The position numbers were made by a program, and so were the translations under genes. Below, piece by piece: positions 1-64,000 of a DNA stretch of 64,000 bases. The notes under the pieces were generated by a model. The model was not told the DNA's origin and did not search any database. It saw only the letters and a program-made list of their open reading frames with translations. How positions within the stretch are numbered: position 1 is the stretch's first letter; the number at the start of each line of letters is the position of its first letter. Source of the DNA: a virus; IMG/VR virus record IMGVR_UViG_3300003323_000790, positions 1 through 64,000 of that record; one strand, given 5' to 3'.

Positions 1-31
1 CTCCACCTCCCATACCTCCGGAGACACCATA

Positions 32-259
32 ATGGAAATCCACCACCTCACCCGCCGCCACCCAACACAGACCTCCGTGGGCGACATCATCGTATTGTCC
101 GGCCAAGACGACGACGGCACCGTGCCGGGCAAGTTCACCGTCGCCCAGATCGGCGGTCCCATCTACGACGGGCAGGCGTTCTACGAGCTGACGCTCGTCG
201 GCCACGACAAGACCGACACGGCCGGCATGATCCAGACCATCTGGGTCGAAGCGAAATAA
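32..259 (+). CDS. hypothetical early protein
   Basis: 75-aa ORF, GGAG SD upstream, codon usage matches neighbours. Confidence 0.7.
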   Translation: MEIHHLTRRHPTQTSVGDIIVLSGQDDDGTVPGKFTVAQIGGPIYDGQAFYELTLVGHDKTDTAGMIQTIWVEAK

Positions 260-287
260 TTTAACCACCCCACTGAAAGGAAATACC

Positions 288-686
288 GTGAGCTACGAGA
301 ATCCACGCATCACCCTGACTGACTCGATCATGTCGGCCGTCATTAAAATGTCCGACGGCAATCCGGGCGCCGTCACTGTGCTGACCCAGATCCTGAATCA
401 GGGCGCGGCTATCGATCCGGACGACGCCTTCGGCGCACTCGGCGCTCTCCTGTCCCTGGACACCGAGGATATTTACGGCAGCCGTATCTGGATGCTGTAC
501 AAAGACGTCGCCAACCATAACCTGGTCGACATGCTGGGCTTGCTGCGTGCTGTGCAGCTGGGCTTCTTGGGCAGCGCACAGCTGCAGCACGCTATCGACA
601 ACGGCGCACCGGAAGAAGGCTGGGTCGAGCACTGGGTCGGCAAGGTGAAAGAGCGCCTGCCAGCTTTTGGCCGCGTACCAGCTTAA
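288..686 (+). CDS. conserved phage hypothetical protein
   Basis: AAAGGA SD; MSDGNPGA...IYGSRIWMLYKD pattern typical of phage hypotheticals. Confidence 0.8.
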   Translation: MSYENPRITLTDSIMSAVIKMSDGNPGAVTVLTQILNQGAAIDPDDAFGALGALLSLDTEDIYGSRIWMLYKDVANHNLVDMLGLLRAVQLGFLGSAQLQHAIDNGAPEEGWVEHWVGKVKERLPAFGRVPA

Positions 687-712
687 ACAACCACCCACTG
701 AAAGGAAGTACC

Positions 713-1042
713 ATGCTGAACCAAAACGTAGTTGTCGCCAGCGACGCAAGCCCGTCCCTCATCGCCAAGCTGGCCTCCAAGGGTGTCAATGTGATCAGCG
801 CCGGCCTGAGCCTCGCGGCCGCCTCCTTGGGCCAAGCGCCGAAGGTCAAGCAGCAGAACAAGTGCAACCAGCGCAAGCCTGATCCGGTGCAAGACGCCGC
901 GATCGCACAGCACAACTACCCAATCGAACTGAAGCGGCAAGCCAAGAAAGCCGCCAGCAAGAACATCGGCAAGCACAGCGTCTCGGCGCGCCAGGCCAAG
1001 AAAGTGCGCAAGCTGCTGAAGCTGCACAACGTCCAGGCCTAA
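713..1042 (+). CDS. basic hypothetical protein
   Basis: AAAGGA SD, 109 aa, Lys-rich C-terminus. Confidence 0.7.
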   Translation: MLNQNVVVASDASPSLIAKLASKGVNVISAGLSLAAASLGQAPKVKQQNKCNQRKPDPVQDAAIAQHNYPIELKRQAKKAASKNIGKHSVSARQAKKVRKLLKLHNVQA

Positions 1043-1085
1043 CAACCACCGGCGGCCGCGAGACCGCCCTCACGAAAGCAAAATC

Positions 1086-1448
1086 ATGACCCTGAACCTC
1101 AAAGACCCTGTCACCACGCAGGACGGCACGCCTGTCACCCTCATCTGCAGCGGCCGCGACGAGAACTATCCGGTGATGGGCTACATCGGCGACGCCACGA
1201 CCCTCTCGTTCTGGGATGCCGAAGGCGGCCACAACTCCAGCAATCCCCACCTTGACCTGAAGAACCTGCCGATCAGTGGCGAGGTGTGGGTGGTGGTCTT
1301 GGCTGACGGCACAGCTCTGTACGTAACGGAGGATGGCGCCCGCAGTACGGGAATCCGCATCTCTGCAACTCCGGCGCTGCCCCAGATCAAAGCCGTCATC
1401 CGCCTGCCCTACAGCGTCGAGGCGGGCCACAACGACCTGGAGCCTTGA
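1086..1448 (+). CDS. hypothetical protein
   Basis: 120-aa ORF within co-oriented gene run. Confidence 0.7.
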   Translation: MTLNLKDPVTTQDGTPVTLICSGRDENYPVMGYIGDATTLSFWDAEGGHNSSNPHLDLKNLPISGEVWVVVLADGTALYVTEDGARSTGIRISATPALPQIKAVIRLPYSVEAGHNDLEP

Positions 1449-1453
1449 TCATC

Positions 1454-1654
1454 ATGACACTCGACCAAATCAAACAGGCCGTCTTGGGCGGCAAGGCTGT
1501 CTACGTGGGCAACGAAGCCTACGAGGTGCGGCACAACAACGGCCAGTGGCTCATCGTCTGCACCATCAACAACGACGCCATCGGCCTCACCTGGAAAGAC
1601 GGCGTCACCCTGAACGGCAAGCCGGAAGACTTCTTCGTGAAGGAAGGGCCATGA
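1454..1654 (+). CDS. hypothetical protein
   Basis: MTLDQIK start; ATGA overlap with next gene. Confidence 0.7.
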   Translation: MTLDQIKQAVLGGKAVYVGNEAYEVRHNNGQWLIVCTINNDAIGLTWKDGVTLNGKPEDFFVKEGP

Positions 1655-2010
1655 GCGACAAATTCACCAAGATGCTGGAAGCCGCCGAGAAGCGCGCCAA
1701 GCGCATCAGAGAAAAGGCAGACGAGCAGGTGCGACTTGCACACATCGAACAGGCCGATGCAATGGTCGCCCTGTTCCAAGAGCTGCTAGCCGAGCGCGAC
1801 CTCAACGACACGACGCTCACCTTGCGGAAGATCGACGACTCTACAGCGCACGTCTACATGGACGGCAGTCTGTGGGTCAAGATCGACTGGGTAGTTACGC
1901 GGAATCCAGCAGCGCGAGACACGATCGACTGGATTGATGCCCAGCTGTACGCACCTTGGGTACTGTACATTCCCGACAATACCATCCTCAACCCTCCGAA
2001 GGAGAAATAA
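1651..2010 (+). CDS. hypothetical protein
   Basis: Start reassigned to ATG 1651 (MSDKF) after AAGGAAGG; coupled to upstream stop. Confidence 0.7.
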   Translation: MSDKFTKMLEAAEKRAKRIREKADEQVRLAHIEQADAMVALFQELLAERDLNDTTLTLRKIDDSTAHVYMDGSLWVKIDWVVTRNPAARDTIDWIDAQLYAPWVLYIPDNTILNPPKEK

Positions 2011-2011
2011 C

Positions 2012-2398
2012 ATGATTCTCGCTACCCTCGCCTGCCAAGCGGCTATTCTGGCCAGCTTTGCGCAAGCCAAAGAAAACGCACTGCAAGCCTACCCGCAGCA
2101 TGCAGAGCAGATTCACGCCATCAAGGCCGCGCTGGCGTCCGTTCCGGACGGCTTCAACGCGCAAGTGGTCTACGGTGGCGCCAAGCCCAAGCTGCCCAAG
2201 AGCTGGGGTTACGTGCCGGTCGACTATATCCACCGGGTGACCTACGACGCCGACAAGCTGTGCGCTCTGCCGGAAGACGAGCGTAACCGTATCGTGCGGC
2301 ACGAGATTGGCCACGTATTGGCCCACCTGGACAAGGCCGACACCGTCAACGAAGAGGCCATGGCCGACGCCTACGGCGCCACGCTGGAGGCACCATGA
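2012..2398 (+). CDS. HExxH metallopeptidase-like protein
   Basis: AGGAG SD; IVRHEIGH motif followed by EEAMAD. Confidence 0.6.
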   Translation: MILATLACQAAILASFAQAKENALQAYPQHAEQIHAIKAALASVPDGFNAQVVYGGAKPKLPKSWGYVPVDYIHRVTYDADKLCALPEDERNRIVRHEIGHVLAHLDKADTVNEEAMADAYGATLEAP

Positions 2399-2787
2399 AC
2401 GACCAACTCCAACAGGCCTTGGCCACCATCCTCAACAACACGATCAATGCCGTGCAAGCCGGCGTCAGCTTCCTCTCGGAACAGCTGCCCGACGTCATCC
2501 GTCAGTTGCTGCTCTGGCATGCTGTGCGCAGCGGCGTGTTCTTCACCCTGTATCTGGTGCTGAGCATTGTCTGCGCCGTGCTGGGCTACAAGGGCATCAA
2601 GAAGGCGCTGTCCGATGACAGCTCCGACGGTGACACGGACTTCATTATCTTCCTGTGCGGCGGGATTTCGCTGGTTGGTTCAGTGATCTTTATGTGTCTC
2701 GTTTTCCATACCATCGAATGGCTCCAGATCATCGTCGCCCCGAAGCTGTACCTGATTGAATACGCAGCCAGTCTGGTGAAGAAATGA
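2395..2787 (+). CDS. membrane protein
   Basis: Two hydrophobic segments; GGAGG SD; coupled overlap. Confidence 0.75.
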   Translation: MNDQLQQALATILNNTINAVQAGVSFLSEQLPDVIRQLLLWHAVRSGVFFTLYLVLSIVCAVLGYKGIKKALSDDSSDGDTDFIIFLCGGISLVGSVIFMCLVFHTIEWLQIIVAPKLYLIEYAASLVKK

Positions 2788-3014
2788 ACTTCCAACAAAT
2801 AGCCGAAGCGGCCGACGTGATCAGCGCGGCCTACAAGGAGCTGGAGCAAGCGAAGACCACCAACGTGCGGCTCCAGGATGAAGTAAATCTCACCGAGCAG
2901 CTGCTGGTGAATCTGGTCCACTCTCTGCACGGGCCGTCGGCCAGCCCAGACAAAGTGGTGGAGGCGCTAAACGCGGCACTCAGCCATCTTGCACAAAGAG
3001 GAGTTGGAACATGA
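2784..3014 (+). CDS. hypothetical protein
   Basis: ATGA overlaps at both ends. Confidence 0.65.
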   Translation: MNFQQIAEAADVISAAYKELEQAKTTNVRLQDEVNLTEQLLVNLVHSLHGPSASPDKVVEALNAALSHLAQRGVGT

Positions 3015-3148
3015 CCCACAACCAAGCAGCCACCCTGACCGCCGTTGCGGGCTTCGCAGCCGCAGCCTATCTGGGGACACACGACAACCTGTTTCTGGCC
3101 TTTATGTGCCTCCTCGCCGCCCTGAACATCAATCTCAAGGACAAATAA
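3011..3148 (+). CDS. small hydrophobic protein (45 aa, not in ORF track)
   Basis: GAGGAG SD; MTHNQAATLTAVAGFAAAAYLG...; fills the gap exactly. Confidence 0.6.
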   Translation: MTHNQAATLTAVAGFAAAAYLGTHDNLFLAFMCLLAALNINLKDK

Positions 3149-3149
3149 C

Positions 3150-3404
3150 GTGAACGACAAATTCTACCGCGACACCAAAGAAAACGACCTGCTAGACCTG
3201 CTGATCGATAAGCTACGCTTGAAGAACGACGCCGCCCTCTGCCGCGCGCTGGAAGTGGCACCGCCCGTCGTCTCCAAGATCCGCCATGGCCGGCTGCCAG
3301 TAGGCGACACCATCCTGCTAAGGATGCACGAAATCAGCGACATCCCGCTGCGCAAACTGAAAGAACTGCTGGGCCGCGCCAGCTTGGCCTGCCTTACCAA
3401 ATAA
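3150..3404 (+). CDS. small HTH DNA-binding protein
   Basis: LKNDAALCRALEVAPPVVSKIRHGRLPVG is an XRE-like HTH; resembles a family I recall from Oxalobacteraceae chromosomes. Confidence 0.75.
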   Translation: MNDKFYRDTKENDLLDLLIDKLRLKNDAALCRALEVAPPVVSKIRHGRLPVGDTILLRMHEISDIPLRKLKELLGRASLACLTK

Positions 3405-3415
3405 GGAGACTCGCC

Positions 3416-3922
3416 ATGGGCCTCAGTATTTTCGCGTTCACCAAACTGCAGCCACTGCCGGCTGACCAGCGACAAGCCGTCGACGACGGCGAGATTGACG
3501 GCGTGACATTCTACGATAACCTGGATTTCACCGGCCGTGCAGAAGGTGTTAATTGCGCTCTCGCGTACGTGGAACAGGAGCCGTTTCCGGTCGCCGGCAT
3601 GAGCTACGGCCGCTACGCTAACTGGCGCAACTGGCTGGCCCAAGCCTTGGGCTATCCGCAAGCTACCGGCGGAGGCTACCATCCACCCATGCACATCTAC
3701 GGCATGCTGCGAGATGCCGCCGTGGGTGCGCCGTTTATCGAGCTGGTGTACTTCTCCGACTGCGAGGGCACAATCGGTCCAGTCGTCAGCGCCAAGTTGG
3801 CCAAAGACTTCGACGACTTCGCCGGCAAGCTGGAAGGTGATGCGCGCCAGCTGCACGTCTACGAACAATTCCGCAAGGGCTTTCACTTGGCCGCCGACGG
3901 CGGCGCCGTGAAGTTCACCTAA
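3416..3922 (+). CDS. conserved phage hypothetical protein
   Basis: TAAGGAG SD; FxELVYFSDCEGTIG pattern. Confidence 0.8.
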   Translation: MGLSIFAFTKLQPLPADQRQAVDDGEIDGVTFYDNLDFTGRAEGVNCALAYVEQEPFPVAGMSYGRYANWRNWLAQALGYPQATGGGYHPPMHIYGMLRDAAVGAPFIELVYFSDCEGTIGPVVSAKLAKDFDDFAGKLEGDARQLHVYEQFRKGFHLAADGGAVKFT

Positions 3923-3941
3923 ATCTGAAAGGAGCCACATC

Positions 3942-4445
3942 ATGAATAAAGAAATCCGACTGGGCGTCTACGCCAAGTGCAAACTGACTGACTTCGAAGG
4001 CACCCTGGCCTCCAAGACCGAGATCCTCGGCGGTGCCACACAATACTGCGTGCAGCCGGCGCGCACCGCCAAACTCGAACCGGGCAAGATGCCCGACGGC
4101 ATGAATATCGACTGGCAGAGCCTGGAATATATCAACGATGGCGTCAGCGACGAAGCGGTCGACACCACGCCCGACGATATCGGCCTCGACTGCAAGGTGA
4201 CCGATCGCATTACCGGCCTGAAAGGCACTACGACGCGCCGCATCACATTCCTCAACGGCTGCGTGTACTACACCGTCCAGCCGCCCGGCTACACCAACAA
4301 GGAGACCGGCGCCTTCGTCGTTCCGGACGGCGTGTTCCTGCACCGCGACGTGCTGGTTCCGGACCAGCAGGTGGAAAAGGCGCAGCCGGCGCCAGTAAAG
4401 CGCGCCAACCCCGGCGGCCCGATGCGCCGGCCTGACCAGCGCTGA
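3942..4445 (+). CDS. hypothetical protein with internal duplication
   Basis: Two similar halves (LTDFEGT...QYCVQP and ITGLKGT...YYTVQP); AAAGGAG SD. Confidence 0.75.
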   Translation: MNKEIRLGVYAKCKLTDFEGTLASKTEILGGATQYCVQPARTAKLEPGKMPDGMNIDWQSLEYINDGVSDEAVDTTPDDIGLDCKVTDRITGLKGTTTRRITFLNGCVYYTVQPPGYTNKETGAFVVPDGVFLHRDVLVPDQQVEKAQPAPVKRANPGGPMRRPDQR

Positions 4446-4447
4446 TC

Positions 4448-4621
4448 ATGAAACGCCGCACCTCCAAGGCCGAGCTGAAGCGACGGGCCAAAAACGTCGG
4501 CATCCCTGACCACCTGCTTGCACAGGCACAAGCTGTGCAGGCCGGCCACGCGCCAGCCAAGCCCAAGCTCTCACCCTTGGCCTTGAGTGTGGCCTCTTAC
4601 CTGAAAGGAAAGAAAGCATGA
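4448..4621 (+). CDS. small basic protein (57 aa, not in ORF track)
   Basis: MKRRTSKAELKRRAK...; ATGA overlap with 4618. Confidence 0.5.
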   Translation: MKRRTSKAELKRRAKNVGIPDHLLAQAQAVQAGHAPAKPKLSPLALSVASYLKGKKA

Positions 4622-4848
4622 GCAAAGAACTCAATCGACCCTCTGTATCTCCTGCCGTACTGAAGGCCGTCGAGGCAGCATGGGCAGACCAAGCAAAGAA
4701 TCTTCCAGGTCCGCACAGTCCCGTCTATCGAAAGGCCGAAGCGACTTTCTTCAGCGGCGCAATCGCAGCCTTTGAAGCACAGGGCATGAGCCTAAACACC
4801 AGCTGGGTGCTCAAGATCCTGTCGAGCCAGAACGTAGTATCTGCTTGA
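4618..4848 (+). CDS. hypothetical protein
   Basis: 76-aa ORF, AAAGGA SD. Confidence 0.65.
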   Translation: MSKELNRPSVSPAVLKAVEAAWADQAKNLPGPHSPVYRKAEATFFSGAIAAFEAQGMSLNTSWVLKILSSQNVVSA

Positions 4849-4874
4849 CATGCACTGGTCGGTGGCGAGATACT
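4845..4874 (+). promoter_or_regulatory. sigma70-like promoter
   Basis: TTGACA-N18-GATACT directly upstream of structured RNA element A. Confidence 0.55.
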
Positions 4875-4879
4875 ACGTC

Positions 4880-5031
4880 ATCGGCTGGTAACCGATCCTT
4901 CTGCAGTGTCACATCATAGTTTTCTCTGTCCTCCCTGCTCGCTTTCATGGGAGACGCTTTGTCACTGCCAAGGCGATATCTTGGTCGGCTTTACCACCCG
5001 GCTGTGAGCTGGGAGGCCAGAGAAAATTATG
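4880..5031 (+). ncRNA. structured RNA element, copy A (leader of HNH gene)
   Basis: Long stem 4915-4942/5004-5031; loops TGGTAA (4886) and TTACCA (4991) complementary; GCAGTG (4903)/CACTGC (4963); same architecture as 11474-11636. Confidence 0.75.
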
Positions 5032-5598
5032 TCGATCAATGACTTCAAGTACCGCGACGGTTTATGGGCGTACTCTGCCCGGCTGCCTAACACCAAACGA
5101 GTCACTCTCACCTACGCCGGTAATGCTTGGCATGGAGTACAGGCAAGGTGCCTGCCTCACGCGGCAGGCCCTGCGCCGCGTCAGTGCGGCTTCGCTGATT
5201 TTCAGCAATTTGCTGAGTGGTTCGTGCGGCAGCCCGCCTACAGCTTTCCCGGCGGCGCAGATTTAGATAAAGACCTGCTCTACCAAGGCAATACACTCTA
5301 CTCTCCGGAGACCTGCTTGTTGCTACCTCCAGAGATCAACGGGTTTGTGGTGTATAAGCCACCCGGACAAAAGGGACTCCCGCCCGGCGTATCAAAGCGG
5401 CCAGGACGCAGCTATGAGTCGCGAATTTGTGAATTCCGAGAGCGGCGGTTAGTAGGTAAATTTAAGAGCGCGGAAGCAGCACATGCCGCGTACCGAGAAG
5501 CCAAAATGCAGCGAGCTGCGCAGCTAGTGGCAAAGTACGCAGAGTACCTGCCAGCAGCCGCGATAGAGGCTTTGTTGAACTACCACACGAGAGTCTGA
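5029..5598 (+). CDS. HNH-like homing endonuclease with AP2-like C-terminus
   Basis: FADFQQFAEW...LDKDLL...YSPETC..PPEIN; LPPGV...GKFKSAEAAHAAY; lower GC than neighbours. Confidence 0.8.
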   Translation: MSINDFKYRDGLWAYSARLPNTKRVTLTYAGNAWHGVQARCLPHAAGPAPRQCGFADFQQFAEWFVRQPAYSFPGGADLDKDLLYQGNTLYSPETCLLLPPEINGFVVYKPPGQKGLPPGVSKRPGRSYESRICEFRERRLVGKFKSAEAAHAAYREAKMQRAAQLVAKYAEYLPAAAIEALLNYHTRV

Positions 5599-5642
5599 TT
5601 AGTCTCAGTGAGGGAGCTAATTTTCTTTAAAGGACCCACACC

Positions 5643-5951
5643 ATGACCAACTGCAAAGTAGGCGACCTTGCCATCTGCCGCGACGACGGAGCCTTAGTCG
5701 AGGTCAAGAGCTGGTTCGGCGCGGCGTACGAGTACACTGACCTGTGGCACGTGCTGCTTTTGTCCGGTACACCGGCCAGCCGTGATGGCTACTACGGCGG
5801 CACCCTCTACAAAGAGGGAGACCGCTTGCCGCCCGGCACGACGGCGCTTGTGCCCGACCACGAGCTCACGCCACTCCCCGGCGACCTCACCGACATCGAA
5901 GAGCACACCGAAGCGCCCACCCACCATACCAAAGAAGTATCACTCACCTAA
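5643..5951 (+). CDS. hypothetical protein
   Basis: AAAGGA SD; NCKVGDLA start. Confidence 0.7.
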   Translation: MTNCKVGDLAICRDDGALVEVKSWFGAAYEYTDLWHVLLLSGTPASRDGYYGGTLYKEGDRLPPGTTALVPDHELTPLPGDLTDIEEHTEAPTHHTKEVSLT

Positions 5952-5963
5952 AGGAGCACCAGC

Positions 5964-8042
5964 ATGTCCGATTTCAAGCAGTTTTCCCAAGCAGTACACC
6001 AGCGCTATGAGATGATGGCCAAGCACGAGCTGTTTGTCGTCGATATTGACGGCGACGCCCTGTACGCAGCCTACCTGAGCGCCTTCCCGCCTGGTACCAA
6101 CCCGATCTTCCGCGAGCGCACCGAGCACGACTGCAGCTGCTGCAAGAACTTCATCCGCAACCTGGGCCGCGTCGTGGCCGTCATCGACGGCGAGCTGCAC
6201 ACGGTGTGGGATATCGATCCGAGCCGCGTGTCGGCCACCTACGCCGCCGTAGCTCGCGCTATGTCCGTCGCCGTCGCCAGCAAGAACATCGTCGACTTGT
6301 ACCGCTCCAAGGAGCGCAGCTACGGCGCCGAGACCAGCAAGGAAACCCGCACCAACGAAGGCGGCACCTACATCCACACCTGGAACCACTTCCACGGCAA
6401 GGTGCACAACAAGCACTTCAGCGTCACGCCCGGCCAGGTCACCGGCGAATACGCCAGCAGCGTGCAGGTGCTCAAGCGCGGCTTGGAAGAGCTGAAGCCA
6501 GAAGCCTTCACCGACGTGCTGGACCTGATCAACTCGAACAGCCTGTACCGCGGCGCCGAGCACCTGAGAGCTATGTCGGCCTTCCGCAAACTGCAAGCCG
6601 AATACCTGGCCACGCCGGGAGTAATGCGCGACATGTTCATCTGGTCCAAGGCCAGCCACCCGGCCGCCCGCTTCCGCAACACCGTGATCGGCACCCTGCT
6701 GACCGACTTGTCGGACGGTGTCGAGATGGAAAAGGCGGTCAAGTCGTTCGAGCAGAAGGTGGCGCCGGAAAACTACAAGCGCCCGTCGGCTCTGATCACG
6801 CCGCGCATGGTCGAAGACGCGATGAAGACCATTCTCGAGCTGGGCCTGGAGCCAGCACTGGAGCGCCGCATGGCGCGCCTGTCCGACGTCTCGGTCAACG
6901 ATGTGCTGTGGGTGGACAATGCCGCCGGCGCCAAGATGAAGGGCGGCCTGGAATCCTTGCTGCTGGACGCAGCGGCCAAGCCGACCTTCGATCCGAAGCA
7001 TGTCGAAGATATCTCGATCGACGACTTCATGGCCAAGGTGCTGCCGCAGGCTTCCGCCATCGATCTGGTGGTGCGCAACAGCCAGCAGGGCAACTTCGTC
7101 ACGCTGAGCGCGCCGGTCCACGAGAACGTCGAGCAGCTGTTCAAGTGGAAGAACAACTTCGCGTGGAGCTATTCGGGCGACATGGCCGACAGCGCGCTGC
7201 GCCAGAAAGTACAGGCCGCCGGCGGCCGTGTGGACGGCGTGCTGCGCTTCTCCCATACCTGGAACTACAGCAAGCGCAACGCCAGCCTGATGGACTTGCA
7301 CGTCTTCCTGCCGGGCTCGACGCAGCACCGCGACGGCGTCCACGACAACTACCCGCACGGCCAGCGCGTCGGCTGGAATCAGCGCAGCGATGCGCGTTCC
7401 GGCGGTGTGCAGGACGTCGACTACACGGCGGCGGCGCCGGCCGGCTACGTGCCGGTCGAGAACATCACCTTCCCGACGATGGACAAGCTGGCCGAAGGCA
7501 CCTATACCTTCAAGATACATAACTGGCGCTTCCGCGCACCGACCGAAGGCGGCTTCAAGGCCGAGATCGAATTCGGCGGCCAGGTGTTCGAGTATGAGCA
7601 CGTCGAGCCGCTGCGCGACAAGCAGTGGGTGACGGTGGCTACGGCCGACTTGAAAGACGGCGTGTTCACGATCGACCATAAGCTGCCGGCCTCGACCAAC
7701 AGCCGCCAAGTGTGGGGCGTCCACACCGAGACGCCGACCAAGGTGGCGACCATCATGAAGTCGCCCAACCACTGGGACGGTGAGAAGACGGGCAATCTCC
7801 ACTGGATCTTTGTCTTGGACGGCTGCCGCAATCCGGAGGGTTGCCGAGGACTATTCAACGAATACCTTCGGGCAGACCTTGAGCCACACCGTAAAGTATT
7901 TGAGGTGCTGGCAAGCAAGACAAAGTGTGCGCCTTCGGAAGTGCAAATTTCCGGGGTGGGATTTTCGTCTACCCGCAAGGATAAGGTGCTCGTATCCGTC
8001 GATGGTAAGCGAGGGAAAAAGACGTACTTGATTCAATTCTAG
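5964..8042 (+). CDS. large conserved phage protein (692 aa)
   Basis: AAAGGAG SD; HDCSCCKNF cysteine motif; strong codon bias; function unknown. Confidence 0.85.
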   Translation: MSDFKQFSQAVHQRYEMMAKHELFVVDIDGDALYAAYLSAFPPGTNPIFRERTEHDCSCCKNFIRNLGRVVAVIDGELHTVWDIDPSRVSATYAAVARAMSVAVASKNIVDLYRSKERSYGAETSKETRTNEGGTYIHTWNHFHGKVHNKHFSVTPGQVTGEYASSVQVLKRGLEELKPEAFTDVLDLINSNSLYRGAEHLRAMSAFRKLQAEYLATPGVMRDMFIWSKASHPAARFRNTVIGTLLTDLSDGVEMEKAVKSFEQKVAPENYKRPSALITPRMVEDAMKTILELGLEPALERRMARLSDVSVNDVLWVDNAAGAKMKGGLESLLLDAAAKPTFDPKHVEDISIDDFMAKVLPQASAIDLVVRNSQQGNFVTLSAPVHENVEQLFKWKNNFAWSYSGDMADSALRQKVQAAGGRVDGVLRFSHTWNYSKRNASLMDLHVFLPGSTQHRDGVHDNYPHGQRVGWNQRSDARSGGVQDVDYTAAAPAGYVPVENITFPTMDKLAEGTYTFKIHNWRFRAPTEGGFKAEIEFGGQVFEYEHVEPLRDKQWVTVATADLKDGVFTIDHKLPASTNSRQVWGVHTETPTKVATIMKSPNHWDGEKTGNLHWIFVLDGCRNPEGCRGLFNEYLRADLEPHRKVFEVLASKTKCAPSEVQISGVGFSSTRKDKVLVSVDGKRGKKTYLIQF

Positions 8043-8068
8043 ACAGGAACTAGTTATTCGTGTAGCCT
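8040..8068 (+). promoter_or_regulatory. sigma70-like promoter for HNH gene
   Basis: TAGACA-N17-TAGCCT followed by GGAGG SD. Confidence 0.45.
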
Positions 8069-8090
8069 TCAAGCAATTAACGGAGGTTGT

Positions 8091-9191
8091 ATGAATAAGA
8101 AATTACAGTTGGCTGGACTGCGCTTCGGGCGATATCTCGTTATTGAAGAGTATCAGGGGGCAGGGCAGAGCACATACCCTCGCTGGGTGTGTCTCTGCGA
8201 CTGCGGCACATTCCGAGCAGTGTCTGGCTCAGCCTTGCGACGAGGGGGCTCACTTTCTTGTGGATGCGTATCCGCACAGATCCAGAGCATGCGCAAGATC
8301 AAGCACGGACTTTCTCGCAGCCCGGCTTACAACACCTGGCGGAATATGCTCAGCCGCTGCACCGACCCGAGAATTCACAACTACGGTAACTACGGGGGTC
8401 GGGGAATTTCAGTTTGCACTGAGTGGCTAGAATTCGAGAATTTCTACCGTGACATGGGAGACAGGCCGCCGAACATGACGTTAGATCGTATAGATAACGA
8501 CGGCAATTACACGAAGGAGAATTGCCGTTGGGCCAGTCGTAAAGAGCAGTCGTTGAACACTGGTAAGAATCGAAAACTGACGCTTAATGGCGTCACGAAA
8601 ACTGTAACAGAGTGGGCACAAGATCTCGGCATAAGTCGAGGTACGCTGCAGACTAGATTGAAAAACTGGCGTGACGTTGAAGCAATATTGACGACACCAG
8701 CTCACGTCAAAGTACCTCCCGAGCGATCGGGTCGTGTCGTTAAACCTCGTAAGAAACCCACATATAAATGTAACTGCAAAAGGAGCAACACCATGAGCAA
8801 TAACATCTTCCAGTCCCTGAAACAGCACCTGCGTTACGCCTCCATCAAGGGCGAGCTGACCACCGAGCAGCTGTTCGAGCTGCCGCTGCAGTCCAAGTCC
8901 GGCTTCGACCTGGATTCCGTGGCGCGCGGCATCAATACCGAGCTGAAAGCGGCCGGCGAAGAATCGTTCGTCACCGCCGCCAACCCAGCGCGCACCGCGC
9001 TGGCGCTGAAGCTGGACGTGGTGAAAGAAATCATCGCCGATCGCCAAGCAGACAACGAAGCGAAGGCAGCGGCCAGCGCGAACGCCGAACGTCGCGAGCT
9101 GCTGAAAGGCATCCTGGCCGAGAAACAAAACGAAGCGCTCAAGGCCCTGACGCCTGAGCAGATCGCCGAAGAGCTGAAGAAGCTGGGCTAA
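8091..9191 (+). CDS. HNH homing endonuclease, reading in frame into the downstream gene
   Basis: CLCDCG...SCGC, YGGRGI, TLDRIDNDGNY..ENCRWA; no stop before the internal start at 8793. Confidence 0.8.
   Translation: MNKKLQLAGLRFGRYLVIEEYQGAGQSTYPRWVCLCDCGTFRAVSGSALRRGGSLSCGCVSAQIQSMRKIKHGLSRSPAYNTWRNMLSRCTDPRIHNYGNYGGRGISVCTEWLEFENFYRDMGDRPPNMTLDRIDNDGNYTKENCRWASRKEQSLNTGKNRKLTLNGVTKTVTEWAQDLGISRGTLQTRLKNWRDVEAILTTPAHVKVPPERSGRVVKPRKKPTYKCNCKRSNTMSNNIFQSLKQHLRYASIKGELTTEQLFELPLQSKSGFDLDSVARGINTELKAAGEESFVTAANPARTALALKLDVVKEIIADRQADNEAKAAASANAERRELLKGILAEKQNEALKALTPEQIAEELKKLG
8793..9191 (+). CDS. conserved coiled-coil phage protein
   Basis: Own AAAAGGAG SD and ATG; GC-rich codon usage resumes; EQLFELPL motif. 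Confidence 0.8.
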   Translation: MSNNIFQSLKQHLRYASIKGELTTEQLFELPLQSKSGFDLDSVARGINTELKAAGEESFVTAANPARTALALKLDVVKEIIADRQADNEAKAAASANAERRELLKGILAEKQNEALKALTPEQIAEELKKLG

Positions 9192-9231
9192 CCTGGACGG
9201 CGGCGCCTTGGGCGCCGCCTTGGAGAACACC

Positions 9232-9420
9232 ATGAACCCACAACAGCAAACCCAACTGCGCGACACGCTCGCGCTCCTGCAAAAGCAGCGCGGCACCGAC
9301 GCCCTCGACGTGCTGGGCGCCGTGGCCGGCATCAGCCGCAAACGCATGCGTGATCTGGCCGCCGGCACCGGCGCGCCAGCGACGCTGACCGAATACTCGA
9401 CCATCATGATGCTGCGATGA
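9232..9420 (+). CDS. hypothetical protein
   Basis: GGAG SD before ATG 9232. Confidence 0.6.
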   Translation: MNPQQQTQLRDTLALLQKQRGTDALDVLGAVAGISRKRMRDLAAGTGAPATLTEYSTIMMLR

Positions 9421-9659
9421 AAACGACCACCCTAACCCTGCCCGAGCACTGGGCCTGCTATCTCTACTACGGCGATCAGGGCGATCTCACTGATGACGAA
9501 GTGCTCACCATCGATACGCTGCTGGAGAACGAAGGCGTCGGCAATGTGGTGGACTCTTCGGAGTACGGCGAGTTCCGGCATTATCACGACGCGACAAGGT
9601 ATCAGGTAAAGCCCTGCACCTGCCTCACGTACACGTTCCCTCTGCGAGATCAGACATGA
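9417..9659 (+). CDS. hypothetical protein
   Basis: LPEHWACYLYYGDQGDL; coupled overlaps. Confidence 0.7.
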   Translation: MKTTTLTLPEHWACYLYYGDQGDLTDDEVLTIDTLLENEGVGNVVDSSEYGEFRHYHDATRYQVKPCTCLTYTFPLRDQT

Positions 9660-10012
9660 ACCTCACCCAAGACCAACTCGACGCCTTGCAAAAGCTGCAG
9701 GACACCTGGCCGCGCAAGTGGCGTGACATGCTGCGCCGCTGCTGGATGCTGCACCGCTACCCGTTCGCGGAAGCGCCTCTGAGCCAGCTGCGCAATACCT
9801 TAGGACCTCGCTGGCTGCAGCACTACCGCGCCGGCGACACTCGCGTCGGCTGGCTGGCGCCGGGCACCTACTATCACGGAGACCAGCAGGTGCAGGGCTT
9901 CGTGATCCACTTCGACAACGCCACCAACATGCTCAAGGCACGCAGCAAGACCGCAGCGCGCCACCTTGCGAGGGAGCAGGGCATCACCTTGATTGAGGAA
10001 TTTTTGCCATGA
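9656..10012 (+). CDS. hypothetical protein
   Basis: Coupled ATGA overlaps; LSQLRNTLGPRWL. Confidence 0.7.
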   Translation: MNLTQDQLDALQKLQDTWPRKWRDMLRRCWMLHRYPFAEAPLSQLRNTLGPRWLQHYRAGDTRVGWLAPGTYYHGDQQVQGFVIHFDNATNMLKARSKTAARHLAREQGITLIEEFLP

Positions 10013-10377
10013 AAATGCCCATCGAAAGCCTGACCGGCAAGGCCCTGTACTGGGCGGCCGTAAGCGTGTGGGGCTGGCACCGACTCGGCACGCTCATCAG
10101 CGCTCCGCCGGCCATGCAGGCAGCCGCCGCCGAGACCTGGTTCAACGGCTTCGGCTTCATCCGCCTGATCACGGAAGAGCACATCAGCCTACACGCGCCC
10201 TATCCAGACGCGACCCAAGACCGCGACTGGGGAGCCGGGTATGACGAGCTGAAGGTGCCGGGTCAAGGCATCTGCACTGCCGGCCCTGATCCGGTGACGG
10301 CCGGCCTGCGCTGCTTCCTGAAGGTTCGCTTCTACGAAACCTTCGACATTCCTGACGAACTGCTGGAGAAATCATGA
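10009..10377 (+). CDS. NinX/DUF2591-like protein
   Basis: LTGKALYWAA N-terminus and GPDPVTAGLRCF...IPDEL C-terminus. Confidence 0.55.
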   Translation: MKMPIESLTGKALYWAAVSVWGWHRLGTLISAPPAMQAAAAETWFNGFGFIRLITEEHISLHAPYPDATQDRDWGAGYDELKVPGQGICTAGPDPVTAGLRCFLKVRFYETFDIPDELLEKS

Positions 10378-10589
10378 CCATCATTAAATCCCAAGCCGCC
10401 GCCCTGCGCAAGCGCATCAAGCGCTACGCCAATGCCAAGATCGATGACAGCTGGAAGGGCGGCGGCGACCCAAACGATATTCCTGAAATCGAGCGCGAGC
10501 TGCGTGTCGCTAAGCAGAACCTGGACAATTACATCAACCGCCTGACGCAAGGCACGCCGGAAGCACTCCGGATGGGAGATAAGAAATGA
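10374..10589 (+). CDS. hypothetical protein
   Basis: GGAG SD, coupled. Confidence 0.65.
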   Translation: MTIIKSQAAALRKRIKRYANAKIDDSWKGGGDPNDIPEIERELRVAKQNLDNYINRLTQGTPEALRMGDKK

Positions 10590-10744
10590 AGGTGACTCCA
10601 CGCTTAATCATCGCGGCGGCCACCGCCGTTGCCGCCGCGGCACGCCTGTTCGCCACGGCGCAGGCGTCGAACATGCCGCCAGTGGAGCGCCGCAAGGCGC
10701 AGGTGCTGCCGCTGCCGGTCAAGCGCCGCAAATCAGATAAATAG
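10586..10744 (+). CDS. small protein (52 aa, not in ORF track)
   Basis: MKVTPRLIIAAATAVAAAARLF...; ATGA overlap. Confidence 0.45.
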   Translation: MKVTPRLIIAAATAVAAAARLFATAQASNMPPVERRKAQVLPLPVKRRKSDK

Positions 10745-10771
10745 TTTATACCATTTTAAAGGAGCACTACC

Positions 10772-11455
10772 ATGACCGACAAACGTTCCGACCCCGACTA
10801 TCAAGAAGCCGTCAGCAACTTCGTTCGCAATAACGTCGTGTGCTGCGTCAGCGGCCTCTTCTCCGATGTACTCAAGCTGGTGCAGAACGCCAGTCGCGAC
10901 ACCTTGCGGGAGACCTCGTTTGACGAGGAAGAGATGATGGAGCTGTGCGAGCACAAAGACTACGAAGAGGCGGCCCGCCAGCACATCAAGGACATGGATC
11001 GCGACGACCTGATCAGCGCCCTGTCCGACGCCAGCGTGAAAGATGATCGCCCATCCAACGAAATCGGCAACGCCGCTATGGAGCGGCTGATGAAGCAGAT
11101 CGAGGAAGGCGACTGCGATCCGGCCATCGACGGCTCGATCGAAGAAGGCGGCTTTGCGCTGATGAGCGAATGGCCCGGCATCAGCGACGACGATCTGCGC
11201 GACAAGCTGGGAGCAGCGCTGAACGAAGACGACGGCTGGCAGGAGTTCTGCGACGAGCAGGGCGTCGATCCTGAGTACGTCGAAGTCTACGAGCACTGGG
11301 TAGTCGACCGCTGGTTCGCCGCGCGCCTGGCCGAATATGGCGAAATCACCGGCGACTTCGGCGGCCTGACGGTATGGGGCCGCACCTCGACCGGCCAAGC
11401 CATCAGCATGGACTACGTGGTCTGCCGCATCTACGATGACTTGCACAACAGTTGA
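10772..11455 (+). CDS. acidic hypothetical protein
   Basis: AAAGGAG SD; EVYEHWVV...WGRTSTGQAISMD; very D/E-rich. Confidence 0.8.
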   Translation: MTDKRSDPDYQEAVSNFVRNNVVCCVSGLFSDVLKLVQNASRDTLRETSFDEEEMMELCEHKDYEEAARQHIKDMDRDDLISALSDASVKDDRPSNEIGNAAMERLMKQIEEGDCDPAIDGSIEEGGFALMSEWPGISDDDLRDKLGAALNEDDGWQEFCDEQGVDPEYVEVYEHWVVDRWFAARLAEYGEITGDFGGLTVWGRTSTGQAISMDYVVCRIYDDLHNS

Positions 11456-11469
11456 TTCTAGGCTACTCT
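11441..11469 (+). promoter_or_regulatory. sigma70-like promoter
   Basis: TTGCAC-N17-TACTCT upstream of RNA element B. Confidence 0.55.
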
Positions 11470-11473
11470 GTAG

Positions 11474-11636
11474 GAGTCGGCCTAATGAACCGACTCTTCG
11501 AAACGCTTCAAGTAACTCAGCTTCTTTCTGACTTCCAGCCTGTGCTGTAAGGCTGTGCTTCGTCTCGTTTCGCGGAACATATCCTGTCGGCCTCATTACC
11601 CGACGGCAGGCTGGAAGCCAAAAAGGAGTTGAGATG
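11474..11636 (+). ncRNA. structured RNA element, copy B (leader of HNH gene)
   Basis: Long stem 11516-11543/11606-11633 covering AAGGAG; loops TAATGA (11483)/TCATTA (11593); CGAAACG (11499)/CGTTTCG (11566). Confidence 0.75.
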
Positions 11637-12248
11637 CCACACGCCCAGGAAAGACAGAACCGTAGAGGTGCGGTCTGCGTAATCATTCCGGATTTCCGAG
11701 ATCGGGAAGGGAAGTGGGTGCGTACCCATCGAGAGGGTGGTCTTAAAGGTACACAGTATGTGACGGTAGCTGACAAACTCTATCGCAATATGCTGGCTCG
11801 ATGTACGCCAGGCTACAAGACTGCAGCTTACCGAGACTGTAAAAACAAATTCGCTGACTTTCAGGAATTTGCGGAATGGGCGCAGACGCAGGTTGGTTAT
11901 TATCAGCCCGGCTGGCAGCTGGATAAAGACCTGCTATGCCCAGGCAACCGGACCTACTCAAGGGACTTTTGCACATTCCTGCCTCCGGAGGTAAATTTAG
12001 CTTTAGCCAGAGGAAGCAAACCCAACAGCTTGGGAAAGGGTGTCCACCCAAGTGGAGAGAAATACACCGCACAGCTTTCCCACAATGGGCGTCCCCATTA
12101 CATAGGAACATTCAATACAGTGGGTGAGGCCCGAGAAGCCTACGCGCAAGCTAGAAGGAAGAAACTTTCTACCTTAGCGGAGAAGTACAGAGAATCGCTC
12201 GATAGCCGAGCCTACTACGCACTGCTCTGCTTTCCAGCAGAGAGATAA
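11634..12248 (+). CDS. HNH-like homing endonuclease with AP2-like C-terminus
   Basis: FADFQEFAEW...LDKDLL...YSRDFC..PPEVN; YIGTFNTVGEAREAY. Confidence 0.8.
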   Translation: MPHAQERQNRRGAVCVIIPDFRDREGKWVRTHREGGLKGTQYVTVADKLYRNMLARCTPGYKTAAYRDCKNKFADFQEFAEWAQTQVGYYQPGWQLDKDLLCPGNRTYSRDFCTFLPPEVNLALARGSKPNSLGKGVHPSGEKYTAQLSHNGRPHYIGTFNTVGEAREAYAQARRKKLSTLAEKYRESLDSRAYYALLCFPAER

Positions 12249-12266
12249 CTTAGGAGGAAGTGCCCC

Positions 12267-12776
12267 ATGAAATTAGTGTCAGCAGAAACCGGCGATGCCT
12301 ACACCATCGGCATGGTCGTCGAATACCTGCCCGGCCGTCGCGGCCAGCACATCGAGTGGGTGAAGATCGTCGAGATCGACAAGCTGCTCAAGACGGTGAC
12401 CGTGCGCGACTGCAATGGAGGCCTGCTACTCACCTCGCCCGAGCCCTTGGGCCTGGAGTTCCGCAGCACGGCCGCCCAAGCTCGCAAGCTGCTGGCCCAA
12501 GTCGAGGAAGAGCGGAAGGCCATCGTGCAGAAGACATCGCAGGTGGGCAAGACCGAGACGATGTTCTTGGTCGGGCTGCATGCACTCGGCAGCCGGGCTG
12601 CCCACGTGACGCCGACCGAGCTCGACGCCATCTTAGCCGGGCTGCGCCTGCTACAGACGGACTTGCGAGTGTCCGAGAATATCCCGAGCAGCATCCACGA
12701 TATTTTCACCAACAACGGCGCCCACGGCGGCCTGACGATCGAAGAGATCGACGTGCTGTGCGAGAGGCTGAACTGA
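12267..12776 (+). CDS. hypothetical protein
   Basis: GGAGG SD, 169 aa. Confidence 0.7.
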   Translation: MKLVSAETGDAYTIGMVVEYLPGRRGQHIEWVKIVEIDKLLKTVTVRDCNGGLLLTSPEPLGLEFRSTAAQARKLLAQVEEERKAIVQKTSQVGKTETMFLVGLHALGSRAAHVTPTELDAILAGLRLLQTDLRVSENIPSSIHDIFTNNGAHGGLTIEEIDVLCERLN

Positions 12777-12786
12777 GGAGAACACC

Positions 12787-13470
12787 ATGCCACTGCTATA
12801 CGACACCAAAATAGTGAAATATAAGGGACGACAGTATCGTACCACCTTCCCGTATGACGACGATCATCCCAAGCCTTGGGTGGGGGACGACGGCCGCGGC
12901 ATCGTGCATAGCACCAGCTTTCACGCCGATAAGCGGCCCGGCTGGCGTCCGCTTCCTGGCTACGGCGATACGGCCAAATGGTTCGACTGGGCCGGCACGA
13001 TCAAGAAGGCCAAAGAAGAAGACTGGGGGCTGTCGGCCAAAGATCGCGCAGCATTGGCAGCCGAACTTGGTGCTGACCCTACGCCCGGTCAGATCATCGA
13101 ACGAGCCGTCCAGAAAGAATATGACTTCCTTCTCGCTTATATGCAAAATAACTGGTATTACGTCGGCATTGAGGTCACGTTGCTGAACGAAGACGGCGAG
13201 CCAGACGAGTCCTTGCAGGACACTTGCTGGGGCTTCGAGACGTGGAAGGATTACCACCTGGAAGCCGCACAGGGGATGGTCGAGGAGCTGGACGTTCGTG
13301 TCGAAAAAGAGCTGGCCAAGCGCTACGCTGACGAAGCGCGTGATGCTCGGGTTCGTGAACAGGCGCGCGCCGGCGGCTGCGACTTGGTTATCCTGGACGA
13401 CGCCGGGGTGCGTGAGGTCGGTGAGGGTTACTGGGTGGTGGCTGAGCTCTTCGTGCCGAAGACGTCATGA
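12787..13470 (+). CDS. hypothetical protein
   Basis: GAGGAG SD; WYYVGIEV...CWGFE. Confidence 0.75.
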   Translation: MPLLYDTKIVKYKGRQYRTTFPYDDDHPKPWVGDDGRGIVHSTSFHADKRPGWRPLPGYGDTAKWFDWAGTIKKAKEEDWGLSAKDRAALAAELGADPTPGQIIERAVQKEYDFLLAYMQNNWYYVGIEVTLLNEDGEPDESLQDTCWGFETWKDYHLEAAQGMVEELDVRVEKELAKRYADEARDARVREQARAGGCDLVILDDAGVREVGEGYWVVAELFVPKTS

Positions 13471-13781
13471 GGGCCTTCATCTCCAAGGACCAGCGCTGGC
13501 ACATCTGGCAAGGCGCCAAGCACATCCTCCTGTCCGACGAGGACAACAAGCACCTGACCTACCACAGCACGCCAGACGCTGTCGTCAACTATCTGTACCT
13601 GGCCGGCCACAAGGAAGTGGCGCGGGAACTGAACGAGCACGTGAAACCGCCCAAGCCCTGCAAACCTTGCGACGGGACTGGCGTGCATCGCCCATCCCAA
13701 GTGTTGGGTTGGGGCGTGAGCACACCTGAAATGAAGTGCCGACACTGCCTCGGCACCGGAAAAGAAAGGACTGCAAAATGA
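13467..13781 (+). CDS. zinc-finger protein
   Basis: CKPCDGTG and CRHCLGTG (CxxCxGxG repeats). Confidence 0.65.
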   Translation: MRAFISKDQRWHIWQGAKHILLSDEDNKHLTYHSTPDAVVNYLYLAGHKEVARELNEHVKPPKPCKPCDGTGVHRPSQVLGWGVSTPEMKCRHCLGTGKERTAK

Positions 13782-14092
13782 AAAAAGCATACCTCGACCT
13801 GAGCACGGCGCACCTGAGCCGCGACACCCAAAACCTGCTGGATGAGCGCATCGGCCATGATGAATTCTTCCATCTCTGCGGCTGGCCGCCCCTGAGCATG
13901 GCGCGCTACACCTATGGCTACTTCATCACCGTGCCCGACCCGCTCGACGAGCAGGTGATCGAGCAGATGAAAGACATGCCGCAGGACTTGCGCTGCTGCC
14001 TGCTACATGCGGCCAGCGAGCAGTGCGAGCTGATCCGTTTCGACGCCGACGGCTATGTCGACGGCGACCTTCCCTACTACAAGGAGATTTAA
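13778..14092 (+). CDS. hypothetical protein (DUF5983-like)
   Basis: LDLSTAHL...IRFDADG; AAAGGA SD. Confidence 0.65.
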   Translation: MKKAYLDLSTAHLSRDTQNLLDERIGHDEFFHLCGWPPLSMARYTYGYFITVPDPLDEQVIEQMKDMPQDLRCCLLHAASEQCELIRFDADGYVDGDLPYYKEI

Positions 14093-14094
14093 AC

Positions 14095-14721
14095 ATGACC
14101 AACCTCACCCACGAATCGCGCAAACAAATCACCGAGTCCGTCGTCAACAAGGGCACCTTTTTGAACGAAGAAAAGGCAGCCATCAAGAAGTCGACGCAGG
14201 AAGCGGTACGCAAGGCGGTCCTCGCCACCTTGCCCAAGGGCTTCCACGATGCGATCAAGAACCTGCCGCCGGAATGGTTCCGCAAGTGCAGTGGCGCCTC
14301 ACTGCAAAGCGACGCCAACCCTGTCGCACTGTCCGACCGCAAGAAGTACGAGTCTGAGCGTTATCCCGGCAACTGGCGCAACAACTACACCCACATCGAG
14401 TTCACCAGCTTCCTGGTTCCGGACAGCTTCAACAATCGCTATAACGATCCCTCCTTCGGCCAAGACTGGTGCGAGAAGCACCTGGCCGCCCAGATCGACG
14501 CGGCCAAGAAGCTGCACGCCAAGGAGCAGGCTCTGCGCGACGAGCTGAACGCCTTCCTGTACTCGGTCAAGACCTACAAGCAGGTGCTGGAGAAGATGCC
14601 GGAGCTGGAATCCCACCTGCCGGCGCCCAAGGTTAAGTCGTACCCGGTGGCCGTGAGCACGGCGCCGCTGGTTGCGAAGCTGGCCGACCTGGGCTTCGAC
14701 CGTTCGCTGAAGGAGGCGTAG
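14095..14721 (+). CDS. Nmad5-like protein
   Basis: AAGGAG SD; C-terminal LYSVKTYKQVLEKMPELESHLP resembles nucleotide-modification-associated domain 5. Confidence 0.55.
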   Translation: MTNLTHESRKQITESVVNKGTFLNEEKAAIKKSTQEAVRKAVLATLPKGFHDAIKNLPPEWFRKCSGASLQSDANPVALSDRKKYESERYPGNWRNNYTHIEFTSFLVPDSFNNRYNDPSFGQDWCEKHLAAQIDAAKKLHAKEQALRDELNAFLYSVKTYKQVLEKMPELESHLPAPKVKSYPVAVSTAPLVAKLADLGFDRSLKEA

Positions 14722-14910
14722 CATGGCCAAGGAGAAACTGATCCTCAAGCAGAGCTTTCGGCGCGGCATGCCCGGCACGCAAGAGAACTGGGAAAAGACA
14801 ACTTATCTCTCAGCATCCACCTGACCATCGAACAAACGCACAAATTTGCGAAGGCTCTCAAGCTTGAGAAGGAGGCACAGAAAATTGCGCAACGAAGGAA
14901 GGAGTAAAAC

Positions 14911-14938
14911 TTGACAGCAGGTATTACCCGGCTTTAAT
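14911..14938 (+). promoter_or_regulatory. sigma70-like promoter
   Basis: TTGACA-N16-TTTAAT. Confidence 0.5.
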
Positions 14939-14990
14939 GTAGACTCCTGACGAGCTACATTGAGGCGAAAATGACAGACGATACTAAGCC

Positions 14991-15026
14991 AAGGCACCGC
15001 CCAGACTGCGCGGTGCCTTTTCTTTT
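14991..15026 (+). terminator. intrinsic terminator
   Basis: AAGGCACCGC/GCGGTGCCTT stem followed by TTCTTTT. Confidence 0.75.
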
Positions 15027-15037
15027 GGGAGGGACCT

Positions 15038-15199
15038 ATGAGCCTTGTCGATCAGTTGATGACCTGGACAAAGCTGGAGTTGGCCAAGTCCCTGAAGGAC
15101 CAAGCCAAGGAGAACGCCGAGCTGAAGCGGCGTGTCGTTGAGCTGGAAGTTGAAATATTTTGGATGAAAGTAAAGGAGAGGGATGATGAGCAGCACTAA
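15038..15199 (+). CDS. small coiled-coil protein (53 aa, not in ORF track)
   Basis: GGAGG SD; MSLVDQLMTWTKLELAK... Confidence 0.55.
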   Translation: MSLVDQLMTWTKLELAKSLKDQAKENAELKRRVVELEVEIFWMKVKERDDEQH

Positions 15200-15416
15200 C
15201 GAAACAATCCTCGATCTGCGCGCCGCGCGAGACAAGCTGGCTAAGGACGGCTATGCCTGCGTGCTGATCGCCGTGCCTGTCGACGGCGGTGAAGGTAGCG
15301 TGCTGATCACGAACGTCGACGAAGCGATGACAGTCGACATCTGCTCACAGGTGATCGGCAACATCGAGAACGGCGATATGCAGGAAAATCCACCGCCGGG
15401 CAGCATGCTCAACTGA
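15183..15416 (+). CDS. hypothetical protein
   Basis: AAGGAG SD. Confidence 0.65.
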   Translation: MMSSTNETILDLRAARDKLAKDGYACVLIAVPVDGGEGSVLITNVDEAMTVDICSQVIGNIENGDMQENPPPGSMLN

Positions 15417-15418
15417 TC

Positions 15419-15733
15419 ATGCCAACCTGGTCTATCCGATGCCGGCACAATAAGTGCCGGCATCGTCTTGTCAGCCGCCAGCACCCGGACGACATGCAGG
15501 CCGTGCCCTGTCCGGCCTGCGGCAGCACGAAAGGCTGGCGTTACGAGGCGCGCGCCTACAACAAGAGTAACCTGTGTCGATGCTCCGGGCCGGAGCTTGC
15601 CCAAGAGCTGGGCAAGAACTTCCCGCACCGGACGACACACCCATACTGCGACCATCACCCGCATGGTCCCTACAATCAAGCTCGTGCGCGCGGCGTGGCA
15701 CACGGGGACATACCCAAGGAGTACCACCCTTGA
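15419..15733 (+). CDS. Cys/His-rich putative zinc-binding protein
   Basis: CRHNKC, CPACG, CRC, HR...C..H motifs. Confidence 0.7.
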   Translation: MPTWSIRCRHNKCRHRLVSRQHPDDMQAVPCPACGSTKGWRYEARAYNKSNLCRCSGPELAQELGKNFPHRTTHPYCDHHPHGPYNQARARGVAHGDIPKEYHP

Positions 15734-16224
15734 GCCCAGAAAACAAACAGCTGTTGGAAGACTTTGGCATTTACCTGTTCAATCAAGGCCATAGACTGCA
15801 GCCAACCAAGCAGTGGGAAGCCATGCGCTGGGAGTCGCCCGCTGGTGATGGCGCCCGCATCATGTACACCGACAAGAAGGGCACGATCGGCCGCCGCTTC
15901 GGCGACGATCGGGCGCGCGAGGACTGGGCAGCTTTCCTGGAAGCGCGCGCCGGGATGCGGCCGACGGCGCTCGTCTATGACGACGAGTGTGACCTCAGCA
16001 CGGCCTTCGAAATCAGTCTCGAAGGCTGCGATCCGGAAGACGAGACCCTCCGCCCAGCGATTGCGGAGGCCGTTGCCAGCTTCGGCCGGCAGGCGGCGAA
16101 CCTTGCACAAGGCGCCGCGCTGCAGGGCCTGCGTATCAGCATCACCAGCACGCCGAAGGGTGTGCACATCATCGTCAACCCGACCAGCGAGATGCTGGAA
16201 ATTTTGAAAGGAACCCACCCATGA
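15730..16224 (+). CDS. hypothetical protein
   Basis: TTG start after AAGGAG, overlapping upstream stop. Confidence 0.6.
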   Translation: MSPENKQLLEDFGIYLFNQGHRLQPTKQWEAMRWESPAGDGARIMYTDKKGTIGRRFGDDRAREDWAAFLEARAGMRPTALVYDDECDLSTAFEISLEGCDPEDETLRPAIAEAVASFGRQAANLAQGAALQGLRISITSTPKGVHIIVNPTSEMLEILKGTHP

Positions 16225-16601
16225 ACTTCGGACTCGGCCAAGTCGTACTGGTCAAAGAGCTGCAAACCAAGAACGGCTTCGATCGCTTCGCCCAGCGCGG
16301 CACCTTCCGCGCCAATCGCCACCACCTGTCGGCCATGCTGTACCTCGGCGAGGTCAACGCCGACACGCTGCCGCAGTTCAGCCCCAACGGCGCAATGGCC
16401 TCGCTCGGCTACGGCCCGCTGCTGCTGAGCCGCACGCAAGTGTCGCTGTTGGACGTGATCGACAAGCTGCGTGACCGGCTGGCGCAGCAGCAAGAAGTCA
16501 GCGACGAGGATCAGGCTCTGATCGACCTGGCCGACGGCGCCATCGCCGCCTGCGCCGCATTCACCACCGCGGCCGCGCCGCAGAAAGGAGTGAAACCATG
16601 A
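16221..16601 (+). CDS. hypothetical protein
   Basis: AAAGGA SD, coupled. Confidence 0.65.
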   Translation: MNFGLGQVVLVKELQTKNGFDRFAQRGTFRANRHHLSAMLYLGEVNADTLPQFSPNGAMASLGYGPLLLSRTQVSLLDVIDKLRDRLAQQQEVSDEDQALIDLADGAIAACAAFTTAAAPQKGVKP

Positions 16602-16954
16602 CAGCCAAGGAGTGGTGGAGCTGGGTGCACCCAATCGACAAGTGGCTGCTCTGCAGTTACGGTGCGAGCCTTGCGATATCAGCTCTGGCCGGCAACTGGT
16701 GGCCTATCTTCGGCTTGCAGCTGGCTACCGCCTTGGCGTACAGCCTGTATGTAATGGAGCGTGTGCGCGCCGACCGACTGCATGCCCTCAATAAAATGCT
16801 GGCCCAGTGCCTGGAAGAATGCGGTGAGGCCGGCATCGACTGGCAGCGCCGCAGCGAGGCTTTCGAGCAGAGCCTCAAGGAAGGGGCCGACGCCATCGGC
16901 GTCGCCAATTTGATCATCCACGGCCGTGGCCCACGGCCAGACAGAAAGGAGTGA
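16598..16954 (+). CDS. membrane protein
   Basis: Two N-terminal hydrophobic helices. Confidence 0.65.
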   Translation: MTAKEWWSWVHPIDKWLLCSYGASLAISALAGNWWPIFGLQLATALAYSLYVMERVRADRLHALNKMLAQCLEECGEAGIDWQRRSEAFEQSLKEGADAIGVANLIIHGRGPRPDRKE

Positions 16955-17559
16955 AGATGAATATCGTCCCGGACACATGGGACTCAGAAGGGAACTGGGT
17001 TAGGAGCTATTACGTGGGCGGTCAGCGCTATACAACCAAGGCAGACGTCGTCTGGAAGAACATACTGGCTCGCTGTATCCCTGGCGGCCCGTACCAGACA
17101 AGGGTGCCGAGCTATGTGGGCTGCACCAACGGCTTCGCAGATTTCCAGGAATTCGCTTCCTGGGCGACCTTGGCAGTCGGGTACGGCCGAGAGCACTGGG
17201 TCATTGACAAAGATCTGTTGGCTGGTGGCCGAGGTAAAGTCTACTCGGCCGAGGTATGTCTTTTCATCCCGAGGGAGATCAATTCTTTCCTGACGAACGC
17301 TGCCGCAGTACGTGGAGATTTGCCCGTCGGTGTGGTGCGCGACACAGGTAAATGGGGCAGAACTGGTTACATGGCGCAGTTGCAAGATGGCACGCGGCGG
17401 AGAACTTTAGGGCGCTTCCACACAGCTAAAGATGCCTTTTCCGCCTACAAAGAAGCCAAAGAGGCTCGCGCGCGACAGCTTGCAGACCACTACGCGCCAA
17501 GCCTTGACGCCCGAGCTGTACAAGCTTTGCGAGATTTTCGCGTCCACTTCGACGCATAA
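16951..17559 (+). CDS. HNH-like homing endonuclease with AP2-like C-terminus
   Basis: FADFQEFASW...IDKDLL...YSAEVCLFIPREIN; LPVGV...LGRFHTAKDAFSAY; paralogue of 5029 and 11634 but without the RNA leader. Confidence 0.8.
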   Translation: MKMNIVPDTWDSEGNWVRSYYVGGQRYTTKADVVWKNILARCIPGGPYQTRVPSYVGCTNGFADFQEFASWATLAVGYGREHWVIDKDLLAGGRGKVYSAEVCLFIPREINSFLTNAAAVRGDLPVGVVRDTGKWGRTGYMAQLQDGTRRRTLGRFHTAKDAFSAYKEAKEARARQLADHYAPSLDARAVQALRDFRVHFDA

Positions 17560-17585
17560 CTACCTCAACATAAAGGACTGACAAA

Positions 17586-18059
17586 ATGGGAATCTTCTCC
17601 AGCATCCTGGAGGCCTTGGGCCTCAAGAAACGCAAGAGCCTAGCGCCGGCGTATCCGAAGTTTCCAGAGCCGACTCGGCCGGCCCCGCCGGTGCCGAAGA
17701 TCAAGGCCTTCCAGCCCCTGCGCAGCCCGCCGCCTCCCGAGCCGCCGGCGACGCGCCGCATTCGCGATGACCAGCCACCGCCAAAGCCCTCCACGGCCCC
17801 TACAGCGCGCGCTACGGCCGAGGAAACCCGTCGGCAGCAGGACGACCACTACAGCTGGCCCTACGGCCCTGGCGGGGTTCTGTACGACCGCACCGGGCAC
17901 ATGACGTCCAGCTTCGACAGCAGTCCGGCGCCGTCGCCAGCGCCGTCTTCGTACGATTGCCCGGCACCGAGCCCAAGTCCGAGCTACGACAGCCCATCAC
18001 CATCTAGCGACTGTTCGCCATCGTCGAGCGATAGCTCGTCTTCCAGCAGCTGGGATTAA
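17586..18059 (+). CDS. Pro/Ser-rich low-complexity protein
   Basis: AAGGA SD; amphipathic N-terminus, PxxP tracts, poly-Ser tail. Confidence 0.65.
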   Translation: MGIFSSILEALGLKKRKSLAPAYPKFPEPTRPAPPVPKIKAFQPLRSPPPPEPPATRRIRDDQPPPKPSTAPTARATAEETRRQQDDHYSWPYGPGGVLYDRTGHMTSSFDSSPAPSPAPSSYDCPAPSPSPSYDSPSPSSDCSPSSSDSSSSSSWD

Positions 18060-18070
18060 GGAGACAAGAA

Positions 18071-18376
18071 GTGAAACTGATCATCGAGACCCTCGACCGG
18101 CCGGGTCACGCCGGCGCCAGCCACCTCTACAAGATCAGCGGCTATGACAGTTCGCTCAATCCGGCGGAGGCGCGCCGGCTGCGCCCGGACAAGTTCACCG
18201 CCATCATGCTCCAGAGCGGCCCGACCAAGGAGACGCCCAACGGTGTCTCCATGACGGCGCTGCTGGCCGTCATGGAGCACCACATCACCAGCCGGTCCGA
18301 CCGCGACAACCTGCACTATGCCCGCGCCCTGATGCACATGGAAGCGGCGCGCCATGAATTGGAGCAATTACCATGA
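18071..18376 (+). CDS. hypothetical protein
   Basis: TAAGGAG SD; GASHLY...QSGPTKETPNGV. Confidence 0.7.
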   Translation: MKLIIETLDRPGHAGASHLYKISGYDSSLNPAEARRLRPDKFTAIMLQSGPTKETPNGVSMTALLAVMEHHITSRSDRDNLHYARALMHMEAARHELEQLP

Positions 18377-18690
18377 ACCTGCCACCAATGGTCACCTTGG
18401 AAGTGCGCATCGGGGAAATGCAGCACGGCATCAACGCGCTGCTCGATGCGCGCGAGCTGGATCTCAAGGCTCGCATCAGCGAGGTGCTTTCCACGCACCT
18501 CACCGAAGACAAGCTCCAGGCGCTGATCTGGAAAACCACGACCGAGACGACCGACAAGATGATCACCCAGATCACCGAGCAGGCCGTCCGGAATTTCTTC
18601 TACAACGACGGCGGCGCGGTGGTTGAAGCCGCCGTCAAGGCCAAGCTCCGGACGGAGATGGCCAAAATCCTGCAGGAGCCAGAAGCATGA
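18373..18690 (+). CDS. hypothetical protein
   Basis: GGAG SD, coupled. Confidence 0.65.
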   Translation: MNLPPMVTLEVRIGEMQHGINALLDARELDLKARISEVLSTHLTEDKLQALIWKTTTETTDKMITQITEQAVRNFFYNDGGAVVEAAVKAKLRTEMAKILQEPEA

Positions 18691-18977
18691 AGACCATCTA
18701 CAAATACCAGATCCCGCTCGACACCGACGCGCCGATTCTCGACCTGCCTGATGGCGCGCAAATCCTGCACGTCGACACCCAGACCGGCGAAGACCTGTGT
18801 CTGTGGGCGCTGGTCGATCCGAGCCTGGACAGCTGCACGCGGCGCTTCCTGCACATCGTCGGCACTGGGCAGCCGGTGCCGCAGGTGAAGTACGGCCTGG
18901 CCCACCTTGGAACGGCGCTGATGATGGGCGGCCGTCTCGTCATCCATGTTTTCGAGCATGTGTGCAATGAAACCTGA
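18687..18977 (+). CDS. conserved phage hypothetical protein
   Basis: MKTIYKY...LWALVDP...IVGTGQP...HVFE pattern. Confidence 0.75.
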   Translation: MKTIYKYQIPLDTDAPILDLPDGAQILHVDTQTGEDLCLWALVDPSLDSCTRRFLHIVGTGQPVPQVKYGLAHLGTALMMGGRLVIHVFEHVCNET

Positions 18978-19203
18978 TACCCTTTACGGCTTCTTCTATT
19001 GCAGCTGTATCTACGAAAGTGCCGATGCACTGCAGAGTCTGCACCGCACGAAAGCCGGAGCTTGGCACGCCTTGCGCGCTGCGTTGTTTGCCCGTGCGGT
19101 GCAGGAGCGCGAGGCCGCCTTGCGGTTCGGCCGTCACCTCACTGTAGAGCGGTGGTGGAAGTACGAGCGGTACACTGTTCACCCAATCGAGGTGCAGGAA
19201 TGA
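18946..19203 (+). CDS. hypothetical protein
   Basis: CSCIYES...SLHRTKAGA; true start probably the internal ATG (MKPD). Confidence 0.6.
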   Translation: MFSSMCAMKPDTLYGFFYCSCIYESADALQSLHRTKAGAWHALRAALFARAVQEREAALRFGRHLTVERWWKYERYTVHPIEVQE

Positions 19204-19236
19204 AACCACTTAAACAACAAACGGAGGAATTTCTCA

Positions 19237-19527
19237 ATGGAGAAAATAAAGCTGCCAGAGAGCGTCGTGCAGCGCGCTGCGAATGCGGCGAAGGCGATGC
19301 GTGCCCAGGCCGCGCCGCCTGCCAGCGAGAGCTCGCAGAGTCGGGCGGCGTTCTACAGCCGCCGGTACGGCGGCGGCTACCGAACGGCACGTAAGGCCTT
19401 CACCTGCAACCAGTTCGGATGCTTCCGTCGCATCGAGCCCGGCACCAGCTATTTCGACACGATGGAAGTAACCGAATTCCCCAAGACCAAGCGAATCTGC
19501 GCAGCGTGCGCCGAGGAACACACATGA
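19237..19527 (+). CDS. zinc-finger-like protein
   Basis: GGAGG SD; TARKAFTC..C...IEPG..Y...CAAC. Confidence 0.65.
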   Translation: MEKIKLPESVVQRAANAAKAMRAQAAPPASESSQSRAAFYSRRYGGGYRTARKAFTCNQFGCFRRIEPGTSYFDTMEVTEFPKTKRICAACAEEHT

Positions 19528-20144
19528 CCCAATCCGTCTACGACATTCTCGGCGTCAAGGCCACGGCCTCGCCGGCCGAGATCAAGAAAGCCTGGCGCAG
19601 GCTCGCGCAGGCGAACCATCCCGACAGAGGCGGCGATCCCAAGCTCTTCCAGAGCATCCAGCAAGCCTACGAAGTGCTGATCGACGTCGAGCGCCGCGCG
19701 CACTACGACCAGACCGGCTCCGACAAGGTGTCGGAGCCGGTCAGTAAGGAGCAGGTTCTGCTGGCCGAGGCCCAGCAGAACCTCGGCGTCTTGCTCAGTA
19801 GCCTGGTCGCGGCACACATCGACACCGTCCAGAGCCAGCCGCTCAAGTCGTTGCTGGTATTCGAGATCAAGGATCGGCTGGGCAAGGTGGGCAGGGACTT
19901 GGCACTCTTTGCCAAGGAGCGTTCAGCCCTGCTGGAAGTGGCGGATCGCTTTACCAGCAAGAGTGGTGCCTCGACGCTCTCCGACCTTGCCCGGTCGATC
20001 CTGTCAGGAGTGGACCAGAAGATTGATTCGGCGTCGAACTTCCGCCAGGTATGTGAGAAGATGCTGGAAATTGTCGAGCAGCACGAGTACCACGCCGATC
20101 TGGCGTTGCCCGTCTCTGCGTCGACATGGTTTAGCCGGGTGTAG
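19524..20144 (+). CDS. J-domain (DnaJ-like) protein
   Basis: YDILGV...EIKKAWRRLAQANHPDRGGD...AYEVL...RRAHYD; HPD motif. Confidence 0.9.
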   Translation: MTQSVYDILGVKATASPAEIKKAWRRLAQANHPDRGGDPKLFQSIQQAYEVLIDVERRAHYDQTGSDKVSEPVSKEQVLLAEAQQNLGVLLSSLVAAHIDTVQSQPLKSLLVFEIKDRLGKVGRDLALFAKERSALLEVADRFTSKSGASTLSDLARSILSGVDQKIDSASNFRQVCEKMLEIVEQHEYHADLALPVSASTWFSRV

Positions 20145-20173
20145 AAGAAGAAAGCCCGCCAAATGGCGGGCTT
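20145..20173. terminator. terminator hairpin between convergent units
   Basis: AAGCCCGCC/GGCGGGCTT stem with a U-rich tail on the minus strand. Confidence 0.7.
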
Positions 20174-20214
20174 CAACTGCCTGAAGATGAGGGCCTGTTT
20201 CGGCAGGCCTTCAG

Positions 20215-20385
20215 CTAGCGACGATAGCTCTCATGCTCGGGCAGGTCGCTTTCGCTTATTTCCACAATCTCGTAGCTGCCCTCCGGAAACGGGCCGACGT
20301 CCTCGTTGAACTTGCTGTCGGCTTTCTCCTTGCTTTCTGCAGCGTAGTACAGGGTGAAGCCGGGGGCACTGATTTTGAAGTACAT
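20215..20385 (-). CDS. small acidic protein (56 aa, not in ORF track)
   Basis: AAAGGAG SD; MYFKISAPGFTLYYAAESKEKA...SYRR*. Confidence 0.65.
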   Translation of the reverse strand: MYFKISAPGFTLYYAAESKEKADSKFNEDVGPFPEGSYEIVEISESDLPEHESYRR

Positions 20386-20396
20386 GGTAAGCTCCT

Positions 20397-21749
20397 TTAA
20401 ATATACACATCGGCGTCAAGAACCGCCTTCGATTGCGAGCATAGCACGTTCTGGAAGCCGTCCGTGAACTCTGCGGCCTTCATCAGTTCGCACCACTGGT
20501 AGAACTGCGTCAGATCAATACCAAGTCCATCAGGTGGGCCGGACTTGGCAGTGTGCGTGAAGAAGTGCTGAAGGCCGCCGTGGAATTTAAGGGCTGCAAT
20601 GCGATTCACCAGCTGCGTGTAAGCGGTTCCGGTATTCAGATTCGTACCGAGCAGCTGGTTTTGCCCCTGGCGCGTCATGCCGTCCACAAAACTCGACCCG
20701 CCAGTACCGACACTGTTCAGCACCGGGCTGCCGCCGCCACGACGCCACACCACACCCTTGGATGCGAGAGTCGCATCGTTGGCGCGGTTGGATGAGTTCA
20801 GTGGGTAGGCAAACACCTTGGGCGCTGGCAGACCAGCGGCCACGAAGTTGTCAACGCTGGCGAGCCAGTCCGCACCGATGTCGCGACCATTTGAGCTGTA
20901 GTCGGTATGCCCAATGCCTTGCGTACCCACTTCCCAGCCGTAGGTATTGATCAGGGTTTTCAGCATCGCCGCGTTGTTATTCACGGTGGCAGCGTCGCCG
21001 TCGATGAATGCTGTTGCTACCCAGCCGTTTGCTGCGAATGCAGGCGCAATAACGCTCAGGATTGTGGAGTCAGGGCTATCGGTCGAGAATGACCAGCGCG
21101 GGATCCCCTTGGAGCCAACCACCAGCGAATCCAGCCAGCAAGTTTTGCTGGCCAGGCCGGTAAAGACAATCTCAAAATAGTTAAACGGATCACCCCACGC
21201 CTGGCCGCCAGTGGAAACCCACGTCGTACCGGCCTGCGGCTCCATGGTGCCGTCTTCGCCAGCGCGCAAGGGAATAAAGTTCCAGCCTGGCCGGAAGTAA
21301 AAATTGGTCAGCGTGTAGGCAAGATTCTTGGTTGCCAAGGCATCCGAAGAAAACTTGATGATGGCAGTGGTGCTGCCAAAGGTAGGCTCATCGATGTAGA
21401 CGGCCAACTTCATTTCCGTGCCGGACTGGATGTAAAACACCGTGCCGAACGTTTTCTTGATGCCGTCGTTGCTCGCACCGGCACCGAACACGCATTTGAT
21501 TGCAGCCGAGCTACGCTGCGCTTTAGCCGCATCCGACGAACGGGTCACGCCGCCCGAGACAGCTGCCCAGTTCGCCGTATCGGAGAAGTCGAACAGGACC
21601 GAAGCCTTGCGGTTACGTGGCTGTGGCACCAAGATTGGCGGCGCATTGGGGACCGCAAACCCTGGGGAATATCCTGTAGGGCTGCGCAAAGTCAGCGCAG
21701 GGGCCGAACCCTGCTGGATAACTGCATCTCGGCGAATCGTCGCACTCAT
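20397..21749 (-). CDS. polysaccharide deacetylase-like protein with beta-rich N-terminal domain
   Basis: NodB/CE4-like motifs SFSTDS, WEVGTQGIGHTD, FAYP, HFFTH; some catalytic positions degenerate. Confidence 0.65.
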   Translation of the reverse strand: MSATIRRDAVIQQGSAPALTLRSPTGYSPGFAVPNAPPILVPQPRNRKASVLFDFSDTANWAAVSGGVTRSSDAAKAQRSSAAIKCVFGAGASNDGIKKTFGTVFYIQSGTEMKLAVYIDEPTFGSTTAIIKFSSDALATKNLAYTLTNFYFRPGWNFIPLRAGEDGTMEPQAGTTWVSTGGQAWGDPFNYFEIVFTGLASKTCWLDSLVVGSKGIPRWSFSTDSPDSTILSVIAPAFAANGWVATAFIDGDAATVNNNAAMLKTLINTYGWEVGTQGIGHTDYSSNGRDIGADWLASVDNFVAAGLPAPKVFAYPLNSSNRANDATLASKGVVWRRGGGSPVLNSVGTGGSSFVDGMTRQGQNQLLGTNLNTGTAYTQLVNRIAALKFHGGLQHFFTHTAKSGPPDGLGIDLTQFYQWCELMKAAEFTDGFQNVLCSQSKAVLDADVYI

Positions 21750-22096
21750 GCTGCACCCATACCAGAAGCCGCTGCCGTGACAGAAGCCGATACCAGGCCG
21801 CCACCATTTACCGACACAACGTTAGCACGCACACGAGGGAAAGGCGCATTCGGATCGACGTCCGAGTTGGTCACCGGCACGGTCAAGGTGGAGGTGCCAT
21901 CGAGATTAAACGTCAGGCGAGTCGCTGGAATGCCGTCATTGTTATCCACCTCGATAATAACCTTGGCGGTTACTGCTGCCGCCACACCCCCCAGGCTGAT
22001 CACATAGCCGCGGTTCGACATTTCCGGATGCAAGGTGTGCCAGGCGCCAGGGCCGGTGGTGCCCTGCGCTGTCATAAGGGTTTTGGTCTGGGCCAT
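21746..22096 (-). CDS. small beta-rich protein, possibly virion-associated
   Basis: AAGGAG SD before MAQTK; Thr/Val/Gly-rich; ATGA-coupled to the deacetylase-like gene. Confidence 0.65.
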   Translation of the reverse strand: MAQTKTLMTAQGTTGPGAWHTLHPEMSNRGYVISLGGVAAAVTAKVIIEVDNNDGIPATRLTFNLDGTSTLTVPVTNSDVDPNAPFPRVRANVVSVNGGGLVSASVTAAASGMGAA

Positions 22097-22138
22097 GATG
22101 GAGAACTCCTTGGGTGGCGAGAAATTGGTATTCCCGAC

Positions 22139-22210
22139 ATTCTGGCATGAAACTTGCCCTGGGTCAAAGAAGAAGTCCACAGTGACACAAATGAGAAAGT
22201 TTGATAGATT
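22139..22210. promoter_or_regulatory. divergent sigma70-like promoters
   Basis: Minus strand TTGACC-N17-CAGAAT (22167-22139); plus strand GTGACA-N17-TAGATT (22182-22210). Confidence 0.55.
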
Positions 22211-22240
22211 AAGTTCCTCAACCGTAACAAGGAGAACGAA

Positions 22241-22447
22241 GTGCAAGTACAGGTGAACAAAGACGTAGCATGGGAATACATTCAACCGGCACCACTCAAT
22301 AAGAAGCTGCTGCTCCTGACCAAGGACAACCAGTGCGTGGTGGGTGTTTTCAAAGGTGAGCCGTTGCCGGACAACCGCACCTATAAGGCGTGGCAAGGCC
22401 TCCCGGACCGCAACCGGGAAACCGAGCTGGCACTGGGCTACGCATGA
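22241..22447 (+). CDS. hypothetical protein
   Basis: AAGGAG SD, GTG start. Confidence 0.65.
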   Translation: MQVQVNKDVAWEYIQPAPLNKKLLLLTKDNQCVVGVFKGEPLPDNRTYKAWQGLPDRNRETELALGYA

Positions 22448-22854
22448 GCGACCCAAAATTCACAGCCTTGATGGCCAAGCTGCAGCGCAACCCGCTCTGG
22501 TTTGGCCCTCGCGGGTGGACGTGGACGACGCCCGACGGGCAGGTCCAGACGTTAGAGAACATCGCTCGGCAGCTGCCGGGCATGGCCAACCTGCTGTGGC
22601 TCTCGCTGCCGCTGGAGCGCCCAGCCGAGTACGACGCCCGCAATAACAGCGTCTACATGTGGGTGCTAGCCATCGGCGGCACCTCCCATAACGTAAAGCG
22701 CTGGCCGGCCGGAACCTGGGAGCAACTCGCCGAGGGCCTGACCCTGGAAGAGTTTATCGCGCTGCCGGTGCCGCCGGCCGGCAGCACGGCCGACCACCTG
22801 CAACGCCTTGCCCTTATCAAGGAAACCCATGCCAAAGCCAAAACTCACACTTGA
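22444..22854 (+). CDS. hypothetical protein
   Basis: ATGA-coupled start MSDPKF. Confidence 0.6.
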   Translation: MSDPKFTALMAKLQRNPLWFGPRGWTWTTPDGQVQTLENIARQLPGMANLLWLSLPLERPAEYDARNNSVYMWVLAIGGTSHNVKRWPAGTWEQLAEGLTLEEFIALPVPPAGSTADHLQRLALIKETHAKAKTHT

Positions 22855-25177
22855 GCAGGTGATGGAACGGTATCCGTTCCCCTTCGAGCTCAAGCCCAAT
22901 CAGAAAGAGGACATTATCCAGCTGGCCGAGTGGGGCCGCGCGCTGGGCGACCTGCCGGTCGGTTACGGCAAGACAGCGATCGCCACGGCCGTGGCTTTAA
23001 TGCTACAGCCGGACGTCACCGTTGTGCTGGTGCCGCCTATCCTGGTGCCGGACTGGGTGCACTGGCTAAACAGCATCCCGAACATCGGCAGGGTGGTGGC
23101 GTGGGACGGCTCGCCGAAAGTGCGCGCCACCTTGGACCCGCACTCCGACTGGCTGGTCATGTCGTACGGCGTATTCCTGAAGGACGCCGAGCGCCTGAAG
23201 AAGGCGCTTCGAGAGGTCAACTTGTTCACGATTGTGGACGAGTGCTTCCCAGAAGGCACGTCGGTGCTCACACCGGAAGGTGAGCGGCCGATAGAGGCCC
23301 TACGGAGCGGAGATTTAGTGTTGACCTCGGCAGGCCCACAAAGTATCGTTGAAGTATTTAAAAATCTGGCTTTTCAACTTTACACCCTGGAGCTTACGAA
23401 TGGTACTGAGCTTACTTGCACAGGAAATCACCCAATATTTACGGACCTTGGATGGGTTGCCGCACGAGATTGTGAAGGAAGACAGGTACTTCATCACGCT
23501 CAGGTGTGTGATGTGTCAAACGGAGTTCGAAAAGAAGATCTCGCTCATGGCCTATGCGATGCGCCACAAGAAACCCCTTGGGACCGCTTGCTCGAAGACA
23601 TGCAAAGCGCATCGCCGAGCCTTGTTGTACCCAGAAAGCTACAAAGCAGCTGGCCTGAAGATGAAAGGAATTCCAAAGCCGGGTCCGAGAGGGGCGGGGA
23701 AAACTCGGATGCCCCTGAGCGACGCACACCGTGCGGCAGTGTCCGCAACTCTGAAGGCCAAGAGCCACAGGCCGCCCGTGCGGAAGGGGAACGGGACTGG
23801 AATGACTCCAATGGAGGCAAAGTTATGGCCCCTGCTGATCTCTCTGGGGTTTGTGTGGAACCACGCAGTGAGCCTGGGCGCCAAGCACGAGAAGGGGTAT
23901 CCATTCTGCTACAAGCTGGACTTCGCCCTTCCGGACGAGAAGGTGGGTCTGGAGGTGGATGGCCTATCGCACAACCTGATTTCTCGGCAAGCACAGGACA
24001 GGAAGAAAGTCGAGAAGCTGGCGGAGTTAGGGTGGCGCGTGTTTCGTGTCAAGAATTCTCAGGTGGAATCCCTGTCTTCAACCTCCACGTTGCTCGACGT
24101 CATGACTATTATGCCGGAGGAATTCTCGTCCATAATTGCCAGAACTTTAAGAACTATCAGTCCAAGCGGTACATCGAGCTCAAGGCCTTGACCGATGGCC
24201 AAGCGGCCGCGCCGCTCATGATGTCAGGCACCATGCTCTCGTCGCCCGAGGACGCCTACGGCTACGTGAAGCTGACCAACCCGAGCGCCTACACCAGCTT
24301 CCTGCAGTTCCGCAACATCCACGTCGCCGAAGTGGACTTCTTCGGGCGCGTTACGAAGTGGCAGCAGCTGGACCTCATGCAAAAGAATCTGTCCTATCGC
24401 CGCGTACGTCGGCTGAAGGAAGAAGTGCACGCCCACTTGATCAAGCCCCTTGTAATTCCGATCTTCTACGACCTGCCCAAGGAGCACATGAAGCTCTACA
24501 AGGAGCTGATGAACGACCAGATCCTGCTGCTGGATGACGGAAGCAAGATTGATGCCAGCACCGCGCAGCGGCTTTACCACTACTCACAGCAGATCATCAC
24601 CAACTGGGGCTACTTCGCCGACGACCCGACGAAGCGCTCGGCCGTGTTCGACCTGATCGACCAGGTGTGCGAGCAGCTGCGGCTCGGCGAGCCCCCGGTG
24701 CCGGGCGTCGAGGCCGGCCCCGACGCCGAGAAGCTGATCCTCTGGACGATGTACAAAATGACCAGCCGCACCGTGCTGGGCTACCTACAGGAAAAGCTTA
24801 AGCCGCTGGGCAAGGAGGCTGTGGGCGCATGGTCCGAGACCGACAGTCGCAAGGCTGTGGCCGCTTTCATGCGCGATCCGGACACGGTCGGCATGGCCGC
24901 CCAGCCGGGCTCGGTCGGCGCCGGCCTGAATCCGCAGTACGTGTGCCGGGCGATCGGTTACGTCGAGATCCCGACCCGCACGATTGGTTTCATCCAGTCG
25001 TCGGGGCGCATCTATCGCGAGGGTCAAAAGTATCAGCCGCTGGTGTGGCTCTTTGTTGCGCGCGACACCATCCAGGAAAAGCTGCTGGAGAACCTACAGA
25101 CAAACGACGACCTTGTCAATAAAGTTTCCGGCACGAAGCAGGGGATCAGAAATATGATTTTCCCAAATGGAAGATAG
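22829..25177 (+). CDS. SNF2-like SF2 helicase containing an intein
   Basis: Walker A LPVGYGKT; Walker B IVDE|CQ split by intein; SGT; GAGLNPQ; QSSGRIYREGQ. Confidence 0.9.
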   Translation: MPKPKLTLEQVMERYPFPFELKPNQKEDIIQLAEWGRALGDLPVGYGKTAIATAVALMLQPDVTVVLVPPILVPDWVHWLNSIPNIGRVVAWDGSPKVRATLDPHSDWLVMSYGVFLKDAERLKKALREVNLFTIVDECFPEGTSVLTPEGERPIEALRSGDLVLTSAGPQSIVEVFKNLAFQLYTLELTNGTELTCTGNHPIFTDLGWVAARDCEGRQVLHHAQVCDVSNGVRKEDLAHGLCDAPQETPWDRLLEDMQSASPSLVVPRKLQSSWPEDERNSKAGSERGGENSDAPERRTPCGSVRNSEGQEPQAARAEGERDWNDSNGGKVMAPADLSGVCVEPRSEPGRQAREGVSILLQAGLRPSGREGGSGGGWPIAQPDFSASTGQEESREAGGVRVARVSCQEFSGGIPVFNLHVARRHDYYAGGILVHNCQNFKNYQSKRYIELKALTDGQAAAPLMMSGTMLSSPEDAYGYVKLTNPSAYTSFLQFRNIHVAEVDFFGRVTKWQQLDLMQKNLSYRRVRRLKEEVHAHLIKPLVIPIFYDLPKEHMKLYKELMNDQILLLDDGSKIDASTAQRLYHYSQQIITNWGYFADDPTKRSAVFDLIDQVCEQLRLGEPPVPGVEAGPDAEKLILWTMYKMTSRTVLGYLQEKLKPLGKEAVGAWSETDSRKAVAAFMRDPDTVGMAAQPGSVGAGLNPQYVCRAIGYVEIPTRTIGFIQSSGRIYREGQKYQPLVWLFVARDTIQEKLLENLQTNDDLVNKVSGTKQGIRNMIFPNGR
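23243..24136 (+). mobile_element. intein (298 aa) in helicase Walker B, no in-frame endonuclease
   Basis: N-terminal CFPEGTSVLT; block B CTGNHPIFT; C-terminal VFNLHVARRHDYYAGGILVHN followed by Cys+1. Confidence 0.92.
23321..23349 (+). promoter_or_regulatory. intein-internal sigma70-like promoter
   Basis: TTGACC-N17-TATCGT upstream of GGAG (23389) and ATG 23400. Confidence 0.55.
23400..24191 (+). CDS. Vsr/DUF559-like endonuclease nested out of frame within the intein
   Basis: +1 frame relative to helicase; CVMC...CSKTC zinc motif; TPMEAKLW, YKLDFA...LEVDGLSH...DRKK..L..LGWRVFRV. Confidence 0.85.
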   Translation: MVLSLLAQEITQYLRTLDGLPHEIVKEDRYFITLRCVMCQTEFEKKISLMAYAMRHKKPLGTACSKTCKAHRRALLYPESYKAAGLKMKGIPKPGPRGAGKTRMPLSDAHRAAVSATLKAKSHRPPVRKGNGTGMTPMEAKLWPLLISLGFVWNHAVSLGAKHEKGYPFCYKLDFALPDEKVGLEVDGLSHNLISRQAQDRKKVEKLAELGWRVFRVKNSQVESLSSTSTLLDVMTIMPEEFSSIIARTLRTISPSGTSSSRP

Positions 25178-25218
25178 GCTAGAATTCCATTCTCAACTGA
25201 AACACTTACGAGGCAACA

Positions 25219-25731
25219 ATGGTTACCGATAAAGAAAAAGAACAGCGAGCCAAAGAGGCCGCCTGGAACATCGCCGCCCTGGCTGGCTCTCCTGATCTGC
25301 AGGCCTACCGCATGCTGGCTTCCAAGGTGCGCGGCCTGGCTCGACATAACTCCGCGCTGGCGGTATGGGAGATCCAGGACGGCGAGATTTACGTCCGTAA
25401 CCGCTACTTCGTCATCAACGCGGCGGCCACACTGGAGCACGGCATGCGCCTGTTCCTGCGGGAGGAAATGACCCGCGCAACCTTGGAGATCGGCCACATC
25501 CCCACCCGCCTGCCCGGCACCGACTGCTTTGTGTGGGTCCCACGCCACACCGACGCGCGCTTCTGCCCGTCGGACCCGGCGGACGTGACCAGCCACACCC
25601 GGCTCTCAATGGGCATTATGTTCGGCTGCCCGGCGCGCATCGGCACCCTGGTGGAGGGCAAGGAATACCTGACCCTTGCCCGAGACATCGAATCTTACCG
25701 ACAACAGCTGGGAGCATTGGCACATGCCTAA
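25219..25731 (+). CDS. hypothetical protein
   Basis: GAGG SD, 170 aa. Confidence 0.7.
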   Translation: MVTDKEKEQRAKEAAWNIAALAGSPDLQAYRMLASKVRGLARHNSALAVWEIQDGEIYVRNRYFVINAAATLEHGMRLFLREEMTRATLEIGHIPTRLPGTDCFVWVPRHTDARFCPSDPADVTSHTRLSMGIMFGCPARIGTLVEGKEYLTLARDIESYRQQLGALAHA

Positions 25732-28700
25732 TTTCATCTACTACCAAGTCAAGGGTGGTGAAGAGCGCTGGACGGTCGGACCAGCCTCGCAGGTAGAGCG
25801 CATTCGCGACGAATTCAACCCTATGTTCATCACGGCCCTGTCGGTGGCCAAGATGCCTGAAGAGCTGGAGTACGACGAGAAGCTGAAGCTGGCCTACTAC
25901 GGTCCGCTCTATTTCGACTGGGATTCCGAGGACGGCGCCCACGTGATCGAGAAGGTCAACGAGATGCTCGACAACCTCGAAGAGCTAGGCCTGGACCTGC
26001 ATGCCTGCCGGCTCTACGCCACCGGCGGGCGAGGCTATCACCTGGAGATCCCACCCTATCTCTTCATCGACAAAGACCCGTCCAACCGCGGCGTGGTGAT
26101 GCTGCCGGCGATCTACCGCGAAATGGCGCTGGACTTGGCCGTCGACACCCTTGACCTGACGATCTATTCGACCGGGCGCGGCCGCATGTGGCGCCAGCCT
26201 AACGTCGAGCGCCAGAACGGCCGCTATAAGGTGCCGATCACGGTGGACGAAATGCGCTCGATGACCGTCGAGCGTTGCGAAGAGCTGACCTCCAAGCCGC
26301 GCTCCTTGGAAGCACCGACCAAGGCCGAGTTGTGCCTGAAGCTGAACATCAAGTACGAAGAGGCCAAGCAAAAAGTCGAGGCGCTGATGAAGCGTCGCGG
26401 CAAATTCAAGGCCGATCCGAAGGCCAAGGAGAAGGCGAATGGCCTGTCGGTCGAGATGATGCTGGCCGGCCTGGGTATCAAGGAAGGTTCGCACTTCCAG
26501 CAGATCGCCACGCAGCTGGCGATCGTGGCGCACACGGCCGGCTGGTCGGAGAGCGATCTGGTCGAGAAAGCGCAGGGGTTGGTGAACAGCCACCAGAGCG
26601 ACGGCAATCGCTACAACAGTCCGGAGAAGCGCAACAATGAGCTGCGCCGCATGTGGCGCTACATGTACGACAACGTCTGCTACGAATTCAGCATCGGCGC
26701 CCTGAAGGCGCTGATGTCACACTCGGCGCCCGACTTGGACAACATCCCAACGACGCGCGAAGAGCTGGAGCAGACCATCAAGGAAGAGGCGGCGGCCGAG
26801 GCGGAATCGGAAGATCAGGAGATCGACGAATACGCCGACGTCGCCGCCGGCATTTCGCTCACCAAGTACGGCGTGTACATGCAGACCGCCACCGAAGGCA
26901 AGAAGCGCATCTGCGCTGTCTCCTTCGAGACATCGGCGGTGCTGTTCTCCACTGAGTCCGGCCAGATCGTGGCCTTCGAGGCCGAGGTGCTGGTCAACGG
27001 GCGGCCGTCGGGCCGCCAAACCCTTGAGCTGGATGTGTTCTCCGGCCTTGTGCAATTCAATCGCTTTGTGGCCCGCTACGGGCACTCATTCCAAGGCACA
27101 GATCTTCAAGTACGGACGGTTATGATGCGCTTTGTCGAGCAAGCAAAAAAGAAAGGCGAGAGCCTGTACATCGTGAAGCGGGAAGGACTTGACCTCGTCA
27201 ACATCCAGCACCACGAAAACGAACTCTACCGCAAGCCCTTCCTGGTGTGGGCTGACCACCACCAAGTCGTGCTGCAAAAAGAAATCGCCGAGTCGGGCCT
27301 GAACCTCGTCTTCACCGGCTTCCCTGATCCGCAGGGTGAGTTCAAAACCGACCTGTCACAGGCGCCGGTGCTCAAGGAGTGGATCGAAGAGCCTGGCAAT
27401 AAGGAAAAGCTGCGCGACGTGCTGCAGGCGGCGATGACCTGCCAGAAGTCGGAGCTGATCGGCAAGTACATCGGCTGGTATGTGGCCTGCTTCTGGAAGC
27501 CGCTGTTCCAGGCGGCGTACGGCAAGTTCCCGCTGCTGCACGTGAACGGCGCGGCGGGCGCCGGGAAATGTATGGGGTTCAACACTCCGGTGATCATGGC
27601 CGACGGCACCACGAAAATGGTACAGGACGTGCAGGTTGGCGACCAGTTGCTCGGACCGGACGGCGGCGTACGCAACGTGCTGTCGCTGGCGCGCGGCCGG
27701 GAGCTGATGTACCGCGTGACCCCGGTAAAGGGTGACTCGTATGTTGTAAATGCGTCACACATCCTGAGCCTGAAACGTTCAGATCGCTCCTGCCGGCTGT
27801 CGGACGGGACTCAGGTTACCGCGGCAGATGACGTCGTGAACGTCAACGTCGAGGTCTACGCACACAGTTCGGCTGCCGCCCGCAAGGCGTTGAAGGGGTG
27901 GCGCAGCGACGCGGTGGAATTCCACCGCGAGGCAGAAGACCTGCCGCTGGACCCTTACTGGCTGGGCGTATGGTTGGGCGACGGCAAGCACGACCTGCCG
28001 CAGATCACGAAGCCAGCAGATACGAACATGGTGCGCTGGTGGATTGCCCACGCTGAGCAACATGGCCATCTGGTCTCTCGCCATGAGTATGATGATCGCT
28101 GCCCGAGCTGGGCGGTACGCTCTAAGGACGGGCGCTGGGATGCACAAGGCAACCAGTTCACGCAGCGCCTGCAGGCCCTCGGCCTGCTGGGCAACAAGCA
28201 TATTCCGGCGGCATACAAGTTCGCGCCGATGGAAGACCGCTTGCGTCTGCTGGCCGGCCTGATTGACTCCGACGGCTCCCTGGACAAGGCGGGCTACGAC
28301 TGGGTCAGCAAAGACAAGTCACTGGCGGAAGATTTTGCCTTCCTCTGCCGCTCGGTCGGCCTGGCCGCTTATGTCAAGGAGTGCACGAAAGGTATCCAGT
28401 CGACTGACTTTGTGGGCACCTACTGGCGCGTGAGCGTCAGTGGGGACTGCGACAAGATCCCTTGCCTGGACAAGAAGGCGCCGCCACGCAAGCAGGCAAA
28501 GCGTGTGACGGTGACTGGCATCTCGGTGGAGCCTATCGGCGTGGACAACTACTACGGTTTCCAGATCGACGGCGATCATCTGTTCTTGCTGGGCGACTTC
28601 ACGGTCACCCACAACACCGACATGACCAAGTCCTTCTCCTGCTTCTTCTACCACCAGCGCGAGCCGTACTCGACGTCGCCGACCTCGACCGTCTTCTCGA

Positions 28701-29722
28701 TCACCCAGCAGATCTCCAGCACCTCGTCGATCCCCTTCGTACTGGACGAGTACAAGCCGCACGCGCTGCAGGGTGACATGGTCAACAAGTTGCGCGCGAT
28801 CTTCCGAGACAGCTACAACCAGACGATGATGGCGCGCGGCGGCGGCACACGCGAGAACGACGACTACCGCCAGCTCCAGCGCACTCAGCTGTCGGCGCCG
28901 GTGGTATTCATCGCCGAGGCGGCCGAATCCGAGCCGGCCGTCATGGAGCGCGTGGTGCTGGCCACCGTGGTGCCGCCGCCGGCGTCGATGAAGAACACGT
29001 GGCGCGCGCGGTTCCAGCTGTTCCGCCAAAACCGCGAGCTGCTGGGCATCCTGGGCCAGTACCTGGCCGCCAAGGTCGTGCAGTCCTATTCGGTGGACCG
29101 CCTGCGCACGGAGTTCAACGACCTGTACGAAGAGGCTGCCAACACCTACATGCTCAACGCCGACGACATCGAGCGCATGAAGGCCGGCGACCTGGACGAA
29201 GAGCTGTCGCTCAAGGCCAACGCCAAGGAGCGCTCGGTGTACAACCACACGGTGGCCAAGTTCGGATTCCAGCAGTTCAGGAGCCTGATTAACCAACTCT
29301 TGGGACCTGTGCTTGATGACCTGATGGGCGAACTTGAGTCCGGTCTCTACGCGCGCATGTCCGACTTGCAGGCCTCGACCACACCGGAAATTGTCCGCGT
29401 GCTGGAGACGATGTCGCGCATGACCTATGCGACGGAGGACACCCGGCCGGATGCGTTGCGCGAGAACTACGAATATGCGATTGCCGGCGACACCTTGGAG
29501 CTGGACGCTTACTCGGCCTACACGCGTTATCGCATCTTCATGCGCCAGGCTGCCTTGCAGCCGCTCTTCCCTGACGTCTATCCATTCCTGCAGGCGATGA
29601 AGGACTTGGAGGCGTACAAGTCGACGGCGACGGGCGATCACTTGAAGCGGCCGCAGGTGATTGTGCTGTCGATCAACGCGCTGACCCGCGCCGGCGTGCC
29701 GCCATTTAAAGGCGGCAAATAA
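25724..29722 (+). CDS. primase (AEP-like)-helicase fusion containing an intein
   Basis: YFDWD and TGGRGYH AEP-like motifs; Walker A GAAGAGK|T; Walker B VLDEY; GGAG SD before ATG 25724. Confidence 0.85.
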   Translation: MPNFIYYQVKGGEERWTVGPASQVERIRDEFNPMFITALSVAKMPEELEYDEKLKLAYYGPLYFDWDSEDGAHVIEKVNEMLDNLEELGLDLHACRLYATGGRGYHLEIPPYLFIDKDPSNRGVVMLPAIYREMALDLAVDTLDLTIYSTGRGRMWRQPNVERQNGRYKVPITVDEMRSMTVERCEELTSKPRSLEAPTKAELCLKLNIKYEEAKQKVEALMKRRGKFKADPKAKEKANGLSVEMMLAGLGIKEGSHFQQIATQLAIVAHTAGWSESDLVEKAQGLVNSHQSDGNRYNSPEKRNNELRRMWRYMYDNVCYEFSIGALKALMSHSAPDLDNIPTTREELEQTIKEEAAAEAESEDQEIDEYADVAAGISLTKYGVYMQTATEGKKRICAVSFETSAVLFSTESGQIVAFEAEVLVNGRPSGRQTLELDVFSGLVQFNRFVARYGHSFQGTDLQVRTVMMRFVEQAKKKGESLYIVKREGLDLVNIQHHENELYRKPFLVWADHHQVVLQKEIAESGLNLVFTGFPDPQGEFKTDLSQAPVLKEWIEEPGNKEKLRDVLQAAMTCQKSELIGKYIGWYVACFWKPLFQAAYGKFPLLHVNGAAGAGKCMGFNTPVIMADGTTKMVQDVQVGDQLLGPDGGVRNVLSLARGRELMYRVTPVKGDSYVVNASHILSLKRSDRSCRLSDGTQVTAADDVVNVNVEVYAHSSAAARKALKGWRSDAVEFHREAEDLPLDPYWLGVWLGDGKHDLPQITKPADTNMVRWWIAHAEQHGHLVSRHEYDDRCPSWAVRSKDGRWDAQGNQFTQRLQALGLLGNKHIPAAYKFAPMEDRLRLLAGLIDSDGSLDKAGYDWVSKDKSLAEDFAFLCRSVGLAAYVKECTKGIQSTDFVGTYWRVSVSGDCDKIPCLDKKAPPRKQAKRVTVTGISVEPIGVDNYYGFQIDGDHLFLLGDFTVTHNTDMTKSFSCFFYHQREPYSTSPTSTVFSITQQISSTSSIPFVLDEYKPHALQGDMVNKLRAIFRDSYNQTMMARGGGTRENDDYRQLQRTQLSAPVVFIAEAAESEPAVMERVVLATVVPPPASMKNTWRARFQLFRQNRELLGILGQYLAAKVVQSYSVDRLRTEFNDLYEEAANTYMLNADDIERMKAGDLDEELSLKANAKERSVYNHTVAKFGFQQFRSLINQLLGPVLDDLMGELESGLYARMSDLQASTTPEIVRVLETMSRMTYATEDTRPDALRENYEYAIAGDTLELDAYSAYTRYRIFMRQAALQPLFPDVYPFLQAMKDLEAYKSTATGDHLKRPQVIVLSINALTRAGVPPFKGGK
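27569..28615 (+). mobile_element. intein (349 aa) with LAGLIDADG endonuclease in Walker A
   Basis: CMGFNTPVIMADG...VNASHIL...LGVWLGDG...LLAGLIDSDG...YYGFQIDGDHLFLLGDFTVTHN followed by Thr+1. Confidence 0.95.
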
Positions 29723-29724
29723 TA

Positions 29725-29753
29725 GTGACACTTAGAAAAATTCGTGATACGAT
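29725..29753 (+). promoter_or_regulatory. sigma70-like promoter
   Basis: GTGACA-N17-TACGAT, similar to the 22182 promoter. Confidence 0.55.
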
Positions 29754-29834
29754 GGTTTCTCACTTTTCATGAGTGACGCGACGCTCCGGCGATACTGGGG
29801 CATAAATGTAAATTCAACTGTAAAGGCAAATATC

Positions 29835-30701
29835 ATGGCACTGAACAAGAGCGCAGCAGCAGCACCAAAATTCGAAAACCCAGAAGACGGCGACGGCTTC
29901 CCAGGCGCCGGTGAAGGTGCTGGTGACGAGGAAGACGAAGACGCGGTTGAGGTGGTTGAAACCCCGCAGGCGACCGGCAAGGACAAGCTGGCAGAAGCCC
30001 GCCGCCAAGCCGCGGCGCACGCCGAGAAGGAAGCGGCAGCTGCAGCCAAGGCCGAAGCACAGCCAGCCAAAACCACCGCACTGGCGGCCAAGGCCGGCGG
30101 CGCAGTAGCGGTCACCAAGATCGCGGACCTGGACCCGTTCAAGCAACTGGAAAACCAGTTCGTGGTCGAGTTCAACACCTTCCCGCAGATCAAGGTCAAC
30201 CAGGGCGCCTTCCGCCTGGCCGACGGCGACAAGAACATGGGTGACACCATCGCGATGGAAGTCATCTCGTGGCAGAAGCAGTGGCAGCTGGCGCCGGGCG
30301 ATATCGACAATCCGAAAGCAAAGGAATTCCTGCGCTACTCGAAGGACGGTATCACCGCTGAAAACGGCGACGACATGAAGGAAATCCTCGCGCTGGCGAA
30401 GTCGAACGGCTTCCCGAACGCGAAGATCAGCGAGCGTGTGATCGTGGTCGGCCAAGTCATCGACGGCGGCAAACAAGCCAAGTCGACCAACAGCAAGATC
30501 CACCAGATCGACCTGTCGAGCACCTCGGTGGCCAACTTCAACCGTCACCGCATCGGCGTGGCGTTGCAGGCCAGCAAGGGTCAGCTGCCGGACGACTTCA
30601 ACGCTTCGCAAGTGAAGATGTTCGCCAAGGCCAAGGCGCAGGGCCAGAAGTCCTGGACCGAAGTCCTGTTCGGCGACATGAGCGCCGTCTTCGAAGACTA
30701 A
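29835..30701 (+). CDS. putative ssDNA-binding/recombination protein
   Basis: Location in replication module, own promoter and terminator, strong codon bias, acidic N-terminus; function inferred. Confidence 0.55.
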   Translation: MALNKSAAAAPKFENPEDGDGFPGAGEGAGDEEDEDAVEVVETPQATGKDKLAEARRQAAAHAEKEAAAAAKAEAQPAKTTALAAKAGGAVAVTKIADLDPFKQLENQFVVEFNTFPQIKVNQGAFRLADGDKNMGDTIAMEVISWQKQWQLAPGDIDNPKAKEFLRYSKDGITAENGDDMKEILALAKSNGFPNAKISERVIVVGQVIDGGKQAKSTNSKIHQIDLSSTSVANFNRHRIGVALQASKGQLPDDFNASQVKMFAKAKAQGQKSWTEVLFGDMSAVFED

Positions 30702-30720
30702 GCGCTTAGCCGCTTAACCA

Positions 30721-30746
30721 AGAGCAGCCTCCGGGCTGCTCTTTTT
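30721..30746 (+). terminator. intrinsic terminator
   Basis: AGAGCAGCC/GGCTGCTCT stem followed by TTTT. Confidence 0.85.
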
Positions 30747-30759
30747 ATAGGAGTTTCAC

Positions 30760-31509
30760 ATGGAACAAACCACCGCACCGATGCGCTTCCTGATCGGCGA
30801 CACCGAGACCTGCGGGATCGGCCCCAACAACAAAGCCTGCGAGATCGCCTGGATCGAAATCGATCCGGTCACCTTGGAGATCATCAACGAAGACGTGTGC
30901 CAGCTGATCGACCCGCAGTGGGAAATCACGCCCGGCGCGCAGGAGATCCACGGCATCACGCAGGAGATGGTCGAGCACGAGCCAACCTTGCAGGAGTTCA
31001 AGGATCTGATCCTGGGCGACCGCTACGCCGGCTGTGATGTGACGCTGATCGGCCACAACATCAGCTTCGACTTGCCCGAGCTGGGCAAGGTGCTGCCGGT
31101 GGCGCGCACCGTCTGCACCTTGGCCTGGGCGCGCCGCCTGATCACCGACTCGGCCAACCATAAGCTGGGCACCTTGCGCGAGCACTTCGGCTATCCGGAA
31201 GGCGAAGCGCACCGCGCGCTGGCCGACTGCTACACCACGCGCCGCGTGCTCAAGGAGCTGCTGCAACGCTCCGGCTTCACGCTGGAGCAGTTCGCTCGCA
31301 ACGGCGAGCACACCATCTACGTCATGCCGTATGGCAAGCACAAGGGCACGCTGATGGCCGCCGTGCCGGTGCCGTATCTGAAGTGGTTGTGGGACCGCGA
31401 AGAGCTGGAGCCGAACATGCGCGAGTCGGTCAAGAAAGCATTGAAGACCAATGGCGTCGACGTGCCAAAGAAGGGCGGTAAGTTCAACCCAGAAGGAGCA
31501 GTAGCATGA
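30760..31509 (+). CDS. DEDDh 3'-5' exonuclease (ExoX/DnaQ-like)
   Basis: DTET, GHNISFD, AHRALAD; C-terminal MPYGKHKG..YLKWL domain. Confidence 0.9.
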   Translation: MEQTTAPMRFLIGDTETCGIGPNNKACEIAWIEIDPVTLEIINEDVCQLIDPQWEITPGAQEIHGITQEMVEHEPTLQEFKDLILGDRYAGCDVTLIGHNISFDLPELGKVLPVARTVCTLAWARRLITDSANHKLGTLREHFGYPEGEAHRALADCYTTRRVLKELLQRSGFTLEQFARNGEHTIYVMPYGKHKGTLMAAVPVPYLKWLWDREELEPNMRESVKKALKTNGVDVPKKGGKFNPEGAVA

Positions 31510-32042
31510 GCCAATTTTCAGCAGACATCAAAGCTTTCAACGAAATGTACGGCATGCCGGTCAACCAGTTGCCGACGCTGATCAGCGCGCAGCGCCTGCG
31601 CGACTTCAAGTCGATCCTGGGCAAAGAGCTGGACGAGATTGACGAGATTATTGAAGATCTCGCAATCTACGAGATTGCGTCGGCCGGTGAAGCTGAGCGT
31701 CTGGCCATCCTGACCAAACTGGCCGACCTGCTGGGCGACCTCCAAGTCTACTGCGCCAGCGAAATGGCCAAGTGGGGCCTGCCGCGGGACATGGTGCTGG
31801 CGGTCATCATGCAGTCGAACTTCAGCAAGATGGGTGCCGACGGCAAGCCGATCTACGACGGCGAGGGCAAGTTGCAGAAGGGGCCGAACTACTGGAAGCC
31901 CGAACCGAAGATCCACCTGGCGCTGCAGATGGTCAGCCTGCGGTCCTTGGCTTTGGCCAAGGCGGAAGAAGCCGCCGCGCTGGGCGCTGCGGCTGAGAAG
32001 ATGTACGAAGACATCTTCCCGTCCGCTTCGACGGAAGCCTGA
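31506..32042 (+). CDS. MazG-like NTP pyrophosphohydrolase
   Basis: ELDE...LADLLGDL...SNFSK...GKLQKGPNYWKPE. Confidence 0.8.
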   Translation: MSQFSADIKAFNEMYGMPVNQLPTLISAQRLRDFKSILGKELDEIDEIIEDLAIYEIASAGEAERLAILTKLADLLGDLQVYCASEMAKWGLPRDMVLAVIMQSNFSKMGADGKPIYDGEGKLQKGPNYWKPEPKIHLALQMVSLRSLALAKAEEAAALGAAAEKMYEDIFPSASTEA

Positions 32043-32043
32043 T

Positions 32044-33066
32044 ATGCGGCAAGGTCTCTCCACTGCCGTGCAGAGCCTTGTCCGCCTGGTCGGCGTCGCT
32101 TTTCAGCGCGCCGACCTGCCGGGCGATGCACTTCAAACGCCGATCGTGTACCGCGACCTGCCGTGGCAGTGCCCGCCGCTGGTCACCGACATGATGTTCG
32201 AGCGCATGCCGTTGCAGACCTTCCTCGACTTCCCGATCCGCGCCGCCTCGGCCGAGGCATTGTACAGCTGGTGGGCGCGTACACTGGAAACGATGTACTA
32301 CAGCCCGTCGCGTTTGGTCGACCGTGGCGCGCTGGTTGGCTCAGGCAGCGTCTTTGTCGGCAGCCGGCTCGGCGCCCGCGCACTGCGCTTCTCGATCCCG
32401 GCCAACTGCCCGGAGCCGCTGGATCGCATGTCGGGCATCGTCTTCTCGCTCGAGGCGGCGCACGCTGCGCACCTTGCGCTCCCCGGCGCCGTGCTGATCA
32501 AGAGCGACGACAGCTATTACGTGGAAGTCGGCGGTTTGGTGATTGGCGTGCGCGAGGGTCGTCCGGCGGCCGGCCCGGACTGGGAAGTGACGGCTGAGGG
32601 CTTCGTGCCGGAACTGCTCACCATGCCGCGCGGCGAGCGCATGCACGAATGCCACTTCGACTCGCTGGCCAAGGCCCGCTCGCTGCTGCACGAGCACCCG
32701 AGCCGCTTCCCGGAGTTCGCCACCTTGGATACGGTCCTGCAGGCATTGCGCTACATGACTTGGGGCTCGATCGCACCGAACGTCCTGCAGCAGATGACGA
32801 TCGCCCGGCAGATGCGCCCGCGCGCCGAAGAGCACATCCGCAAGCTGCAGCGCTCGCTGGAGCTGCTGGACGACCCAGCCGTGTCGGACCGGGCCAAGCT
32901 GGTCCAGATGCACGGCACCTTGGTGCCCGACATCATCTCGCCGACGGCGTTCCGGAACATCTTCCACCACGGCCCGCCCTTCCCTTACGTCGCGCGGCCG
33001 GAGAAAATGCTGCGGATTAAACAAGAGCTCGAAGAGCGAATTTCAAAACTAGAAAGGGGCAAATAA
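32044..33066 (+). CDS. hypothetical protein
   Basis: Long ORF filling the gap; start at ATG 32044 uncertain. Confidence 0.65.
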   Translation: MRQGLSTAVQSLVRLVGVAFQRADLPGDALQTPIVYRDLPWQCPPLVTDMMFERMPLQTFLDFPIRAASAEALYSWWARTLETMYYSPSRLVDRGALVGSGSVFVGSRLGARALRFSIPANCPEPLDRMSGIVFSLEAAHAAHLALPGAVLIKSDDSYYVEVGGLVIGVREGRPAAGPDWEVTAEGFVPELLTMPRGERMHECHFDSLAKARSLLHEHPSRFPEFATLDTVLQALRYMTWGSIAPNVLQQMTIARQMRPRAEEHIRKLQRSLELLDDPAVSDRAKLVQMHGTLVPDIISPTAFRNIFHHGPPFPYVARPEKMLRIKQELEERISKLERGK

Positions 33067-33287
33067 TGCAAACACGTAAGCAGTCTGCAGTCGAGGTGGG
33101 CATCTCGACGCTGCTGGCGTTTTTGATCAGTGCCGCGTTGCAGCAGTGGGTAGTTACTCCACTGTTCAACCTGGACACGACACATGCGCAGAATCTCTTG
33201 ATCACGGTGTTCTTCACCGTCGTTTCCCTCGTGCGGTCGTATGTCTTCCGCCGAGCATTTAATTACCTGCATAGGAGCAAAGCATGA
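33066..33287 (+). CDS. small membrane protein
   Basis: MQTRKQSAVE...FFTVVSLVRSYVFRRAFN; two TM helices. Confidence 0.75.
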   Translation: MQTRKQSAVEVGISTLLAFLISAALQQWVVTPLFNLDTTHAQNLLITVFFTVVSLVRSYVFRRAFNYLHRSKA

Positions 33288-33628
33288 CCGAAAAAGACCC
33301 AAATGGCGTCTCGCCAAATCAACCCGGCGCCAAGCTCGACGCTGGCAAGTCCCCCGTGCGTCGTGGCCTGCTGGAGTATTTCCCGCGTGCCTGCATGGCA
33401 GTAGCCGACGTGTCGGCGGCCGGCGCCAACAAATACACCTGGGGCGGTTGGCAGACGGTGCCGGGCGGCGTCGATCGTTACGGCGACGCAGAAGCGCGGC
33501 ATATTTGCAAGGCTGCCATTGAGGGCGACGTCGACAAAGATTTCGGCCTGCTGCATGCGGCGCACGAGGCCTGGAATGCGATGGCACGCCTGGAGCTGAT
33601 CCTGCGCGAGAAAGAGGCCGCCAAGTGA
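33284..33628 (+). CDS. dATP/dGTP diphosphohydrolase-like protein (DUF5664)
   Basis: GAKLDAGK...GANKY...RY.DA..RH...GLLHAAHEAWNA. Confidence 0.8.
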   Translation: MTEKDPNGVSPNQPGAKLDAGKSPVRRGLLEYFPRACMAVADVSAAGANKYTWGGWQTVPGGVDRYGDAEARHICKAAIEGDVDKDFGLLHAAHEAWNAMARLELILREKEAAK

Positions 33629-33879
33629 GCGAGAAATTCTCCGACCCGATCGACGCGGCCGCCGCGTCAGCACAACACTCCAACGACGTGGCCGAGCAGC
33701 AGCGGCAGATCGCCGAGCGGCGCCGCCTGCTCGAATACCAGCGCCACCTGGATGACGGCGACATCGACGGCGTACACTGCATGGACTGCGACATCGAGCT
33801 GCCGACGCTGCGCCAGCAGGAAAAGCGCCTGCGCTGCACAGCGTGCCAAACCACACACGAGAAGAAAGGTAAGCGATGA
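33625..33879 (+). CDS. DksA/TraR C4 zinc-finger protein
   Basis: DPIDAA...CMDCDIELP..R...RCTACQ. Confidence 0.85.
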   Translation: MSEKFSDPIDAAAASAQHSNDVAEQQRQIAERRRLLEYQRHLDDGDIDGVHCMDCDIELPTLRQQEKRLRCTACQTTHEKKGKR

Positions 33880-36800
33880 AACGACAGCTGCTAGGCGTAG
33901 ATGGAGCGTCCTTTCTCTGGCGCGGCCTGCGCAAGGGCAAGGACACCGAGAACGGCTACAACGTCCACCGCGACGGCAAGGACATCTGGATCAACAGCGC
34001 CATCTACGGCTTCGAGAACGCCCTGAACTACCTGCACACCGTGCTGAAAGAATTCAAAATCTCGCCGATCAATCTGATCCTGGTGACCGAGGGCAAGCAG
34101 AGCAAGTCGCGCCGCCAGCTGATCAGCCTCAAGTACAAGGCCTCGTCCGACAAGGCTGAGGAAGAGTACGTCGAGTTCCACAAGGCGCGCGACCTGCTGG
34201 TGCGCTTCGTGCTGGACCTTGGCGGCCAGGTGCTGACGCAGCCGTTTGCTGAGGGCGACGACACCTTGGGCTGGCTGGCCGAAAACACGGAAGTCGATCT
34301 GGCGATCGCCACCTACGACAACGATATCTCGGTGCTCAACGGCGTCAACGAGTATGGCGCCAGCGTGCAGGTCTGGAATGATGGTGTCATCGGCGGCAAC
34401 AAGTATGGCACCTTTCCGCACAAGCTGATCACGTTGTACAAGGGGTTGGTGGGCGACCCGAGCGATAAGATTCCCGGCGCCTACAAGTTTGGTGAGGCTG
34501 CCTTCCTGGAGGTGGCGAACGCCTACGGCATCGATGGTCTGTGGGAGCTGGACTCGATGTGCCGCGCGCAGGACCTGTCGCCCCTGGCCGCCCTGGCCGA
34601 AGATCCGAAAAACAAGAAGCTCAAGCTGATCTATGAGCAGGCACCCAACGTGATCGACTCGTACAACATGGCGCGCATCCGTCCGGACTGGGTCGACACG
34701 CTGGACGATCCGTTGGAGTGGCAGGCCGGCATGGTGCGCCCGCTGCGCGCCGACGACGACCCGCGCTTCAAGCACTGGTATGGCCGTCAGCGACTGGTGA
34801 CCGGCGACATTTTCGACCAGGTGGTCGAGTGGGCCAAGCCGCTGATCCTCAAGTCGCCTGAAGTGGCGCTGGATATCGAGACCTCGTCCTGCGACGAGTC
34901 CGATGACTGGCTGGCCGCGCAGTCGAAATCGGGCGACGCTGACGAAGGTGGCATCGACGTGCTGGCGCACCGCCTGACCGGCTTGTCCATCACGTTCGGC
35001 GACAACAACCAGCAGAGCCTGTACTTCAGCGTTGACCACGCCCGCACGCGCAACTGCGACAGTGAGAAGCTGCGCCAATTCATCGCGTGGATCACGGCGC
35101 AAGGCAAGGATCTGATCATCCACAACATGAACTTCGAGCTGGTGGTGCTGTTCCAGGAATGGGGTCAGCGCCAGCTGGACAACGACTTCCACGGCTTCTT
35201 GCCGAACGTGCTGGACACGCAGCTCTCCTGCGCCTACGTCGACGAGAACAGCCCGCGCGGCCTGAAGTTCCGCAGCGAGACGGTGCTCAAGTACCAACAG
35301 CAGACCTACAAGGAGACGACCGAGCTGTCGGGCTTTGAAGGCACGCTGCCACCGGGTGGGCGCGAGATCATGGTGACCGAGCCGACTTACCTGACCGAGC
35401 ATGTCGGCACCGGAAAGTTCGAGCCGATCTTCGACGAAGTAACAGGCGAAATCATCGGCGCCGGGCCTGAGATCACCAAAGAGGTCTTCGTACTGGACGA
35501 GGCCGGCGAGAAGATCGTCAAGACGCCGCCGGTGCACACGCGCCGCTACCGCATGAACGAGCTGACCGGCAAGCACGTCACGTCCTACGGCTGCGACGAC
35601 ACCATCTGCACGATGGCCCTGCACAACTACAACCGCCTGCGCTGCGAGCTGGAGCACCAGTGGCAGGTGTACAAGGACGTGGAGATCGCGGCCGGCTACC
35701 TGCACGCCAAGAACTTCCTGGACGGGATCAAGGTGTCCCTGGGAAAGCTGCGGGAGCTGTCGAAAGAGGATGACGCAATCCACGACAGCTCCTGGGCCAC
35801 CTTGCGCCAGTATTTGATCGACAGCGGCTGGGACGGCACCAACCCTCCGGTGTACCGGGCGCCGCTGGAGCCGGCGGACATCAAGGAAGCGTACCAGATC
35901 GTGACCGGCCGCAAGCTCATCACGCAGGTGCGCACGCCGTCGAAGTTCATTCCGCTGCTGGAAGACGACGGCTGCCCAGACCCGCGCTTCATGAGCCACC
36001 TGAAGCTGGCAATCGAAGGCGGCGACGCCGAGGTGGCCGCCTTCACGCGCTACGTGCAGTCACACTTCAAAGGCGAGCCGAGCTTCAACAACGGCTCGTT
36101 CGTGCAGAAACAGCGGCTGTTCTACGAAGTGATGGGCCTGCCGATTCGCGTGCGCAACGCGCCGACCGAAGAGATGCGTAAAAAGGGCATCCGCGACGGC
36201 GGCCCGAAGACCGACTCGCTGGCGATCGCCTACGGCTTGCAGGACTGCGCGCCGGAGCTTAAGCCAGTGCTGAAGGCGATCCTGCTGATGGGCATGGTGG
36301 AAACGCGGCGCAAGCTGTTCTACAAGCCGTACCCATACTTCGTGCACTGGAAGACCGGCAAGATTCACCCGTCACACCGCCAGTCGTCCACCAACACGCG
36401 GCGCGCGTCGGTGAGCAAGCCGAACTTCCAGCAGATGAGCAAGCACCCTAAGGTGCCCGGTTACGACCCTCGCATCCGCGAGGTCGTGGTGCCGCACCGC
36501 GCCGACGCTGTCGTGGTGTCGATCGACTTCAAGGCGCAGGAGCTGCGCATCATCGCCGAGTGGTCGCAGGACCCGGTCATGCTGTCGATGTACATCGGCG
36601 ACGACAAGAAGGACCAGCACCACTTGACCGCCCTTGCAATCGCGCAGAAGAAGCAGCCCGACTACGGCTGGAGTTACGAGAAGCTTGCGAATGTCCTTGA
36701 ACACAAGTCGCACGTCGACTATGCTTGGACTAAGGAAACTCGCAATCTTGCCAAAAAGCTAAATTTCACCGCTGAATATTTGGCAAGAGCACCGAAAGTC

Positions 36801-37385
36801 GCAATAACCTTAATGATTACCAAGGAAGAGGCCCAAGAATATTTGGACGCTCGGGAGGGTCTTTATGTTGTTGCCTCGGCCTGGAAGACGCAGGTGATCA
36901 AGGAAGCCAAGATCACTGGCAAGGTTCGTTCGCTGCTGGGCTCGGTGCGCCACCTTGGCCCGGCCTTCACCTCGCCCGACAAGTTCCGCGTGGCTAAGGC
37001 CGAGCGCCAGGCCGTGAACTTCAAGGTTCAAGGCTCGGCCGGTGAGCAGACCAAGCTGGCCGAGGGTCGGATGTGGAAGGACAATCTGTTCTTCGACTTC
37101 GACGCCGTGTGTTACGGCCCGGTGCACGACGAGGTGGTTTCCTCGACGCGCATCCCGGACCTGTACGAGTTCATCCCTCGCATGCACGCCGCCATTGTGG
37201 CGAACTACGCCAACATGGGCGTGCCGATCGAGGGCTCGATCAGCTTTGGGTTGTCATTTGGCCATCAAATTGAAATAGGTGAGCAGCCGACCGTCGAAGC
37301 CATCAACCACGGCTTATCGTTCCTGTGGGACGAAGAGTTTTACCGCAAGAGTTCGTATGTGTACCCGAAGTTAGCTATAATGTGA
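33876..37385 (+). CDS. family A DNA polymerase with 5'-3' and 3'-5' exonuclease domains
   Basis: EGDD and LVGDPSDKIPG (FEN-like); DIET and HNMNFE (3'-5' exo); DFKAQELR, RNLAKKLNF, VQGSA, VHDE. Confidence 0.93.
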   Translation: MKRQLLGVDGASFLWRGLRKGKDTENGYNVHRDGKDIWINSAIYGFENALNYLHTVLKEFKISPINLILVTEGKQSKSRRQLISLKYKASSDKAEEEYVEFHKARDLLVRFVLDLGGQVLTQPFAEGDDTLGWLAENTEVDLAIATYDNDISVLNGVNEYGASVQVWNDGVIGGNKYGTFPHKLITLYKGLVGDPSDKIPGAYKFGEAAFLEVANAYGIDGLWELDSMCRAQDLSPLAALAEDPKNKKLKLIYEQAPNVIDSYNMARIRPDWVDTLDDPLEWQAGMVRPLRADDDPRFKHWYGRQRLVTGDIFDQVVEWAKPLILKSPEVALDIETSSCDESDDWLAAQSKSGDADEGGIDVLAHRLTGLSITFGDNNQQSLYFSVDHARTRNCDSEKLRQFIAWITAQGKDLIIHNMNFELVVLFQEWGQRQLDNDFHGFLPNVLDTQLSCAYVDENSPRGLKFRSETVLKYQQQTYKETTELSGFEGTLPPGGREIMVTEPTYLTEHVGTGKFEPIFDEVTGEIIGAGPEITKEVFVLDEAGEKIVKTPPVHTRRYRMNELTGKHVTSYGCDDTICTMALHNYNRLRCELEHQWQVYKDVEIAAGYLHAKNFLDGIKVSLGKLRELSKEDDAIHDSSWATLRQYLIDSGWDGTNPPVYRAPLEPADIKEAYQIVTGRKLITQVRTPSKFIPLLEDDGCPDPRFMSHLKLAIEGGDAEVAAFTRYVQSHFKGEPSFNNGSFVQKQRLFYEVMGLPIRVRNAPTEEMRKKGIRDGGPKTDSLAIAYGLQDCAPELKPVLKAILLMGMVETRRKLFYKPYPYFVHWKTGKIHPSHRQSSTNTRRASVSKPNFQQMSKHPKVPGYDPRIREVVVPHRADAVVVSIDFKAQELRIIAEWSQDPVMLSMYIGDDKKDQHHLTALAIAQKKQPDYGWSYEKLANVLEHKSHVDYAWTKETRNLAKKLNFTAEYLARAPKVAITLMITKEEAQEYLDAREGLYVVASAWKTQVIKEAKITGKVRSLLGSVRHLGPAFTSPDKFRVAKAERQAVNFKVQGSAGEQTKLAEGRMWKDNLFFDFDAVCYGPVHDEVVSSTRIPDLYEFIPRMHAAIVANYANMGVPIEGSISFGLSFGHQIEIGEQPTVEAINHGLSFLWDEEFYRKSSYVYPKLAIM

Positions 37386-37407
37386 GGTAACTACCTTCGG
37401 AGGCTTT

Positions 37408-38088
37408 ATGCGTAATTTAGAAATCCCGGTCGGGGCGGTATTCGGGAGATTGACGGTAATCGGCCCTGCGATCTCCACTGCACATCACAGGCGCATACCA
37501 GTAGTGTGCGCCTGTGGCGAATTGCTGGCGCCAGCAGCGACAGGGCTCAGAAGAGGCAACAATCGGTCGTGCGGATGCTTGAAGTTAGAGAAATCCATAG
37601 CCAGAATTTTGCTGGCCAGGAAGCCTAAAAAGTACCCTGCAGGCTCTGAAAGGAGTGTCGGAGTGTGGAAGCAAATGCTGGACAGGTGCAGCAACCCGCA
37701 GAATAAATTTTGGCACCGCTATGGAGGTCGCGGCATTGCAGTAAGCGAAAGTTGGCTGAACTTTGACAGCTTCTACGCGGACATGGGGACAGCACCAAAA
37801 GGCTATCATCTCGACCGAATTGACAACGACGGCCCGTACTGCAAAGAGAACTGTAAGTGGGTGACCGTAGCTGACTCCCTCAAAAACCGGAGCCTCACAC
37901 TCTGGGTAACCTACCAAGGAGAAAAGCTTTCTTTGAAAGAGCTGTCAGTGCGACTGGGTATTCCTTATGACCCGATCTACCGACGATACGCGAGTATGCG
38001 AGGCAATATAGACATGGAAAAATTAACAAAGCCACTGGCGAAAAGGAGAAAGAAAGATGCCCAAGTTGCAACTGACAAGTGCGATTAA
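37408..38088 (+). CDS. HNH homing endonuclease
   Basis: CACG...SCGC, YGGRGI, LDRIDNDGPYCKENCKW; TATAAT (37376) and GGAGG upstream. Confidence 0.85.
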   Translation: MRNLEIPVGAVFGRLTVIGPAISTAHHRRIPVVCACGELLAPAATGLRRGNNRSCGCLKLEKSIARILLARKPKKYPAGSERSVGVWKQMLDRCSNPQNKFWHRYGGRGIAVSESWLNFDSFYADMGTAPKGYHLDRIDNDGPYCKENCKWVTVADSLKNRSLTLWVTYQGEKLSLKELSVRLGIPYDPIYRRYASMRGNIDMEKLTKPLAKRRKKDAQVATDKCD

Positions 38089-39106
38089 AGACTCGTGGAG
38101 CCCTGAAAAGCTCGAATTCCCCTGCATGTCGTTCAGGAAAATCGATGGCGTGCGCGCCGGCCACCTGCACGGCTTCCTGCACGGCCGCAGCCTTGACCCC
38201 TTCAAGAACACGGCGCTGAACGCCAAATTCGCCGACAAGATCTACACCGGCTTCGACGGCGAGCTGACCATCGGCGGCGCGCTGACCGACAAGGCGCTGA
38301 AGGCGATGATCGCCGGCGGCCGCATCGTCACCGACGAGCCTGACAGTTCCTTGTGCAGCTTGACCACCGGCTTGACCAATCGCTCGAAGTTGAAGCCCGG
38401 CGAGCTGGCGCTGCCGGACAACGCCGTGTGGAACCTGTTCGACTACTTGCACGACGACGTGATCGATCTCGAATACCTGCAGCGCTACGAAGCGCTGGAG
38501 CGCTACCTCGACAAGCATGCGCCGCCGCACGTGCGTCTGCTGCCGTTCAAGTGGATTCGCACACCAGAAGAAGCAGCGGCCTGGGTCGAAGAGTGCCTTG
38601 AGCTGACGTTCGAAGGCGCCATCTTCCGCAATCCTCGGGCAAAGCACAAGTCGGGCCGCGCCACGGCGAAGCTGGGTGACTTCTGGCGCTACAAGCCCAA
38701 GTCGGACAAGGACGGCGTGATCGTCGGCTACGAGGCGGCCTTGGCCAACAACAACGAAGCCACCATCAACAGCCGCGGCCATACCGAGCGCTCGTCGCAC
38801 AAGGAGAACAAGGTGGCCAAGGACGAGATCGGAAAATTTTCAGTGTACGACCTGGAGTCTGACCGGGTCATCCTTGTCGGGCCGGGCACCATGTCGCTCC
38901 AGGATCGTCGAAATTACTGGGCAGATCCGGCAGCATTACTGGGGCACCCGATGAAATATAACAGCCTGGATACGGGAGTCAAAGATAAGCCGCGGCAGGC
39001 GTTTTTCCATAGTCTGCGTAGCTGGGAAGACATGGATAAGCTGTCTGAGTATCAGAAAACCCGAGTAGCTGAGATGATAAAGGCATTTATTGACTCCAGC
39101 GTCTGA
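38057..39106 (+). CDS. ATP-dependent DNA ligase
   Basis: KIDGVR, FDGEL, LFD, EGAIFR motifs. Confidence 0.9.
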   Translation: MPKLQLTSAIKDSWSPEKLEFPCMSFRKIDGVRAGHLHGFLHGRSLDPFKNTALNAKFADKIYTGFDGELTIGGALTDKALKAMIAGGRIVTDEPDSSLCSLTTGLTNRSKLKPGELALPDNAVWNLFDYLHDDVIDLEYLQRYEALERYLDKHAPPHVRLLPFKWIRTPEEAAAWVEECLELTFEGAIFRNPRAKHKSGRATAKLGDFWRYKPKSDKDGVIVGYEAALANNNEATINSRGHTERSSHKENKVAKDEIGKFSVYDLESDRVILVGPGTMSLQDRRNYWADPAALLGHPMKYNSLDTGVKDKPRQAFFHSLRSWEDMDKLSEYQKTRVAEMIKAFIDSSV

Positions 39107-39140
39107 TTACACTAGAGTGTAATTTTCATTGGAGGGACAT

Positions 39141-39806
39141 ATGCCGACAAAGCTAAACTTGCTGGGTCAGCGATTCGGTCGTTTGGTAGTCCTGCGCCAG
39201 ACTGCGGATCGAGGTAAAGGTACTGTGTGGGAGTGCCAGTGCGATTGCGGCCTGACGCTGACCGTTAAGGCTGGCCCTCTGCGCACCGGGCACACGAAAT
39301 CTTGCGGTTGTTTGGTTCGAGAAAGGGTCCGTACGCTGCACACATTTCATAAAAACGTGGTAATCCACGGCGGCGCGCGGAAGGGAAATGATGGTAGCTA
39401 TAGGATCTGGCGGCTGATGTTTTTACGCTGCGAAAATCCTGATAACATCTCCTACCCCCTGTATGGTGCCCGAGGCATCTCTGTCTGTGAGCGGTGGAGG
39501 AGTTTTCCCGCGTTTAGGGAGGACATGGGGCCACGACCTCCAGGGCTTACCCTGGAGCGTGTGGACAATGAAGGCGACTACACACCTGAAAATTGTGTGT
39601 GGGCCACGCTGTCACAGCAAGCTAGGAATAAGCGCAATACTGTGCTTATGACTTATTTGGGGCGCACGCAAAGTTTGCGAGACTGGGCGGATGAGTTGGA
39701 GGTTTCGTTTAATAGCCTTTACTACAATTTCCGGAAACGGGGGGCTTCCCCAGAAGCAGCGGTGGCGAAGGCCGTAGCGTACGCCGAAACGAGAGCTACG
39801 AAATGA
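39141..39806 (+). CDS. HNH homing endonuclease
   Basis: WECQCDCG...SCGC, YGARGI, LERVDNEGDYTPENCVWA; TTGACT-N17-TAGAGT promoter at 39090. Confidence 0.85.
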   Translation: MPTKLNLLGQRFGRLVVLRQTADRGKGTVWECQCDCGLTLTVKAGPLRTGHTKSCGCLVRERVRTLHTFHKNVVIHGGARKGNDGSYRIWRLMFLRCENPDNISYPLYGARGISVCERWRSFPAFREDMGPRPPGLTLERVDNEGDYTPENCVWATLSQQARNKRNTVLMTYLGRTQSLRDWADELEVSFNSLYYNFRKRGASPEAAVAKAVAYAETRATK

Positions 39807-40018
39807 ATGATGCACTGAAGAGAACGCCTGAAGAGATCTGCCGCAGCAAGAAGGTGTACCGATCGAAGTCTGTCGCGCGCGAGTTTGGGCGCGCAGCGCT
39901 GCAGTACCGGGATACGCCGCTCTGGGTGTACCAATGTGCCGTCTGTAATCGGTGGCACCTAACCTCACAGCCGCAGCCTGCACCCAGCTCGGCTGTGACC
40001 TACGAAAGGAAGAAGTGA
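39803..40018 (+). CDS. small zinc-binding protein
   Basis: C..KKVY...YQCAVCNRWHLTS. Confidence 0.7.
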   Translation: MNDALKRTPEEICRSKKVYRSKSVAREFGRAALQYRDTPLWVYQCAVCNRWHLTSQPQPAPSSAVTYERKK

Positions 40019-40245
40019 TGCACATCGAAAAGCCCATACCCGAGCCGGAAGTGGTCGTCCTGACGGTGTCGGAAATTCAGGAAGCCGTGCGCGACTTGGT
40101 CCGGATACAAACCGGCCGAGAGATCGCTTATATGGCGGCCTGCGATATCCAGCCCTACCAAACAATCGGTGTTCGGCAGGTCAACTACACCGGCGCCGTG
40201 CGCTTTGCACTCAAACCTAAAGCTGAAGGAGCAGTAAATGAATGA
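40018..40245 (+). CDS. hypothetical protein
   Basis: TGATG-coupled start MHIEKP. Confidence 0.6.
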   Translation: MHIEKPIPEPEVVVLTVSEIQEAVRDLVRIQTGREIAYMAACDIQPYQTIGVRQVNYTGAVRFALKPKAEGAVNE

Positions 40246-40921
40246 CCCTATCAAAGTTCTCGATCACGGCCACGTCCGCCTCGTCGAAAGCATGGGCAGC
40301 GACCTGTCCATCGTGCGCAATGCTCGCGTGTCGTATGACGCCGACTGGCGCACCGGGGAAGACGAGGGCAAGGATGCCAAGCTGCTCGAATACTTGGTGA
40401 AGAACCGCCACACCTCACCGTTCGAATCGTGCGTCTTCACTTTCGACGTCAAGGCGCCGATCTTCGTATTCCGCCAGTGGCATCGCCACCGCACCTGGAG
40501 CTTCAACGAGATCAGCGCGCGCTACGCCGAGCTGCCGGAAGAATACTACGTGCCAGCGGTCGACAAGATCACGACGCAGTCGACGTCGAATAAGCAGATG
40601 CGCACCGACGAGCAGCTGGAAGATGCAGTCCGCGTGGCGGAGATGATTGACCGCGTCAATCACGAAGCCTTCCGAACCTACAAATACATGCTGGACATCG
40701 GCGCGCCACGCGAGCTGGCCCGCAGCGTGCTGCCAGTTGGCACCTACAGTCACATGTTCGCCACGGTTGACTTGCACAACCTGATGCACTTCCTGAAGCT
40801 GCGCCTGCACTCGCACTCCCAGTACGAAATCCGCGTCTACGCTGAAGCGATGCTGCAGCTGATCGAGCCGATCGTCCCGGTGTCGGTGGCAGCCTTCCGG
40901 CGCCACGTGCTGGAGGCGTGA
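40238..40921 (+). CDS. thyX: flavin-dependent thymidylate synthase
   Basis: HTSPFE, RQWHRHRTWSFNEISARY, ELARSVLP, QYEIR. Confidence 0.95.
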   Translation: MNDPIKVLDHGHVRLVESMGSDLSIVRNARVSYDADWRTGEDEGKDAKLLEYLVKNRHTSPFESCVFTFDVKAPIFVFRQWHRHRTWSFNEISARYAELPEEYYVPAVDKITTQSTSNKQMRTDEQLEDAVRVAEMIDRVNHEAFRTYKYMLDIGAPRELARSVLPVGTYSHMFATVDLHNLMHFLKLRLHSHSQYEIRVYAEAMLQLIEPIVPVSVAAFRRHVLEA

Positions 40922-41275
40922 ATGCCCAAGGTCTGTCCTGAAGCCACGGCCGGCGGCCGGTGCCGTCACCCTAAGTCCGACCGCACGCTGTGCGTGCTGT
41001 TGGACTCGCGCGCGGTCGACTGTAAGTTGCGGCGCGCGATGGAGCGCGTCGAGCCCCTCGTCTACGCGCCGCGTGCGCCGAAGGTGCATGCCACCGTCGG
41101 CCTGAAGGGGCGGCCTGAATTCGTCGGGCCACCAAAGCCTGTGCAGGCATTGCGCAACGAGCGCCGGCGACTTGAGCGCGCGGCGCGGAAGGCACAGGCA
41201 GAATCTGCTCAGCCGGCGGCGCCGCAGAGTCTGGCCACACCATTCGACGTACTTTTGAAAGGAACAAAATCATGA
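40922..41275 (+). CDS. hypothetical protein
   Basis: GGAGG SD; Cys-rich N-terminus. Confidence 0.55.
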   Translation: MPKVCPEATAGGRCRHPKSDRTLCVLLDSRAVDCKLRRAMERVEPLVYAPRAPKVHATVGLKGRPEFVGPPKPVQALRNERRRLERAARKAQAESAQPAAPQSLATPFDVLLKGTKS

Positions 41276-41778
41276 GCGGAGCAGCTAACAGAGGTCGCTA
41301 TGCTGAAAATAAGGTGCGCGAACACCTCAAAGCCATCGAAGCGCGATGGTCCAATTTCACCTTCAATCGCAACCAAGATGCACATGCCGCCCGCGGCGCT
41401 TTCGTGGCAGTGCCAGGAGACTTCCAGGCGTTCAAGGGGTGGTCCGACGATGCTGGACAGCCGAGGCATGAATCGTATATATTAGAGGTGAAGGAAGTTG
41501 CTCATGCCTCACGGCTGCCGTATAAAAATTACAGCGCGGACAAAGTTGCACGAATTCGTGTCCGTGAATTGTGTAATTGCCGGTGTCTGGTGCTGGTCTG
41601 CCACCGAGCTGGTGGGAAAATATTTTGGCGTGCGGTACCTCAAAATTTCTTCTACACCCGCAACGAACAAACCCCTTCAGGAAGCTGGGACCTCAGCGAA
41701 TTTCCTATAGTTGATTTTCGAGTGGCAATAAATAATCTAGTCGGGCTGGAGCTGGACAATGGTGAGAAGAAACTTTAA
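41272..41778 (+). CDS. PD-(D/E)xK nuclease, putative Holliday junction resolvase
   Basis: NRGRYAE...PGDF...LEVKE. Confidence 0.7.
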   Translation: MSGAANRGRYAENKVREHLKAIEARWSNFTFNRNQDAHAARGAFVAVPGDFQAFKGWSDDAGQPRHESYILEVKEVAHASRLPYKNYSADKVARIRVRELCNCRCLVLVCHRAGGKIFWRAVPQNFFYTRNEQTPSGSWDLSEFPIVDFRVAINNLVGLELDNGEKKL

Positions 41779-42436
41779 AGATCCATCAGAATACATAGGT
41801 CAGGCGTTCCACCGTCTGATCATAATTGGTCACGGCAAAAAAGACCGCCGAGGGCAGCAGCTATGGGCCTGCCGATGCGCCTGCGGGAAAGAGCTGGACG
41901 TGCCTTACCACCGCCTTCGGTAGGGGCAAACAAAATCTTGCGGATGTTTCCAGAGGGACGAGGCTCGACGCCGGGCCAAAGAAAGCGCGGAGCATGGGCT
42001 CTGTGTCAACTCTACCTCGGAGGTGAAGCGCACCTGGCTGACGTGGTCAGCGATGTTACAACGCTGCAACGATCCGAAGAATTCGGCGTGGCCAGACTAT
42101 GGCGGCCGAGGCATCACCGTATGTGAGAAGTGGCACAAATTCTCAGGCTTCTTGGAAGACATGGGTTTTCGTCCGGAAAAGTTGACGCTGGATAGGTTAG
42201 ACAACAGCCAAGGGTATTGTCTATCAAACTGCGCCTGGGTGCCTCGGCCATATCAGAGTATCAACACGCGCAAGACCATCCGCCTAGAGTATTCCGAGCA
42301 GGAGTGGTGCTTAAAAAGACTTTCACAATTTCTGCAGGTGCCGTACATGAAAGCTTACCACGCGTATCGAAAGGGCAATCTAGACGCTGTGTTTGGATTG
42401 CCTCCCGGCAGCATTACCATAAAGGAAAAGAAATGA
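41759..42436 (+). pseudogene. HNH endonuclease interrupted by in-frame TAG
   Basis: ATG 41759 gives MVRRNF...WACRCACG...HRLR*GQTKSCGC; TAG at 41921-41923; same frame continues into YGGRGI...LDRLDN. Confidence 0.8.
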
Positions 42437-43470
42437 CCCTAGCTATTTTTAACGATGTGCACGCAGGGGCCAATCGCACCGGCGGCACCACGCCACAAAC
42501 CGCATGGCAGATCCGCCAGGATCTGCTGCAGCAATTCGAAGAAGCCCTGTACCAGGTCGACGGCGACTTGATGATCCTGGGTGATCTGTTCGACGGCCCG
42601 GACATTCCGAAGCCGGACTTCCTGCGCACCTTCCTCGTACTGCAGGACTGGCTCAATCGTACCTCTGGGCAACTTTACTTACTCCCAGGCAACCATGACC
42701 TCTCCAAGTCCAGCACCACGATGTCGGCCTTCCAGCTGCTCGGCGCGCTGCTGGGCGCTGCCGGCGGCGAGCGGGTGAAGTACATGGCCGAGCCGGGCGC
42801 CACGCCGTACGGCTATGTGATTCCCCACTTGGCCAACCAAGACCTCTTCAACGCCGCGCTGGCCCAAGTCCCGAAGAGCCCGCTGCTCTTCGTGCACTGC
42901 AACTACGACAACAAGTTCGCCGTCGAGAGCGACCACAGCTTGAACCTGAGCCGCGAGCAGGCAGAAAAGCTGCCGGTCGAGCACATCGTCTTCGCCCACG
43001 AGCACATCGGCCGCGAAGAGCTGGGCGACAAGGTGGTGATCATCGGTAACAATTGGCCTAGCAGCGTGAGCGACTGCCTGGGCAACGCCACCAAGCGCCG
43101 TCTGGTGGTCGACATCGACGCCGCCGGCGAGCCTCAGCTCTCCTTCGTCGAGACCTGGCGCGCCGAGGGCGACTACAGCGAGCAGGACTGGCGCGAGCTG
43201 GAAGACAAGGGTCGCTTCATTCGCGCGGTTGGCAGCGCCACGGCGGCCGAAGCCGACCTGCTGGTGAAGACCTTGAGCCGCTTCCGGCGCGACGCCAAAG
43301 CGTTGGTGATCACCAACGCCGTGAAGCTGGAGGGCGTGGCCGACGCCGCGCAGCTGCAGCTCTCGCACGAAGAGGTCACCAACTTCAACGTGCGCGAGGC
43401 GCTGCGTGAGCTGCTGGAGCCGGCCGAGAACGAAAAAATTGACCGCTTACTGGAGAAACACTCATGCTGA
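42433..43470 (+). CDS. SbcD/Mre11-like metallophosphoesterase nuclease
   Basis: DVH, GDLFD, GNHD, AHEH motifs. Confidence 0.88.
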   Translation: MTLAIFNDVHAGANRTGGTTPQTAWQIRQDLLQQFEEALYQVDGDLMILGDLFDGPDIPKPDFLRTFLVLQDWLNRTSGQLYLLPGNHDLSKSSTTMSAFQLLGALLGAAGGERVKYMAEPGATPYGYVIPHLANQDLFNAALAQVPKSPLLFVHCNYDNKFAVESDHSLNLSREQAEKLPVEHIVFAHEHIGREELGDKVVIIGNNWPSSVSDCLGNATKRRLVVDIDAAGEPQLSFVETWRAEGDYSEQDWRELEDKGRFIRAVGSATAAEADLLVKTLSRFRRDAKALVITNAVKLEGVADAAQLQLSHEEVTNFNVREALRELLEPAENEKIDRLLEKHSC

Positions 43471-44189
43471 CCTTGCACTGCGGCCGCGCAGAAGATCTAT
43501 TCAAGCTGGTGCCGGACCATAGCGTGCATGCCGTGATCTGCGACCCTCCCTACGGAGTCACCCGAAATAAGTGGGATGCTATCATTCCCCTCGACTTGAT
43601 GTGGCAGGAACTGGACCGAATACTCACTCCAAACGGAGCAGCCATCTTTACAGCCAGCCAGCCCTTCACCAGTCAGTTGGTGGTATCGAACCTAAGCGGT
43701 TTCCGCCACGAGTGGATCTGGCGCAAGAATAAAGCAAGTGGGCATCTAAACGCCAAGCGGGCGCCGATGAAAGCCCACGAGTCGATCTTGGTGTTCGCCG
43801 CGAACGGGCTGACCTACACCCCGCAGATGGAGCTTGGGCACGCGCCGATGAACGCTTACTACACGAGCCACTCGGGGCAAAACTACGGCGGCGCCAAGGT
43901 GATGGCTGGTGGTGGCTCTACGCAGCGCTACCCGAAATCCGTGCTGGACTTCGCGGTGGTCAACAACAGCGATCCGGAGAAGTTCCACCCCACGCAGAAA
44001 CCGGTCAGCATGTTGGAATACCTCGTGCGCACGTACACTTTGGAGGGCCATACTGTACTCGATTTCGCTATGGGAAGCGGCAGTACAGGCGAAGCCTGCC
44101 TCAACACTGGCAGAGAATTTATCGGCTTCGAGCTGGAAGAGGATATGTTCCAACTTGCCAAACAACGACTGGAGAAACACTCATGCTGA
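43449..44189 (+). repeat. 22-bp perfect direct repeats flanking the methyltransferase gene
   Basis: ACTGGAGAAACACTCATGCTGA at 43449-43470 and 44168-44189. Confidence 0.9.
43464..44189 (+). CDS. DNA amino-methyltransferase (N6-A/N4-C, beta class)
   Basis: DPPY precedes HPTQKP and DFAMGSGST. Confidence 0.93.
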   Translation: MLTLHCGRAEDLFKLVPDHSVHAVICDPPYGVTRNKWDAIIPLDLMWQELDRILTPNGAAIFTASQPFTSQLVVSNLSGFRHEWIWRKNKASGHLNAKRAPMKAHESILVFAANGLTYTPQMELGHAPMNAYYTSHSGQNYGGAKVMAGGGSTQRYPKSVLDFAVVNNSDPEKFHPTQKPVSMLEYLVRTYTLEGHTVLDFAMGSGSTGEACLNTGREFIGFELEEDMFQLAKQRLEKHSC

Positions 44190-46369
44190 AAAAAGTCCGC
44201 CTGCAAAACTTCGGCCGGCACGCTGACCTGACCGTCAACTTCACTGAAGGCGTCAACGCCATCCGTGGCTCCAATGAAGCAGGCAAGTCCACGGTGCTTC
44301 AGGCTATCGGCTACGCCCTGTTCGGCGCCAGCGCGCTGTCGCGGCCGATCGACCGCGTCGTCACCTACGGCGTGCCGGTCTCCAAGCTCCGCGTCGAGCT
44401 GGACTTCGAGTACCTGGGCATCGAATACAGCCTGTACCGGGCCAAGTCCGGCGCCGAGCTGACCTTCTTGGGCGAGCGCATCACCGGCCAGACCGAGGTC
44501 ACCAAGTACGTCGAGAAGCTGTTCAAGGCCGACGCCAAGATGGCCGGCCAGCTGATGATCGCCGCCCAGAAGAAGCTGGCCGGCGAGATGACCACGGGCA
44601 GCGTCGGCGCGGCGCGCCTGATCGAGGCCTTGGCCGACTTCGATCTGCTGGACGTGATCAAGGACTTGATCCAGGAGCACCTGCCGAGCGGGAATACAGC
44701 CAGCTTGGAGGGGCGCATTGCCACGCTAACAGCACAGGCCGAGCCAACTGCCTTGGAGGACGTGGCGCCGCTGCAGGAAGCTTTCCAAGCGGCTGCCGCA
44801 GCGCATGCGAAGGCAGCCGAGGCCGTGCAAGATGTGCGCTCGCAGCTGACTGACCTGCGTGCCAAAGATCCAGCCAAGGTACTGGCCGAGCTGAAGGCGG
44901 CGCGCGCGGCCGAAAGCAATTTGCGTGCCAAGGTCGAGGACCTGAAGGCCCGCGCCGCCGTGCCGACACCGGCGGCACCGTCCGACGCCGAGATGGATAA
45001 GCTGATCGCCGCGCACGAGGCGTCGAAGCGTGTGACGACGGCGCTGGTGCTGCACACCGAGCTGCAGGCGGCCGACACCACGATGCTGTGGGACGAGCCG
45101 CGCGCGGCGCTGGACGCCGAAGTGCTGGCGGCTCGTGCGCGCTTGGAGGCGCTGTCCGCTCGTGAGGCCGAGCAGGCTTGGACCAACCGGAACATCGCAG
45201 GCAGCAACCATATCCGCGATCTGCAGGAAGCGATCAAACTGGCCAAGATGAAGATCATCCAGGACAACACCTGCGCGTTCTGCCAGAAAGACCTGACCGA
45301 CGTGCCCGAGGTGGTGAAGATCAATACCGACGCTGCGCGTGAGATCCAGCTGCTCGAAGAGCAGCTAGCCGCGTTCAAAGCCACGCTGACCCTTGAGCTG
45401 GACGCTCTGCAGAAAAAGCTAGCGGAGGTCAATTCTAAGATCCTCGAACAGCTGGAAGAGTGCAAGGCACTGGACAACGTGGTCAAGGTAGCCGACCGCC
45501 TGGCACCGCTCTACGCCAAGGCAGCCGAATACATCGAGCTGGATGAGAGCGTGGTGCCTGCGCAGTGGAAGTGGATCGGTCCGACGTCCGGCAACACCGA
45601 CGCCGCCGAGAAGCGTTTCGCCGCCGAGAAGGCGCGCCGTGAGGCGGAAGCGCACCGCGGCGCTGTGGCCGAGGCCCAGCGCCAACTGACCGCCGTGCAG
45701 GGCGAGCTGGCCGAGGTCGCCACGCAGGTGGCCGCCCTGGCCGAGAAGGAAGACGAAGCTGAGATGCAAATGTCTCTGCTGGCCGACTTGGCTGACAAAG
45801 AGGATACGTTAAGGCTCCTGCATACCACTGCCAACGTGGCAATGGTCGAGGCTCAGCGAGCGCTCCAGCGTGCCGAAGTGAGCAACGCCGCCGTCGTGAA
45901 GGCGATGGGGCTGGCCAAGGAGCAGCTCGCCGCCGCCCACACCGAGCTGGCCGAGACCCAGGCCAACAACCTGCTGGTGAAGAAAGTCGCGGCCGCGCGC
46001 CCGACGATTACCGATAAGCTGTGGAATATGGTGCTCGGCGCCGCGTCGACCTACCTGTCGGCCATGCGCGGCGAGGTGTCGGCCATCACGCGCGCCGACG
46101 GCGAGTTCCTCGTCAATGGTCGGCCGGCCAGCGACCTGTCCGGCTCCGGCGAGGATTGCTTTGGCCTGGCTTTGCGTGTAGCCTTGACCCGGACTTTCAT
46201 TCCGACGGCGCCGTTCCTGATCTTGGACGAGCCTGCGGCGGCGTGCAGCGCGGAGCGTGAGGTGGCGATGCTGGGCCAGATCGCCGCGCTGGGCTTCGAT
46301 CAGACCATCGTGATCACCCACTCGGACCTGTGCGAAAGCTTCGCCAACAACCTGATCATCATTGAATAA
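44183..46369 (+). CDS. SbcC/Rad50-like ATPase
   Basis: GSNEAGKS, CAFC zinc hook in coiled coil, LSGSG signature, ILDEP, ITH. Confidence 0.9.
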   Translation: MLKKVRLQNFGRHADLTVNFTEGVNAIRGSNEAGKSTVLQAIGYALFGASALSRPIDRVVTYGVPVSKLRVELDFEYLGIEYSLYRAKSGAELTFLGERITGQTEVTKYVEKLFKADAKMAGQLMIAAQKKLAGEMTTGSVGAARLIEALADFDLLDVIKDLIQEHLPSGNTASLEGRIATLTAQAEPTALEDVAPLQEAFQAAAAAHAKAAEAVQDVRSQLTDLRAKDPAKVLAELKAARAAESNLRAKVEDLKARAAVPTPAAPSDAEMDKLIAAHEASKRVTTALVLHTELQAADTTMLWDEPRAALDAEVLAARARLEALSAREAEQAWTNRNIAGSNHIRDLQEAIKLAKMKIIQDNTCAFCQKDLTDVPEVVKINTDAAREIQLLEEQLAAFKATLTLELDALQKKLAEVNSKILEQLEECKALDNVVKVADRLAPLYAKAAEYIELDESVVPAQWKWIGPTSGNTDAAEKRFAAEKARREAEAHRGAVAEAQRQLTAVQGELAEVATQVAALAEKEDEAEMQMSLLADLADKEDTLRLLHTTANVAMVEAQRALQRAEVSNAAVVKAMGLAKEQLAAAHTELAETQANNLLVKKVAAARPTITDKLWNMVLGAASTYLSAMRGEVSAITRADGEFLVNGRPASDLSGSGEDCFGLALRVALTRTFIPTAPFLILDEPAAACSAEREVAMLGQIAALGFDQTIVITHSDLCESFANNLIIIE

Positions 46370-46380
46370 GGAGTAACATC

Positions 46381-46581
46381 ATGTACGTCAATCTGGAGTC
46401 GCTGGTCAATAAATTCGCCCTGGACGAAATGGCCGTGCGGCGCGCCATGTCCAAGGGTCAGCTGATCCGCGGGGAGCATTTCTCGTCGGAGAACGGCACG
46501 ACGACCGTTTTCGATGAAAGCAAGGCTGTTGAGCGTCTGAAGGAGCTCAACATCCTGAAAGCGCCAGACCGTCTGGCGTGA
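46381..46581 (+). CDS. small putative DNA-binding protein
   Basis: TAAGGAG SD, 66 aa. Confidence 0.6.
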   Translation: MYVNLESLVNKFALDEMAVRRAMSKGQLIRGEHFSSENGTTTVFDESKAVERLKELNILKAPDRLA

Positions 46582-46625
46582 CCGTTGCGGCTCCGGTTGA
46601 GCCGTATTTTCTATGGAGTATTACC

Positions 46626-46916
46626 ATGAGCTATTCGTTCCGCGTCCAAGGTGCCGACAAACGCGCCGCCGCTGCCTTGGCGGAGGAGAAATTCGATGAA
46701 GTGATCGCCAACCAAGCAGTGCACGCGCGAGACAAGGACGCTGTCATGTCCAACATCGACGCCGTGCTGGCCCTGCTGGCCGACGACGACACCAAGGACG
46801 TTGCGATCAACGTCAATGGCTACGTCAGTTGGCTGAATCCGCCTGATCAGGAGCCTGTGTTCAGCTCCGTCTCCGTGTGCGCCTCGGCCGGACACATCGA
46901 ACGGATGGTGAAGTAA
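46626..46916 (+). CDS. hypothetical protein
   Basis: GGAG SD before MSYSFRV. Confidence 0.7.
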   Translation: MSYSFRVQGADKRAAAALAEEKFDEVIANQAVHARDKDAVMSNIDAVLALLADDDTKDVAINVNGYVSWLNPPDQEPVFSSVSVCASAGHIERMVK

Positions 46917-46919
46917 TAA

Positions 46920-46943
46920 CAGCCTGCCCTCAGCGGCAGGCTG
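46920..46943. terminator. hairpin at convergence of replication and late operons
   Basis: CAGCCTGCC/GGCAGGCTG; weak U-tracts. Confidence 0.5.
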
Positions 46944-47484
46944 CTTCTATTGTGCGGTAGTGGGCAAGGAGGTCGTTGAAAGCTTGCACGTCTCCTGCAC
47001 TGTCTCCGGCGATGCGGAGAATAGCTGCAGCAACCTCTGGCATGATGTCGGCTGTTTTGGCTGGCTCAGCGTGATGGGCAGTTGCGGCAGTGTCACCTTC
47101 GGCTGATCCAGCAACCTCACTGGCTGGATATCGGACTTCGACGCGCAGGCGCTCAACGCCAGACAGCACAGCAGCAGTGTGTTTTTCCAAGGTAAGCTCA
47201 TGATCTTTCTCCCATTTCGCGGACTGCGCCGCCAGTTTCGCATCCTCTTCGGCCAGGGCCTTCTGCCTGGCCAATGCCGCCTCCAGCTTCTTCGTGTAGG
47301 CCGCCTCGGCCGCCGCGCTGATGGCCTTTTCCTTCGCCGCCCACTCCGCCGTCACCTCGGTGCGCACGCGTGCTTCGATCTTCCCCTCCCACCAGAAATA
47401 CCCACCGACCAGCGCGGCCAGTGCGAGCAAGCTCAGCAGCGGTCGGCGCCAACGTACAAACAGTTCCAGAGCAGCGAGCATCAC
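46930..47484 (-). CDS. Rz: inner-membrane spanin
   Basis: N-terminal TM helix, coiled coil, downstream of endolysin. Confidence 0.85.
   Translation of the reverse strand: MMLAALELFVRWRRPLLSLLALAALVGGYFWWEGKIEARVRTEVTAEWAAKEKAISAAAEAAYTKKLEAALARQKALAEEDAKLAAQSAKWEKDHELTLEKHTAAVLSGVERLRVEVRYPASEVAGSAEGDTAATAHHAEPAKTADIMPEVAAAILRIAGDSAGDVQAFNDLLAHYRTIEAACR
46947..47201 (-). CDS. Rz1: outer-membrane spanin lipoprotein embedded in Rz
   Basis: MSLPWKNTLLLCCLALSAC lipobox; Pro-rich; alternative frame within Rz. Confidence 0.8.
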   Translation of the reverse strand: MSLPWKNTLLLCCLALSACASKSDIQPVRLLDQPKVTLPQLPITLSQPKQPTSCQRLLQLFSASPETVQETCKLSTTSLPTTAQ

Positions 47485-48086
47485 AGCACCTGTAAGGCAA
47501 GGTTGCGGATAGCGAGGCGCTTGGCGTAGCCAAGGCTGTCACCTACCTTTTCAGTCTTCCTGCCGAGGTTGACCAGATCGCACTGCTTGTCGAAGTCGGC
47601 CACGGCCGCGCTGATGTTGCGCGCCTTCCAGAAGTCACCGGCGCTCCAGATCGCTCCGCCTGGCGTACGGATCCAGTCCGCAAACTGCTCGACCGGCATG
47701 CCGCGTCGGCGCGCGCCAGCTTCATAGTTCGCCTTGAACGTCAGCTGGATACCGCCGCCGCCGCGATACTTATAGCCCTCGGCCGGGCCATTACCGTACC
47801 GGCCGCCGTAAATGGTATTGCCGATGGCGACCGGATTGCCGGCCAGCGCAGCGGCACTAGCCGGCGTGAAGCGCGTCGGGAATACCTCCAGCAGCCGCTG
47901 CGCAGAGTAGTTCAGGTTCTCGCTCAGCTGGGTCAACTCCGCTGTCTCGGCGCCGACGTTGCCCAAGAAGGCTGCCTGATCCGCCTTGCTCGTGATGCCG
48001 AACTCGGCAAAGCAGGCGTTGAGCAGGGGTGTAAAAATAGCCGCGTCGCAACGCGGCATGATCTTTTTGAGCTGCTCCGGGGTCAT
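47481..48086 (-). CDS. GH19 (chitinase-like) endolysin
   Basis: AAFLGNVGAET...ENLNYS...YKYRGGGGIQLT..NY. Confidence 0.9.
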   Translation of the reverse strand: MTPEQLKKIMPRCDAAIFTPLLNACFAEFGITSKADQAAFLGNVGAETAELTQLSENLNYSAQRLLEVFPTRFTPASAAALAGNPVAIGNTIYGGRYGNGPAEGYKYRGGGGIQLTFKANYEAGARRRGMPVEQFADWIRTPGGAIWSAGDFWKARNISAAVADFDKQCDLVNLGRKTEKVGDSLGYAKRLAIRNLALQVL

Positions 48087-48316
48087 TTTGCTTCCTCGTC
48101 AGGTTTCTCTGGCAGGACGTTCGGCTGCGCGATGACGCGGCCCAAGATGCCGGCAACAAAAGTTGCCAAGGCGGCATACTGCACCCATTCTGGGGGGATC
48201 GCTGATTTGAACTCTTGCGGCAGCGCCAAGTAGCCGGCGGTTACCGAAGCGCCGACGGCGCTTAGCTGAACGGACAGCAACTTCCACGAGAGGTGCCAGT
48301 TATCAATTAGTTTCAT
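48083..48316 (-). CDS. holin
   Basis: 77 aa, two TM helices, MKLIDNW..SWKLLSVQ...GRVIAQ, adjacent to endolysin. Confidence 0.75.
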   Translation of the reverse strand: MKLIDNWHLSWKLLSVQLSAVGASVTAGYLALPQEFKSAIPPEWVQYAALATFVAGILGRVIAQPNVLPEKPDEEAK

Positions 48317-48684
48317 GATTGGGTCCGGTCCCGCACGATGGCGATAAGTTGCTGCATATTCTGCGACAAGTTGGCATTGGCGGCGAGCATTTCTTTTCTC
48401 AGCTCGGAAACACTTACCTGAACTTGGCTGATCTGTCCCTGCAGGGCGTCGATCTCGCGATCCTGTCGACGATGGATCTCAGCCAGCTGCTCGCGGAATT
48501 GGGCGCGCAGCTCACGGATCTCTTCTCGATGCAGCTCCTTGACCTCAGCCAGAGCTTCTGTAGAGGCCTTTTTCTCCAAGGCCAGCTCATACCTCTTGGA
48601 CTCCTGGCGCAGCAGGCCCCAGATCACTAACAGGAGAGCCCCGGCCACAGAGAGTGCATAGACCAGCATTTGACTTTCAGACAT
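48313..48684 (-). CDS. single-TM coiled-coil lysis-associated protein
   Basis: N-terminal TM followed by coiled coil; within lysis cassette. Confidence 0.65.
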   Translation of the reverse strand: MSESQMLVYALSVAGALLLVIWGLLRQESKRYELALEKKASTEALAEVKELHREEIRELRAQFREQLAEIHRRQDREIDALQGQISQVQVSVSELRKEMLAANANLSQNMQQLIAIVRDRTQS

Positions 48685-49111
48685 GACCGGCCTCTTTCAT
48701 AAAGCGGCGCATGGTACGCCTTTGTTGTATTTTCGTGACACTATCGGACAGCACGATGCAGACTAACAACTGAGCTGTCTCGAACATAGGCTGGGTGATT
48801 TTGTAGACGCCGAGACCTTCGGAAGGGCCAAAGATGGCACCGAAAATATGCCCGGCAGACAGGAATGCGGACAGCACAGCTACCCAGCAGCTGGCGCGCA
48901 CTTGGAGGGCAATTGCCAGAACCATGAGCACTAGCTCGATTACCAGCCACTCTACATACCAAATCCAAGTGGGCCAGACCCATGGGAGTTCGGTCAGCAG
49001 AACGGCAGCGACGCTGCCGGACAAGAGCATACCGCGCCCGCAGGCGCGATTGAGCCACAGGGCTGCGCAGAGCAGCACCACATAGGCAATGTGCAGCCCT
49101 GTGTAAAACAT
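48677..49111 (-). CDS. multi-pass membrane protein
   Basis: About five hydrophobic segments, basic C-terminal tail. Confidence 0.7.
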   Translation of the reverse strand: MFYTGLHIAYVVLLCAALWLNRACGRGMLLSGSVAAVLLTELPWVWPTWIWYVEWLVIELVLMVLAIALQVRASCWVAVLSAFLSAGHIFGAIFGPSEGLGVYKITQPMFETAQLLVCIVLSDSVTKIQQRRTMRRFMKEAGHV

Positions 49112-49114
49112 GGC

Positions 49115-49189
49115 TTACTGCGACGGCGGTTTTGGTGGGGTTGGTGGCGGCTCGTTACCGTTACCGCCCAGGCAGATAAATGGGTTCAT
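49115..49189 (-). CDS. 24-aa Gly/Pro-rich peptide (not in ORF track)
   Basis: GGAGAG SD; MNPFICLGGNGNEPPPTPPKPPSQ*; stop 3 nt before next ATG. Confidence 0.6.
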   Translation of the reverse strand: MNPFICLGGNGNEPPPTPPKPPSQ

Positions 49190-49190
49190 T

Positions 49191-49251
49191 TTGCTCTCCA
49201 GAAATTGACTATCTGGAGAGCAATTCTACTAGGAAACGAACTCAGCAGCAA
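49191..49251 (-). promoter_or_regulatory. promoter plus RBS-sequestering hairpin for lysis cassette
   Basis: TTGCTG-N17-TAGAAT; 12-bp inverted repeat 49191-49202/49212-49223. Confidence 0.6.
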
Positions 49252-49254
49252 ATT

Positions 49255-51444
49255 TTATGCCAGGTGCAGGCACTGAATCGTCAGGGTTGCGGATGGGTTA
49301 GGGCCGGCGGCGGCCCAAACCGTATCTTGGTAGTTCGCACTGACATTCAACGCGCGGCTGTTGGCTGCCGTGTTGATCAGTCGTACAGGGATCGACGTCG
49401 GCTCGGCCCAGCCATAGTTGCTGTACTGCAAGGAGGGCTTGGCGCCGTCAAGTACGGTCAATGCCCGTGCTGTGCTGCGCAACAGATTACGCGGCTTCGT
49501 GGCCTTGATGTCCGAGTTGTCCAGCGGCGTAGCCGTCTGAGCGTATGTAGCTGCTCCTGGCATCCTCCAGTCATCCGGGTAGGTGCCAAATCCATAAGAC
49601 GGAGCAACCATGGTCACTTCCGTTGCCGTAGCAAGTTGCCAGCGTCCATCGTTGACATATACGGCAGTTGCAGCCGCATCGGTGTAGACCAGGGCGCTGG
49701 CGTTACCTGTCGGGATGCCGCTGAGGAAGCCGACCGACCAGAATTCGGTGACCGGCCGCGAGGATACCGTGCCCGTTACGGCGATGTAGAAGGGTGAGCC
49801 GGCGAGGTCGGCATTGCCGCCCCCGTAAGCTGCCGTAAGCGAAGTGACCGTACCTTGGAACACCACCGAAGTAGAGAATGCCGCGGCGGGTGCGGCACTT
49901 ACTGTCAGGGCGGCCACACGCACCGTCGTATTGACGAGCATCACTGCCCACAGCGCATTACTGCTGTCGTAGCGCACTGCCAGATAGGTAACAGCCGTGG
50001 TCGTTGCGGTCGCTACGGTTCCCAGCGTCAGCGCGCCGCCCGCTCCAACGGTATAAGGGCGAGCGGCGATCTGCGTTGCACTGGCCGCCAGCAATAGAGT
50101 AACCACATTGTCGCTGGTGCGTGGGAGCTGCGTAACGACAGACGAAACGATAGTGTTGGTCACTGCCGTCCCGGCGACAAGGGTGGCGCCGGAGATTTCC
50201 AGCCCATACGAAACGCAGCTGGTAGCCGAGGTCAGGCCGGTAATCATAAAACGCCCCGATCCCAGGCCGGCCGGAACCATGTCCTGGATCTTCGTCCAAG
50301 CGGTGCCGAGCGTAATGGAGAGCGGAGTGCCTAGTGTGATGGTACTCGCCGCGATGGTCAGGCGCACCACTTGCAGCGCCGTGCCATTGACCGAGGCCAC
50401 GATCACATCGTTCGATCCGTCATTCACCATGCAGGCGTAGACGCTGCCGTCGTCGCCGGCGGCGACTAGACCAGTGCGAATTTGTGCCGGCGACTGCAAT
50501 GTCGCCGGGAAATTAGCCGGGTCGTACAGTACTGCATGCAGGCTGGCTCCGTGCACAAGCACCAGTTGCGTGGAACCGGTCAGCAGCAGTGATTTGGTGT
50601 ACAGGCCGCCGGTCCCGGCCACAGCCGAAGAGAATGTGACCTTATCCATCATGACCGTACCGTACGGGCGCGTTTCCCCTGAAATGTCCCACTCTGCCGT
50701 GCCGCCATTCAACTCGGCTTGGCGGTCCGGAGGCAGATAGCAATCGGTGCCGGAGAATGCGTTGATGGCCACGTCATAGCCATAGCCATACCCGCCAGGA
50801 CCTGCTTGGTTACGCAGTGAAAAGACATTCGGCCCCTGTTGCTGAGTAGCTGCCGCGGTAACGGAGAAGGCCGCGCCGGCGCCTGCCGGCTTATTGACCT
50901 GATATCTATTGCTTGTGGTGCCCACCAGCATCACTGCGCTGGACGAGGTGACTTGGCCTGTGTCGGGTACGCCGGGCGCCGAGGCACTGATGGTCCAAGT
51001 GCTCGACGCGCCGGTGCCGCGTGCGCGAGTAACCGCCACGGTCGTGGAGCCGGTGCCAGAGTTGTAAGCCGTGATGGGGCCGTTCATCCAGCGCGTCGAG
51101 GGCGTAGTGGTGTCCGCGACGGTAACCCACATGCCAACCACCCAAGTCTTGCCGGTCTGGGAAGTGAATGTTTTGCTGGCCACCGATGGCGTCAGGCTAG
51201 TCGTAGACGTGCCGTTGGTATTCGGCGTGGCGATGGCCGAAGCAGCAGATGCCGCCGCATTGGCGGCAGCAGCATTTGCGGAGGCCAAAGTGGCATCCGC
51301 GTATGCCCGGTCTGCATTGGTCTCGACCATGATGTCCGATAGCATCGGCAACAGGCGAACGCGAAAACCGCCGTTCCCCATGCCGGTGACTGGATCGTCA
51401 TCGTCGGTATAAGTATGGCCATTGGCGATAACAGTGGTGGTCAT
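49255..51444 (-). CDS. tail fiber / receptor-binding protein
   Basis: Thr/Ala/Gly-rich, beta-rich, last gene of tail module. Confidence 0.75.
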   Translation of the reverse strand: MTTTVIANGHTYTDDDDPVTGMGNGGFRVRLLPMLSDIMVETNADRAYADATLASANAAAANAAASAASAIATPNTNGTSTTSLTPSVASKTFTSQTGKTWVVGMWVTVADTTTPSTRWMNGPITAYNSGTGSTTVAVTRARGTGASSTWTISASAPGVPDTGQVTSSSAVMLVGTTSNRYQVNKPAGAGAAFSVTAAATQQQGPNVFSLRNQAGPGGYGYGYDVAINAFSGTDCYLPPDRQAELNGGTAEWDISGETRPYGTVMMDKVTFSSAVAGTGGLYTKSLLLTGSTQLVLVHGASLHAVLYDPANFPATLQSPAQIRTGLVAAGDDGSVYACMVNDGSNDVIVASVNGTALQVVRLTIAASTITLGTPLSITLGTAWTKIQDMVPAGLGSGRFMITGLTSATSCVSYGLEISGATLVAGTAVTNTIVSSVVTQLPRTSDNVVTLLLAASATQIAARPYTVGAGGALTLGTVATATTTAVTYLAVRYDSSNALWAVMLVNTTVRVAALTVSAAPAAAFSTSVVFQGTVTSLTAAYGGGNADLAGSPFYIAVTGTVSSRPVTEFWSVGFLSGIPTGNASALVYTDAAATAVYVNDGRWQLATATEVTMVAPSYGFGTYPDDWRMPGAATYAQTATPLDNSDIKATKPRNLLRSTARALTVLDGAKPSLQYSNYGWAEPTSIPVRLINTAANSRALNVSANYQDTVWAAAGPNPSATLTIQCLHLA

Positions 51445-52295
51445 AGCAGTTCCTTAATTTCGTAAGCCTTGGAATTTGTGTTGTAGTAAGGATACTTGAT
51501 AGGGCTCAACTGCCGCAAGCGGCCGAGGAATCGCCGCCGGTATTGGTGCGTGGTGTCCGCAGTGTCCTGCACCCACAGCACCTCTTGATCGATACCTGCT
51601 TGACGATCCATATCAAATGCGCGCGAGAGTGCCTCATCCACTCCCATGTAGTCCAAGGTGAACCTGGTCGACCGGAATGACAGCCGACGATCAAACGTCT
51701 CGGCGCCGCCGAGCGCTTCTTGTACATCGGTCGTCGTCTCCCAGCCCAGCTCCAAGTCGAAGCTAGGATTCTTGCTCGGCACCCAGCCGGGGCCGAAAAA
51801 GACCCGCCCAGCTTGAATGTAGCCGGCGGAATTATTCGTATCGTCCACCTCTAATTTCCAGTATCGCGAGTACTTGACACTAGGCAGAAGAATAATCAGG
51901 TTGCGGTAGCTGCCAGCCAAGTCCTCTTCAAGATACTTACCGGACCACCAACGATCGTCTTCCCATTCCAGCACTGGGTAGGGGTAGATGACTGGCCACA
52001 CATCGACCCAACCGCTGTCATAATCCGTGGTGGTGAACGTCGAATCGTCGCTACCTCGCAAACGGTATTTCCCGGCCGTGGAGATGTTGTTGTTCACCAA
52101 GGCAAATACCTGGACCTGTCGCTGCCGCCCAAAATCAAGAGAAAATTGCGTGCTGGTTAAGGCAGCATTCGTACTGCGCGCGACCCTCCCGATGGTGCGT
52201 TGCTGCAGGTTGGTGACCGGCAAGGAAGAGCGCCACGATCCTCCAGAGAGGGTTGCGGTATCGATTCGGTTCGGGAAGCCGATCATGCAGCTCAT
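51441..52295 (-). CDS. tail tip protein
   Basis: Position in tail module; SRYWKLEVDD..N..GYIQAGR pattern. Confidence 0.7.
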   Translation of the reverse strand: MSCMIGFPNRIDTATLSGGSWRSSLPVTNLQQRTIGRVARSTNAALTSTQFSLDFGRQRQVQVFALVNNNISTAGKYRLRGSDDSTFTTTDYDSGWVDVWPVIYPYPVLEWEDDRWWSGKYLEEDLAGSYRNLIILLPSVKYSRYWKLEVDDTNNSAGYIQAGRVFFGPGWVPSKNPSFDLELGWETTTDVQEALGGAETFDRRLSFRSTRFTLDYMGVDEALSRAFDMDRQAGIDQEVLWVQDTADTTHQYRRRFLGRLRQLSPIKYPYYNTNSKAYEIKELL

Positions 52296-52296
52296 A

Positions 52297-53829
52297 TCAT
52301 CCCCATAAGCTAAGCGTCACTTGATAAGATTTCAGCTGATAGGAAATACCGATCAGTCGAAATAGTTTACCAGAGGACATACCATAACGGTCGATTAACA
52401 GCTCGACCACGTCCATGAAGTTCATGGCCGCCGGCAGGAGGCTGATAGGGATCGTTACCTCAAAAATGTCTCGCCGGGGGTTGTAGAGCTGATACTGCCG
52501 GAACGCTTCCGCAGTGGCGTCAGCTTGCTGTGTGAACAAGCTCTCCACCTCCAGCTTCGTGGCCAGCTTATGCAGTTGCTTGGCTGTAGCATCTTGGTAG
52601 GCCGCTGTGCGGAAGTCCTGCGCAAGATAGGCCTTAAACGCCGCCTGCGCGCCGGCGGCACCCGCAATATCAGTCTGCACCGTCCAGACCTTGGCGTATT
52701 TGAGGCTGACCCACCAAACGGGGATATTGTTGTCATACGCCGACAGCCGCTGGATCGAATTCGCCACGTCGAAATCCTGCAGCGAAAGCACCGGCGTGCC
52801 TGCCGGGTTGGTGAGGCGCCCCATCCGAAGCAGGCCGGTGCCATCGAACCCAAACCATGCGCCTACCGAGGCGGCCACGGTATCCATAAGACTCAAGTAC
52901 GTTGTGCTGGTATCCTGCACATAAACGCCGATCTCCCCCGGCGCAGCAAGGTCCAGCGCCGCCACGTCCGGCGCGGAGACGCTACCGGGATCTACTCCGG
53001 ACGCCAGGGCGATCGAGCGCAGCACCTGTGCGACGGTACGGGACGTCGGCGTGCCTTGGACCACATCGGCCGTCACTGTGCCTGCAGGGCTGGAGCCCAG
53101 TTGGAACAGGCCCTCTGCCAAGCAGGTATTGTAGCTGCCTGCTGCCGGAGTCGACGCCAGCAAGAGTGCGTTATTGGCGAAATCTGCGCCGAGGGTGAGA
53201 ATGACACCTCGGTCGTACACCAAAATCGACTGCACCGGACCATCATTAACTTGGTGCGTCAGTTTCGAGGTGTTGACTTGTATGGCGCTGATCTGAAAAA
53301 CCGAACCCCAAACGCGCGGCTTGGCTTTGCCGGCGATGTCATTCACCGTGCCGTCGATACCGTTTGGCAGGGCGTTGGTGCCTCCGTAGAGATTTGGCTG
53401 CGCTGGGACCTCCAGCACATACTGTGCGTCTCGCAGGCGCAGGCTCAAGGTGCGCCAGTCGGCTGTGTCAATATTCTCCGCTGTGCCGTTAAACAGGGTC
53501 GTCCATGCGGCCGGGTACGGTGTGCCTGGGTCCCCGGACCGAATCACCACTTTCTGCCCGTCGAACCCGTAATCGAGCAAGTAGTCGAGCGCTCCGTCCG
53601 CATTTGACAAGGTGGTCTCGCCGATCTCCAACTTAACTCCGCCCCCGGTAGTCGTCTGCCCTGACGCATAGGCATGCAGACTGATGCTGCCGGGGTCAAT
53701 CAGGCGTGGTTCAAACGCCACATCCGGCGGCGCGTCTGTCGGGGACGTAACAAACGCCCCGCTACTGAAATACAGCGTAGTTAGGGTGCCGTGAATATCT
53801 GTCGCGGCGGTCAGTTCAAGTACGATCAT
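52297..53829 (-). CDS. baseplate hub / tail tip protein
   Basis: Directly downstream of tape measure; GKAKPRVWG motif. Confidence 0.7.
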   Translation of the reverse strand: MIVLELTAATDIHGTLTTLYFSSGAFVTSPTDAPPDVAFEPRLIDPGSISLHAYASGQTTTGGGVKLEIGETTLSNADGALDYLLDYGFDGQKVVIRSGDPGTPYPAAWTTLFNGTAENIDTADWRTLSLRLRDAQYVLEVPAQPNLYGGTNALPNGIDGTVNDIAGKAKPRVWGSVFQISAIQVNTSKLTHQVNDGPVQSILVYDRGVILTLGADFANNALLLASTPAAGSYNTCLAEGLFQLGSSPAGTVTADVVQGTPTSRTVAQVLRSIALASGVDPGSVSAPDVAALDLAAPGEIGVYVQDTSTTYLSLMDTVAASVGAWFGFDGTGLLRMGRLTNPAGTPVLSLQDFDVANSIQRLSAYDNNIPVWWVSLKYAKVWTVQTDIAGAAGAQAAFKAYLAQDFRTAAYQDATAKQLHKLATKLEVESLFTQQADATAEAFRQYQLYNPRRDIFEVTIPISLLPAAMNFMDVVELLIDRYGMSSGKLFRLIGISYQLKSYQVTLSLWG

Positions 53830-53837
53830 TGGTTGCC

Positions 53838-56800
53838 TCAGTTTTTAGAGTTGTTGCTGCGCGCGACGCGCTGAGCTCTGCGCTGCTCGTCCAAGTCCGC
53901 GGCCGCCAGCTCTTCTTCTCGTTCGGCGATTGCTGCGCGCTGTGCGTTAGCTGCTTGCGCTTCCCGTACGAGGCTTTCCAACAACTGCCGCGCGACAGGG
54001 TCATAGCTTGCTTGTGGGCCCCGGGCAAACATGCCAGCGGTTTGCGCGGCTGGGTAGACTTGCGCTGGGTGCGTAAAGTCGACCAGTTCTGGCCCCCGCT
54101 CGCCGACCAAACTGACACCGTAAGCCATGCCGCCTTTGGCGTGACTATGCTTGGAGAGGTACTCATCGGACTTGTAAAAGTCCGAAGCAATCGTATCTAG
54201 GCTAACCCCCTTGTTGTAGGCCTCTATCCAGTTGGCCAGGCCTGGCGCATCCGGCTCCCGCTCCAAAATATTCCTATAGAACGAAGTGATCGCCAACTCA
54301 ATAGCGCTGTGACTTGCCTGGCTCGGGTCTCCGGACGGAGTCTTGATGTCTTTCGTGGAATTAAGCGTAGCAATAGCCTGGCCCAGGGCCTTAACAGCGT
54401 CCGCCACGGCTTGCAGTCCACTAGCCGTAGTGGACGTCTGCAGACCCAAAGCATCCAGTTGCGCCTTCGCAGTGGCCAGAATGTCTTTTTGCACACTGAT
54501 CTGGCTGCGAGTCGAGGTCGCCAGCTTAGTGATGTCGTTTTGTACTCTTGTGGCATCCGCAGCGTAAGTCGGGTTGCTGGCGTTATACGCACGGCTGGCC
54601 TTAAGGTAATCCTGAGCCACCGAGCTTAAATTGCCTTGGGCAGTCTCGTCGCCGGCTATCGCCTTGGCCACGGTATCTTCATACGTCACCTTAGCCTTAG
54701 CCAGCTTTTGCTCTGGCGTAAGGGTGCTGAGGTCGCCTTGGTTCAGCGTCTGCTGCAGGTTGTCAAGGCTGTCAGCGAACTTAGTTAAAGCGTCCACAGC
54801 CGACTGCGACTTGGTCACCAAGTCTTGGTAGGCGTCCGTCACACCTTTTGACGCCTGTGCCACGTACAGCTCTTTGTTCAGTGCGGCGAGCGCCGGCGTC
54901 AGGCCTTGCAGCTGCAGGGTCTGAATTGCGATTTGTGCGGCAGCCTTGCCGGCCGAGTTCCCCAAGGCTTCACTGATCTGACTTTGCAGCTGCAGCTCAG
55001 AGAGCATATCCTGAGTGCGCTGCTGGTTGGCTTGCTGACTAGCTTGCGCCGCCCAAGTGGCTTTCGTCGCCTCGGCCAGCGCTGCGCTCATGTCTTTCAG
55101 GGCGAGCTGGTGCTGCTGCTCCAGCACAGCGGCGGCAGCTGCCTTGTCTCCGGTGATTTCGTAGAGTTGGGCCTGCTGCTCCAAAATCGCCTTCTGCTCG
55201 TCTAACGCTTCTTTCTTTGCAGCTTCGGCCTTTTGTGCGTCCCACACAGCTTGGGTAGCAGCCGCCAGCTCGACGCTCATGTTTTGGAGGGCAAGTTGAT
55301 GTTGCTGCTCCAATACGGCCGCCGCGGCTGTCTTGTTCCCGGTGATTTCGTAGAGTTGCGCTTGCTGATCAAGGATAGATTTTTGGTCTTCCCGCGCAGC
55401 GGTGGCCTTCTGCGCACCCCACACAGCTTGGGTGGCAGCAGCCAATTCGGCGCTCATACCCTTCAAGGCGAGCTGGTGCTGCTGCTCCAGTACTGCGGCC
55501 GCTGCAGCTTTGTCTCCCGTCAGCTCATAGAGCTGGGCCTGCTGAGACAAGATGTTAGCAGTCTCTGCAGCCTTATCTACAGCCGGCGTAACTTGCGCAA
55601 ATGCCGCCTGCAGGTCCATCAGAGAGTTGAAGGTGCTCACTTGGGCGGCATCCGTCAAATCCAGCCCACTGACCAGCGCTTTAAACTCCTCGCGGGTAGT
55701 CGGGACCTTTACGTTCAACTTCGCAAATTCGGCGTTCAGTGCGGCTATAACCGGCGCATTCTGCTCCTGCGTCGTCAGGTAATTCTGCGAGTAGCTGGTG
55801 AGCTTACTCGACAGGGCATCAATGCCGCCCGACATATTAATGAATTGCTCCCGCGCGGTGAGCGAGGCGATGCCGATGGCGCCAAAAGCTTGCACACCCG
55901 TCTTGCCCAGCAGCTGCGCAATGGTGTCAGTAGATTTATAGTCGCCTGCCAAGCGCTGCAGCGTAGCGCTGGCAGCCTCGCCAACTTTACTAAAGCTGGC
56001 GATGCTCGGCAGCAACTTGGTCGATAGCTCATCCCCCACCTGCGCAAAGAACGCTGTGATGGCGTCGGTATTTTTCGTCTGGTCCGAGCCCAAGGAGATG
56101 TCGAACGCCTTGGTGTAGTCCTTCAGTACATCCGTAGACAGGCCCAGCACTGCCGCATAGCCAGCCGCCGCGACTTTCACTTGCGTGAAGCCGGACACCA
56201 GCGAATTGCTGAAGTCGCTCGGCAGTGCGGCGGTATTGGTGTAGCGCTTGTCGCTGCGGAACCAGCCACCCTTTTCCAAGATGTTGGCATACGACTCGCC
56301 ACCGGCGATGCCGGTATCCGAGATCGTGCCGCGTACACCTTGGCTCGTCACTACCGGGTCGGCGCGACCGAACAACTTGGTGTTAATGGCCGCGCCGGAC
56401 AGAATATTGGCCAAGGTGCTGCCTACGCCCAGCTTGCTCAGCGAGCTGTAGACAAGATTCGTGGGCGCGGAGATCGCCTTGAAAATCGGATTGGTAATGG
56501 TGCCGTTGTTCGGGGTGAACCCCTGCTTCATGAAGCTGTTGGCCGCCTCCATACCTGCGATGATCCACCCCACAATCGGGATCGCCTTGGCCGCACCAGC
56601 GCCATAGCTCGCGGCCGCTGAGCCGGCATAGCCGCTAGACGCAGATGCAGTACCGGCACCCAAGGCGCCGCCTTGCATGCCTGCGCCAAAAGCGGATAAG
56701 GCCTCCGAGCCAAACAGTGAGCCGGCCGACGAGATCGAAGAGGCCAGGCTGCCAGTGATGCCGGAGGTCAGACCGCCATAAATTGCCTTACCGATCGTGA

Positions 56801-59800
56801 AGAGGTTGCTGGCGCCTCCTAGAATACTGGCCATGGTCGAGCTGCCGCCGGCTGCGCCAGTACTTTCCGACGAGCCACCCAACAGTGTGGACAGGGCGCT
56901 GCCGCCGCTCGTGATAGAGCTCAGTGCGCCAGTCACATTGGTGCTGATCTCGATGATCCATTTTTTGATGGTCAGCTGGTACAGCATGTCAAGGATCGAG
57001 GTCTTGATGGCCTCTTTGATCTTTTTCATCGTGTCTACACCGGACTTACCCCAGCTCACAAACGCGTCGTGTGCTGATTGGTCGACAGTTTTCCAAATCG
57101 ATTTCCAGGTATCCCCGAAAGGCTTAGTGGCCTTTTCCAGCGTATTGACTTGCTGCTGGTATTTCTTGTTAATCTCTTCGAACGCTTTCGCCAGCTCTGG
57201 GTTGTTGCTAGTCTCGGCGATCGCCTTGAGCTGGGCCCACAGCTCCTTGGTCGTCGGAAGCAACTTACGTTGGATACTTTCCGCAGCGTCTGAAACACCC
57301 AACATGCCGGCAAGGCCACCTTCCTCAGTACCCTTGGCCTGTGCCTCCTGCACCGCCCCCTGGATCGAATTGATCAAGGTGTCGAACTGAGTCTTCAGTT
57401 GCGCGAACAAGGCCGTATCGACGCCGGCCGAGCGGCGCTGGCTGATGGCGTTGAGTGCCGTGTTCAACTTGCCCAGCTTCTCCAGCAAGTCGTCCACGTT
57501 GGACGTGTCGCCGCTCTCCAGCGCTTTCGTGATGTCGCTTTCCAAGGCCTTGATATTCGACTGCAGGCCACTGACGGTCTGCGAGGTGTCGGCCTCGAAC
57601 TTGAGCAAGTAGGCGTCCACCAGCTGGCCTCGCGCTTGCAGGGCGTCCGCCTGGCGCGTCAGGTTTTCCTTGTCCAGCTGAGTGAAATAGGCCTGTTCAG
57701 CCGCTGCCTGTTGGATCAGCAGCTGTTTGCCCTTCTCGATAGCGTCGTTTGCTTGGTTGGTGTACTTCTGCTCGGCACCACGTTTCTTGTCGGCGGCCGA
57801 CATCAGCGCCGCCTCGCTCATTGCGGTGTCGTAGGCGACGGTCAGGCTCTGCCGCTCCAAGGTGGTCTTTTGCCGTAGGTATTCCAGCTCACCTACGCGA
57901 CCGGCGGCACGGGCAGCGTCCAGCTCCAGCGTTTTGGTGCGCTGCTGGATATCGAACAGCTGCTTGGCCCCCTGCAACTGCTGCACCTGCGCGTTCAGCT
58001 CGTCATTGGTGGCTGTCTTCGGGCGATCTTGCAGCGAGGCGTTGTAGTCGCGACGCGTCTCAGTGTACGCGGCCAAGGCTTGCGTGTAGGTCAGGCTATT
58101 GGACTTGAACTTCTCCAGGATATCGAGGGCTTCAGCCGCCTTGCCGCGCGCGGCCTCGTTCGACTGGTCTTCAACAGCCACGTCTTTGCCGCCGATGGTC
58201 TTGATGACCTCCGACTTCTTGGCCAGGTCTTCCAGCTGCTTGATCAGTGCAGCGCGGTCGTTCAGCGTTTTCTGCTCGGCATTGAGCCCCTTGTTCGCGG
58301 TTTCCGCCGCAGACAACTTGTAGTAGTTGGCCTGTGCCTCTTCCGCCTGCTTACTCAAGTTGGCGTAGTTCGCCAGCATCTCCTTGGTAGGGGACATGGC
58401 GTTATCGACCGTCTTCTTCGCAGCGGCGGCAGCCGCGTTCAGACGATTCATCGCCTCCGCAGCTGCTTGCAGGGTGGTCGGCGCCGCCGGTTGGTCGCCT
58501 TTGTCGCCCTCCAGGCGCAGCTTTTCCCGGATCAGTTCGATCCGCTTCTCCAGTGACTTGTTCTCTGAATCGAGCATATCGATTCGGGTGCGCGTGCTGT
58601 TCTGGATCTTCTGGTTGGCCTGCTCTTGCTTATCGATCTCAGCGTTGTAGAGCTGATACGCAAGTGTGAGACCGCCGATCAGCAGCGCCAGCGGGCCGAG
58701 CACACCCATCGCCAGGCGGGTGGCGGTGGTGAAGGTGATGGTCGCTGCTTCCGCGCCGGCCAGGGCCGTGGTGTAGAGCGTCGTGGCGCCGGTCCAGGCC
58801 TTCATGCCCAAGGTCACGGTCGACACGGCTGCCACCAGCACGCCGATCTCCTTGGCGCTGCTGACGGCACCTTGCGCCAGCGATACCGTGCCGGCGGCCA
58901 GATTGGTCAGGATGCGCGTTGCGCCCTCGCTACGCGCAACCTGCGCCAGCCCGTCCACGAGCGCCTGCAGGGCCGGCTGCGATTGCGAGAACGCACGGAT
59001 GAACGTCTCGTCCATCGAGTTCTTCAGGCGCTTGAACGCGCCTTCCGTAGAGTCGCCCAGCGTGGTCACCGCGTCCGACATGAAGCCGGTCGCGTCGCGC
59101 GCTTCTTGGATCTTTTTCTCGTAATCGTCGAGATACTGCAGCAGCGTCGATACGGCCTTGGCGCCGCGGTTATTGGTGATGTCGCCGATGTAGTTGGCCT
59201 GCGCCGACTCGTTGTATTTGGACAACGCGTTGCGCAGCTCGGCCAGCAGCACGGAAGAGTTCTTCAGTGAGCCGTCTACATTCTTGGCGGACACACCCAG
59301 CTCGTCCAGCGCTTTGGTCGCCTGCTTGGTCGGCGCGTACAGGCTGGTCAGCAGGTTGCTGTAAGCCGTACCGGCTTGGCTGCCGACAATGTTGATCTTG
59401 GCCAAGGTGCCCAGCGCGGCACTAGTTTCTTCGATTGACACGCCGTAGAGCGAAGCCGCAATCGAACCCTGCTTGAGCGATTCGGTCATCGCGGCGACGC
59501 TGGTGTTCGACGACGCGGCCGTCTTGGCCAGGATGTCACCGACGCGCTCGATGTCGCCGATCTGCAGGCCGAAGGCCGACAGCGCGCCGGTGGCAGCCAA
59601 GGCCGCCTGCTCGACGCCCATCTCGCCGATGGTGGCCAGATTCAGCACGGCCGGCAGCACGGCGAGCGAGTCCTTCACGCTCAGGCCGTTCTGCGCCAGC
59701 GCGCGCATACCCTCAGCAGCATCCTTGATACCAACGACGGTGCCGCCTGAAATGGCGAGGAAGTTGTCCAACGGCACAGCCTCTTGGCTCAGCGCCTGCA

Positions 59801-60809
59801 CGAACTTGAGCTGGTACTCGACTTCTTTGCCGACGGTCACCACATTCTTGAGGGACGCGGCCAGCGCGGCGCCAGCCGCCAGCGGGATCAGGCTGCCGTA
59901 GGTCAGCCACAGGCCGCCCAAGGAGCCCGCCAAGCCGCGCGCCAGTGCGTGGCCTTCGGCCATTGCTTCGTTGTGCGCGGCGATCGCCGCCGTGCTGGAG
60001 GCGGCCGCCGGCGGCATGGCAGCCAGTTGGCGCCGCAGCTCTGCCAGGTTGGCGCCGGCGGCGGCGCTGCCGTAGCGCTCCGATGCGTTGCCGCCGAGGC
60101 TGCCATAGACGGCCGCCTTCTCGGCCGTGGCGATTTGGCTGGCCAGGCTGGAGGTGGTGAAGTTGGTGTTGAGCACGCGCTGCTTTTCAGCGGCAGCGGC
60201 CTTCTTGGCTTCCAGATCGAGCGTATTCTGCCAAGAGGCGGCAGCCGCTGCTTCTTCCAGTGCGCGCCGCTTGCGAAGCTCGGCTTCCAAGGTAGCGGTC
60301 TTCTTGGCTTCGAAGCTGAGCAAGGTTTGCCACGAGGCTGCAGCGGCGGCCTCGCTGATAGCAGCAGCGCGGTCATAGCTGGCTTGCAGCGCGGCGGCGC
60401 GCTTGTTCTCAGCCGCCATCTCGGCTTCCAGCTCCTTCATAGCCGTGGCGGTTGCTTTATTGATCCGGGCCGAGGCAGCGGCCTCCTGCGCTGCCTCGGC
60501 GGCGGCGTAGAACTTGTTGCGGTCAAACAGCATCTTGTCGAGACCCTTCTCGACAGCGGAAGCTTCTTCGGCTGCGGCGGCTTTGGCGCTGGCTACGCGC
60601 CGGCCCTGGGCGGCCGTCTGGACGGAAAGGATCTCGGTGAGAGAGGTGGAAATGGTCTTGACCATCGCCTCCATTTGCTGGGTGAGCGAGGCCAGCGCGG
60701 TCTCGCGCGCGGCAAGCTTGTCGAACGACGAGGCGACCCGATCGATGGCATCTGCCATTCGCTTTAGGTCGTCTGCGCCGCTGGCATTGATGCTGTTGTT
60801 CTCGTCCAT
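53838..60809 (-). CDS. tape measure protein
   Basis: 2323 aa, Ala-rich helical, TP901-type core (AASSNTSV...GSQAGTA), after tail chaperones. Confidence 0.92.
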   Translation of the reverse strand: MDENNSINASGADDLKRMADAIDRVASSFDKLAARETALASLTQQMEAMVKTISTSLTEILSVQTAAQGRRVASAKAAAAEEASAVEKGLDKMLFDRNKFYAAAEAAQEAAASARINKATATAMKELEAEMAAENKRAAALQASYDRAAAISEAAAAASWQTLLSFEAKKTATLEAELRKRRALEEAAAAASWQNTLDLEAKKAAAAEKQRVLNTNFTTSSLASQIATAEKAAVYGSLGGNASERYGSAAAGANLAELRRQLAAMPPAAASSTAAIAAHNEAMAEGHALARGLAGSLGGLWLTYGSLIPLAAGAALAASLKNVVTVGKEVEYQLKFVQALSQEAVPLDNFLAISGGTVVGIKDAAEGMRALAQNGLSVKDSLAVLPAVLNLATIGEMGVEQAALAATGALSAFGLQIGDIERVGDILAKTAASSNTSVAAMTESLKQGSIAASLYGVSIEETSAALGTLAKINIVGSQAGTAYSNLLTSLYAPTKQATKALDELGVSAKNVDGSLKNSSVLLAELRNALSKYNESAQANYIGDITNNRGAKAVSTLLQYLDDYEKKIQEARDATGFMSDAVTTLGDSTEGAFKRLKNSMDETFIRAFSQSQPALQALVDGLAQVARSEGATRILTNLAAGTVSLAQGAVSSAKEIGVLVAAVSTVTLGMKAWTGATTLYTTALAGAEAATITFTTATRLAMGVLGPLALLIGGLTLAYQLYNAEIDKQEQANQKIQNSTRTRIDMLDSENKSLEKRIELIREKLRLEGDKGDQPAAPTTLQAAAEAMNRLNAAAAAAKKTVDNAMSPTKEMLANYANLSKQAEEAQANYYKLSAAETANKGLNAEQKTLNDRAALIKQLEDLAKKSEVIKTIGGKDVAVEDQSNEAARGKAAEALDILEKFKSNSLTYTQALAAYTETRRDYNASLQDRPKTATNDELNAQVQQLQGAKQLFDIQQRTKTLELDAARAAGRVGELEYLRQKTTLERQSLTVAYDTAMSEAALMSAADKKRGAEQKYTNQANDAIEKGKQLLIQQAAAEQAYFTQLDKENLTRQADALQARGQLVDAYLLKFEADTSQTVSGLQSNIKALESDITKALESGDTSNVDDLLEKLGKLNTALNAISQRRSAGVDTALFAQLKTQFDTLINSIQGAVQEAQAKGTEEGGLAGMLGVSDAAESIQRKLLPTTKELWAQLKAIAETSNNPELAKAFEEINKKYQQQVNTLEKATKPFGDTWKSIWKTVDQSAHDAFVSWGKSGVDTMKKIKEAIKTSILDMLYQLTIKKWIIEISTNVTGALSSITSGGSALSTLLGGSSESTGAAGGSSTMASILGGASNLFTIGKAIYGGLTSGITGSLASSISSAGSLFGSEALSAFGAGMQGGALGAGTASASSGYAGSAAASYGAGAAKAIPIVGWIIAGMEAANSFMKQGFTPNNGTITNPIFKAISAPTNLVYSSLSKLGVGSTLANILSGAAINTKLFGRADPVVTSQGVRGTISDTGIAGGESYANILEKGGWFRSDKRYTNTAALPSDFSNSLVSGFTQVKVAAAGYAAVLGLSTDVLKDYTKAFDISLGSDQTKNTDAITAFFAQVGDELSTKLLPSIASFSKVGEAASATLQRLAGDYKSTDTIAQLLGKTGVQAFGAIGIASLTAREQFINMSGGIDALSSKLTSYSQNYLTTQEQNAPVIAALNAEFAKLNVKVPTTREEFKALVSGLDLTDAAQVSTFNSLMDLQAAFAQVTPAVDKAAETANILSQQAQLYELTGDKAAAAAVLEQQHQLALKGMSAELAAATQAVWGAQKATAAREDQKSILDQQAQLYEITGNKTAAAAVLEQQHQLALQNMSVELAAATQAVWDAQKAEAAKKEALDEQKAILEQQAQLYEITGDKAAAAAVLEQQHQLALKDMSAALAEATKATWAAQASQQANQQRTQDMLSELQLQSQISEALGNSAGKAAAQIAIQTLQLQGLTPALAALNKELYVAQASKGVTDAYQDLVTKSQSAVDALTKFADSLDNLQQTLNQGDLSTLTPEQKLAKAKVTYEDTVAKAIAGDETAQGNLSSVAQDYLKASRAYNASNPTYAADATRVQNDITKLATSTRSQISVQKDILATAKAQLDALGLQTSTTASGLQAVADAVKALGQAIATLNSTKDIKTPSGDPSQASHSAIELAITSFYRNILEREPDAPGLANWIEAYNKGVSLDTIASDFYKSDEYLSKHSHAKGGMAYGVSLVGERGPELVDFTHPAQVYPAAQTAGMFARGPQASYDPVARQLLESLVREAQAANAQRAAIAEREEELAAADLDEQRRAQRVARSNNSKN
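55043..55560 (-). repeat. three ~60-codon tandem repeats in the tape measure gene
   Basis: ILxQQAQLYEITGDKAAAAAVLEQQHQLALKxMSAELAAATQAVW repeated three times. Confidence 0.85.
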
Positions 60810-60813
60810 AGAA

Positions 60814-60863
60814 GAAGCCCCTCAGTAGATACGGATTATCGCTGAGGGGCTTCCTATTGGCAA
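60814..60863 (-). promoter_or_regulatory. promoter plus RBS-sequestering hairpin for tape measure gene
   Basis: TTGCCA-N17-GATAAT; 12-bp inverted repeat GAAGCCCCTCAG 60814-60825/60842-60853. Confidence 0.6.
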
Positions 60864-60867
60864 CAAC

Positions 60868-61263
60868 TTATGCCTTCATCGTGACGCCGGCGGCCTTACG
60901 CATTTCGTCTAGGCTGCCTGATTTGGCATGCTTGGCCGCGTGGCGCTCCCGGAATACTTGATCCATGTTCTGGACGTACAGCAACAACTCTGCATACTCG
61001 TCCGGATCAAATATCCCAAGGGCCCAGCAATGCGCCTGAACTTCTGAGACAGGGACTGCCAGAGGCTGGCCTTGGTCGAATCGCCGGCTGTGGCTGAGTT
61101 CTCGGTATATCTGCGCAAAGTAGCTTTGCCGGAACGTCAGGACTGGGCGGCGGTCCAGATAGGCTGGCCTGGGAATCCCTGATTTTGCCAGGTATTCTAG
61201 GTCAGCTGCACTGTGCTTTCCGCCCCAGTCAAGTTCCCACTCGATGTGGGCACGGAGTTTTTT
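60868..61263 (-). CDS. tail assembly chaperone -1 frameshift extension (gpGT-like)
   Basis: Slippery A AAA AAC at 61263-61257; -1 frame open for 130 codons (LRAHIEWELDWG...YRELSHSRR...). Confidence 0.8.
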   Translation of the reverse strand, partial: KKLRAHIEWELDWGGKHSAADLEYLAKSGIPRPAYLDRRPVLTFRQSYFAQIYRELSHSRRFDQGQPLAVPVSEVQAHCWALGIFDPDEYAELLLYVQNMDQVFRERHAAKHAKSGSLDEMRKAAGVTMKA

Positions 61264-61697
61264 GCGTTTTCATCCTCCTGCTGAACCAGGAAGCTGCGAT
61301 GGCTTTCTGCGATGCGAGTGATCACCGCGCGGAAGTCTTTGATGGCCAGCAGCTCTTCTGCTGCTTCCGTCGAGTAGGGCAGTGGGTTGCCCTTACGGTC
61401 GGTCATGCCGGCCCAGTTCAGCAGCACGGTCTTGGCCAGCGCGGTACCTACCAGCTTGAAAGCCAGATCGTCGCCAGCCTTGCGCTCTTCCTCGGTTGCG
61501 TCATCCGCTTGACCACGCTTCAGAGTTTCTTCGTTGGCCTTCCACATAGCCGACAGCAGGCGGGAGTAGGCGCGATTGCCGGCGCGCGCGATGGTGCAGG
61601 TGACGCCTGGGCCAAAACCCAGCTCTTTATCGAATACGCGGCCCTTTTCCTCTGCAGTCAGGTCGGTCTCGAAAGCTTTGAAGGGGTTGAAAGACAT
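61197..61697 (-). CDS. tail assembly chaperone (gpG-like)
   Basis: Between tail tube and tape measure; IARAGN...LLNW.G...YS; AGGAG SD; TTGACA-N17-TATTCT promoter at 61755-61727. Confidence 0.85.
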   Translation of the reverse strand: MSFNPFKAFETDLTAEEKGRVFDKELGFGPGVTCTIARAGNRAYSRLLSAMWKANEETLKRGQADDATEEERKAGDDLAFKLVGTALAKTVLLNWAGMTDRKGNPLPYSTEAAEELLAIKDFRAVITRIAESHRSFLVQQEDENAKNSVPTSSGNLTGAESTVQLT

Positions 61698-61819
61698 TGA
61701 AATTCTCCTAGGAAATGTGTCCTCTGAGAATATCATTCTTTTCTGAAAGTGTCAAAAAGAAGTGCCGACGGGACATCCACACCGCCAGCACCTAAACCCT
61801 AGAAGCTCAGCATACGACT

Positions 61820-61853
61820 AAAATAAAAAAGGCGCAACCTGAAAGGTTGCGCC
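61820..61853 (-). terminator. intrinsic terminator after tail tube gene
   Basis: GGCGCAACCT/AGGTTGCGCC stem followed by TTTTTTATTTT. Confidence 0.85.
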
Positions 61854-61868
61854 AAACCCACGACAGAA

Positions 61869-63107
61869 TTAGAACAGGTTAGGCACCGCAACGCCGACGC
61901 GATCGATGAACAGCGTCTGGCGCAAGGTTGCGTCAGCATTGCCCATGTCGCCGTAGGCTTCGTATTCAAACGATAGCATCATGTCGCCGTCCTTGGCTTC
62001 CGCGTTCACCTTGCCCGAGGTCAGGTTGACGCGTGGCAGGCTGAATACATAGCCGTTGCCTGCGGTGTCCTGCACCGACAGAACCACCGAGGTGTAAGCG
62101 TCCGAAATGAACTTGGTGTAGATCGCGGCGTCGGCGAAGTAGACTTCCATCGAACCCTTCACCATGAAGGTGCCCACGCCGATACCTGCGTAGCCCAGCG
62201 TACCGATCGCCTCTTGACCACGCAGGCTATTGTCGATGTCCAAGGTCATCGACTTGATCGCCGTGCCGGTGATCGGCGCACCACCTTCCCACACCTGAGC
62301 CACGCCCGACACCGCGTTGGTGATGTCGTAGGGCTTCGAGGCGACGGTCGTGCCTGGCATCGAGGTGACCGTGGTCGGCGCGCCCGACGACTTGCCCATG
62401 AACGAGAAGGTCGCTTCCACCAGTGAGCCCGAGGCAAACGAAGTCGAGAATTTCGACACGGCCATACCAGTGAAGGTGAAGAACTGGCCGACGTCGGCTG
62501 CGGCACGCTCGAAGGAGAACGTCGGCATCGTCACGCCGTTCGACAGGCGGCTGGACTGGATAGCGCAGTTGGCCACGGCCGAAGCGACAGCTGCCGGCGT
62601 GCCTGCGTCCAGGGTGATCACCGTCGCGGTTGGTGCCGTAACCGTCGAGACGCGCAGCAGTCGGCCATTGTTCGCGTTGCTCGGCGCCAGCAGGCGGAAC
62701 CACTGGCCTTTTTTCAGGTTGGTGAACGCATTAGCTCCGGTGGTGGCCACCGAAGCGGTGATGGTGGTGGCGGTGAAGTCCGCAGTGAAGGTCGTGCCGA
62801 CACCATTGGTGCCGAACATGACCCAGTCGTTCTGCATCAGGCCGGCGAGCAGCGGATCGTATTCGGCGTACTGCATGTGGACTTTCAGATCACCGGCGGC
62901 GTTCGCGCTGACCGTGGTGGTGGACGACAGCTGGCGGTCCGAGCGGATCTCTTTGTCGGCCTGCTTGGTCAGGTTCCAGTTGAAGGTCTCGCCGGTCATG
63001 CGCAAATATGCGCCGTTGCCCGAGGTAGGCAACACACCGAAGTCGCTTTCCTTGATGTAGGTTAGCTGGGCACGGTTGGTCGAGGAAAAGTGGTTAGCAG
63101 CGGTCAT
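61869..63107 (-). CDS. major tail tube protein
   Basis: YIKESDFG...LRMTGET...EIRSDRQ; GSMEVYF; position and own terminator. Confidence 0.85.
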   Translation of the reverse strand: MTAANHFSSTNRAQLTYIKESDFGVLPTSGNGAYLRMTGETFNWNLTKQADKEIRSDRQLSSTTTVSANAAGDLKVHMQYAEYDPLLAGLMQNDWVMFGTNGVGTTFTADFTATTITASVATTGANAFTNLKKGQWFRLLAPSNANNGRLLRVSTVTAPTATVITLDAGTPAAVASAVANCAIQSSRLSNGVTMPTFSFERAAADVGQFFTFTGMAVSKFSTSFASGSLVEATFSFMGKSSGAPTTVTSMPGTTVASKPYDITNAVSGVAQVWEGGAPITGTAIKSMTLDIDNSLRGQEAIGTLGYAGIGVGTFMVKGSMEVYFADAAIYTKFISDAYTSVVLSVQDTAGNGYVFSLPRVNLTSGKVNAEAKDGDMMLSFEYEAYGDMGNADATLRQTLFIDRVGVAVPNLF

Positions 63108-63176
63108 GGCAGCCTCTCTGGTTGAATTTCAGCAAGTTTAGCAGCGAAATTGTGACAGTTGGGCAAAAAGTATGAC

Positions 63177-63593
63177 CTACTCCCAAATATAGTAGAACGG
63201 AATGATTAACGGCTGGTAATACCACTCCTTCTCCTTGCGTGGCTTCTGCAGGGAAATGGCAAAGCAACGCACCGTAGCAAAATCCTTCATGCTGAAATAT
63301 GGTGCGATGAAGTCCAGCAGATCTTCGATGTCACCGGTGCCCTTGCCTTGCTTGGCGGCGATCGCAAGTTGGATTTGTCCGTACTGGCGTGTGCGCGGCG
63401 CAGCGCCAAGGTCGAGCTGCTCCCCGGATAAGTTGATGATCGAGGCGCAGATAAATGGATTCGTTTGACTGGCCAGGTCGACAATGTCCCGGTTGTCGGT
63501 CTCGATCAGCAAGGTGTAGTTTGTCCAGTCTGCCTTGACCTGTGCGAACACTGCGCGGATCTCGCCGGCGGCGGCGGAAAAAGGTGTGCTCAT
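63177..63593 (-). CDS. tail terminator-like protein
   Basis: 138 aa directly upstream of tail tube gene. Confidence 0.65.
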   Translation of the reverse strand: MSTPFSAAAGEIRAVFAQVKADWTNYTLLIETDNRDIVDLASQTNPFICASIINLSGEQLDLGAAPRTRQYGQIQLAIAAKQGKGTGDIEDLLDFIAPYFSMKDFATVRCFAISLQKPRKEKEWYYQPLIIPFYYIWE

Positions 63594-64000
63594 AGGCCGC
63601 CTCCAAATCGACTCTGCATGTAAGCCTTGATGGTTTGGCCGCTGCTGATCACATTCTCGGGCCGCAGTGGCCGAGTGACACCATCCGGGCCAGTCACGTC
63701 AGTACCAGTGAAATGCAGCGGTGTCGGATTAACGAAGTAAATTTTATCGTTGTAGCTGAAGGGCTTGCGCACCACCGCCTCGCGCGCGACCAGGATGGCC
63801 GGCGCGTCGCCGGCGCGATGCGGTTGAATCGCTCGCCCAAGGAGGAAGTCCACCTGCGTGGCGTTCTTCTCTGGGCTCTCCACGTAGCTCGGCATGCTGT
63901 CGGCTTGCGTGATGATGCGCCAGTTACTGGTGAAGTCGCCAGAGAACTGGTAGCTCACCAGCAGCATTTCCTCGAACATGTAGTAGACGCGTTTGCGGTA
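63590..64000 (-). CDS. neck/tail completion protein (5'-truncated by window)
   Basis: Frame open to window edge; QFSGDFTSNW...IYFVN pattern. Confidence 0.6.
   Translation of the reverse strand, partial: YRKRVYYMFEEMLLVSYQFSGDFTSNWRIITQADSMPSYVESPEKNATQVDFLLGRAIQPHRAGDAPAILVAREAVVRKPFSYNDKIYFVNPTPLHFTGTDVTGPDGVTRPLRPENVISSGQTIKAYMQSRFGGGL

Follow-up and report, generated by a model that had tools for sequence, protein, structure and literature searches.

Two related homing-endonuclease-like genes of one uncultured phage are preceded on their 5' side by a folded leader RNA of ~155 bases, which looks like a two-state translational gate and is not necessarily a static pseudoknot. The leaders were found in a window of 64,000 nt, the whole stretch of DNA that was analysed, with copy A at 4880–5031 and copy B at 11476–11636, both on the + strand and with 48% of the aligned bases identical. 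The reading that we favour, with a probability of about one half, is that the leader is the 5' untranslated region of a dedicated homing-endonuclease-like transcript and acts in cis as a two-state gate on its translation; its most likely effect would be to limit the amount of nuclease made. Judged by its sequence, it is a leader with two predicted folds, known only from this phage, in two diverged copies. All evidence on the leader comes from two sequences in one genome, so statistics of the R-scape type are not possible, and the weight of the case is limited by there being just two known copies, from a single uncultured phage, and by a gate known from energy models and base complementarity.

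In both copies, the elements follow the same order: hairpin P1, segment a, the 5' arm of stem P2, then P3, a', P4, P5 and the 3' arm of P2. P2, a stem of 25–28 bp, holds the Shine-Dalgarno (SD) sequence and the start, and P3, a', P4 and P5 are nested inside it. Copy A lies downstream of a promoter-like site on the + strand, TTGACA-18-GATACT (4845–4874; 10 of 12 matches, with 0.3 sites expected in shuffles), as the original prediction of a TTGACA promoter had it; the stop codon of the upstream ORF (4846–4848) falls within its -35 hexamer, and the site ends 5–6 nt upstream of P1. P1 itself, ATCGG[CTGGTAA]CCGAT (4880–4896), has 5 bp and the loop L1 CUGGUAA, and it doubles as the 5' part of an alternative helix, helix E. 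It is followed by the linker CCUUCU and segment a (4897–4908, with a, GCAGUG, at 4903–4908), whose partners in helix E are 4970–4973 and 4963–4968. The 5' arm of P2, which is the anti-SD strand (4915–4942), pairs with the 3' arm (5004–5031), where GGGAGG (5011–5016) and the ATG start (5029–5031) are located, GGAGG being 12 nt from the ATG. The inner domain (4943–5003) contains the weak hairpin P3 (4943–4952), the conserved GCUUUGU (GCTTTGT in the DNA; 4956–4962), a' CACTGC (4963–4968), P4 CCAAG[GCGATAT]CTTGG (about 4968–4984), with a loop ending in AUAU, and P5 GTCGG[CTTTACCAC]CCGGC (4984–5002), with loop L5 at 4989–4997. On inspection of the sequence, every element that had been claimed for copy A was present where it had been placed. 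The inner fold of copy A is ambiguous, since the minimum free energy (MFE) structure favours a hairpin CGCUUUG/CAAGGCG; this hairpin was not adopted, since its register with respect to the flanks shared by both copies is shifted by one from A to B.

Copy B, also on the + strand, repeats this plan with different sequences. A candidate promoter, TTGCAC-17-TACTCT (11441–11469), was recognized by eye in the same place relative to the leader; it is weaker than that of copy A and under the scan threshold. P1 spans 11473–11497 (core 11476–11494, extendable to 8 bp; loop L1 CCUAAUGAA), and the linker with segment a (11495–11505; CGAAACG at 11499–11505) provides a strand of helix E. Between the P2 arms, at 11516–11543 and 11606–11636, the inner domain (11544–11605) comprises P3 with a GUAA loop (11544–11553), GCUUCGU (11557–11563), a' CGTTTCG (11566–11572), the complement of CGAAACG, P4 (11574–11584) and P5 (11586–11604; loop L5 11591–11599). 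The 3' arm carries AAGGAG (11623–11628), followed by the start codon (11634–11636). The element order and both long-range pairings that had been described for this copy (TAATGA/TCATTA and CGAAACG/CGTTTCG) were thus recovered. The tetraloop hairpin proposed inside the stem is present in B, as P3 with its GUAA loop, and does not hold for A, where P3 consists of just a U-A pair plus two U-G pairs. Two further candidates were discarded: an upstream ORF conserved within the leader, since the ATGs of the two copies do not occupy homologous positions, and terminal repeats of the MITE type, since A and B are just 48% identical and P2 crosses the repeat border. Complementarity of 5–6 bp between the anti-SD strand and an internal SD-like decoy was also seen, in registers that differ between A and B, and is estimated to be within chance.

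Both leaders have strong folds, with MFE z-scores of -3.83 (A) and -5.86 (B) and none of 200 shuffles equally stable in either case. RNAalifold, applied to the A/B alignment, recovered P1, P2, P3 and P5 independently. In this alignment, 72 of 74 cells (97.3%) were paired and 11 of 37 pairs had changed on both sides, which was matched by 0 of 500 shuffles; in a control in which the partners were slid by 1–3 columns, 33–53% of cells were paired and 0–2 double changes were left. P2 accounts for -41.8 (A) and -38.5 (B) kcal/mol of the folding energy, and among its 23 pairs compared between the copies, 8 had changed on both sides and 3 on one, while 2 were unpaired in one copy. The ribosome-binding site (RBS) lies inside P2 in both copies, yet the height of the SD within the stem differs. 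The earlier claim of an elaborate, conserved leader structure that buries the RBS is borne out by these data.

The dimensions of P2 also bring to mind a processing or stability element, at which a cut by host RNase III would free the RBS or destroy the mRNA. The stem is interrupted by only single-base bulges or mismatches in both copies, and RNase III suits duplexes of such size, as in the lambda N leader and the T7 early mRNAs. This reading leaves the 5' domain and the covarying long-range pairings without a role, however, and we consider it improbable. The same domain is left idle by a scheme of promoter choice as in T4, in which an internal late promoter would yield translatable transcripts without the 5' arm, with P2 silencing the full-length ones. 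Such a scheme is documented for I-TevI, I-TevII, I-TevIII, segB and Aeh1 mobE, as described in PMC2988022, and the RBS lies in the 3' arm of a stable hairpin there as it does here. Against it, no sigma-70-like site was detected within either leader (the promoter types of the phage may differ), and the candidate late-promoter motif GCAA-N6-TG occurs in neither leader and, with 34 copies versus 49.8 expected, shows no enrichment in the window, so that promoter choice of this kind appears highly improbable.

Beyond P2, the leader contains two long-range pairings. A 6-bp Watson-Crick run between L1 and L5 arose in 63 of 20,000 loop shuffles for A and in 14 of 20,000 for B, and a run like that of a–a' in 221 of 20,000 (A) and 132 of 20,000 (B). 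The exact complementarity of the two loops (TGGTAA/TTACCA in copy A) and that of GCAGTG and CACTGC had both been predicted, and comparison of the copies strengthens both: positions changed on both sides number 3 of 6 for L1–L5, 5 of 6 for a–a' and 1 of 4 for the pairing of the linker with P4. Unpaired bases conserved between A and B are GCUUYGU and the AUAU end of the P4 loop. The stems of P1 and P5 share one sequence, UCGG/CCGR, which makes a strand swap possible.

This sequence conservation could alternatively reflect a signal in the DNA, the palindromes of P1 and P5 (GTCGG-N9-CCGAC in B) and the longer inverted repeat being protein sites, with the endonuclease as a candidate binder that represses its own promoter in the manner of I-TevI. 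P1 is situated where transcription is predicted to begin, P5 nearly repeats P1 in inverted form, and paralog-specific recognition could mimic the covariation of the loops; operator binding by I-TevI, as reported in PMC2988022, offers a precedent. Yet a DNA signal explains neither P2, with its 8 compensatory pairs and its tracking of the RBS, nor the interleaved order of the two repeat sets, and the sense-strand helices contain G-U pairs. Folding is also stronger for the + strand than for the - strand; the difference is clear in A, and in B the reverse strand folds nearly as well (-69.0 versus -70.8). Furthermore, the window has 8 copies of TCGG-N7-9-CCGA versus 4.6 expected, 3 of them in the leaders, and no enrichment outside these. 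We therefore regard a DNA-level signal as very unlikely.

The two long-range pairings turned out to be parts of one continuous nested helix, helix E, of 25 bp in A and 26 bp in B, in which the initial 30 nt of the leader pair with the 40 nt directly 5' of the SD strand. It is built of five blocks: P1-5'/P5-3', L1/L5, P1-3'/P5-5', linker/P4-5' and a/a'. When the 3' arm of P2 was removed, the MFE structure of both copies was this same five-block helix; it competes with the hairpins P1, P4 and P5. The duplex energy of its two domains is -27.8 (A) and -29.2 (B) kcal/mol, which was reached by 2 of 1,000 and 0 of 1,000 dinucleotide shuffles, respectively. The z-scores of the nascent fold are modest, at -1.99 for A (9 of 200 shuffles as stable) and -3.02 for B (1 of 200). 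Positions 4971–4973 (A) and 11574–11576 (B) have kept two alternative partners, the 3' strand of P4 and the upstream linker. The helix E blocks that derive from the P1 and P5 stems are nearly invariant and show no covariation, and they could instead serve sequence-specific recognition. The first base of copy A, A4880, is paired in P1 and unpaired in helix E. The pseudoknot that had been proposed has to be recast: both of its pairings are upheld by the comparison of the copies, and a static double pseudoknot is unneeded to account for them.

From these pairings, their compensatory conservation between A and B and the predicted energies, we infer an order of folding, a lifetime of the open state and an effect on translation, as follows. 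In the stable state, P2 would pair the SD region (in copy A, the AUG as well) with the upstream strand, P1, P4 and P5 would be hairpins, and ribosomes could not load, the SD being paired. The first ~30 nt (P1 and a), however, are complementary block by block to the ~40 nt that precede the SD strand (a', the 5' half of P4, and P5), and all strands of helix E are transcribed ahead of the SD strand, so the nascent RNA is predicted to fold into helix E first, probably nucleated by the kiss of L1 with L5 and by a–a'. Since helix E would loop out the anti-SD strand, the SD should emerge unpaired, and ribosome loading would be confined to the interval before the RNA relaxes into the far more stable P2 state. 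The expected outcome is a low, pulse-like yield of nuclease per transcript.

Energy models are consistent with such a sequence of events. Predicted energies are -37.0 (A) and -41.4 (B) kcal/mol for the open state and -63.5 and -70.8 kcal/mol for the closed one. On folding of successively longer prefixes, helix E was held until the 3' end reached 5019 in A and, in B, 11613, 13 nt short of the SD, after which P2 took over. The MFE structure of copy B is P2 already at a 3' end of 11617, before its SD (11623–11628) is made, so an open state in this copy would need a kinetic trap. The barrier along a direct nested path is 34.5 (A) and 30.1 (B) kcal/mol, which are upper bounds because the nested energy model cannot score pseudoknots. 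Among the functions that had been suggested for the element, a translational switch is the best supported.

A static pseudoknot, in which P2, the L1–L5 kiss and a–a' coexist as one compact domain that binds a ligand or protein (e.g. the nuclease, in autoregulation) or just locks the RBS shut, would account for the covariation of both long-range pairings. Each pairing is under one helical turn, the linkers from a to the base of P2 (6 nt in A and 10 nt in B) may, by a geometric estimate, just permit docking if stretched, and a hard steric exclusion of a–a' by the full P2, which we had considered, was not sustained once the linker lengths were worked through. The conserved unpaired GCUUYGU and AUAU loop end suggest tertiary contacts or recognition, and the P1 and P5 stems are kept in sequence without covarying. 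Unexplained, on the other hand, would be the sequence shared by the P1 and P5 stems and the pairing of the linker with the 5' half of P4 in both copies; the summed duplex energy of the two contacts, -12.6 (A) and -9.8 (B) kcal/mol, is small relative to P2, no riboswitch or aptamer family matched either leader, and the gene suggests no ligand. A static domain is therefore unlikely. Equally speculative as cleavage by RNase III is a sensor or partner RNA, in which the docked 5' domain, the junction, GCUUYGU and AUAU would form a ligand pocket or a protein surface, and binding of a small molecule or of a phage or host protein, possibly the nuclease, would pick the open state with helix E or the closed one with P2. 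If so, synthesis of the nuclease would be licensed only under a particular infection condition, and the leader would be the first RNA switch, riboswitch-like or autoregulatory, to serve a homing endonuclease specifically.

The gene behind copy A (ORF 5029–5598, + strand) encodes a protein of 189 aa that is HNH-like by PHROG profile and has a weak AP2-like C-terminal part; that behind copy B (11634–12248, +; 204 aa) is its paralog, with 36% identity. A third paralog (16957–17559, +; 200 aa) has no leader: it starts after a GGAG and overlaps the end of the upstream ORF 16598–16954. Matches to PHROG 953, 'HNH endonuclease', had E-values of 1e-37 and 2e-41. Pfam HNH models gave no match to the three paralogs of the window or to 11 family members, so the HNH label comes from PHROG profiles only; the conserved block of the family, LDKDLL..GN..YS...C.F.P.E.N, has no invariant histidine. 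Pfam AP2 matched B alone among the window proteins (E 3.7e-5; 24.4 bits, under the cut-off of 33.3) and, at E up to 0.1, 5 of the 11 family members, and the family profile matched plant AP2/ERF structures at E 0.002–0.07. Members of the family are numerous, with 10,577 cluster representatives at E up to 0.001, and the best relatives of A and B have no more than 36% and 42% identity, respectively. Its tree is a star in which A, B and the third paralog, C, are ungrouped and B pairs with P0043, the locus of which has a 94-nt AT-rich upstream region without the fold. The ORF stop lies 44 nt (A) and 18 nt (B) from the next ORF start. A group I intron carrying a homing endonuclease ORF was discarded, as there was no Rfam match and the flanking ORFs, which end and start independently, are not one interrupted gene. 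Comparison of gene order with the nearest phage found, which has one protein at 60% identity, left the borders of the cassette undefined.

A search of the whole window with Rfam 15 at gathering score returned no matches, in agreement with the novelty that had been claimed for the motif, and in the leaders, a limit relaxed to E 10 let through miRNA and snoRNA models only, all well under their cut-offs (best 24.5 bits versus 84, and 16.1 versus 70). No ribozyme, GIR1, group I, HEARO, riboswitch or aptamer model matched either leader at E up to 10. When a model of the leader, R1, was run over the 80,992-base record of the phage itself, A and B were the only hits apart from the reverse strand of B, which scored 32 bits. 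Leaders of homologous genes had been proposed as a check, and among 26 loci of protein relatives R1 had no credible match (best 14.7 bits, E 0.81); these were 16 viral loci, 3 from metagenomes or genomes, 2 further loci that include the nearest tree neighbour of protein B, and 5 from GenBank phages. The suggested tie to HNH-AP2 genes thus holds within this phage, for two of the three paralogs, and did not extend to the 26 loci elsewhere. Gene starts, set by a heuristic, lie no more than 23 nt from the upstream ORF at 15 of the 19 relatives' loci with a measurable gap; the other 4, subject to the same heuristic, have gaps of 75–305 nt and no comparable fold. At the 5 GenBank loci, the gene overlaps the upstream CDS or starts no more than 61 nt after it.

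R1 likewise found nothing at 6 loci around relatives of ORF 10772–11455 (two of the 16 viral loci are also in this set), at 48 loci around relatives of a neighbour gene encoding 692 aa, in 20 whole records or, with stricter filters, in a sample of 151 Pseudomonadaceae genomes, which may not include the host. A blastn search of both leaders (words of 11) against 50,697 phage records gave just chance pieces of 19–32 nt. Exact patterns from the bases identical in A and B, which reach near relatives only, matched at least 118 viral stretches, none of which, among the matches listed, adjoins a protein relative; another such pattern matched 3 viral stretches, none confirmed by R1, and in metagenome contigs there were 0 matches. 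Among the sequencing runs listed as containing sequence of the phage, none was of RNA. A soil-metagenome DNA run contained 11% of the sampled words and a single identical 195-nt contig (4561–4755), which falls short of the leader. We found no described equivalent in the literature; PMC10690425 reports 8,495 candidate structured RNAs from IMG/VR, each with at least three unique regions, and a related model may be among them.

These searches also bear on the suggestion that the RNA is a ribozyme that cleaves itself, or that it assists the nuclease as a guide or scaffold, similar to HEARO/OMEGA RNAs. All that speaks for it is how complex the fold is and that a nuclease gene follows, together with the precedent of the GIR1 ribozyme upstream of a homing endonuclease ORF in eukaryotic twin-ribozyme introns (PMC2219692). 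Besides the lack of ribozyme and HEARO matches, the proteins are small (189–204 aa), without RuvC or IscB features and with an AP2-like DNA-binding part of their own, the RNA was not found at the third paralog and the 26 loci of relatives, and burial of the RBS points to a role in cis. This proposal is barely credible, in our view.

A homing endonuclease has to be produced sparingly and at the right time. Phages are known to achieve this with a simple RBS hairpin combined with promoter choice, and the leader would be another solution. If the gate is real, the first 30 nt would act as a built-in antisense that decides whether the RBS-occluding stem forms, a logic known from the MS2 maturation gene and toxin mRNAs and met here in a mobile gene of a dsDNA phage. 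The leader would also be a compact natural case of bases that each retain two possible partners by way of compensatory change, and for that reason it could be useful for studies of co-transcriptional folding and for the design of orthogonal RNA switches; A and B have different loop and a/a' sequences that do not cross-pair.

HEARO/OMEGA RNAs are pseudoknotted and encoded just upstream of the gene for the IscB or IsrB nuclease, a RuvC-like protein with or without HNH of about 350–500 aa. A structured RNA directly upstream of a nuclease gene is what they share with the leader, which differs in having no Rfam match, in its shorter proteins without a RuvC-type domain and in burying its own RBS. 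Riboswitch expression platforms and kissing-loop contacts, for instance in the purine riboswitch, feature folds that exclude each other, with the RBS occluded in one of them, and a multi-helix junction organized by loop-loop pairing. Mutually exclusive folds, RBS occlusion and a loop-loop contact are what the leader would share with riboswitch platforms; here, in contrast, no aptamer matched, the alternative helices share no strand with P2, and they compete by way of topology and of the hairpins P1, P4 and P5.

Metastable structures and pairing of the 5' with the 3' end are features of hok-type mRNAs. In these toxin mRNAs, a toxic product is kept untranslated by such pairing. For aapA1 of Helicobacter, long-range pairing has this effect, and transient co-transcriptional structures prevent or time the translation of type I toxin mRNA, as outlined in PMC6733600. 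Type I toxin mRNAs differ in relying on an antisense RNA and 3' processing, and neither an antisense partner nor a processing site was seen here. Occlusion of the RBS is also an established restraint on phage homing endonucleases according to PMC2988022, and in the T-even hairpins covered there (I-TevI, I-TevII, I-TevIII, segB and Aeh1 mobE), the SD lies in the 3' arm, as in our leader, and translation of the ORF is restrained. Those are single hairpins, and they are relieved by a late promoter that gives transcripts without the 5' arm (PMC2988022), whereas here the only promoter-like site found is upstream of the whole ~155-nt structure, which has an added 30-nt 5' domain, covarying long-range pairings and no sequence homology to them.

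The maturation gene of the Levivirus MS2 is translated only from RNA that has not yet equilibrated: its final fold pairs the SD upstream, and an earlier, exclusive fold delays this, leaving a short time in which the protein, of which few copies are needed, can be made, in the account of PMC4615214. Set against such a gate, the leader has its SD paired upstream at equilibrium, and the early SD-free fold is seen in energy models only. MS2 is an RNA phage and the leader belongs to a dsDNA phage. The two are not homologous, and the likeness would be one of workings at most. In MS2, a small metastable hairpin serves as the trap, and the upstream complementary strand is itself part of it (PMC4615214), whereas the predicted early fold here is a helix of 25–26 bp that encloses most of the anti-SD strand and does not pair with it.

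Two diverged copies of one folded 5' leader RNA, copy A (4880–5031) and copy B (11476–11636), precede ORF A (5029–5598, plus strand, 189 aa; intergenic stretch 4849–5028) and ORF B (11634–12248, plus strand, 204 aa; intergenic stretch 11456–11633). The source virus record (80,992 bases, CheckV-complete) contributed its first 64 kb. The two proteins share 36% identity and both match PHROG 953, 'HNH endonuclease' (E values of 1e-37 and 2e-41). As a putative name, the HNH-AP2 label of the original prediction is reasonable but unproven: PHROG 953 and a weak AP2-like similarity in the C-terminal part favour it, whereas no Pfam HNH model matched the three window paralogs or the aligned family members, and no histidine is invariant in the conserved block LDKDLL..GN..YS...C.F.P.E.N of the family alignment. 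A threshold of E ≤ 0.001 gathers 10,577 cluster representatives into the family; its tree did not resolve, and the closest relatives of proteins A and B reach no higher than 36–42% identity. The third paralog (16957–17559, plus strand; 41% identical to protein B) has no leader-type intergenic stretch in front. Its start region, preceded by GGAG, overlaps the stop of the ORF before it, to which it is translationally coupled. With no leader there, a single phage has one gene family in two different expression modes. Both cassettes of leader plus ORF (4800–5600 and 11400–12300) have a G+C of about 50–59%, versus 60–70% in neighbouring genes, a composition consistent with horizontal acquisition of mobile cassettes, leaders included.

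A further ORF (8091–9191, plus strand, 366 aa) looks like a fusion: HNH and restriction-endonuclease PHROGs (374, 3377 and 8790) cover residues 1–250, phrog_2018 covers residues 237–365, and residues 210–366 are homologous to the gene directly after the phrog_1735 homologue in six related phages. Either a backbone gene gained an endonuclease gene at its 5' end by in-frame fusion, or its real start is internal.

All leader elements originally described were found in place on reading the sequence: hairpin P1 (loop L1), segment a and the long stem P2, which encloses P3, a', P4 and P5 (loop L5). The 3' arm of P2 holds the SD and start codon in copy A and the SD in copy B, and its 5' arm is the anti-SD strand. 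The full leaders fold at -61.3 kcal/mol (A, z = -3.83) and -70.8 kcal/mol (B, z = -5.86), with 0 of 200 shuffles equally stable in either case; about -40 kcal/mol comes from P2, with -17 to -20 in its A/U-rich lower half. In the MAFFT alignment 77 of 161 columns are identical, and P1, P2, P3 and P5 are in register and were recovered unprompted by RNAalifold. Pairing extends to 97.3% of 74 cells, with both sides changed in 11 of 37 pairs, a level matched by 0 of 500 shuffles, while sliding the partners left just 33–53% paired. Among the 23 pairs of P2, 8 changed on both sides and 3 on one, and copy B leaves 2 unpaired. Both long-range pairings are kept in copy B despite its different sequence, as originally claimed: for L1–L5, copy A has UGGUAA/UUACCA where copy B has UAAUGA/UCAUUA (3/6 positions compensatory), and a–a' is GCAGUG/CACUGC and CGAAACG/CGUUUCG (5/6). 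Such runs arose by chance in 63 (A) and 14 (B) of 20,000 loop shuffles for L1–L5, and in 221 and 132 of 20,000 shuffles for a–a'. This covariation is intra-genomic (n = 2 sequences). We conclude that the 5' leader is real: it is unusually elaborate, its structure is conserved, and it occludes the ribosome binding site (RBS) of two homing-endonuclease-like genes.

No Rfam 15 model reached its gathering score over the whole window, and permissive filters applied to the leaders returned only miRNA and snoRNA noise. With no Rfam family matched, the leaders do not fall among group I introns, ribozymes, HEARO or riboswitches by these models, and the distances from ORF stop to next start (44 nt for A, 18 nt for B) are too short to hold the 3' half of an intron. 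The suggested ribozyme or HEARO/OMEGA-like scaffold RNA, with no ribozyme or HEARO model matched among Rfam 15, is scarcely credible. A covariance model of the leader recovered copies A and B alone on the phage's own record and nothing in 26 protein-family loci, in a further 54 phage loci, in 20 records scanned whole or in 151 genomes of Pseudomonadaceae; blastn of the leaders against 50,697 phages gave chance matches only, as did three exact-pattern scans among the matches listed. The supposed tie to endonuclease genes therefore holds for two paralogs here, but not for the third or for the 26 family loci elsewhere; relatives of the gene mostly lie tight behind the preceding ORF.

Copy A has a promoter-like TTGACA-18-GATACT whose end lies 5 nt ahead of P1, and a weaker TTGCAC-17-TACTCT, read from the sequence and not reported by the promoter scan, has the same relative place in copy B. 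T4-type promoter choice would require an unrecognised internal promoter, but neither leader contains a sigma-70-like site or the proposed late-promoter motif, and we regard it as very improbable. The short form of the proposed late-promoter spacer motif, GCAA-N6-TG, is not enriched in the whole window (34 occurrences versus about 50 expected). The spacer of the copy A promoter includes GCACTGGTCGG (4852–4866, plus strand), which resembles a' plus the P5 5' strand (CACTGC ... GGTCGG). In the MFE of an RNA starting upstream, its partners are segment a and P1. Read-through transcripts across copy A could be held closed by this predicted pairing; the resemblance may be chance, since copy B shows no equivalent.

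When the nascent RNA was folded without the P2 3' arm (4880–5003 in A, 11473–11605 in B), the MFE of both copies was the same nested, long imperfect helix (helix E; 25 bp in A, 26 bp in B). It joins the P1 5' strand with the P5 3' strand, L1 with L5, the P1 3' strand with the P5 5' strand, the linker with the P4 5' half, and a with a', which is possible because, in either copy, the P1 and P5 stems share the sequence UCGG/CCGR. In these models the two long-range pairings are two blocks within one continuous helix; the pairings described as pseudoknots do covary, and a nested fold accommodates both. A static pseudoknotted domain binding a ligand or protein would also account for the covariation and is unlikely. 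As a duplex, the two domains reach -27.8 (A) and -29.2 (B) kcal/mol, values matched by 2 and 0 of 1,000 dinucleotide shuffles, respectively. Bases 4971–4973 (A) and 11574–11576 (B) keep two pairing partners, the upstream linker and the P4 3' strand, with a both-side change in each of the two pairings, which is what a switch predicts. On prefix folding, helix E persists until the 3' end reaches 5019 (A) or 11613 (B), where P2 takes over. The open state is less stable than the closed one by 26–29 kcal/mol, and the direct refolding barrier of 30–35 kcal/mol in the nested model is an upper bound, because pseudoknotted intermediates fall outside that model.

With the RBS in P2, the dual pairing and the energy models behind it, the translational switch among the options originally offered is the best reading, and we give roughly even odds (about 0.5) to a two-state translational gate with P2 as the off state and a transient helix E as the on state. 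On the growing transcript helix E would be the first fold to form, with the loop kiss and a–a' as its probable nuclei. By looping out the anti-SD strand it would keep the RBS accessible for a limited period, until the RNA relaxed into P2 and the hairpins P1, P4 and P5. P2 might instead be processed by RNase III, which seems improbable. Against the gate count its basis in two sequences, the invariance of the helix E blocks from the P1 and P5 stems, which show no covariation, the modest z-scores of the nascent folds (-1.99 in A, -3.02 in B) and, in copy B, an equilibrium flip to P2 ahead of the SD. A further point against the gate is that the minus strand of copy B folds nearly as well. At the DNA level, operators like those of I-TevI autorepression are a quite improbable alternative. 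For the translational gate, the same logic is established for the Levivirus maturation gene (PMC4615214). RBS-hairpin control of T-even homing endonucleases is likewise known (PMC2988022), and the leader gate would be an addition to the control described there.

Follow-up and report, generated by a model that had tools for sequence, protein, structure and literature searches.

Two free-standing HNH-AP2 endonuclease paralogues in a single phage genome are each preceded by a cis-acting 5′ leader of ~160 nt, and the structure of this leader is real and selected. In both copies, the Shine-Dalgarno sequence (SD) AAGGAG is covered, and the AUG abutted or included, by a long-range stem of 25–28 bp. 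Two additional long-range pairings are present in each leader, one between the loops of two hairpins (H1 and H2) and one between two short segments (S2a and S2b). We consider it fairly probable that the leader is a translational control element that travels in cis with the HNH-AP2 gene, in which the stem shuts the ribosome-binding site (RBS) and the extra pairings delay closure of that stem. The evidence is drawn from two copies in one genome, and the covariation statistics are thin.

Genomic setting and architecture of the leader

The window, which denotes the whole 64,000-nt stretch of DNA analyzed here, corresponds to the initial 64 kb of an IMG/VR virus record of 80,992 bp with a completeness rating of 100%. 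The phage is uncultured and siphovirus-like. It encodes a tape-measure protein of 2,326 aa as well as a DNA polymerase of its own, a helicase and an SbcC-like protein. Its cultured relatives are remote, the nearest showing ≤52% identity for one conserved 692-aa protein. The closest proteins among 5.8 billion sequences are ≤41% identical, which suggests that close kin of the phage are apparently unsampled. The kin of the phage have in common just the 692-aa gene and part of a gene at 8091.

The genome encodes three HNH-AP2 endonuclease paralogues (A, B and C) of PHROG family 953, with pairwise identities of 36–42% (36% for A versus B). Their assignment as HNH-AP2 homing endonucleases is based on profile matches: all three match phrog_953, while the evidence for the AP2 domain is weaker. 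Paralogue B alone gives a Pfam AP2 match, at 24.4 bits and thus under the 33.3 cut-off, and its profile matches plant AP2/ERF structures in the PDB with an E-value of 4.4e-4. The two leaders and the three genes comprise the following features.

Copy B and its gene
11441–11446 and 11464–11469, + strand: promoter-like box TTGCAC-N17-TACTCT, 6/12 consensus positions
11474–11496, + strand: H1 hairpin, GAGTCGG (11474–11480), loop CCTAATGAA, CCGACTC (11490–11496); 7-bp stem and 9-nt loop
11499–11505, + strand: S2a, CGAAACG, complementary to S2b
11516–11542, + strand: 5′ (anti-SD) strand of the long stem
11544–11553, + strand: weak GUAA-loop hairpin of 3 bp; its position is kept in copy A, its sequence type is not
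11557–11564, + strand: conserved block GCTTYGTC, GCTTCGTC in copy B; linker or strand of an alternative hairpin
11566–11572, + strand: S2b, CGTTTCG, complementary to S2a
11574–11584, + strand: small hairpin GGA-ACATA-TCC; in copy A, (C)AAG-GCGATAT-CTT(G)
11586–11604, + strand: H2 hairpin, GTCGG-CCTCATTAC-CCGAC; 5-bp stem and 9-nt loop, with TCATTA at 11593–11598
11607–11633, + strand: 3′ strand of the long stem, with the SD AAGGAG at 11623–11628, reaching position −1 of the ATG at 11634
11634–12248, + strand: paralogue B, putative HNH-AP2 homing endonuclease, 204 aa; phrog_953 "HNH endonuclease", E 2.1e-41

Copy A and its gene
4845–5031, + strand: whole leader, composed of a box (4845–4874) and a folded part (4880–5031), with the parts in the same order as in copy B
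4845–4874, + strand: box TTGACA-18-GATACT, 10/12 consensus positions, flagged by the sigma-70 scan
4880–4896, + strand: H1
4903–4908, + strand: S2a, GCAGTG
4915–4942 with 5004–5031, + strand: long stem
4963–4968, + strand: S2b, CACTGC
4969–4983, + strand: small hairpin
4984–5002, + strand: H2
5029–5598, + strand: paralogue A, HNH-AP2, 189 aa; phrog_953, E 1.1e-37

The third paralogue
16951–17559, + strand: paralogue C, HNH-AP2, without a leader; phrog_953, E 2.7e-44

Every motif that a first-pass annotation of this DNA had named in copy B is present at its position, and the loop and S2 sequences that differ in copy A are found there in the same order of parts. The promoter box that it had noted ahead of copy B is also there, but it agrees with only half of the consensus, and the sigma-70 scan did not flag it. 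As a candidate promoter, it would place the start of the transcript at approximately the first bases of H1. Within the H1 loop, TAATGA (11483–11488) is complementary to the loop of H2. The hairpin that had been read as a GNRA tetraloop does carry a GTAA loop on three pairs in copy B, but its counterpart in copy A is formed by U-A, U-G and U-G pairs around CAUG.

The long stem of copy B spans 27 positions, composed of 23 Watson-Crick pairs, two G-U pairs and two single mismatches, and three extra pairs can extend it into the U and G of the AUG; the long stem of copy A takes in the AUG itself. The SD lies within the 3′ strand of this stem in both copies, as the annotation had proposed in describing AAGGAG as occluded. 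H2 of copy B finishes 19 nt ahead of the SD, and it is the separate 27-bp stem that buries the RBS.

Three blocks that are unpaired in this arrangement are conserved between the two copies: CTTC, GCTTYGTC and ATATC. The GCTTYG block can also be drawn by hand into an alternative hairpin of 7–8 bp (11555–11562 with 11573–11580) that presents S2b in its loop. A hand comparison of the two copies gives this hairpin two compensatory pairs, two one-sided changes and one break. It and the small hairpin are mutually exclusive, and each has some compensatory support.

A non-coding stretch of ~180 nt precedes both paralogue A and paralogue B, while the start of paralogue C falls within the last part of the preceding ORF, which also contains its SD AAGGAG. 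The G+C content of the nuclease cassettes is 0.52–0.56 versus ~0.6 in the flanks. The gene upstream of B terminates at the same point as its homologues, which suggests that B stands alone as a cassette between genes. The alternatives of an intron and a split host gene were rejected, given the full-length upstream gene, the presence of only 11–18 nt of sequence after the nuclease ORF, and the lack of a group I match. In a tree of 20 family proteins, the placement of A, B and C was unresolved (support 65/75), with A on a long branch. For the gene at 12787, no relative was found in IMG/VR. Elsewhere in the window, an unrelated third HNH gene, at 8091, has a simple 17-bp hairpin over its SD and AUG (z −3.49), from which it appears that SD burial recurs for nucleases in this phage.

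Selection on the leader structure and its distribution

Both leaders fold far more stably than shuffled sequences of their own. Copy B gives −73.8 kcal/mol (z −5.47) and copy A −78.1 kcal/mol (z −4.83), and for neither copy did any of 200 shuffles fold as well. The sense strand is more stable than the antisense strand by 5.5–6.5 kcal/mol in both copies; an RNA made from the antisense strand was rejected on this ground. To avoid circularity, a covariance model was built from copy B alone and searched over the 64-kb window. Copy A was its best non-self match (39.9 bits, E 2.7e-8), and the next match after A was just the reverse complement of the stem of B itself. The proposal that the two leaders are diverged copies of one RNA element is thus borne out.

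Comparison of the two copies shows that both partners differ at 12/40 nested pairs. Ten of these lie in the long stem (10/25 pairs there), a helix whose sequence differs between A and B at most positions. Paired cells make up 96.2% of the A/B alignment versus 37–51% when the partners are slid by 1–3 columns, for an alignment that was fitted to the model structure and that contains two sequences (n=2) from one genome. RNAalifold independently predicts the same helices, with two-sided changes at 13/40 pairs. Identity between the leaders is 53% (86/161 aligned columns), while the A and B genes are 55% identical at codon positions 1 + 2 and 29% identical at position 3. Because leader identity matches that of codon positions 1 + 2 and exceeds that of position 3, the leader appears to be under purifying selection. 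Four classes of helix, two of them long-range, have been kept through ~64% protein divergence.

The two extra pairings differ in how they have changed. The loops of H1 and H2 pair as TGGTAA/TTACCA in A and as TAATGA/TCATTA in B, with 3/6 pairs changed on both sides and 3/6 unchanged. S2a and S2b pair as GCAGTG/CACTGC in A and as CGAAACG/CGTTTCG in B; these sequences are unrelated and are shifted by 1–2 nt between the copies relative to the conserved anchors. S2 is therefore a helix that has shifted place and acquired another sequence rather than a case of strict column-wise covariation. The compensatory change that the annotation had seen in both long-range pairings is accordingly present between the loops, as it is in the long stem and the small hairpin, but describes S2 only loosely. 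Shuffling the loops 50,000 times gave loop-loop complementarity of 6 nt at frequencies of 0.0026 (A) and 0.0006 (B), and shuffling the joining segments as often gave complementarity of the length of S2 at 0.045 (A) and 0.015 (B).

Along their full length, H1 comes close to being the reverse complement of H2, with complementarity over ~16 nt, the same TCGG/CCGA stems and reverse-complementary loop cores. It follows that the loop "kiss" could equally be drawn as an extended long-range H1:H2 duplex, which would nest with S2. The outermost pair of H1, A-U in A and G-C in B, would become an A-C mismatch in the extended duplex of A. This comparison, which concerns a single pair, favors intact kissing hairpins over the extended duplex.

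Cognate partners pair over 6–7 nt and cross-copy partners over ≤4 nt, and within its own leader and the first 170–200 nt of the ORF the best partner of each element is the cognate one. To this extent the suggestion that different loop codes keep the copies orthogonal is consistent with the data, but this does not establish that orthogonality was itself selected: in a leader that acts in cis, compensated drift suffices to explain the different codes.

Other origins for the conserved sequence were considered and rejected. A conserved leader peptide does not fit, the small ORFs of A and B having differing places and sequences: copy B has a 21-codon ORF at 11485–11550 with GGAG 8 nt upstream, and copy A has only a GTG ORF at 4906–5007 with no SD. 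An N-terminal extension of the nuclease was rejected on finding no in-frame upstream start. A dispersed repeat was rejected as well, in that H1/H2-type hairpins together with the conserved blocks occur only in A and B, and an apparent third site near 68721 lies within coding sequence.

The motif has, among the sequences searched, two known members, both in this genome. Over the window, Rfam 15 gave 0 matches at the gathering threshold, and permissive Rfam searches of the two loci returned only noise of the miRNA-like long-hairpin kind, far below threshold. Neither covariance model matches at the start of paralogue C, in agreement with the annotation, which had called this third paralogue devoid of the element. 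A blastn search with 10700–12900 gave no match to GenBank phages. Three IUPAC patterns were derived from the blocks conserved between A and B, and models R1 and R2 were then run on the matching loci. The patterns matched 40, 4 and 0 times in viral contigs, at least 120 times in metagenome contigs (80 of these were examined) and 10 times in genome contigs. No full-length match to R1 or R2 was found in the viral and genome-contig loci or in the 80 metagenome loci, and six local model matches among these loci span only the stretch fixed by the pattern itself. The leader was also not found at 3 + 12 IMG/VR loci of family proteins (13 distinct places), where the DNA upstream of family members is mostly coding; at 48 loci around homologues of the neighboring 692-aa gene; or in 14 whole related records, including EBPR siphovirus 2 and Pseudomonas phage Zuri. 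Six loci around homologues of the upstream gene gave no leader match below E 1.

Predicted folding order and competing explanations

The growing transcripts of A and B were folded in 6-nt steps, taking the minimum-energy fold at each length. The predicted order is common to both: H1 forms, S2 follows once S2b exists, and H1:H2 follows once H2 exists, while the switch to the long stem occurs only after 6–12 nt of its 3′ strand have emerged. For RNA ending before the 3′ strand, the minimum-energy fold of both copies consists of H1:H2 and S2 enclosing the anti-SD strand, at −37.0 kcal/mol in A and −41.4 kcal/mol in B. This early fold has a z of −3.20 in copy B, with 0/200 shuffles as good, and is marginal in copy A (z −1.99, 9/200 shuffles as good). 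Conversion of the early fold into the long-stem fold by the direct path has a barrier of 30–35 kcal/mol in a pseudoknot-free model. This value is an upper bound, since pseudoknotted intermediates are available to real RNA. The whole order is read from nearest-neighbor predictions, which cannot score pseudoknots.

Local decoy hairpins are also predicted inside the domain closed by S2. The top of the anti-SD strand in copy B, CAGCCT, can pair with AGGCTG (11550–11555), and CTCCC can pair with GGGAG in copy A. These possible decoys are 5–6 bp in length, and by our rough estimate ~0.3–1 such match is expected by chance.

The mechanism we prefer would operate as follows. In the end state, the 25–28 bp stem would pair the upstream strand with the SD and start codon, and ribosome loading would be blocked. 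Since a helix this stable would give ribosomes no access at equilibrium, we expect that the gene either is not expressed or relies on a route away from equilibrium. H1/H2 and S2 could form during transcription, before the 3′ strand exists, and would close a domain around the anti-SD strand. We infer that these early pairings slow closure of the long stem and so provide a short translation window on each new transcript. Alternatively, the extra pairings could persist, locking the closed state as a pseudoknot; they share no bases with the long stem, whether H1 and H2 are drawn as a kiss or as a duplex, and may simply coexist with it. The most likely purpose of burying the RBS is to keep the nuclease scarce. 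Homing endonucleases have to be produced in tiny, well-timed amounts.

A stricter form of the delayed-closure mechanism, which we regard as doubtful, would make the leader a self-timing RNA lock, that is, a topological timer consisting of RNA alone and allowing one short burst of nuclease translation per transcript with lock sequences specific to each copy. S2 and H1/H2 would close a loop of ~60 nt around the anti-SD strand during transcription, and the 27-bp helix that buries the SD could not wind more than ~1 turn through this closed loop. The SD and AUG, which are in the lower part of the helix, would thus stay free until the lock opens, and permanent shut-off would follow.

A static reading is possible, though we would not favor it. 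The long stem, loop kiss and S2 would form together in one pseudoknotted three-dimensional fold, serving as a stable repressor or as a stabilizer of the mRNA 5′ end; were such a fold to open at all, which this same less favored reading leaves in doubt, some factor would be needed. The extra pairings are compatible with it in using no long-stem bases, the covariation of the outer H1 pair within H1 points to intact kissing hairpins over the extended duplex, and the conserved unpaired CTTC, GCTTYGTC and ATATC blocks are of the kind usually seen at tertiary contacts or where a protein binds. The difficulty is one of geometry. By our own estimates, 25–27 bp of closed helix measure ~70 Å, the linker of 6–10 nt between S2a and the base of the stem must span to the top of the stem, and the arrangement works only with the inner arms folded back along it; a helix of >2 turns between a strand inside the S2-closed loop and a strand outside would also require threading. 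The annotation had argued from the compensatory changes for a selected three-dimensional fold. Constraint on the structure is upheld by our comparison, but a single static fold is not established, and an alternative H1:H2/S2 fold is predicted. The long stem could instead be a site for host RNase III, whose cutting would free the SD or destroy the mRNA, as RNase III does in the lambda N leader and at the T7 early mRNA sites. The helix of >2 turns with single mismatches in both copies would suit this enzyme, and with the equilibrium block complete, active opening is attractive, but the covariation of H1/H2 and S2 would be left unexplained, and we consider such a role unlikely.

Still less probable, in our judgment, is a scheme like that of T4, in which a middle or late promoter lies between the strands of the long stem, such that its transcripts, without the 5′ strand, are translatable while read-through transcripts are silent. 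This scheme is documented for I-TevI, I-TevII, I-TevIII, segB and Aeh1 mobE (PMC2988022), and the ATATC block is conserved ~50 nt upstream of both ATGs. The sigma-70 scan, which sees only sigma-70-type sites, found no promoter inside either leader, however; the conserved blocks are spaced by 11–13 nt, not 16–18; the other promoter-like sites of the phage (TTGAC..N..TGC-CAnAAT) have no counterpart in the leaders; the conserved blocks are not found together at any other place in the genome; and H1/H2 and S2 would have no role. We give very little credence to a reading at the level of DNA, in which the inverted hexamers of H1 and H2 would be operator half-sites for the AP2 domain of the nuclease itself, mediating autorepression, and the RNA folds would be incidental. 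I-TevI is described as an autorepressor that acts on its promoter at an operator similar to its homing site (PMC2988022), and the hexamers, situated 104–110 bp apart, differ between the paralogues, as do the DNA-binding domains of these. Six inverted-repeat pairs, one of them of 27 bp and ending exactly at the start codon, are nonetheless far simpler as RNA helices, and G-U pairs give the sense strand its folding advantage over the antisense strand. The offset of the hexamers within the palindromic stems also varies, a difference to which a protein would be sensitive and loop pairing would not. To our mind, it is highly improbable that the RNA is a ribozyme, a processing element or a cofactor of the nuclease. 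The appeal of this reading lies in the length of ~160 nt, the pseudoknot-type pairings and the placement ahead of an endonuclease gene, where the lariat-capping ribozyme sits in the case of the I-DirI gene. Even the most permissive search of the two loci brought no Rfam family, ribozymes included, near threshold, and the strictly conserved core is limited to short blocks. The absence of the leader from paralogue C and from the 15 family loci examined elsewhere in IMG/VR (13 distinct places) tells against this reading as well, and the annotation's idea that the nuclease might need the RNA finds no support.

Comparison with known systems

To our knowledge, the sole well-studied control of homing endonucleases is the T4 scheme of a hairpin combined with a late promoter. 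T-even endonuclease genes are held down by RNA structures that sequester the RBS (PMC2988022). I-TevI, I-TevII, I-TevIII, segB and Aeh1 mobE likewise place a stable RNA structure over the SD of a phage nuclease, and the purpose described there, a nuclease that is scarce or late, would be held in common with the leader (PMC2988022). The T-even elements are described as simple hairpins, the 5′ half of which is missing from late transcripts owing to the placement of a late or middle promoter (PMC2988022), whereas the leader has a long-range stem, an inner domain of ~65 nt and two further covarying long-range pairings, with no sigma-70-type site inside either copy to correspond to the embedded promoter. 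Sequestration of the RBS of a phage homing endonuclease gene is therefore already known, and what is new is the elaborate and possibly kinetic architecture. A search of the literature found no paper describing a loop-pairing leader of homing endonuclease genes.

Delayed closure or relief of an SD-burying pairing has precedents in other settings. The timP toxin mRNA has a 5′ UTR pseudoknot and a long-range switch (PMC13000454). Like the present leader, it precedes the gene for a harmful protein, and its pseudoknot or long-range pairing competes with or relieves an SD stem, without processing in the account given; timP is part of a bacterial type I toxin-antitoxin system (PMC13000454) and bears no sequence relation to the leader. 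The metastable structures described for the aapA3 mRNA are close in spirit to the delay proposed here (PMC6733600).

The MS2 maturation gene, for which gating of translation by delayed folding with a metastable hairpin has been shown experimentally (PMC4615214), shares with the leader an SD that base-pairs to a strand upstream of it, with a domain of several hairpins enclosed in between. In MS2, translation is possible only until the long-distance pairing has closed, an event postponed by a transient structure in the upstream strand (PMC4615214). The likeness to this levivirus 5′ UTR is one of architecture only, by analogy and with no homology implied. MS2 is an RNA phage whose genome uses a 7-nt pairing and a trap of one small hairpin (PMC4615214), while the leader has a stem of 25–28 bp in the mRNA of a DNA phage, and its candidate trap is a domain closed by two long-range helices. 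If the extra pairings do act as such a co-transcriptional trap, the leader would provide a compact natural part for the pulse-limited expression of toxic proteins and would represent the DNA-phage counterpart of MS2 delayed folding.

Small ORFs and promoter-like sites around the leaders

Each of the two copies, A and B, of the structured RNA leader that precedes HNH-AP2 endonuclease genes carries a small ORF:
Window 11485-11550, + strand: copy B, 21 codons, with its ATG in the loop of H1 (a 5' part of the leader) and GGAG 8 nt upstream
Window 4906-5007, + strand: copy A, 33 codons, with its GTG in S2a (likewise a 5' part) and without an SD

Both ORFs cross the anti-SD strand, and their translation would open the long stem. 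The two differ in both position and sequence, and a conserved leader peptide was therefore rejected.

Elsewhere in the genome, five sites form a promoter-like family whose sequence is sigma-70-like (TTGAC..-N-..TGC-CAnAAT) with an extended -10:
Window 22139-22167, - strand
Genome 65413-65441, - strand
Genome 65922-65950, + strand
Genome 71967-71995, - strand
Genome 74462-74490, - strand

No site resembling this family was observed inside leaders A and B.

Base composition and an unusual ORF

G+C content is 0.52-0.56 in the three HNH-AP2 cassettes (window 4801-5600, 11601-12400 and 17201-17600), compared with ~0.60-0.63 in the surrounding genome, consistent with acquisition of the cassettes from elsewhere.

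One further ORF exhibits an unusual pairing of matches:
Window 25673-29716, + strand: 1,348-aa ORF with primase-like and terminase-family matches

Its N-terminal part is primase-like (phrog_16345, residues 56-344), and its middle part (residues ~620-980) matches "terminase large subunit" families.

The HNH gene at 8091

A different HNH gene is preceded by a hairpin of its own:
Window 8091-9191, + strand: HNH gene, 366-aa protein (phrog_374, E 2.4e-68)
Window 8054-8098, + strand: RBS hairpin, 17 bp, predicted fold

The protein appears to join an HNH domain (residues 1-250) to a phrog_2018 domain (residues 237-365). After the conserved 692-aa gene, five related phages (L082, L059, L078, L060 and L098) carry no more than a short homologue that covers part of this protein, a pattern that suggests insertion of the nuclease into a resident gene, or its fusion with one.

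In the predicted hairpin (-16.6 kcal/mol, fold z-score -3.49), GGAGG (8082-8086) and the AUG (8091-8093) are both paired to upstream bases. RBS burial is therefore predicted to be recurrent among the nuclease genes of this phage, taking at 8091 the simple T4-like form, the RBS-sequestering hairpin that precedes T-even endonuclease genes.

Follow-up and report, generated by a model that had tools for sequence, protein, structure and literature searches.

Inteins whose homing endonuclease lies in another reading frame or on another strand have already been published by Gosselin, Arsenault and Gogarten (10.1101/2025.01.02.630785), non-canonical inteins are also treated by Phillips, DeSimone and Gogarten (10.64898/2026.09.14.751524), and both texts cite Gorbalenya 1998 for an earlier instance of the design. 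The types reported there comprise antisense LAGLIDADG, antisense VSR-like and frame-3 endonuclease VII-like enzymes, hosted by polymerase, capsid, terminase and thymidylate synthase genes of actinobacteriophages, and a further reported case is an out-of-frame LAGLIDADG in cyanobacterial dnaX. In the fractured genes of Dassa et al. 2009 (PMC2677866), the two halves of a split intein flank a free-standing Vsr-like or GIY-YIG endonuclease gene. Finally, the prototype of the EDxHD nucleases, I-Bth0305I (Taylor et al. 2011, PMC3239194), comes from a recA group I intron and contains a pair of NUMOD repeats.

The locus considered here lies in a stretch of 64,000 nucleotides (hereafter the window), positions 1 to 64,000 of the virus record IMGVR_UViG_3300003323_000790 from IMG/VR. 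Judging from its sequence, it is most probably a mobile intein inserted into a phage SF2 helicase at motif II, with the homing endonuclease encoded not as a domain of the intein polypeptide but as a separate +1 gene over the intein centre. The features of the locus are listed below, a slash marking the intein junctions here and in the text.

22808..25177, + strand: SF2 (SNF2-related) helicase gene with its intein, a single open frame of 789 aa in the ORF list
23243..24136, + strand: intein of 298 aa between E and C of motif II (DE/CQ), from the ORF translation and profiles
23243..23482, + strand: N-terminal splicing region, intein residues ~1-80 (Hint_2 match; residue range counted on the translation)
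23321..23349, + strand: promoter-like TTGACC-N17-TATCGT, a 9-of-12 consensus match, function unsupported
23387..23390, + strand: GGAG, likely ribosome-binding site within intein codons, 7 nt before ATG 23400
23400..24191, + strand: predicted homing-endonuclease gene, +1 frame, 263 codons plus TGA (ORF list, Pfam, profiles)
23483..24022, + strand: intein-frame linker, stop-free, hydrophilic and without family match, its DNA constrained in the +1 frame
23505..23603, + strand: zinc motif of the nuclease (C36, C39 ... C64, C68), from an alignment of 61 relatives
23952..23999, + strand: predicted catalytic core, E185-x-D187-G-x-S-H191 ... D200, which aligns with E-x-D-G-x-x-H of 3hrl
24023..24136, + strand: C-terminal splicing region (GVRVARVS...YYAGGILVHN), from the end of the Intein_splicing profile and a tblastn match of the C block in the helicase frame
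24125..24128, + strand: lost family stop; the intein Leu is CTC in the window and the +1 frame reads TCG

The host ORF matches Pfam SNF2-rel_dom at 26.8 bits (cut-off 24.9) and the PHROG 62 DNA helicase family with an E-value of 2.4e-50. The initial annotation of this DNA had described a contiguous 298-aa intein at DE/C with all its splicing residues and a central region resembling no domain, and both points are confirmed. The junctions read TIVDE/CFPEG...GILVHN/CQNF, with Cys1 at 23243, the His-Asn pair ending at 24136 and Cys+1 directly after it; the class 1 residues (Cys1, TGNH of block B, terminal His-Asn and Cys+1) are all present, and C1, H63, H297 and N298 are invariant across an alignment of 60 inteins. 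In the helicase frame, Hint_2 reaches 33.6 bits against a cut-off of 28.4 over intein residues 1-36, Intein_splicing matches both ends of the intein around a large unmatched insert (26.4-29.3 bits, below its cut-off of 35.8), and a Pfam search with the middle of the intein gave no family match. The HINT domain of the precursor is complete and bipartite, a stop-free hydrophilic spacer of ~150-180 residues linking its two parts. As the helicase frame stays open through the whole element, a single precursor can be made, and the intein, being uninterrupted by any stop in this frame, is contiguous and predicted to splice in cis. Among solved structures, the intein profile finds the gp41-1 intein best (6qaz, E 2.5e-20; the PDB title of this split intein calls it cyanophage-like) and also matches the MtuI RecA and DnaB inteins, the E-values of all these, gp41-1 included, ranging from 2.5e-20 to 1e-9. 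The gp41-1 intein is a fast split intein in use as a tool, and we take it to come from the fractured genes of Dassa. The last ~83 nt of the N-terminal splicing region are also the start of the nuclease ORF, and the C-terminal splicing region is shared entirely with the 3' part of this ORF. Among phage records, no close DNA relatives were found.

The +1 ORF opens with ATG 23400 and closes with TGA 24189-24191, and it has the 263 codons, the zinc motif and the Vsr/DUF559 domain that had been ascribed to it. From N to C, it comprises a CxxC...CxxxC zinc motif, a linker with RKGNG and the Vsr/DUF559 domain, for which DUF559 (PF04480) reaches 31.3 bits, above its cut-off of 20.6 (E 2e-7); the HMM search of both frames suggested at the outset has thus placed Hint_2 in the helicase frame and DUF559 in the +1 frame. 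The search of solved structures gave no match with the nuclease as a single sequence and required a profile, which matches the DUF559 structure 3hrl (E 2.7e-10) and, weakly, the founding EDxHD structure 3r3p (E 0.081). Nineteen columns are invariant over 61 relatives and all 19 are kept in the window nuclease, with 11 further columns nearly invariant. No relative departs from E185, H191 and D200 of the predicted core or from C36, C39 and C68 of the zinc motif, and D187 and C64 are each conserved in at least 90% of them. The zinc motif region bears a weak profile likeness to the zinc-ribbon protein eL24 (E 0.0014). NUMOD-type repeats gave no Pfam match in the nuclease, and the conserved zinc motif and the basic linker stand in their place. 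We name the product EDxHD-like/Vsr-like because PF04480 is matched above its cut-off and the residues E, D, H and D are conserved.

Both frames had been noted as open, and they are held open by selection. Synonymous shuffles of the window nuclease ORF place on average 8.9 stops in the helicase frame, and none of 2000 reached zero; the actual sequence has no stop there. Over the homologues, dN/dS, a comparison that had been proposed for the two frames, has a median of 0.333 when computed for the nuclease and 0.623 for the intein (167 phylogenetically non-independent pairs with 70-97% nucleotide identity), values that are biased in overlapping frames since silent sites of one frame are constrained sites of the other; amino-acid identity is greater in the nuclease frame for 162 of these 167 pairs. 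The phase of variation also switches along the gene. Within a clade of 18 sequences, codon variation peaks at helicase position 3 throughout the exteins and over intein residues 1-90 and 271-289; between residues 91 and 270, the peak is at helicase position 1, which is nuclease position 3, in 11 of the 12 windows of 15 codons. Selection tracks the helicase/intein frame at both ends and the nuclease frame in between. In the helicase frame, GC3 amounts to 0.82 and 0.835 for the exteins and 0.44 for the whole intein; the nuclease ORF, in its own frame, has 0.674. The spacer frame is kept stop-free by synonymous codon choice in the nuclease. An additional selection for a hydrophilic or disordered spacer was considered and rejected: compared with stop-free synonymous shuffles, the median z is 0.24, with values below -2 in 2 of 63 and above +2 in 3 of 63, and the linker of the window (Kyte-Doolittle hydropathy -1.02) does not differ from its own stop-free shuffles (z -1.12). 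On the evidence of these shuffles, a spacer rich in G, S, R and E needs no selection beyond the avoidance of stops.

Relatives of the element were found only with alignment-based searches, scans of viral contigs with a single nuclease or C-extein protein having returned none. A first set of 84 sources gathers 3 isolate phages, 80 IMG/VR loci and the window. The nuclease is +1 to the frame with 0 stops in 83 of them, the third frame has 7-23 stops, and the intein N block is in the 0-stop frame wherever the contig extends to it. Among the distinct nuclease ORFs of this set, 64 of 65 have no helicase-frame stop, where synonymous shuffles give 4.8-14.8; the remaining ORF is L082. A metagenome and genome scan yielded a second set of 49 distinct ORFs, of which 43 are overprinted, 3 are truncated at a contig end and 3 are exceptions. 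Lack of conservation, which the initial annotation had named as a danger for the +1 ORF, is not what is seen: in total, 107 of 114 distinct nuclease ORFs lie +1 within a stop-free intein frame, and this layout persists to about 27% nuclease identity. The isolate phages that have it are Pseudomonas MR14 and two Vibrio phages, and a scan of prokaryote species genomes yielded no more than 3 loci, each on a short MAG contig. The hosts are motif II of phage SF2 helicases, plus one SF1; among 36 host ORFs scanned, Intein_splicing is matched in 35, Helicase_C in 24, ResIII in 21 and SNF2 in 9, and the insertion is at DE/ in 93 of 101 distinct junctions, with Cys1 in all 101. In GenBank, 43 phage records match, and all 30 of those listed annotate the host gene only, with no endonuclease, so that standard gene calling misses this whole family of homing nucleases.

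Four copies depart from the common layout. L154 is a fractured gene with a split intein, its N part (1525..2325) and C part (from 2860) being in one frame and its nuclease (2222..2980) +1 to them, and in L152 the nuclease is in frame with the intein. A further copy has a single stop, and L082 is a free-standing nuclease copy beside a terminase gene. The latter has 8 stops where 8.8 are expected and constitutes a natural control for stop avoidance.

The initial annotation had proposed that the overprinted form could be an intermediate between canonical and split inteins, with a promoter of its own for the nuclease. Under this hypothesis, the locus would be a short-lived stage on the way from an in-frame endonuclease to a split intein, and an internal sigma-70 promoter would uncouple transcription of the nuclease from that of the helicase. 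The presence of both a fractured (L154) and an in-frame (L152) member in the nuclease family and the split nature of gp41-1, the closest relative of the splicing domain, speak in its favor. However, the overprint dominates the family down to its most distant members, and the four exceptions are lone leaves at four places of the tree, with overprinted neighbors, which require 4 changes. The direction of change is argued from the fact that at most one of these scattered leaves can be at the root, on a tree from a quick search with SH-aLRT only and no outgroup, in which most branches around the exceptions have unstarred values of 83-92, the branch of L152 is long (2.02) and the composition of L154 is odd. 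Since at most one exception can occupy the root, the overprinted state would be old and stable rather than transient, and it looks like the stable common state of the family rather than a passing intermediate. As to the promoter, TTGACC-N17-TATCGT is indeed present, but such sites are at chance level around the helicase gene (1 in the ~3.1 kb of 22300-25400 vs 0.8 ± 1.0 in shuffles), and L004, a member of the nearest clade of the window, has none among its matches. Family-wide, 23 promoter-like sites occur between the intein start and the zinc motif in 21 of 64 loci, compared with 6.3 expected from extein density, an expectation uncorrected for the G+C content of this stretch (0.471 vs 0.536) and for the kinship of the loci, and the excess is suggestive only. 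On balance, we regard a transitional form with its own promoter as unlikely.

It could also be argued that the element is decaying, that is, a vertically inherited de facto mini-intein whose +1 nuclease is disused and has begun to degrade. The main argument comes from the 3' end, where the initial annotation had noticed that the nuclease runs ~55 nt into the C-extein. This run is real but is not part of the design; one stop codon was lost. At the same codon, relatives have CTA, TTA, GTA or ATA, which together with the next G gives TAG in the +1 frame; with this usual stop gone, the window nuclease continues for 21 codons to the TGA in the C-extein, a loss unique among 63 distinct inteins. Such a change could be the beginning of decay, and the C-extein single-protein scan of viral contigs found no intein-less allele of the window helicase that would serve as a homing target (which is not evidence of absence), while the 80,992-base record holds a single copy of the nuclease. 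On the other hand, the amino-acid sequence of the intein is unaffected by the change, which merely appends to the nuclease a 21-residue tail from block G and the C-extein, the 263 codons are intact, the invariant columns are all kept, GC3 follows the nuclease frame rather than the helicase frame, and the Shine-Dalgarno and ATG are retained, with an identical GGAG-N7-ATG in L004. A decaying relic is accordingly given little credence. The GGAG noted 7 nt upstream of the ATG also bears on whether the nuclease has a start of its own, the alternative being a +1 ribosomal frameshift inside the intein that would yield a fusion of N-extein, N-intein and nuclease. Both frames are on one mRNA, and 33 of 64 relatives have no strict Shine-Dalgarno match; yet in each of the 64 distinct relatives a start codon occurs after the upstream +1-frame stop and ahead of the zinc motif, GGAG or GAGG precedes a start by 5-9 nt in 31 of the 64 (about 9 expected, thus three to four times the expectation, in related sequences whose kinship is ignored), and both the free-standing L082 and the fractured L154 begin at their own ATG. 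Although the recurrence of these signals is not independent of the constraint on the intein, as they sit in conserved intein codons, frameshifting appears highly improbable. Finally, the source is a metagenome-derived virus contig, in which two compensating indels might mask an ordinary in-frame endonuclease domain. The +1 offset and the open helicase frame are found in 107 distinct sequences from independent assemblies, isolate phages included, and an assembly or sequencing error was rejected, its probability being negligible.

If the locus is a mobile intein with a separate +1 nuclease gene, the intein would splice out of the precursor and restore DECQ, and the nuclease would be translated separately from its GGAG-N7-ATG (23400) on the mRNA of the helicase operon. 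During co-infection, the nuclease may then cut intein-less helicase alleles at or near the DE/C coding site, and repair of the cut allele would copy in both the intein and the nuclease gene, which amounts to homing. At the scale of the family, we tentatively put forward, with somewhat less than even confidence, that the sense +1 overprint is the ancestral and long-persisting arrangement of a large phage element in which an intein is combined with a homing nuclease gene and which is aimed at helicase DE/C. The fractured (L154) and in-frame Vsr (L152) forms would derive from it through indels or erosion of the spacer frame, and the free-standing form (L082) would escape from it. If so, it would provide the contiguous precursor that is absent from the 2009 gene-breaking model, and a spacer of ~150 residues would stay open over a very long time by the synonymous choices of the overlapping gene alone.

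The coexistence of overprinted, fractured, in-frame and free-standing forms in one nuclease family provides real relatives for testing the proposed routes that link contiguous with split inteins. Furthermore, the element is a clean case of natural dual coding in which one frame only needs to be open, and is useful to calibrate tests for overlapping genes. From a practical point of view, it offers a splicing domain akin to gp41-1 and predicted nucleases that would target a highly conserved helicase motif.

Regarding the described systems, the initial annotation had likened the nuclease to the Vsr-like ones of fractured genes, a kinship borne out by L154, a true fractured gene of the same family, and by gp41-1 as the best solved relative of the splicing domain. 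As in the fractured genes described in PMC2677866, the nuclease is Vsr-like, the host is a phage DNA-metabolism gene and the 3' end of the endonuclease gene overlaps the downstream intein part. The difference is that in the window the endonuclease gene lies wholly within the intein ORF, not between two ORFs; the host gene is split into two ORFs with intein halves in L154, whereas it is continuous over 22808..25177 in the window. With the EDxHD enzymes as presented in PMC3239194, the nuclease shares a Vsr-like catalytic domain at the C-terminus, in which E, D, H and D are conserved, a putative N-terminal DNA-binding region and a tie to self-splicing elements of phages. It differs in that its gene overprints an intein and encodes a CxxC...CxxxC zinc motif, and in that its link to 3r3p is weak compared with that to the DUF559 structure. 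ShiLan (2025, PMC11855218) likewise has a hidden off-frame endonuclease ORF in an insert over which the host frame stays open, and the translation route of the hidden endonuclease is a question shared by both systems; the nuclease of ShiLan is of the HNH type and is described with no splicing domain, whereas the overlap in the window is flanked by a complete HINT domain.

The closest parallel is with the non-canonical inteins. As reported for these, the intein is contiguous, the host frame encodes the splicing domain, a separate ORF on the same DNA encodes the endonuclease, the host frame is stop-free and selection in the overlap favors the endonuclease frame; in the window, the ORF does lie within the intein coding region, off-frame, and the intein frame is uninterrupted. 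What sets the present family apart from the types reported in those texts is a Vsr/DUF559-like nuclease encoded in sense orientation and always at +1, within motif II of phage helicases, with at least 107 distinct members. The initial annotation had left open whether this exact architecture had been reported. We found no description of a sense +1 Vsr-like endonuclease in a contiguous helicase intein in the non-subscription literature searched, and the supplementary tables of the preprints might list such cases. The general architecture is nevertheless already described, and the sense +1 Vsr-like helicase version is a variant of it.

The window locus is a real, selected dual-coding element, in which a Vsr-like nuclease gene occupies the +1 frame inside an intein whose helicase frame stays free of stops (the overprinted form). 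Its features are the following.

22808..25177, + strand: helicase ORF, 789 aa, a single open frame
23243-24136, + strand: intein, 298 aa, between E and C of helicase motif II (TIVDE/CFPEG...GILVHN/CQNF, slashes marking the junctions)
23321-23349, + strand: promoter-like TTGACC-N17-TATCGT, the sole match in 3.1 kb
7 nt upstream of ATG 23400, + strand: GGAG, candidate ribosome-binding site
ATG 23400 to TGA 24189-24191, + strand: nuclease ORF, 263 codons, +1 frame (DUF559/PF04480, 31.3 bits against a cut-off of 20.6)

The sequence features described by the initial annotation are all present. The splicing residues are Cys1, TGNH, the terminal His-Asn, and Cys+1, and the nuclease motifs are CxxC...CxxxC and the core E-x-D-G-x-S-H...D. 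The host product is an SF2/SNF2-related phage helicase (SNF2-rel_dom, 26.8 bits in Pfam; PHROG 62 'DNA helicase', E 2.4e-50). In family-model scans of both frames, Hint_2 exceeds its cut-off at the N-terminal end of the intein (33.6 bits), Intein_splicing aligns with a big unmatched insert, the intein models cover just the two ends, DUF559/PF04480 falls in the +1 frame, and the middle of the intein in the helicase frame matches no family model. The source record is an 80,992-base IMG/VR virus, estimated complete, of which the window is the first 64 kb, and it holds one copy of the nuclease. The G+C content of the intein is 0.547, against 0.598 for the whole window (just 4.3% of same-size windows are equally low), and GC3 is 0.52 in its non-overlapped N part versus 0.82 in the extein, a composition compatible with acquisition from elsewhere. 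A further intein, of canonical design, sits in the next large gene (25676-29722, + strand, 1348 aa); its LAGLIDADG endonuclease is in frame (Hom_end_hint, E 8.8e-20; LAGLIDADG_3, E 5.1e-5; junctions after ...GAAGAGK/C and at ...THN/T), so that both intein designs lie about 1.5 kb apart in one phage.

A profile of 61 nucleases matched the DUF559 structure 3hrl (E 2.7e-10) and, weakly, the I-Bth0305I catalytic domain 3r3p (E 0.081), while its zinc part resembled eL24-type zinc ribbons (E 0.0014). Nineteen columns are invariant, including C36, C39, C68, G130-N131-G132, E185, H191, and D200, and the window nuclease retains every one of these residues. The best match of a profile of 60 inteins is the gp41-1 split intein 6qaz (E 2.5e-20), followed by other mini-inteins; by profile similarity, the splicing domain is akin to gp41-1.

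The dual coding is visible in stop avoidance. When synonymous codons of the nuclease ORF were permuted with protein and codon usage held (2000 shuffles per ORF), helicase-frame stops averaged 8.9 in the window, and none of the 2000 shuffles had zero. Furthermore, GC3 is 0.82 and 0.835 in the exteins; the helicase-frame reading of the intein gives 0.44 and the nuclease ORF in its own frame 0.674, so that the codon-usage signal tracks the nuclease frame. An alignment of four nucleases retrieved 80 IMG/VR loci, which with three isolate phages and the window make 84 sources. In 83 of them, the nuclease is +1 to a frame that is free of stops along the matched stretch, against 7-23 stops in the third frame; this open frame also contains the intein N block, except in L082, a free-standing relative, and in the contig-truncated L021 and L077. 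Among 65 distinct nuclease ORFs, 64 have no helicase-frame stop against 4.8-14.8 in shuffles, a result equaled by at most 4 of 2000 shuffles. L082 has 8 stops in the corresponding frame for 8.8 expected and thus serves as a natural negative control. Metagenome and genome scans added 72 loci, 23 of them duplicating sequences already in the set; the 49 new distinct ORFs comprise 43 overprinted members, three stop-free ones that reach the edge of their contig, and three exceptions. Compensating sequencing errors are ruled out as the cause by the recurrence of the same open-frame layout across relatives. The +1 protein also matched 43 GenBank phage records (tblastn), and the three that were opened (Pseudomonas phage MR14, Vibrio phage 159E43-1b, and Vibrio phage 1.088.O) all bear the homologous ORF +1 in an annotated helicase gene whose frame is open. 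In all 30 matches listed of the 43 (for example MT104474.1 32570-33184, OZ196825.1 29611-30279, and MG592463.1 45382-45972), the annotation under the match is the host gene alone (helicase, hypothetical or 'coil containing protein') and the overprinted nuclease gene is unannotated, frames having been checked in 3 of the 43.

Selection also differs between frames. Over 167 pairs of 70-97% nucleotide identity, amino-acid identity is greater in the nuclease frame for 162, differences per nuclease codon position are 5912 : 8777 : 12268, and the nuclease frame appears more constrained, with a median dN/dS of 0.333 versus 0.623 in the intein frame; since the pairs are non-independent and overlapping frames bias dN/dS, a model-free wobble test was added, using 18 distinct gap-free sequences from one clade with a 289-aa intein. 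Variability is greatest at helicase position 3 in the two exteins as well as intein residues 1-90 and 271-289, whereas in residues 91-270 helicase position 1 (nuclease position 3) is the most variable in 11 of 12 windows of 15 codons, the exception being 196-210, with its peak at helicase position 3. This phase switch indicates intein constraint at the two ends and nuclease constraint in between; at either of its ends, the nuclease gene overlaps genuine splicing blocks. The spacer encoded in the helicase frame is hydrophilic and rich in G/S/R/E (median hydropathy -0.82), and its make-up does not differ from that of stop-free-keeping shuffles (median z 0.24, 63 sequences), so that no selection on it is detected beyond staying open.

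The run of the nuclease ORF 55 nt into the C-extein, noted initially, is present and has its cause in a lost family stop. Of 63 distinct inteins, 62 contain the end of the nuclease ORF, which in 42 lies 8 nt short of the intein's final base. The usual stop is a TAG, in which the TA of a Leu/Val/Ile codon (CTA, TTA, GTA, or ATA), four residues before the intein end, is joined by the G that opens the following Val codon; this stop occurs in 67 of 81 loci, counted without deduplication. At 24125-24128 the window has CTC instead, the +1 frame reads TCG, and the ORF consequently extends by 21 codons. This change is silent in the intein; it could be neutral or mark the onset of decay, the invariant residues all being intact. 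In relatives, codon choice in block G (10 to 8 nt before the intein end) is fixed by the overlapping nuclease gene.

As for expression, in every one of the 64 distinct relatives a start codon follows the upstream +1 stop and precedes the zinc motif, and 31 of them have GGAG/GAGG 5-9 nt ahead of such a start against about 9 expected (3.9% background in the same loci); because these signals lie inside conserved intein codons of related sequences, they are support, short of proof. L004, which belongs to the clade nearest the window, has the same GGAG-N7-ATG. The promoter attributed to the nuclease is unproven: shuffles yield 0.8 +/- 1.0 matches in 3.1 kb for the one observed, and L004 has none. 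Family-wide, 23 matches in 21 of 64 loci exceed the 6.3 expected from extein density, in a stretch that is lower in G+C (0.471 versus 0.536). The nuclease would most likely be translated from a ribosome-binding site internal to the replication-operon mRNA.

Thirty-six host ORFs were picked to represent the 84 sources; 35 match Intein_splicing, 24 Helicase_C, 21 ResIII, 12 DEAD, and 9 SNF2-rel_dom. The insertion falls at DE/C in 93 of 101 distinct junctions, and Cys is the first intein residue in all 101; together with the helicase hosts, this site marks the element as a specialist for the helicase Walker B/motif II coding sequence. For L064-L066, relatives with a 1390-aa host ORF, the junction heuristic is unsuited, the top C-block match lying about 2.6 kb downstream. 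One unnamed host ORF of the 36 matched Hom_end/LAGLIDADG families; it may be L064, representative of L064-L066, in which case their host would bear another intein.

Four relatives depart from the overprinted form. L154 is a true fractured gene, with the nuclease between, and overlapping, both intein halves.

1525..2325: N-extein and N-intein ORF
2222..2980: nuclease, +1 to the N and C parts
from ATG 2860: C-intein and C-extein ORF

One frame is common to the N and C parts, the former spacer frame has 28 stops, and the overlaps are 104 and 121 nt. This helicase gene (1525-3393) lies on a metagenome contig of 40% G+C, and its frame offsets match the overprinted family. In L152, the Vsr domain is in frame, within a 310-aa intein at VDE/C of a 1292-aa ORF (434-4312) that looks like a UvrD-like helicase from motifs only, and the zinc motif is absent from its nuclease. 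The translation holds two apparent inteins; the first, near the P-loop, was read by eye, and the second contains the Vsr-like domain. L153 (3-1202), otherwise typical, has a single spacer-frame stop, which marks either recent breakage of the gene or an error in the reads, on a 1.2-kb contig whose name states a coverage of 3.3. L082 (2752-3405, the same as L134) is a free-standing 217-aa copy, with no intein nearby, directly upstream of a terminase-like gene whose start it overlaps by 11 nt. A quick maximum-likelihood analysis of 109 nuclease rows, without outgroup, places every exception as a single leaf next to overprinted rows, and the four fall in separate parts of the tree, giving four state changes (SH-aLRT 83-92 around them; the L152 branch is long). 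Whatever the root, at most one can be basal and, should the tree be correct, at least three descend from overprinted forms. On that proviso, the tree supports the overprinted form as frequent and durable, with the fractured, in-frame, and free-standing relatives as rare offshoots. Of the proposed intermediate between canonical and split inteins, the link to fractured genes stands through L154, but the transitional character does not fit a durable state with exceptions as single leaves.

Inteins with an endonuclease in another frame or strand are already in print. The Gosselin-Arsenault-Gogarten preprint (10.1101/2025.01.02.630785) describes actinobacteriophage inteins with antisense LAGLIDADG, antisense VSR-like, and frame-3 endonuclease VII-like enzymes, and cites earlier off-frame or off-strand cases (Gorbalenya 1998, Gogarten 2002); the Phillips preprint (10.64898/2026.09.14.751524) reports an out-of-frame LAGLIDADG with frame-specific selection in cyanobacterial dnaX, and Arsenault 2025 (PMC11855218) an out-of-frame HNH in a stop-free methylase insert. 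Taylor 2011 (PMC3239194) defined the EDxHD family. In the fractured genes of Dassa 2009 (PMC2677866), Vsr-like endonuclease genes lie between split-intein halves with overlaps of 6-69 bp. Our literature search, supplementary tables being outside its scope, yielded no description of a Vsr-like nuclease encoded +1 on the sense strand of a contiguous helicase intein; what is new here is this combination of sense +1 frame, Vsr-like nuclease, helicase motif II, and large family. Three points are the most useful: the natural series that overprinted, fractured, in-frame, and free-standing forms make in one nuclease family, the kinship of the splicing domain with gp41-1, and the lost stop explaining the window's run into the extein.
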